The notes under the pieces are model-generated. The model saw only the letters and a program-made list of their open reading frames with translations. It was not told where the DNA came from and ran no database searches. A stretch of 63,829 nucleotides of DNA, the filler included, from Octopus bimaculoides (taxonomy: Eukaryota): the NCBI RefSeq assembly GCF_001194135.2. It is 5 parts of 4 records of this genome, joined end to end, with 100 filler letters (N's around TTAATTAATTAA, not from the genome) between each part and the next. Parts side by side here need not be neighbours in the genome. Positions count along the whole stretch, not along the records: positions 30,227 to 40,408 come from NC_068991.1; 4 more parts are not named here. One strand, 5' to 3'. Positions 1 through 63,829 of the stretch are shown in pieces (within the stretch, counting starts at the first letter, position 1; each line of letters begins with the position of its first letter). The position numbers and the translations under genes are program-made.

Positions 1-13383: not shown

Positions 13384-13962
13384 TATTTTCTTGAGAGGAT
13401 ATTTCTTCTTCAATGTTGTCTTTCCAGGCACACAAGGGACTACATTGCTTAATGAGTCCTTCTGTTATTGAAGATAGTAATGTCTAAAAAGAAGGATACT
13501 TGGCTGTTATTTCTAGTGAGTCAGACGATCACAAAAAGCTACCCACATTGTTAAAATTTCTTTAATGTTTTGTCCAGAACAAACTGCATGTTTCCTGCTG
13601 GTTTTGAAGAGTGGCAGAACCATTGAACCAAGAACTCATCAGAATAAAATGGAAAAACAAAATGTAAGGAATGCGGAAAACAGTTGTGGAAGCCGGAACA
13701 TTGATTCTTTCTGATTAAAGAAAAACCAAAAGAAATTGTTAAAGAATATCTTCCTGTATTTGGTAAATTAATGAAAAAGAAGGTGATGTTTCTAATTTTC
13801 TGCTAACAGCATGATATGACATAAAAGAAACAATCAGCTTCCTCATCACCAGTTGACATTATATTTCTGAATTGTCTTTTGTTTTCCGTAGAATTTCATT
13901 TTAACAAAGAAAAGTAACAGAGAAATATTTGTAAAATTTCATCAGCAGAATTTTGAACATAG

Positions 13963-14159
13963 GTACAAATGCAGCTGTATGGTAAGGAGTTTGCTTACTA
14001 ACCACATGGTTCTGGGTTCAGTCCCACTGCATGGCACCTTCTACTATAGCCTTGGGCAGACCAAACCCTTGGGAGTGGATTTAGTAGACGGAAACTGAAA
14101 GAAGACTGTTGTATATGTGTGTGTGTGTGTGTATGCATATATATATATATATATATATA
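13963..14159 (+). mobile_element. 5' half of the (TA)n-containing SINE, running into a gap
   Basis: gcagctgtatggtaagg...gggttcagtcccactgcatggcacc...ggaaactgaaagaagac, then (TG)n(TA)n and N. Confidence 0.75.
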
Positions 14160-14309
14160 NNNNNNNNNNNNNNNNNNNNNNNNNNNNNNNNNNNNNNNNN
14201 NNNNNNNNNNNNNNNNNNNNNNNNNNNNNNNNNNNNNNNNNNNNNNNNNNNNNNNNNNTATATATACACACACACACATGGCTGGCCAACAGACACTTAT
14301 CAAGACACC

Positions 14310-14520
14310 TGCTTGGTGACAAATTTACAGTGTATGAATTCCCCCACCTGGATGGGACGCCGGTCCGTCACAGGGTTACTCATTTTGGCCAGTTGAGTGG
14401 ACTGGATCAACGTGAAATGAAATGTTTTGCTCAAGAACACAACACATCACCTGGACCAGGAATTGAAACCACAATCTTATGATCATGAGTCCAATACCCT
14501 AACCACTAGGCCATATACTT
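14310..14520 (-). mobile_element. tRNA-derived SINE with CORE-like central region
   Basis: ggatgggacgccggtcc...gagtggactggatcaacgtgaaatgaa...caagaacacaac...ccctaaccact; same family at 39290-39540 and 38545-38820. Confidence 0.7.
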
Positions 14521-15896
14521 CTGCCATGCATACATATATATGTGTGTGTTTGTGTGTATGTATGTAACAGCCTTCTATCATCCTTTCTTTACCAAGCCCT
14601 GGCTGACCTTGGGTTATAGCAAAAGACACTTGCTGATGCAAACACACATTTTTATATAATTTTATGTATATATTATCTCTAAAAAAACAATTTTATTTTA
14701 TGCAGTTTACCTCCATATTTTGAAGAATATTTTTATGCACCTTAATTGGCCAATATATGAGGATCCAAGCCAATATAAAAGGGTTTTCCCATTGACTTAA
14801 AAAAAAAATAAAGCATATGTTCTATTATCCGAAAAAGTCTATGAAATTTGACCTGATAAGGAACTATAATTCTAAAAGAGAAGTAATAAAAAGTAATATA
14901 AATAAAAAATGTTTTAACCAAATCAATAAAATTGTGAAATCAAAAGAATATCAATGATCGATATATATGTATTTCTTTATTGGAATAAAAAAAAAAATAA
15001 ATATTTGTAATTTTTTGTTATGCTCTAGTCCAGGAGATTTCTGAATGGATTCTAAGAAGGAAGCAACCATCCATGAAGTAAACGTCTTTAATTGATTCTT
15101 GCTTTGTAGATTTGCCAAGAGAAATCTCCGCAATTCGTTCACTGAACGCATATCACATTATTTAATTCTAAATCAGTCGACATAGAAATCTGTGGAAAAC
15201 AAGCAAGAGAGAGAAAGAGATTTATATATATATGCAAAGAGAGAGAAAGAAAGAGAGATGGAGAGAGAGTGAGGGAGAAAGAGAGAGGGGGGATTTTGAG
15301 AGAAAATACAGGAAATAAACCAAAACATCTTTTTTTAGATTTTTGCATTTTGGAGATTTTTTTCCTGCAAATATCAGATTTAGGTTGGAAGTAGAGGGAA
15401 AGAAAAAAAATCTTAAAACTCCGAAGAAACGAAAATGAAAAATGGTAGGTGAAAGGAAAAAAAACAAGGAAAATTATAACAACGAGATTCTTTGGACTTA
15501 AAATGGTTCTAAGCTTCTCTTGTCTCATAGGAGATTCAGGAATGAGAAAAACTCTTTTTCTCCTTCTATTCTCCCAAAATATATAATAGAAAATTAAATA
15601 ACAGTCATTAGAATACATGCCATTTTAGAATTACAATAAGCTGAATGGTTAATAGGCAATGAAAGAAGGGAGGTGAGTGAGTGGGTCAGTAAAAGACAAA
15701 GAAAATTAATAGTGGGTATTCTACAAAATCATATTAGTAACTGATGCCATCTTCAGATCTACCGAACAACTTTTGGTTTCAAGCTTTTATATCTTTCTTC
15801 TTTGTTCATCTTTATTTCCTTCCTGTGTTTTTCTTTCTTTTTCTTCTTTTTTTTCTATTTATCTCTCTGAGGCAATACGTGTGTATTTATGAGTGA

Positions 15897-15937
<41 letters not shown>

Positions 15938-16126
15938 TGTGTGTGTGTATGCATGTGTGTGTGTGTATGCATGTGTTTGAGTGGACATGCACATGTGTGA
16001 TGTAGAAATTTGTTTTGGATCAAATATGAAGGTGTATGTCTATATAAGTGTCCCCTCTACTACTTACAATCTCCACCACGGTTCCCTGTAGGTAGGCCTC
16101 AATACATCTCCAACCCCATCTATTTG

Positions 16127-16162
<36 letters not shown>

Positions 16163-16939
16163 ACTCTCTCTCTATATATTTATCTATCTATCTTTCTCTC
16201 TGACACTCTCCCACCTTCCTCTCCTTCTTCGCCCCACTGGGAGAGCCAAGTATCTCCTCTATAGTAAGACATCTATTTTGGTCCCTTTGTCACACTCTAA
16301 CCTCTCCAGTGGCACACAGCCACTCCCCTCAGCTCCTCTCCCTTTCTCAGCTGAGTGGTCTTTGTTTTGCAAGCCACTTGGTGTCCCCTCAGGTGCTAGT
16401 GCCCCATAAAGATCCCCTCTGCTAGTTCCAAGTAAAAAGCACTGGGGCTGCTGCTACCTAAGAGGCACCCAGCTCACACTCTGTAAAGTGGTTGGCATTA
16501 GGAAGGGCATCCGGCCATAGAGACCATTCCAAAACAGACAAAAGGAGCCAGGTGAGGCTCCCTGGCTTCTTAATTCCTGTCAAACTATCTAACCCATACC
16601 AACATGGAAAATGCACATGAAACAATGATAATGATGATAATTATATATATATATATTTCCACTAAACATTGGTGCCTTGTTGTACCACTACTATATATAT
16701 ATATTAATAGTAAAGTATGATAACAAAAGAATGAATCAAACCTCGATATTATGTAAATAGAAGAATTTATCTGTAATATAATATGTGACAATTATTCGTA
16801 GGTGTGCGTGCATGTGTATGCATGAGTGTACATACGTGCGTATGTGAATTCTATGAGCGTTTTTTTACTTTCTCCTCTTTTGGGTTTTTTTCCCTTTATA
16901 TAATGGTCATTCTAACAACTTCAGCAAGTATATGATGCT

Positions 16940-17328
16940 TTAAGGCCCATGATTCAGCATTGGTCAATCAAAGACACACACACCTTCGGTATGACAATTG
17001 CCCCAGCACACATCGCAAATGTGGCCCAAGTGCAAAGTTGAGGAACTGTCTTTCCCTGCCTATAGAACTTGCACCATCAGATAATCACCTTTTCTAAACC
17101 ATGGCACATTTCTTGCATGAATGGAAGTTCAACACCATGAAAGAGATTAAAAACAGGTGCAGAAAATGTTTTGCCTCTAAACCAGTGTGGAATTGTTCTT
17201 CTGGCAGAACGATGGCAACAGGCAATAGAATATGATGTAATATATTCTAATGAATAAATATTTACTGTCTAATTTGTTTGAACTATTAATTAAAGCCTGA
17301 AATACGAAAAATCTTTTGACACAACTGG
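16940..17328 (+). mobile_element. Mariner 3' fragment, heavily decayed
   Basis: ALVNQ..DNCPAH..LAPSDNHLF...LLAERWQQAIEYD; ends cttttgacacaactgg-TA. Confidence 0.65.
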
Positions 17329-18839
17329 TATGTGTTTATACATACAAACATACATACCTACATACATGCATACATACATACATACATACATACATACATA
17401 CGTATATACATACATACATACATAGGGTATGCATGGTCCTTGGATATCTTTAGCAAAGTTCACTGTGCCATAATCATTAGAACCAGAATCCAGTTCCTGC
17501 CTCTCCAGCCATGACGCTCCTGTATACATTATTTACAGAAACTCATACATCCACTGCTGGATCCCCAGCACCACTCTTGCCAAACTGGGAAGGTTTAAAA
17601 ATATGTATCATTGATATGTCTCACCTATTCTTATTGATATAACATGCTTCATGTCACCCCACAAAACGCCATCTTCTGCTCATAAGATACAAGACCCTTA
17701 ATTTTCTAAAATATTTCTATTGAAATTAAAAACCTTTTAAAATACTTTCCTACCAAACTATGATGACTAAATATCTGTTGTCCCACCCCAATGGAACAGT
17801 CTGTTTCCACAGGCTGAACATTAGCAAAATTTTCCTGCAGTTAACCAAGGATTATCTATCTTGCCATTTCAGCTGCTGACAATAGCAGCCAAATTTTGCT
17901 AAATTCATAGCTTACAGTTAAAAATGAATAAGAAGCAAGTACAAATTGGATGAGGTAGTCTGGGATATGCAAAACAAAGGATAGTCACAGCTGGAAAGCT
18001 TTTGATCAGAGGTCTGTTTGGTCAAGGTTGACCCGGTGGCTTGATAACAACAGCTACAGCAGAATTATCCGTTTTCTTTATAACAACTACCTTTCTCCAT
18101 TTCTCTCTTGCTTCCATATTATGTATTTTTCTAAGCAATTACATGCTTAAAGTACATCCATTGCAGTTTCTCACAAACCAATGGATTGCAAATGCAGAAA
18201 TCAACAATTCTTCATTTCCTTTGGAAATAGTGCCGTCATCCAGGAAATAACAGCTTCAAGAATCCTCATAGATGTATAATTCCCAATATTCTAATTCGGA
18301 TTCGGATTCTTTAATGTCAACATCCGTATTGGAAGCAATGTTCCATCTGTTTGGGATTTATTCTTGCATTGCTTTGTATTCAACCATTTTTCTTACATGG
18401 ATGGAATGATCACAAGAAATTTTCATTTGATTCTCTTTACACGAAATAAAACTTGCTTATTTTGTTTACAAGATATTCTTCACTACAGGGTCCTTTCAAT
18501 ATAAATGTATTCCCCTCCCTTTACTGGTTTTCTTCCTTGCACTCTCACAATCCTGGGGCAATTGCCTTCAAAGATTCAGGCTGCTATATTAGGGCCCGTA
18601 ATTCGATAGGTACCTATTATTTCAGCCTATTCATATTGGTGAAATAAACATTGGCAGTATTTTACTTTTTGCAAAAACAGCAAGAGCCACAGAGAGCTAT
18701 TGCAAACTCTTCTAAATTCCTGACAATGTTGGAAACTCTTCCATATCATAAGCAGGTATTTCAGGGCCACAAGCCTTTTACCTTTTCATCAATATGATTT
18801 GCCCATGAAGAGCAGATGGGAGTGAATTAATCTTTGCCT

Positions 18840-19310
18840 TTTGAAGAGTTCTACCTGAGATCTTTTCAACCACAGCCACTCTGAGTTAGTATCACTTGCA
18901 CAATCTCACGCTTTGGTGGCTTTCTTTAGTTGTTTGTCGGAAATAGTGTGCTTATGATGTGCAAAAGCCACAGCAGTTTAATTGAGAATGGAGGATGGAG
19001 TCTTGTGTCATTCTTCGATGATTATTTTGTTAATCAAGTCCTGATATTTGGTTTCCTTTAGCTCGTGAGAAATGTTGAATCTACACTCCCAGGTCACTGT
19101 AAGTTCAACCATGACGATTGTTTTTGCATTCTTGGAGAGCAGAATCTGGTCTGGTTGGAGTGATGTTACCACTACCCCCTCTGGGAAGAAAAGTCTGCCC
19201 TGCAGTTCCATTTGTATCTGAGGCTAGATGAAAAATGGAAGATGGATTCCCTGTTGTTGCTTTCATCTTAGGAGCTTTGTTACCTTCTCTTAGCAATCTG
19301 ATACCCATGG
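18840..19310 (-). mobile_element. HERO/NeSL-like non-LTR retrotransposon, restriction-like endonuclease C-terminus
   Basis: LFFPEGVVVTSLQPDQILLSKNAKTIVMVELTVTWE...KETKYQDL (PD..ELTVPWE..K.KY motif) and a downstream SEWLWLKR. Confidence 0.75.
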
Positions 19311-20638
19311 GGGTGGATGGGTGATGGCTGATGTTTGTTGGTCTTGTGACATTTGATTCAGCTTTTTATGTCCTGACAGCTTGTAACTTTATTTATCGAC
19401 CCTGAAAAACAAAAAGTAAAGTTGACCTTGATGTGATTGACTTATTCTTTCTGCCCCAAATTGCTGGCCTTGTACCAAAATTTGAAACCATTGTTTGTCC
19501 TGGCTATTGTCTTGGTTCTTTACATTCTGAGTTCAAATTACATTGATGTCAACTTTGCCTTTCATCCCTTCTGGGGATCAATAAAATAAATTAACAGTGA
19601 AGTACTGAGGTTGGTCCTTGAATGGACTCTGCTACTGATATCACCTAAGCCCCTTTCCTCAATTCTAAAACCCATTCTATAATACGTAGCAAATTTAGTT
19701 ATTTCCATAAGAATTTAACAGAGGGAGCACTAGTCAATGCAAATATCTAAAAGAACCACATACTGGGTGGGGGAGTAAAAAAAAATATGGCTAATAAACC
19801 ATTGCAGAAAATTTGTGTTTGATTAATATAATATAATGTTGTTTTGTTGGTTTATTCTGTAATCATTGAAAGGGGATGTTTGGTAAATGGCATATGATGA
19901 AAGGCGGCATTGCGCAACAAAAGGGTAACATCCACTGCGTTATGGCATCAAAGTCAGGATACAAATAGTTTAGCACTTTTAGGTAGTTCTTGCCCTTCAT
20001 TTGTTTTTTTTTTATGTTTTCACATTTTTTTGTAACATGAAAAGCCATAATAAAGACCGACAGACTAACAGCCATTGTCGTCATCTAATCAGGATTACTA
20101 ATATCACTCTAGAAGATCAATGACTTCCATTTTTGCTCATTCGACAATTGCTGCTGAAAAACTATAAATACATACATACAAATGCATACATACACATGCA
20201 TAAACATAGATATGCATGTGTGTTTATGTGTGTGTGTGTGTGTGCGTGTGTGTGTACATGTGCATATGTCTGCGTGTGTATTGTTAAATCTATAATCTTC
20301 CATGTCATTCAAAAAGCTGTAGAAAATATGACATAAAAATCAATTGTTTCTCTCTTTTCTGATTCTCTGCAGACTATTTACCAATGCTGGTAAAACTCAG
20401 ATATCTTTAACACATTTTTCTCAAGCAATGTGTAATTTCTTTCAACATTATTTTGTCACCGCTGATAAAGTACAAGCATGCACCTCTCTCTCCCTCTCCC
20501 TCTCCCCTCACTCTATATATGTGTATATATGTATATATGTGTGTGTGTGTGTGTATACATATATCCTATTGGATTATAACATTTACATCCTGATAGAATG
20601 GGACATCACATCATAACCAAAGAGAAAATGTCTGACAG

Positions 20639-20640
<2 letters not shown>

Positions 20641-20714
<74 letters not shown>

Positions 20715-20731
20715 TGATGATGATGATGATG

Positions 20732-20792
<61 letters not shown>

Positions 20793-20815
20793 TGATGATG
20801 ATGATGATGATGATG

Positions 20816-20862
<47 letters not shown>
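20641..20862. repeat. Compound (AAT)n/(GAT)n microsatellite
   Basis: Read directly from the sequence; ends at the linker. Confidence 0.95.
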
Positions 20863-20962
20863 NNNNNNNNNNNNNNNNNNNNNNNNNNNNNNNNNNNNNN
20901 NNNNNNTTAATTAATTAANNNNNNNNNNNNNNNNNNNNNNNNNNNNNNNNNNNNNNNNNNNN
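20863..20962. other. Artificial 100-bp assembly linker
   Basis: 44 N + TTAATTAATTAA + 44 N. Confidence 0.95.
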
Positions 20963-20964
20963 GC

Positions 20965-21015
<51 letters not shown>

Positions 21016-21119
21016 GGTGTGCATGCATGCATGTATGTATGTGTATGGATGCATTTGTGTGTATGGATGGATGTGTGGATGTATGAGTATGTATGTATGT
21101 GTATGGATGTATGTTATGT

Positions 21120-21905
21120 GTGCATTCCCTTATATCTGTGTGCATGTGTATTCCCTTATATCTGTGTGTGTGTGTGTGTATTCCCTTATATCTGTGTGCG
21201 TGTGTATTCCCTTATATCTGTGTGCGTGTGTATTCCCTTATATCTGTGTGCGTGTGTATTCCCTTATATCTGTGTGCCTGTGTATTCCCTTATATCTGTG
21301 TGCCTGTGTATTCCCTTATATCTGTGCGCGTGTGTATTCCCTTATATCTGTGTGCGTGTGTATTCCCTTATATCTGTGCGCGTGTGTATTCCCTTATATC
21401 TGTGCACGTGTGTATTCCCTTATATTTGTGTGCATGTGTATTCCCTTATATCTGTGTGCGTGTGTATTCCCTTATATCTGTGTGTGTGTATTCCCTTATA
21501 TCTCTGTGCGTGTGTATTCCCTTATATCTCTGTGCGTGTGTATTCCCTTATATCTCTGTGCGTGTGTATTCCCTTATATCTGTGTGCGTGTGTATTCCCT
21601 TATATCTGTGTGCGTGTGTATTCCCTTATATCTGTGTGCGTGTGTATTCCCTTATATCTGTGTGCGTGTGTNNNNNNNNNNNNNNNNNNNNNNNNNNNNN
21701 NNNNNNNNNNNNNNNNNNNNNNNNNNNNNNNNNNNNNNNNNNNNNNNNNATGTGTATTCCCTTATATCTGTGTGCGTGTGTATTCCCTTATATCTGTGTG
21801 TGTGTGTATTCTCTTATATCTGTGTGTGTGTGTGTATTCCCTTATATCTGTGTGCGTGTGTATTCCCTTATATCTGTGTGTGTGTGTATTCCCTTATATC
21901 TATGT
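21120..21905. repeat. 26-bp minisatellite (tattcccttatatctgtgtgcgtgtg)n, interrupted by a gap
   Basis: About 25 visible near-identical units; degenerate units continue to about 22350. Confidence 0.95.
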
Positions 21906-22669
21906 GTATGCTTCCTTAGATATGTATGTGTTTGCCTGTGTGTGTGTATGAGTTCCTTATATTTTTGTATGTGTGTGTATCTTCACCTGTAATTGTGTTT
22001 GTATGTGTTCTTCCTTATATATTTATGTACTTAGCTCTCCGTGTGCATGTCTGTGTGTGTGCGTTGCTTCTCAGTGTGTGCTGGAGTGTTACCTTACATC
22101 TGCATGTACTTGACCGTGTATGTATGTGTGTGTGTGTGACCTCTGTGTGTTTCTCTGTGTGTGTGTGTGTGTGTTTTAAATTAACATGTGCTTGACTTTT
22201 TTTAAGAGTGTGCATGTGTTCATATATCTGCATGTACTTGCTTCTGTGTGTGTGTGCGTGTCTGTGTGTGTGTCCCCTAATATCTACAATTGTTTGCCTC
22301 TATGCGTGTGTGTTTCCTTATACTTGCTTGGGCTTGCCTCTCCCTGTATATGTGTGTATAGATGTATAGACTGTTATGTTAAGAGGCCTAACGTAAAACT
22401 TCCCTTCTTTTCCAGTCTCCATAAAAATGAGACCCCAGACACAGAAGTAGTTTTAATTGATACATACCCCACAACACTTTACATATTAGGGTACAGGGTA
22501 GGCCAAGGATATATATATATATATATATATATATAATCACACAGTATTTTAGGGTAATGCCAGTGGGTAATGCCAGTGGAGAGAAACAGCTCATGGAAAA
22601 TTGTTGTGTATTTTAATGGAGTAATTTAATAAAATACAGGTTTGTATTTCAAATTTAATAAATAATAAA

Positions 22670-23042
22670 GTATGTGTACAATTACACAAATATACACACA
22701 CACACATATATATATATGAAAACACACAAAGACCCATGCATACATATATATGTTACATATATACACAAATGTACAAACACAAATGCACAAACACATGTAC
22801 ATACATATATACACAAATATATGTATATAGTGGAATATGTATATACATTTACACATATGTACACACACATGCACACATATATAGATACGTGTATACACAA
22901 ATATACATAAGCATACACACATACATAAACATATACACATACATACATAAACATATACACGCATACATAAACACATACATATACACATACATATATACAT
23001 ACACACACGTACACATACATGCACATACATACATACATACAC

Positions 23043-23092
<50 letters not shown>

Positions 23093-23100
23093 CACACACA
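22670..23100. repeat. Degenerate (TA/CA/TACA)n low-complexity tract
   Basis: Read directly from the sequence. Confidence 0.9.
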
Positions 23101-23472
23101 TGGTGGGGTAGTGAAACTTCAGTCAACTAAATGATCCGGATATAAACAATGAGACTGCTAATTAGTTGATTAATATTTGTACTTCATCTATTTTGTATGC
23201 TTTTTCTTACATGTATCATCATCATCATCACCAACATCACCATTTAACATCCACCTTCCATACTGGCATGGGTGGAACGGTTTGACAGGAGCCGGCCAGG
23301 CAGAAGCCTCCTGCACCAGACTTCTGGGACTGTTTTGGCAGGATTTTTACAGCTGGCGGCCCTTCCAAACTCCCAGCACATTACTGTGTGGACTGGATTA
23401 GATTCAATTAATTTTAGCTCTACCACACTGTATTGAGCACTCTCTCTTTCACTCACACAATATATGTATGAT

Positions 23473-23850
23473 AGGTGCGGGTGTGGCTGAGTGGTAAGAA
23501 GTTTGCTTCCCAACCACATTGCTCTGGGTTCAGTCCGACTGCATGGCAACTTGGGGAAGTGTCTCCAACTATAGCTTAGGGCAGACCAAATTCTTCTGAG
23601 CAGATTCAGTAAATGGAAACTGAAAGAAGCTCATTGTGTGTGTGTGTGTGTGGGGGGGGTCTGTCCCTTACAACTGGGGCTTCACAACCAGTGTTGGTGT
23701 TTACATCCCCATAACTTAGTTTGACAAAAAGAGACTGATAGGATAAATAGCAGGCTTTAAAAAGTAAGTCCTAGGGTCGATTTATTGAACTAAAACAAGG
23801 CAGTGCCCCAGCATGGCCACATTCTTGTCAAATGACAAATAAGTAAAGAA
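23473..23850 (+). mobile_element. Decayed complete copy of the microsatellite-containing SINE
   Basis: ggtgcgggtgtggctgagtggtaagaag head, gaaactgaaagaagc, (TG)n, then the cccataacttag...gcagtgccccagcatggcc 3' arm. Confidence 0.7.
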
Positions 23851-24880
23851 TACACAAATCATTTTAACACATTTATTTTTTTACAGAATTCCTAATAATA
23901 TTTAATTGGAAAAAGGATTTTTTTTTTAAAGCATTAAATGGCCCAGAGGGTCCAGTGGAGTAGATTAGGAATCAAAGGGACCCATGCGTAAAGAAGGGTT
24001 GAGAACAACTATTCTAACCCCTTATGATGTGGTACAAAACTACATCTTCAATACTCTTATGTCTTGGATGTTGCTTGGTGACCTCACTGATGCTGGTGCC
24101 ATGTAAAAAGCACCCAGTACACTCTGTAAAGTGGTTGGTGTTAGGAGGGACATCCAGCTGTAGAAACCATGCAAAATCAACCAGAAGAGCTTAGCTCAGT
24201 CTTCTGATTTGCCAGTTTCAGTTGAACAGTCCAACCCATACCAGCATGGAAGACAGATGGTAAATGATGGACATTGGTGATGATGACATATATATATATA
24301 TATATTAATAAAGAGAATGAATGGGAGAAAGAGAGCCNNNNNNNNNNNNNNNNNNNNNNNNNNNNNNNNNNNNNNNNNNNNNNNNNNNNNNNNNNNNNNN
24401 NNNNNNNNNNNNNNNNNNNNNNNNNNNNNNNNNNNNNAAAAAAAAAAAAAACATACCATCAATAATGCCAGCCTCAAAATCTCTATGTGGTGTCTCAGGC
24501 TGCTAAAAATAGCAGCCAAATCTACTTCAAATTACATACTGATGTGTTAAGAAATATAATGGAGTAATTTAACATTGGGGAGGGTCATGTTTAGAATGTC
24601 TCTGATCATAAGAGTGCTGGATCTTGGTAGACCTGGGGCTAAAGAGAAACAGTAACACTGCCAATGACAGGCCTATTAAACCGGTTACGACAACTGAGGA
24701 CTTTGGCTGGACTTGCTCAGAAATGTTCAAGAAATGGTTGCAGTATGTATCAACTGAAAACTGGGTCATAGGATCTTACCAAGACCTGATGCCTTTATGC
24801 TTACATCTAATGGTCACTACTAAGATATTACAACCAACTGTTACATGCTAACAAATATGTCTCAGTAATAGATACTATGC

Positions 24881-25118
24881 TTTCTTATTTCTTTATTGCC
24901 CACAAGGGGCTAAACATAGAGGGGACAAACAAAGACAGATAAAGGGATTAAGTCGATTACATCGACCCCAGTGCGTAACTGGTACTTAATTTATCGACCC
25001 CGAAAGGATGAAAGTCAAAGTCGACCTCGGCAGAATTTGAACTCAGAACGTAGCGGCAGACAAAATACTGCTAAGCATTTCGCTCGGCGTGCTAATGATT
25101 CTGCCAGCTCGCCGCCTT
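24881..25118 (-). mobile_element. tRNA-derived SINE with Meta-like central domain
   Basis: Minus strand: taaggcggcgagctggcagaatc (A box)...gagttcaaattc (B box)...gtcgactttgactttcatcctttcggggtcgataaattaagtaccag. Confidence 0.75.
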
Positions 25119-26074
25119 ATATGCATACTATACTTTCAATAACTGTTTGTGATGCCTATGTAATCACGAGCAAACAAACTATTTCTTGGACTCGGCACTT
25201 TTGACCTACTTGTGATGAGGGAGAGGGGGAGTAAGAAAGGAAGAGAGAGGGGTGTAGGTGTAACTAGTACTCAGCACTGGTACAACCCATCAGTGCCCAA
25301 CCAGTGGCAGAACCTTCCAAGCACACGTTGGGCTGATTGGTCACAGCTAGACACACTGTGCTCCATCTTCTCCCATGTGATATCCTTGGTCATCGTCCAC
25401 AACAACAGAAGAACTAATGGCAGACTGGTGTAACAGCAAACGAAGTGCCTTGTACAAGAACACAGCACACCGCCCAGATCAGGAATTGAACCTCTGGCAT
25501 TAATACAATGAGCTGAGCACTCCTAACCACAAAGCCATTAGCCTTCATGATATTGACATTAAACAGCAGACATTAACCAGCAGCTTAACAGTAAAATTGC
25601 AGGTATGGCTGCCGACCTCTCACATTTCTGCCTGCTTTCTCTCTCGTAACCTTATAATTACCCTTTTAGCGGTTATCACTTAATACTTCGACATACACAC
25701 AAAGTAATATATACACACTCATGCTTACACATACATACATGCACATACACAGACGTACACACATGTAGGCGCACATACACACACATTCACAAATACTTAC
25801 ACATGTATTTTATTAACAGCTGAGGCTTTTTGATTTGTAAGTATAATGGTTTACATTTCTGATTATTCAAACAACTGATAAATCATTTTGAATCAAAACC
25901 ATGCAATTTAGATTTACAATTCCAGAAGCTTCAATTAACTTCTAATTAAATACATTCACTCTAATTTAAATATTAAAGATTTGGGAACGCTATTTCAAAC
26001 GAATTTTCAATATAAACAATAAAACATTTATTGGCAGCGACATACCACCAATTTGCCTTTAGTAAATTTGCAGA

Positions 26075-26383
26075 TGTGGAGGCGCAATGGCCTAGTGGTT
26101 AGGGCAGCGGACTCGCGGTCGGAGGATCGCAGTTTCGATTCCCAGACCGGCGTTGAGAGTATTTATTGAGCGAAAACATCTAAGCTCCACGAAGCTCCGG
26201 CAGGGGGTGGTGGCGATCCCTGTTGTACTCTTTTGCCCCAACTTTCTCTCAGTCTTTCTTCCTGTTTCTTAAGTAACGCTGCGGTGGACTGGTATCCCGT
26301 CCAGCCGGAGGAACACATATGTCATAGAAACCGGGAAAACGGGCCCATGAGCCTGGCTAGACTTTGAAAGGGTGAAAAAAAAA
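26075..26383 (+). mobile_element. CpG-rich tRNA-derived SINE
   Basis: A box tggcctagtggtt, B box gtttcgattcc, A-rich tail; inverted partner at 29000-29270. Confidence 0.8.
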
Positions 26384-26831
26384 TGTGCAGATGGCCATAG
26401 AACAGAGGCAAGCCTGGCTGCGTGAGAAGAAGCTTGCTTCCTAAGCACTTGGTTTCGGGTTCAATCCCATTGTGCAAACACCTTGGCCAAATACCTTCAA
26501 CTCAGGCACACAATGGTCTCTGGAGTGGATTTAGTAGACGGAAACTGAAAGATCATCACTAGTGTGTGTGTGTGTGTGATCTTTTACATGCTTCAATCAT
26601 TAGACTGCAACCATGATGGGACATCACCTTCTTTCATTTTTTACTTGTTTCAGTAATTTGACAGCGGCCATGTTGGGGGTACTACCTTGAAGGGTTTTAG
26701 TCAAACAAACTGAACCCAGGACTTTTATTTTAAAGCCTAGTACTTATTCTATTGGTTTCTTTTGTCAAACTGCTAAGTTACAGGGATGTAAACACACCAA
26801 CACTGCTGAGCATTTCGCCAGCTTGCTAATG

Positions 26832-27068
26832 TTTCTTATTTCTCTATTGCCCACAAGGGACTAAACAGAGAGGAAAAACAAGGACAGACAAAGGGATTAA
26901 GTTGATTACATCGACCCCAGTGCGTAACTGATTCTTAATTTATCGACCCCGAAAGGATGAAAGGCAAAGTCGACCTCGGCGGAATTTGAACTCAGAACGT
27001 AAAGGCAAACGAAATACCGCTAAGCATTTCGCCCGGCGTGCTAACGTTTCTGCCAGCTCGCCGCCTTA
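26832..27068 (-). mobile_element. Meta-like-domain SINE, young copy
   Basis: Closely similar to 24881-25118; a further partial copy abuts it at 27085-27185. Confidence 0.8.
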
Positions 27069-28513
27069 CCTTGTATATTCTTTTCTACTCTAAGCAGGAG
27101 ACCCGAAATTTCTGGGGAGGGGGCCAGTTGATTAGATCAACCCCAATACGCAACTAGTGCTTAATTTATTGATCCCCAAAAGGATNNNNNNNNNNNNNNN
27201 NNNNNNNNNNNNNNNNNNNNNNNNNNNNNNNNNNNNNNNNNNNNNNNNNNNNNNNNNNNNNNNNNNNNNNNNNNNNNNNNNNNNNNNNNNNNNNNNNNNN
27301 NNNNNNNNNNNNNNNNNNNNNNNNNNNNNNNNNNNNNNNNNNNNNNNNNNNNNNNNNNNNNNNNNNNNNNNNNNNNNNNNNNNNNNNNNNNNNNNNNNNN
27401 NNNNNNNNNNNNNNNNNNNNNNNNNNNNNNNNNNNNNNNNNNNNNNNNNNNNNNNNNNNNNNNNNNNNNNNNNNNNNNNNNNNNNNNNNNNNNNNNNNNN
27501 NNNNNNNNNNNNNNNNNNNNNNNNNNNNNNNNNNNNNNNNNNNNNNNNNNNNNNNNNNNNNNNNNNNNNNNNNNNNNNNNNNNNNNNNNNNNNNNNNNNN
27601 NNNNNNNNNNNNNNNNNNNNNNNNNNNNNNNNNNNNNNNNNNNNNNNNNNNNNNNNNNNNNNNNNNNNNNNNNNNNNNNNNNNNNNNNNNNNNNNNNNNN
27701 NNNNNNNNNNNNNNNNNNNNNNNNNNNNNNNNNNNNNNNNNNNNNNNNNNNNNNNNNNNNNNNNNNNNNNNNNNNNNNNNNNAATTTAATGGTTTCATTT
27801 CAATGAGGGAGGCCTCTATATGATCCCTTGACCTGTTAGAAATAACAGCTAAATTTAACATGAGTAACGCTTTGCTGTTTTTCCCGTGTGTATAACACAA
27901 ATTTGGAAAAGTTTTCGGAAAATTCCAAAAGAAGAAGAAAAAGCTATGAGGGGTTATATGGGTTGCTTAAACCAGAATTCCGCCACTGACCCTAGTATTA
28001 ACTGGTATTTGACCGACTAAATTGTTTAAAAAGTACAATAAGAGGGAAAGCTAACCTTGGCGGGATTTGAACTCGCAGTAATAAATGAAAAAAAAAAAAA
28101 AAATGGAAGATAACTACAATGCATGTTTTCCAACGCTTTAACAATTTTACTAAGCTATGACATTACAGAACACACACAACAACAACAACAACTTCTGCCA
28201 CTGTTACATTCCATAAAAGATCAACAATTACGAGTTTATATCAACAAGCAATTAGTCAAGGCGTCATCCTACAACCTGCCCTTTTTATTGACAACATTAC
28301 AGTATTTGGGTCTTTATCAAGTTGGCATTTGTTGTTCCTTGTGCTTTTCATGTTTTTTTCTTTTTTTCCATTTGTATAATCATTCTACTCATCCATCTCA
28401 TCTTCCCCATCATCATCATAATTTAACCATTGTACATTATCCTTCCTTCAACAAATCCATCCGGAGACCTTCTCAGAATCTTGTCCACAGAACGCCACAG
28501 ATACTTGCTTCTC

Positions 28514-28547
<34 letters not shown>

Positions 28548-28928
28548 CACACACACACACAGAGCAATCCCTCGATTATCGTGGGTGTTATGTTCCAAAA
28601 CCTCCCACAGAAATAATCAAAATCTACAAAAATATAAAAACCTATCAGCCTCAGAAATCCCGCGATATAAATTTACATATATTAGCCGGAAAAATCCGCG
28701 TTGTACTNNNNNNNNNNNNNNNNNNNNNNNNNNNNNNNNNNNNNNNNNNNNNNNNNNNNNNNNNNNNNNNNNNNNNNNNNNNNNNNNNNNNNNNNNNNNN
28801 NNNNNNNNNNNNNNNNNNNNNNNNNNNNNNNNNNNNNNNNNNNNNNNNNNNNNNNNNNNNNNNNNNNNNNNNNNNNNNNNNNNNNNNNNNNNNNNNNNNN
28901 NNNNNNNNNNNNNNNNNNNNNNNNNNNN

Positions 28929-28984
<56 letters not shown>

Positions 28985-28999
28985 AATGGAATGGAAATC

Positions 29000-29270
29000 C
29001 TCTTAGCCCCTTGTGGAGCCGGTTTCCTGGTTTCCATGGCGTATGTGTTCCCCCCTAGCTGGACGGGACGCCAGTCCATCGCAGCTTTTTACTCAAGAAA
29101 CAGGAAGAAAGAGTGAGACAAAGTTGGGACGAAAGAGTACAACAGGGGTCGCCATCACCCCCTGCCAGAGCTTCGTGGAGCTTTAGGTGTTTTGGCTCAA
29201 TAAAGTCACACAACGCCCGGTCTGGAAATCGAAATCGCTGCCCTAACCACTGGGCCATTGCGCCTCTACA
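29000..29270 (-). mobile_element. tRNA-derived SINE, same family as 26075-26383
   Basis: Reverse complement aligns over most of its length, with a short deletion in the head. Confidence 0.8.
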
Positions 29271-29909
29271 TACATATATATATAATTAGTGGTTATGTTA
29301 ACCTCATGAAGGGATGGTTGCATTCAAGGAGATATTGGTTCAATACCTAGTATTGTGGGTGAATTAAATTCCCTTAAAACAATAGGTATGTATTAAGCAT
29401 ATAGTCTGCTGAAATGAATTGACAGGTACGCACATAAGATCCCAAGGTACATCTTTTGTTTCTTTGATGAAATTATGCTCATGTCATATAACTGTAAATG
29501 TAATGTACAAATTTGTAATTAAACTGAGTATTAATTGAAACGGCTGTAAGAAGCAAAGATGGCCAATTTGTTAATAATGAATAATTGTTAACTTCCTTAT
29601 CTCCATTTTCTTTTCTTCTAACTATATATATATATGCCACCTACACTTTTTTATCTATCTATATCTATATATATATATATATACTATTCACGCACACAAG
29701 CCTATAACAATATGTGCGTAGTCTATACAACTATACAAACACGCATATAAACACACACGTAATGACATAATGAGCACCAAAGACAAATACAAACATACAA
29801 ACACACACCTAAATTGTTCAGAGTAATTAAACAAATTGATATATGTACACTCACATAGGCATACGCTGACACCCTTAGCAAACACGCATATGAGTATTGG
29901 GAAGGGTGT

Positions 29910-29997
<88 letters not shown>

Positions 29998-30126
29998 AAT
30001 ATATATGTGGACTCTATCCATAAAATTCTTCAACCTTACCTTTGCTCTCTTTATCCTTTTGTTTTTATATATTTACATATACACACGCTAATATACCATT
30101 TATAATACCCAATCCTGTTCATACAA

Positions 30127-30226
30127 NNNNNNNNNNNNNNNNNNNNNNNNNNNNNNNNNNNNNNNNNNNNTTAATTAATTAANNNNNNNNNNNNNNNNNN
30201 NNNNNNNNNNNNNNNNNNNNNNNNNN
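30127..30226. other. Artificial 100-bp assembly linker
   Basis: 44 N + TTAATTAATTAA + 44 N. Confidence 0.95.
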
Positions 30227-30462
30227 GGCACATAAAAGACACCATTTCGAGCGTGGCCGTTTTCGTGCGGGTGACACGTAGAAGCACCCACTACACTCTC
30301 TGAGTGGTTGGCGTTAGGAAGGGCATCCAGCTGTAGAAACTCTGCCAAATTAGACTGGAGCCTGGTGTTGCCATCCGGTTTCACCAGTCCTCAGTCAAAT
30401 CGTGCAACCCATGCTAGCATGGAAAGCGGACGTTAAACGATGATGATGATGATGATGATGAT
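30227..30462 (+). mobile_element. RTE-type 3' end, young copy
   Basis: Near-identical to 1-170; (GAT)n tail; begins at the segment edge. Confidence 0.8.
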
Positions 30463-30996
30463 ATTAGTTTCAAATTTTGACACAAAATCAGCAAGTTCAG
30501 GGGAGAGGATAAGTCGATTATATCGACCCCAGTGCTTCACTGATACTTATTTCATCTGAAAGGATGAAAGGCAAAGTCAACCATGGTGAAATTTGAACTC
30601 TGAACATAAAGACAGATGAAATGCTGCTAAGCATTTTGCCCAGTGTGCTAATGATTCTGGCAGTTCATCGCCTTCTTTGATGAAATATTAACTCCAATAG
30701 AAAAGTCCTTTAGATAAAACCAAACTGCTTTCTGTCTCCTCATTTAACTTTTTCTAATGAATTGTAGTGCACCTGAGTACTGTATACAATAAGCTCATTA
30801 TGATGTTACTTAAAGGTTTAGATGTCAAATACAGCTAAGATAAAAGTAAGAATGGGGTATCTGGAGATAACCAGATAGTAATGATCAAAATGTTATATGA
30901 AATTCAAAATTATAAAAGATGAAATTAATAGCCTGGAAAATTTAAACGATTATCATCTTAAACAATTTGAAATATTTGAATATAATTTTTTTCCAG

Positions 30997-31122
30997 TTCC
31001 TTTATGCTTTTCACATTGAGCCTCTTATAAATATGGACAACATAGAATTAATAAAACAACCTGAAGATGCCACTGAATGTCCTTACCAGTTGTCTCAGTT
31101 ACAGGATAGCAGAGTAAAAGAT
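30997..31122 (+). CDS. CWF19L1: CWF19-like protein 1, internal exon (first visible)
   Basis: ttccag acceptor and gtaagt donor; 126 nt, phase 0-0; [42 protein letters not shown] resembles the vertebrate [30 protein letters not shown] segment as I recall it. Confidence 0.9.
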
Positions 31123-31262
31123 GTAAGTGGTTAATGTTTTACTTTCAGATCTAACTGCTGTTGTTTATTTTGTAATTTTGTTGAGAGAGAGGTGGGAGGG
31201 AGGGAGTGAGTGAGAGAGAGAGTGAGNNNNNNNNNNNNNNNNNNNNNNNNNNNNNNNNNNNN

Positions 31263-31303
<41 letters not shown>

Positions 31304-32151
31304 ACAATTGCTATCATTCAGATATAAAAAACAATTGTTTCAATTTCATGCAAATATCCAAATTACCAAAGAGTTTACCAACTGTGTTAAATGGATAAAA
31401 TAGTTAAATAGTATTTAAGAAAAAAAGTCAAGTTCTGTGAACAATGTAAATGTTTCAAAAAGTTTTTGAGTTATGCTGGTGAGCAGTTAGGCAAAAATAT
31501 ATACAGTAATGTCATAGAAGAAAACAAAGATAAAAGATATTGTATTACCTTACATAAGTTGTTAAGTGATCCTGTAATATTTCAGAGAAGATTTCCCTTT
31601 TAAAACAGAAGAAAGAAAATAAGTTCAGAGAAATGTTTTGTTACCAGTAGGCCATTCTACTTCTGTAGTTTGTAGATCTTTTTAACAGTAGAATATAAGT
31701 ATTGATATAGTGTAACATAGCAGAAGGTTAGCATAAGTTTAATTTCATATAATATCTGGACACTTGTGTAGTTTAACATAATATATAATCATTGATATTA
31801 TAGTACATAGACACAGTTGTAAGTCAACAAGTGTATATTTGCAGTACTGCAACTTATTATTTTACATAGACATTAATATAAATGTCATTTAACTACTTAA
31901 GAATGATTATTTCATTGCTGTAAATAGCACGAGTACAAACAATGTACTTGGTTGGTTAGTTTACAATACTGAGTTTGAATCTTCCTGCATGTTTGAAAAA
32001 CGCAAATCAACTCCATTGCATTGCTATACAAAAATGAAATTTTCAATGGAATTTCAGTGGTCAAGTGGTTTACAGAGGCTACAACACAGTTGGTTAGTCT
32101 AGTTCTATAGCAAGTAGATATCAGTGCTTGATACTGTTTTTTCTTTTCTAG

Positions 32152-32251
32152 GAAGGTCAACAATTCTTTTTTGATATGAAGGCTCCATTAGCAAAAGGAC
32201 AGAAAAGATCTAAGGATGATGAAGACAAACAGAAGAAAAAGCATAAACCAG
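32152..32251 (+). CDS. CWF19L1: CWF19L1 internal exon (basic linker)
   Basis: ttttctag acceptor, gtatat donor; 100 nt; EGQQFFFDMKAPLAKGQKRSKDDEDKQKKKHKP; QFFFD motif; ends in phase 1, matching the next exon. Confidence 0.88.
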
Positions 32252-33600
32252 GTATATATCTTCATCATGATTATCATTCTTTAATACTGTCTTCTGTGCT
32301 GGCATGAATTGGATGGTTTGACAGTATCTGATGAGCCAGAAGATTGCATCAAGCTCCAATGTTTGCTTTGGTATGGAATCTCTGGCTGGATGTCCTTCTT
32401 AATACCAACTACTTCACAGAGTGTACTGATGCTTTCTTGTTGAACTGGCACTAGTGAAGTCACCAAGTAACTTGCATAACAGATCCCTTCAATTGAGTGG
32501 TGTTATAGTGGAGAGAGAGGTGGCTTTATGCCAGATGTTGAGAAATTTAAAGCATGTTTGAGGGACAGAAACAGGTGTCTTGCTATAGAAATTGATTGAT
32601 TGTTTACACTACTATTACGTTTACATATATTTTTTTCTTTTTGCCCTATTCGTAAACTTAGTATAATAGCATATATATATAACTGTGTATAACAATTATC
32701 AAGTTGTCATCATGATAGATTGGCAGAATCATTAGACCATCAGACAAAATGCTTTGCAGTATTTACTTATGACCATTTATGCTCTGAGTTCAAATCTTAC
32801 TGAGGCCAAATTTGCCTTTCATCTTTCCAGAATTCATAAAATAATGTACCAGTCAAGTACCGGAGTTGATTTAATATTTCTATAAAGCATCCAAGCTGTG
32901 AATGGAATTATAAAAAAGTAAAAGAAATTTAAGATACAAGTATTCAACATACCCTTGTCATTATTCAAACTTTGTCACTGTCCTTACCTACATAACTTAC
33001 CTACATGCTGAACCAATGAAGGTCCTGTTTTCAGTCTCCCATCTTGTTAGAAGCTGGGATACCTTAAATCATAGGACTGCTTGATCAAAGTTGACCTGGC
33101 TTAAATGCCAACATAAAATAGTTCAGGACAAAATAATTATTTTACATTGAATTTCTTTGCAAACTCTTAACATTTGACTAGACACTATATTCCTTCTTTT
33201 TGCAATACAACTGTACTGATTATGGATTTGAACTTCTATTCAGATTTAATTTCTTGTCTGTTCTGTTCATACTATGGAACAAGCCAATGAGGGAGCCTTT
33301 ATTTGGTTGCTGAACCTGATAGAAATGACAGTCAAATCTTTCTCATACCTTGCTGTCTTTGAAAAAGAAGAACACATTAGACAGTATGGTCCTAATTACA
33401 TAAAAAGATTGAAGGACCACTGTTAGTATGCCTTTGTTCACTGTCCTGCTGAACAACTAGGCATGGAATTATTGTTGCACCATGCTTCAATACTTTCACT
33501 TGACTCATAGTATGAAAGTAACAGCATTGATGAAGTTTAATCAAACAAACAAACAAACAAACAAACAAACAACACTAATGTTTCTTATTTGTTATTGCAG

Positions 33601-33680
33601 CACAACCGTCTGGCCCTTGTTGGTTCTGTTTACGTGGAGAAAAAGTGGAGAAACATTTGGTTGTTAGTGTTGGAGAGACA
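33601..33680 (+). CDS. CWF19L1: CWF19L1 exon, start of the CwfJ C-terminal domain
   Basis: ttgcag acceptor, gtgagt donor; 80 nt, phase 1-0; [27 protein letters not shown] contains the GPCWFCL..VEKHLVV signature. Confidence 0.95.
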
Positions 33681-33751
33681 GTGAGTGTATTTCTATTCCT
33701 ACTTATAAATATTTGCATTACACCACACATACACAATTGCATGCGCACATG

Positions 33752-33787
<36 letters not shown>

Positions 33788-34610
33788 ATAATAATATTAG
33801 GGATANNNNNNNNNNNNNNNNNNNNNNNNNNNNNNNNNNNNNNNNNNNNNNNNNNNNNNNNNNNNNNNNNNNNNNNNNNNNNNNNNNNNNNNNNNNNNNN
33901 NNNNNNNNNNNNNNNNNNNNNNNNNNNNNNNNNNNNNNNNNNNNNNNNNNNNNNNNATGACAGACTTCTTTCAGTTTCCACATACCAAAATCACTCATAA
34001 AGCTTTGATCAGCCTGGGGCTTTAGTAGAAGAAACTTACCCAAGGTGGCATACAATGGGACTGAACCTGGAATCATGTAGTTCCAAAACAAACTTCTTAA
34101 CCATGCAATTGTGCCCTATAACTAATCAGAATGTACTAATTGTAGAATTCTCAGTGAATTGTTGGACAAAATACTCTCAATATTTGTTTCAACTCTGTGC
34201 TTTATGGTCAAAATCCTGCTGAAGTCAACTTAGCCTTTTATCCTTTTGTGGTCGATAAAAATATGCCAATCCAGGGTAGTGAATTGACAGAATTTGTTAG
34301 AGCGTCAGATGGAACACCTTATAGTATCTGTTCTGGCTCTATACATTCTGAGTTCAAATCCTGCTCAATCCCTGGGAAAAGGCAACATTTCTTTTAGGAG
34401 TTGCAGCTTTGTAGCTAACAGATAAAATCTGCTAGTTTGAAAGTCCAATGGAAAGCTTAGTTTCCTTGGTTCAGTTGGAAGATTCACTATCAGTGCTATC
34501 ACTGCTGCTGCAGCCGTCACTGCCATCAGCAGCAGCAGTAGTAGCAGCACCAGCACCAGCACCGCTGCCACCACCACCACCACCACCACCACCACCACCA
34601 CCACCATTTA

Positions 34611-35711
34611 TGAGGGATGTTCATTAAAAATTTCCCCTGACCCACTTCCCAAGGACTGAAATAAACGAAACTTGGGCATAATTATTAGTCCTTCTCTAAA
34701 TAGCCACCACCAATGGTAATACACTTTTTCCATCACTTTATGCAGCTGTGAAGACTTCATCTATAGAAGTTGGTATGTTGCATCTAGAGCCAAGACTTTA
34801 CCTTGGAAATAAGTTCATCATCTGAAAAGTGCTTCCCCTTCAAAAAAGACTTCATGGTTGGAAAGAGATGGAAGTCAGATGGTGCGAGGTTGGGAGAGTG
34901 AAGGGGATGAGGAAAGATTTCATAGTCACAGAAATGTGTTTTCATCTGGGCAACATGCGCATTGTGAACTGGGGTGTTGTCTTGGAGGAGACGAACTCCT
35001 TTGGTCAGCGTGCCAAGTCTCTGCTTTGATGGTGTACTGCAACTTCTGCAGCAGAGAAGCATAATATGCCCCATTAATTATGGTGCCCTTTGCCAGAAAA
35101 TCCATCATCGCTACTCCATGCTGGTTGGACACGAGCCTTCTTTGAGCCTGGGAGCCATTGACTAGTTCCTGCTTCTGAAAAGGTGTGAGTATCTGGGGAA
35201 TCCATCATGCAGACAACTTCCGCATGTGCAAATGGTCGTGAATGATTTTTCTCCATGGACCCTACACTTATCTTCACTTCTTGGTTTAGTTGCTGAATAG
35301 TTATGTGGTGATCCTCCAAAATGGTGGCTTCCACTTTATGGACGGTGTCATCATCAATGGCAGAATGAAGTTGTCCAGGAATAGGAGCAGTTTCCACTAA
35401 AGTCTGACCACATTTGAACTGGCGATGCCAGTGTTTGGCTATGTTGTAGGTTTGTGCATCGTCTTTCATCTCATTGAAAGTCTCTTTTGTGTATGACCTT
35501 TCAAATAGAACCTGATCACTGATCTGCATACACCTGCTTCCATTATAACACCTTAGTCCACTTTAGCAGCCGTAAAAGACAAACGAATACTAGTGAAAAG
35601 CTGCAATTTACAATGTGACATGTAGAGACATGTATGATTATACCTGTACAAGTTCTATTTCTTGCAATAACCAGAAATGGGTCAGGGAAAATCTTTAATG
35701 AACACCCCTTG
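34611..35711 (-). mobile_element. Mariner (DD34D) element, internally deleted pseudogene, inside a CWF19L1 intron
   Basis: TIRs of about 35 bp (tgagggatgttcattaaaaatttcccctgaccca; right-end reverse complement caaggggtgttcattaaagattttccctgaccca), TA flanks; LQDNTPVH...SPNLAPSDFHLF with 34 residues between the Asp residues; frameshifts. Confidence 0.92.
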
Positions 35712-36524
35712 TATAGTGGTGAGAAATCAAAATGACAGAATGACTAAAAGTATTGAACTTTCAGGTCTTACATTATAATTGTTTCAGTCATTTTATTCTA
35801 TTCCTAGATGGGACATATTTATGCATCTCAGTTCACTTATCTGTAAAGAATAAAAACTAATGATGAAGTGATGATGACTTGTACTATACTGTCTAGACAC
35901 AGCCTCTCTGTCTCTCTTGTTTACTTAATGCTGTCAAATCTGGAGCTAATGTCTTAATGGCATTAATACTCATTCTGTTTATAATTATTTCAGAAGTGCT
36001 GGTGCTATGTAAAATGTATCCAGTCTGCATTGTAAAGTGGTTGGTGTTTTGAAGGGCATCCAGCTGTAAAAAAAAACATGTTAAAACTAACCTCACCTGT
36101 GCTGGTGCCATGTATAAAGCACTCAGTCCACTCTGTGGAGTGGTTGGTGTTAGGAAGGGCATCCAGCCATAAAAACCATGCCAAAACAGACAGCAAAGCA
36201 TGGTGCAGTCTTCTGCCTAGCCAGCTCCTGTCAAACTGTCCAACCCATGCCAGCATGGAAAATGGACGTTAAATGATGATGATGATGGTCATTACATGTT
36301 TGAATTTCTAAGCTGTGTTATTATGATAATAAATTGAATTTCATAAAACTCATTCACATTATTTCAGAAGTTGATCAGGCTGCTTATGTCCTTGAGGAAT
36401 TAGAGTATGTTATAGCATTGTGAATCGGTACCAATGATGCAAAAAACTTGCTTTCTAAATATTTGAGGTTTTAAGTCTTTCTCGCAGAAGTTAGTCAGGG
36501 AGATTTATAATAGCAGATTTATGG

Positions 36525-36957
36525 AGGATCAACAGCTTCTATAGAAGAACCCTGAGAACCATTGAGAACATCAGATGAAACCATCATGTTTTCAACAAAA
36601 AACTGTGAGCAATGACGCATCAGTTCACAGCCTTTCACCTCATAGCTATCTGTTGCATGTGCTGGTACAGACATATCCTTTATCTCCTGCCGGATCATCC
36701 TACCAGGGTTTTACTCTCATTTGATGCAAGAGCTGTGGACTGGAAGAGGCCTGGTGGCAGGCCCATCATCAGATGGCTGGATATGTGATTGGGGAAGATT
36801 TCCAGAGGCTCAATGTCACTTTGGAGGATGCAAAGGAGCTGGCATAGGACTGCCAGCGATGGAGAGTGCCAGTGGATCTGGTCACTTCGACACATGATGA
36901 CATATCTGGAACCGCTAGCATGGGATGATCCCAGCCTCATCAAGTGAAGATTTATGG
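36525..36957 (+). mobile_element. RTE-clade LINE ORF2 C-terminal relic
   Basis: One frame with stops: RINSFYRRTLRTIENIR*NHHVFN...CWYRHIL...WKRPGGRPIIRWLD. Confidence 0.75.
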
Positions 36958-37034
36958 AGAGTTTACAATTGTTTATGATTTACAGAGTTTTCTAGGACAT
37001 ATAGTGGCCTGTAAATAGTACCATTTGAGCATAA

Positions 37035-37375
37035 TCGTTACCAGAGTCACCTGCTAGCACTTGTGGTGGTGGCATGTTAGAAAATCATTTGAGCGAGGCC
37101 ATTGGCAGTGCCGCTGGACTGGCTCCTGTGCAAGTGGCACATAAAAAACACCATTTTGAGCGTGGCCGTTGCCAGTACTGTGTAACTGGCCTTCGTGCCA
37201 GTGGCACATAAAAGCACCCACTACACTCTCGGAGTGGTTGGCGTTAGGAAGGGTATCCAGCTGTAGAAACTCTGCCAGATCAGCTTGGAGCCTGGTGCAG
37301 CCTTCTGGCTTGCCAGTCCTCAGTCAACTCGTCCAACCCATGCTAGCATGGAAAGCAGAAGTTAAACGATGATAG
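37035..37375 (+). mobile_element. RTE-type 3' UTR with about three tandem 60-65 bp units
   Basis: Repeated tggcacataaaa(a)cacc units, then the aggaaggg motif and ccatgctagcatgg. Confidence 0.75.
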
Positions 37376-37792
37376 CTCAATCTAATTTCAAAAGCATGCT
37401 GACCTCATCTGTTGTGTTTTTATGTTTTACTCTGTTTTAATCATGTCTAATTGTGATTGTCCTTGGTCCCCTTTTATCCCCCCACCCACACACATGCATA
37501 CACGTGTACATTAGTGCATACATATAAACAGCTCACACAGACATGCACACTCAGATATATTTATTTTCTCTATAGACTGGTTCCGAGCTCAGAATCTTAA
37601 ATCAATGTGTCAGTGTTCCTTCCCACTTTACCACTGTGCTGGTGTATTTTCTATTTTGACTTGCATTTAATTTACAATTTAGCTATGTCTGTATTTCATT
37701 TTTTTGAATCAAAATTTTGAAATATTTTCTATGTCAATATCATTTTATTGACTTTGCTGTATTTTATGATCTAACAAATGTTGTTTTTCCAG

Positions 37793-37908
37793 ACATACAT
37801 GGCTTTAGCAAAAGGAGCCATGGTTCCAGATCATGTTCTTATCCTCCCAATTGGTCATTACCAGTCTACTGTGGTGGCTCCAAGTGAAGTTGTGGAAGAA
37901 ATTGAGAA
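37793..37908 (+). CDS. CWF19L1: CWF19L1 exon ending at a U12-type donor
   Basis: ttccag acceptor; [38 protein letters not shown] plus aa; the [12 protein letters not shown] signature; followed by ATATCCTTT. Confidence 0.95.
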
Positions 37909-38298
37909 ATATCCTTTTACCTTTTTATTTACTCACAGCAAGCATCATATTTTCCGGTATACAAGTCAATGTATATAGCGTAAACATGTATAAACATTCA
38001 AACATTGACACTATCTTTCCAAATCCTGCTGCACTTTTCATGGAATTTTTAGTGCTCCAAAGTTGTCTTGGTATATAAGTTCATCTACCTTTTTTAACTG
38101 TAAATTTTGGTCTGAAAGATTCGTCTTGTATGCTTGAAAGTATAGTGTCAGGCATTGACTATGTTTATAAATAGCTTATACAAATTACACAACACGTTTA
38201 AAAGATAATTCAATCTGTTTTTACCTCAATACACACTCTCTCTCTCTTTCACACACACACAATATATTTATATCTATTTAGCCTTAACAATGCGCCAA
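37909..38298 (+). other. U12-type (minor spliceosome) intron with AT-AA termini
   Basis: 5' end ATATCCTTTT; branch-like CCTTAAC at 38282-38288, 11 nt from the branch A to the 3' end; ends ...gcgccAA; only this junction restores EK-YK in frame. Confidence 0.85.
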
Positions 38299-38392
38299 AT
38301 ATAAGTCCAATTTAAGAAAATATTTCAAGTGTTTGGGGAAAGTTGTAGTTTTCTTTGAACGAAATTACAAGACATCACATCTTCAGATACAG
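38299..38392 (+). CDS. CWF19L1: CWF19L1 exon after the U12 intron
   Basis: 94 nt, phase 2-0; [31 protein letters not shown] (FERNYK..HLQ motif); gtaaga donor. Confidence 0.93.
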
Positions 38393-39013
38393 GTAAGAAA
38401 AGTTTATATCTCTATACCTCTGTTTGTCTGTTGTTTCTCTCCCTTCCTCTCTCTCTCTCTCTCTCTCTCTCTGACTGGGTGCAGGCATGGCTGTGTGGTT
38501 GAGAAGTTTGTTTTTCAACCACATGGTTTTGGGTTTGGTCTCAGATGCATGGGTTAGTGGTTAGGGTGATCATAAGATCACGAGTTCAAAAACAGGCGAC
38601 ATGTTGTGTCTTTGAGCGAGTCATTTTATTTCACATTGTTCCAGTCCACTCATCTGGCCAAAATGAGTAGTATTGTAAGTCAAAGGGCCAGCCTTGTCAC
38701 ATTCTGAGTCACACTGAATCACCCTGGGAACTGTGTTAAAGGTGTATGTGTCTGAAGAGTGCTCAGCCACATGCACATTAATTTCATGAGCAGGCTGGTC
38801 TGTTGATTGGATCAACTGGAACCTCCAGTTGCTTAAATAATAATAAATTGATGATCTACTTTTGTTTAGCCTATTGTTTGGCCTATTGTTTAGTCTGTTC
38901 TTTAGTATATTGTTTTGCTGATTTTTAGCCTATTGTTTCTAAGGTAAGAATATTACTTGTGCTATGTTGCTATGTCTATTTGTCTTCAATGTTTCTACAT
39001 GTTCTTTCCCTAG

Positions 39014-39127
39014 GCCATTCCCGTCCCTGCAAATCTTGCATGTAATATTACCGACACATTTACAGAGTTTGCAGTTGAGGAGTCCATTGATCTGAATGAA
39101 ATACCAAAGCATTCTGATTTAAAGCAG
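39014..39127 (+). CDS. CWF19L1: CWF19L1 exon (last visible; C-terminal exons absent)
   Basis: ccctag acceptor, gtaaga donor; 114 nt; AIPVPANLACNITDTFTEFAVEESIDLNEIPKHSDLKQ. Confidence 0.92.
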
Positions 39128-39289
39128 GTAAGAATGGAAATATCTAATAAAGTGGTTCAGAGAAAGCCATTGGTGAATTGATAGGCTGTTGCTATACAAA
39201 CAGGAGGGATGGTGGCTTGTATCTTAAAGATACTTAACATTCAATAATCCACTTGTTTATGTAGGATACAGTAAAAGTAAAAAGGTAAA

Positions 39290-39540
39290 GTCACCTTCTT
39301 GAGTCACACTGGCTCATAAGGGCCAGTTTCCCGGTTTCATGGTGTATATATTCCCCATCTGGATGGGATGCCAGTCCATCGCTGGATTACTCATTTTTGC
39401 CAGCTGAGTGGACTGGAGCAATGTGAAATGAAGGTGTTTTGCTCAAGAATACAACGCGTCGCTCGGTCCAGGAATTGAAACCACAATCTTATTGTCATGA
39501 ATCCAACACCCTAACCACTAAACCACGTGCCTCCACTGGA
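39290..39540 (-). mobile_element. CORE-like tRNA SINE
   Basis: gagtggactggagcaatgtgaaatgaag...caagaatacaacgcg...ccctaaccactaaaccacgtgcctcc. Confidence 0.75.

Positions 39541-63829: not shown

Follow-up and report, generated by a model that had tools for sequence, protein, structure and literature searches.

The intron at positions 37909-38298 of the window (63,829 nucleotides of Octopus bimaculoides DNA in five joined parts) is very probably an A-type (AT-AN) U12-dependent intron of the CWF19L1 gene, as judged from its splice signals and its orthologues. It is 390 nt long, lies on the plus strand in phase 2, ends in the non-canonical pair AT-AA and separates two exons of a gene with a CwfJ_C_1 domain. 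The observations behind this assignment are the sequence signals, the junction at the protein level, the conservation of the terminal AA across genomes and the orthology of the intron.

Host gene and exon structure

The piece of the window that comes from NC_068991.1 (positions 30227 to 40408) carries five exons of one gene on the plus strand. Exon Z (32153-32251; EGQQFFFDMKAPLAKGQKRSKDDEDKQKKKHKP) is bounded by an acceptor ..ttctAG and a donor GTATAT, and exon A (33601-33679) has ordinary GT-AG borders, with the donor GTGAGT at 33680. Exon B (37793-37908) follows an acceptor ttttccAG and includes the first two bases of a Lys codon, the third base of which begins exon C (38299-38392; donor GTAAGA). 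Exon D (39014-39127; AIPVPANLACNITDTFTEFAVEESIDLNEIPKHSDLKQ) again has ordinary borders, ..ctAG and GTAAGA. Of the five intron boundaries seen, four follow the ordinary GT..AG rule (donors GTATAT, GTGAGT, GTAAGA and GTAAGA, with acceptors in ..AG).

The joined peptide of exons B and C matches the Pfam family CwfJ_C_1 (PF04677) with E=2e-29, and all five window exons are 100% identical to RefSeq XP_052827700.1 (P0228), which is given in its cluster listing as 'CWF19-like protein 1 isoform X1 [Octopus bimaculoides]'. When the 168-aa window peptide, padded with X to 434 aa, was used as a protein search query, the best matches came from Octopus bimaculoides (90% identity), Argonauta hians and O. 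sinensis; the O. bimaculoides match reaches only 90% because of a 16-residue deletion in that model. The host gene is Octopus bimaculoides CWF19L1. The architecture of CWF19L1 comprises a metallophosphatase-like N-terminus, CwfJ_C_1 and CwfJ_C_2; of these, only CwfJ_C_1 falls within the piece. Its yeast orthologue, Drn1, binds Dbr1 and stimulates the debranching of lariats, and CWF19L1/Drn1 copurifies with spliceosomes (PMC4105757). The description in the earlier note, a splicing-related gene named there as CWF19L1, is a fair one.

Downstream of the intron, the O. sinensis RefSeq isoform X2 (P0113) skips exon D (..HLQIQ/IVNVEAPYF.., where the slash, here and below, marks the junction), which suggests that skipping of the exon that follows exon C is annotated as an isoform.

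Splice signals of the intron

Read directly from the sequence, the donor at 37909-37918 is ATATCCTTTT, and its first nine bases (ATATCCTTT, 37909-37917, plus strand) match the U12-type 5' splice site RTATCCTTT at 9/9 positions. The same donor, ATATCCTTT, is also present in Argonauta, in the chiton and in the Daphnia-like contigs. Towards the other end of the intron, CCTTAAC at 38282-38288 (plus strand) is a 7/7 match to the U12-type branch site. Its second A, at 38287, is the presumed branch nucleotide and lies 11 nt from the last intron base, 38298, a distance within the range of about 10-15 nt taken here to mark the U12 class and at the published optimum of 11-13 nt between branch point and 3' end (PMC3584512). 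Bases 38292-38298 read gcgccAA and are followed by atataag, so that the donor, the branch site and the acceptor had all been described accurately to the base in the earlier note. There is no pyrimidine tract in the last 24 nt (TATTTAGCCTTAACAATGCGCCAA), where the pyrimidine fraction is 0.59 without a run; such a tract is missing from U12 introns in general (PMC3584512).

The terminal pair is neither AT-AC nor GT-AG, the canonical combinations, as the intron closes on AA at 38297-38298 (plus strand). These ends do not disqualify it from the U12 class, whose defining features are the 5' splice site and the branch site and in which AT-AA is an accepted subtype; the class is assigned here by consensus matching and orthology. 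The earlier note had called AT-AA a known but rare class, in agreement with published surveys (PMC1557818 Table 2), and it is the commonest non-canonical minor type, with 823 conserved animal minor introns or 1.117% (PMC10639083 Table S1). Minor introns have also been reported in Octopus sinensis and in molluscs (PMC10639083). The earlier reading of a U12-type intron with AT-AA ends stands: donor and branch site both match perfectly, a pyrimidine tract is lacking, and in many lineages the orthologous intron, identical in codon and phase, is of U12 type.

Given the base composition of the piece, RTATCCTTT is expected at one fixed position with P ~1.6e-5 and CCTTAAC within 11 allowed offsets with P ~6e-4, for a joint value of ~1e-8; chance is negligible as an explanation for the coincidence of the two motifs. 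Elsewhere in the piece ATATCCTTT occurs only once, at 36673-36681, in the long intron that separates exon A from exon B. No coding homology or exon was found beside this copy, and it is taken as a chance occurrence. An Rfam scan of the piece gave no match.

Conservation of the AA end in molluscs

The 3' terminal AA is shared by O. sinensis, Argonauta, Biomphalaria and Liolophura. On the O. sinensis chromosome (L057), both the donor (GAGAA/ATATCCTTTTACC) and the 3' end (TTTAGCCTTAACAATGCGCCAA/ATATAAG) are identical to those of O. bimaculoides, and the last ~65 nt of the intron are the same, AA included; the introns of the locus are otherwise 89-94% identical overall between the two species. Argonauta hians reads GACAA/ATATCCTTTTAC ... 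TTTCCCTTAACAATTCTTCAA/ATATAAATC, the chiton Liolophura sinensis ATATCCTTTT ... GACCTTAACTTATGGAAA/ and Biomphalaria glabrata ATATCTTTGA ... GACTTAACTCTAGTTCAA/, each of them with AT-AA termini. AT-AA ends at the same codon and in the same phase are thus found in five genomes from three molluscan classes.

In Lottia gigantea (KB199650.1; L054 3335-3723) and Ostrea edulis (OX387709.1; L059 15538-18880), the orthologous intron is GT-TG, and both its U12 donor (GTATCCTTT) and its branch site, 11 nt before the intron end, are perfect matches. Such ends are very rare, making up 0.039% of conserved animal minor introns (PMC10639083 Table S1). Among the groups that the earlier note had proposed for comparison, AT-AA holds in the octopods and in further molluscs, Lottia and Ostrea carry GT-TG, and vertebrates have no intron at this site.

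The molluscs read comprise three octopods, a chiton, two gastropods and an oyster, and not one of these seven genomes has a canonical 3' end: five carry AT-AA and two GT-TG. The distance from branch to 3' end is 10-11 nt in 7/7 of them, near the 11-13 nt published as optimal. Furthermore, 18 of the 20 introns tabulated are U12-type, and these invariably begin and end with A..A, A..C or G..G. On balance, we lean towards the view that in molluscs this 3' site is chosen by the minor spliceosome according to its distance and the match of first and last base, leaving the penultimate base free. If true, this leads one to ask why two molluscs so far apart both have GT-TG, and if RNA data confirm the junctions, the site would amount to a natural long-term experiment across several molluscan classes. 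This mollusc pattern of end bases, lacking a canonical 3' end, is the most interesting by-product of the analysis and is worth a look with RNA data.

The Argonauta hians intron also contains a 71-nt inverted repeat (L056 5100-5170 and 5184-5254) that is 92% complementary, with a 13-nt loop. Absent from Octopus, it looks like a small hairpin-forming insertion.

History of the intron across animals

The wider comparison covered about 60 orthologous loci, drawn from one metagenome-contig scan and from look-ups in named genomes, and an intron was placed at the same site when it shared both codon and phase (phase 2, Lys/Gln codon). U12-type orthologues at this codon and phase were found in Argonauta, O. 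sinensis, Liolophura, Biomphalaria, Lottia, Ostrea, Owenia, L025 and the Daphnia-like contigs. The three Daphnia-like contigs (L001, L002 and L052) have U12-type introns with AT-AC ends. U12-type GT-AG introns with GTATCCTT occur in Owenia fusiformis, L025, L041 and L049, the protein of L025 being 100% identical to that of Paralvinella palmiformis. About 25 annelid-like contigs carry U12-type GT-AG introns with GTATCTTT and either CCTTAAC or GCTTAAC, and in these the branch A lies 14 nt from the end.

Two further contigs hold U2-like introns at the same codon and phase (L046 372-1564 and L007 6105-6470), with donors GTGCGT and GTATGC and pyrimidine-rich 3' ends. L046 retains ATTCTTAAC 22 nt upstream of its 3' end and, from its sequence, looks like a U12-to-U2 conversion caught midway. 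The site is without an intron in the vertebrate fragments, in L008-L020, in the starfish Patiria and in several further fragments and contigs.

Given its presence in molluscs, annelids and cladoceran crustaceans, the intron is old, dating at least to the common ancestor of these groups. Its terminal bases have drifted among AT-AC, AT-AA, GT-AG and GT-TG, with conversion to U2 type or loss elsewhere. Repeated switching of end bases is known for minor introns (PMC1557818).

Introns are also present somewhat upstream of the site. Patiria miniata (L060) and L022 have no Lys/Tyr intron and instead carry a U2 GT-AG intron nine codons upstream, in phase 0. L021, L023 and L024 were considered as 'GC-AA' introns at the site and rejected, since their introns are ordinary GT-AG ones located four codons upstream, in phase 0. 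The upstream introns, at four or nine codons, are either separate introns or slid ones.

Exact junction and splicing output

An enumeration covered every frame-preserving combination of donor and acceptor. The hexamer AAATAT stands at both junctions, so that seven registers yield an identical mRNA, and among these only AT-AA sets the U12 donor in register. The AT-AA product reads GAG AA/A TAT (..EEIEK/YKSNLRKYF..) in frame, aligns without a gap across the junction with 10 orthologues (alignment A1) and has an invariant Lys (K64 of that alignment) directly after the junction. Among the 29 named proteins listed, 22 share a gapless junction of the form E-x-[EDIV]-[KQRS]/[YF]-[KQ]. XP_052827700.1 encodes exactly the AT-AA junction and XP_029643280.2 of O. 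sinensis has an identical junction sequence, the acceptor assignment in the octopuses resting on RefSeq models that were possibly guided by protein alignment rather than by transcripts. The EK/YK junction also appears in the cephalopod-like transcript assemblies P0112 and P0114, which were read at the protein level. Taken together, the sequences most probably place the main junction at 37908/38299.

The earlier note had gone on to suggest that weak splicing of this intron could limit CWF19L1 and tie minor splicing to lariat turnover. On this account, AT-AA ends would slow or blur splicing, and retention or nonsense-mediated decay would tune the dosage of CWF19L1, coupling the minor spliceosome to lariat turnover. 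In human cells, A-type (AT-AN) minor introns do have a relatively high basal level of retention, and they require CENATAC (PMC8280824), and splicing efficiency is often reduced at non-canonical ends (PMC3584512). Retention of 37909-38298 would lead to a stop after 23 codons, and with the donor at 37909 the neighbouring acceptors 38297, 38299 and 38300 all break the frame; of these, 38299 had been noted before as shifting the frame and 38300 as giving an immediate TAA (GAG AAA TAA), both correctly. However, a premature stop upon retention is true of nearly any intron, and the persistence of AT-AA in a chiton, a gastropod and cephalopods speaks for adequate function, as a stably working configuration in three molluscan classes. 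In addition, the intron is missing in vertebrates, several intron-less contigs and a starfish, and is U2-like in L007 and L046, so that CWF19L1 does not need a minor intron and a conserved regulatory link is improbable. Neutral drift of the termini is the published default (PMC10639083). The suggested link to CWF19L1 dosage is thus unsupported, and we regard it as unlikely.

There is even less room for a main acceptor at a nearby AG. In such a scheme the U12 donor would be joined chiefly to the AG at 38316, in frame, or to that at 38305, with a frameshift and stop, and the AT-AA product would be minor or non-productive. The statement in the earlier note that no AC or AG restores the frame has to be corrected in this respect, as an AG inside exon C (38315-38316, plus strand) is in frame with the same donor, and mixed AT-AG ends occur naturally, with 20 cases recorded (PMC1557818 Table 2). 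Nevertheless, this AG lies 29 nt from the branch A and the frame-breaking AG 38305 lies 18 nt from it, against the optimum of 11-13 nt, and AT-AG combinations have been described as disfavoured (PMC3584512). Splicing to 38315-38316 would give EEIEK-KYFKC and lose YKSNLR, six conserved codons that include the invariant K64; YKSNLR fits the pattern Y-K-x-x-L-[RK] found in all orthologues, with its K invariant, and the RefSeq models retain it. The AG at 38315-38316 is probably not the main acceptor, and the scheme as a whole is very unlikely, though either 38316 (in frame) or 38305 (frame-shifting) could take part of the flux.

Gene models at the intron

It is precisely at this intron that five public gene models go wrong (P0110, P0229, P0111, P0070 and Biomphalaria L055). 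The UniRef model of O. bimaculoides (P0110) forces an intron from GT 37892 to AG 38329 and thereby deletes 16 residues. The O. vulgaris model CAI9730161.1 reads EKYPFT and then skips exon C, while the Argonauta hians model reads EKYPFT/KYFK. In Biomphalaria (CM074211.1, L055), the gene is split in two at the intron (1-7252 and 8001-10935), and the Daphnia galeata model reads through into the intron (..DKYPFLDYNLLW..), inserting spurious residues. The cost in three of the five models is 6 to 31 conserved CwfJ_C_1 residues. The intron, in other words, breaks automatic gene models.

Taken at face value, the older O. bimaculoides model P0110 (..APSEV/CLGK..), together with the GT-AG solutions also forced in the Argonauta and O. 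vulgaris models, would make the real intron a U2-type GT-AG one, such as GT 37892 to AG 38329, and the U12-like motifs coincidental. This is highly improbable, for the 16 residues that such an intron removes are conserved and gapless in >25 species, including P0112 and P0114. Moreover, GT 37892 (GTTGTGGAAG) is a poor donor, no pyrimidine tract precedes 38329, newer RefSeq models reject the pair, and the U12 motifs, with a coincidence probability of ~1e-8, recur in the orthologues. Finally, a sequencing or assembly error hiding an ordinary AT-AC intron, which the earlier note had named as a possibility, can be dismissed with near certainty. In its favour, AT-AC is about 20 times commoner than AT-AA among animal minor introns, the site lies inside a run of three A and the Daphnia-like orthologues are AT-AC. 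Against it, the independently assembled O. sinensis genome has the identical ..GCGCCAA/ATATAAG, and the intron likewise closes on AA in Argonauta hians, Liolophura sinensis and Biomphalaria glabrata, so that four other genomes already refute it.

Proposed mechanism

For the preferred reading, an AT-AA intron of the U12 class, the steps of splicing can be proposed from the established mechanism of that class. The intron would presumably be removed by the minor spliceosome, in dependence on U11, U12, U4atac and U6atac. The U11/U12 di-snRNP would recognise ATATCCTTT and CCTTAAC jointly, with U11 pairing first with the 5' end ATATCCTTT and U6atac then replacing U11. U12 would pair with CCTTAAC and bulge the A at 38287, which would then attack the 5' splice site. 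Cleavage at the 3' side, presumably exactly at 38298 in vivo, would be set mainly by the 11-nt distance from the branch rather than by the identity of the last two bases, and AA could serve as an acceptor for that reason. Non-canonical 3' ends have been found experimentally to support U12 splicing, often at reduced efficiency (PMC3584512).

Relation to known minor introns

The closest known counterparts are the AT-AA introns of human and mouse RASGRP4 and of human MSH3 in SpliceRack (PMC1557818 Table 3), which likewise have the donor ATATCCTT. They share with the octopus intron a TCCTTAAC-like branch site near the 3' end, the lack of a pyrimidine tract and a terminal A in place of C, and in some cases their ends are conserved between species, as are those of the CWF19L1 intron. 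The host gene differs, however, and vertebrate CWF19L1 has no intron at this codon, and AT-AA is here retained across three molluscan classes, far beyond the range covered by comparing human with mouse. In comparison to canonical AT-AC U12 introns, the donor and branch consensus and the short branch distance are the same, and the Daphnia-like orthologues are themselves AT-AC, but the last base in octopus is A and not C. The changes seen at this site (AT-AC, AT-AA, GT-AG, GT-TG, U2-like and absent) are of the same kind as the U12 subtype switching and U12-to-U2 conversion described in human and mouse; unlike in those cases, seven mollusc genomes all lack a canonical 3' end.

Literature searches for CWF19L1 together with minor or U12-type introns returned nothing relevant. 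With the AT-AA junction already present in RefSeq and the AT-AA class documented, the intron is a genuine but fairly ordinary example and reveals no new mechanism. It adds an invertebrate CWF19L1 intron to the minor-intron catalogue and documents, with good sampling, how the terminal dinucleotides of a single orthologous intron have switched.

Other features of the locus

Within the long intron between exons A and B, a segment of ~1.8 kb at 34564-36371 is absent from the orthologous intron of O. sinensis. It contains minus-strand ORFs at 35074-35529 and 34784-35074 and probably represents a mobile element inserted in this lineage; four ORFs from repeats or insertions gave no match in Pfam. The piece holds 187 N in total, with runs that represent assembly gaps at ~31230-31270 and ~33790-33960, both intronic and beside (GA)n/(CT)n and (TA)n microsatellites. 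An interspersed repeat is present in two intronic copies, at 30267-30464 and 37117-37373, and for each copy the O. sinensis locus contains two further matching stretches, with 84-87% identity.
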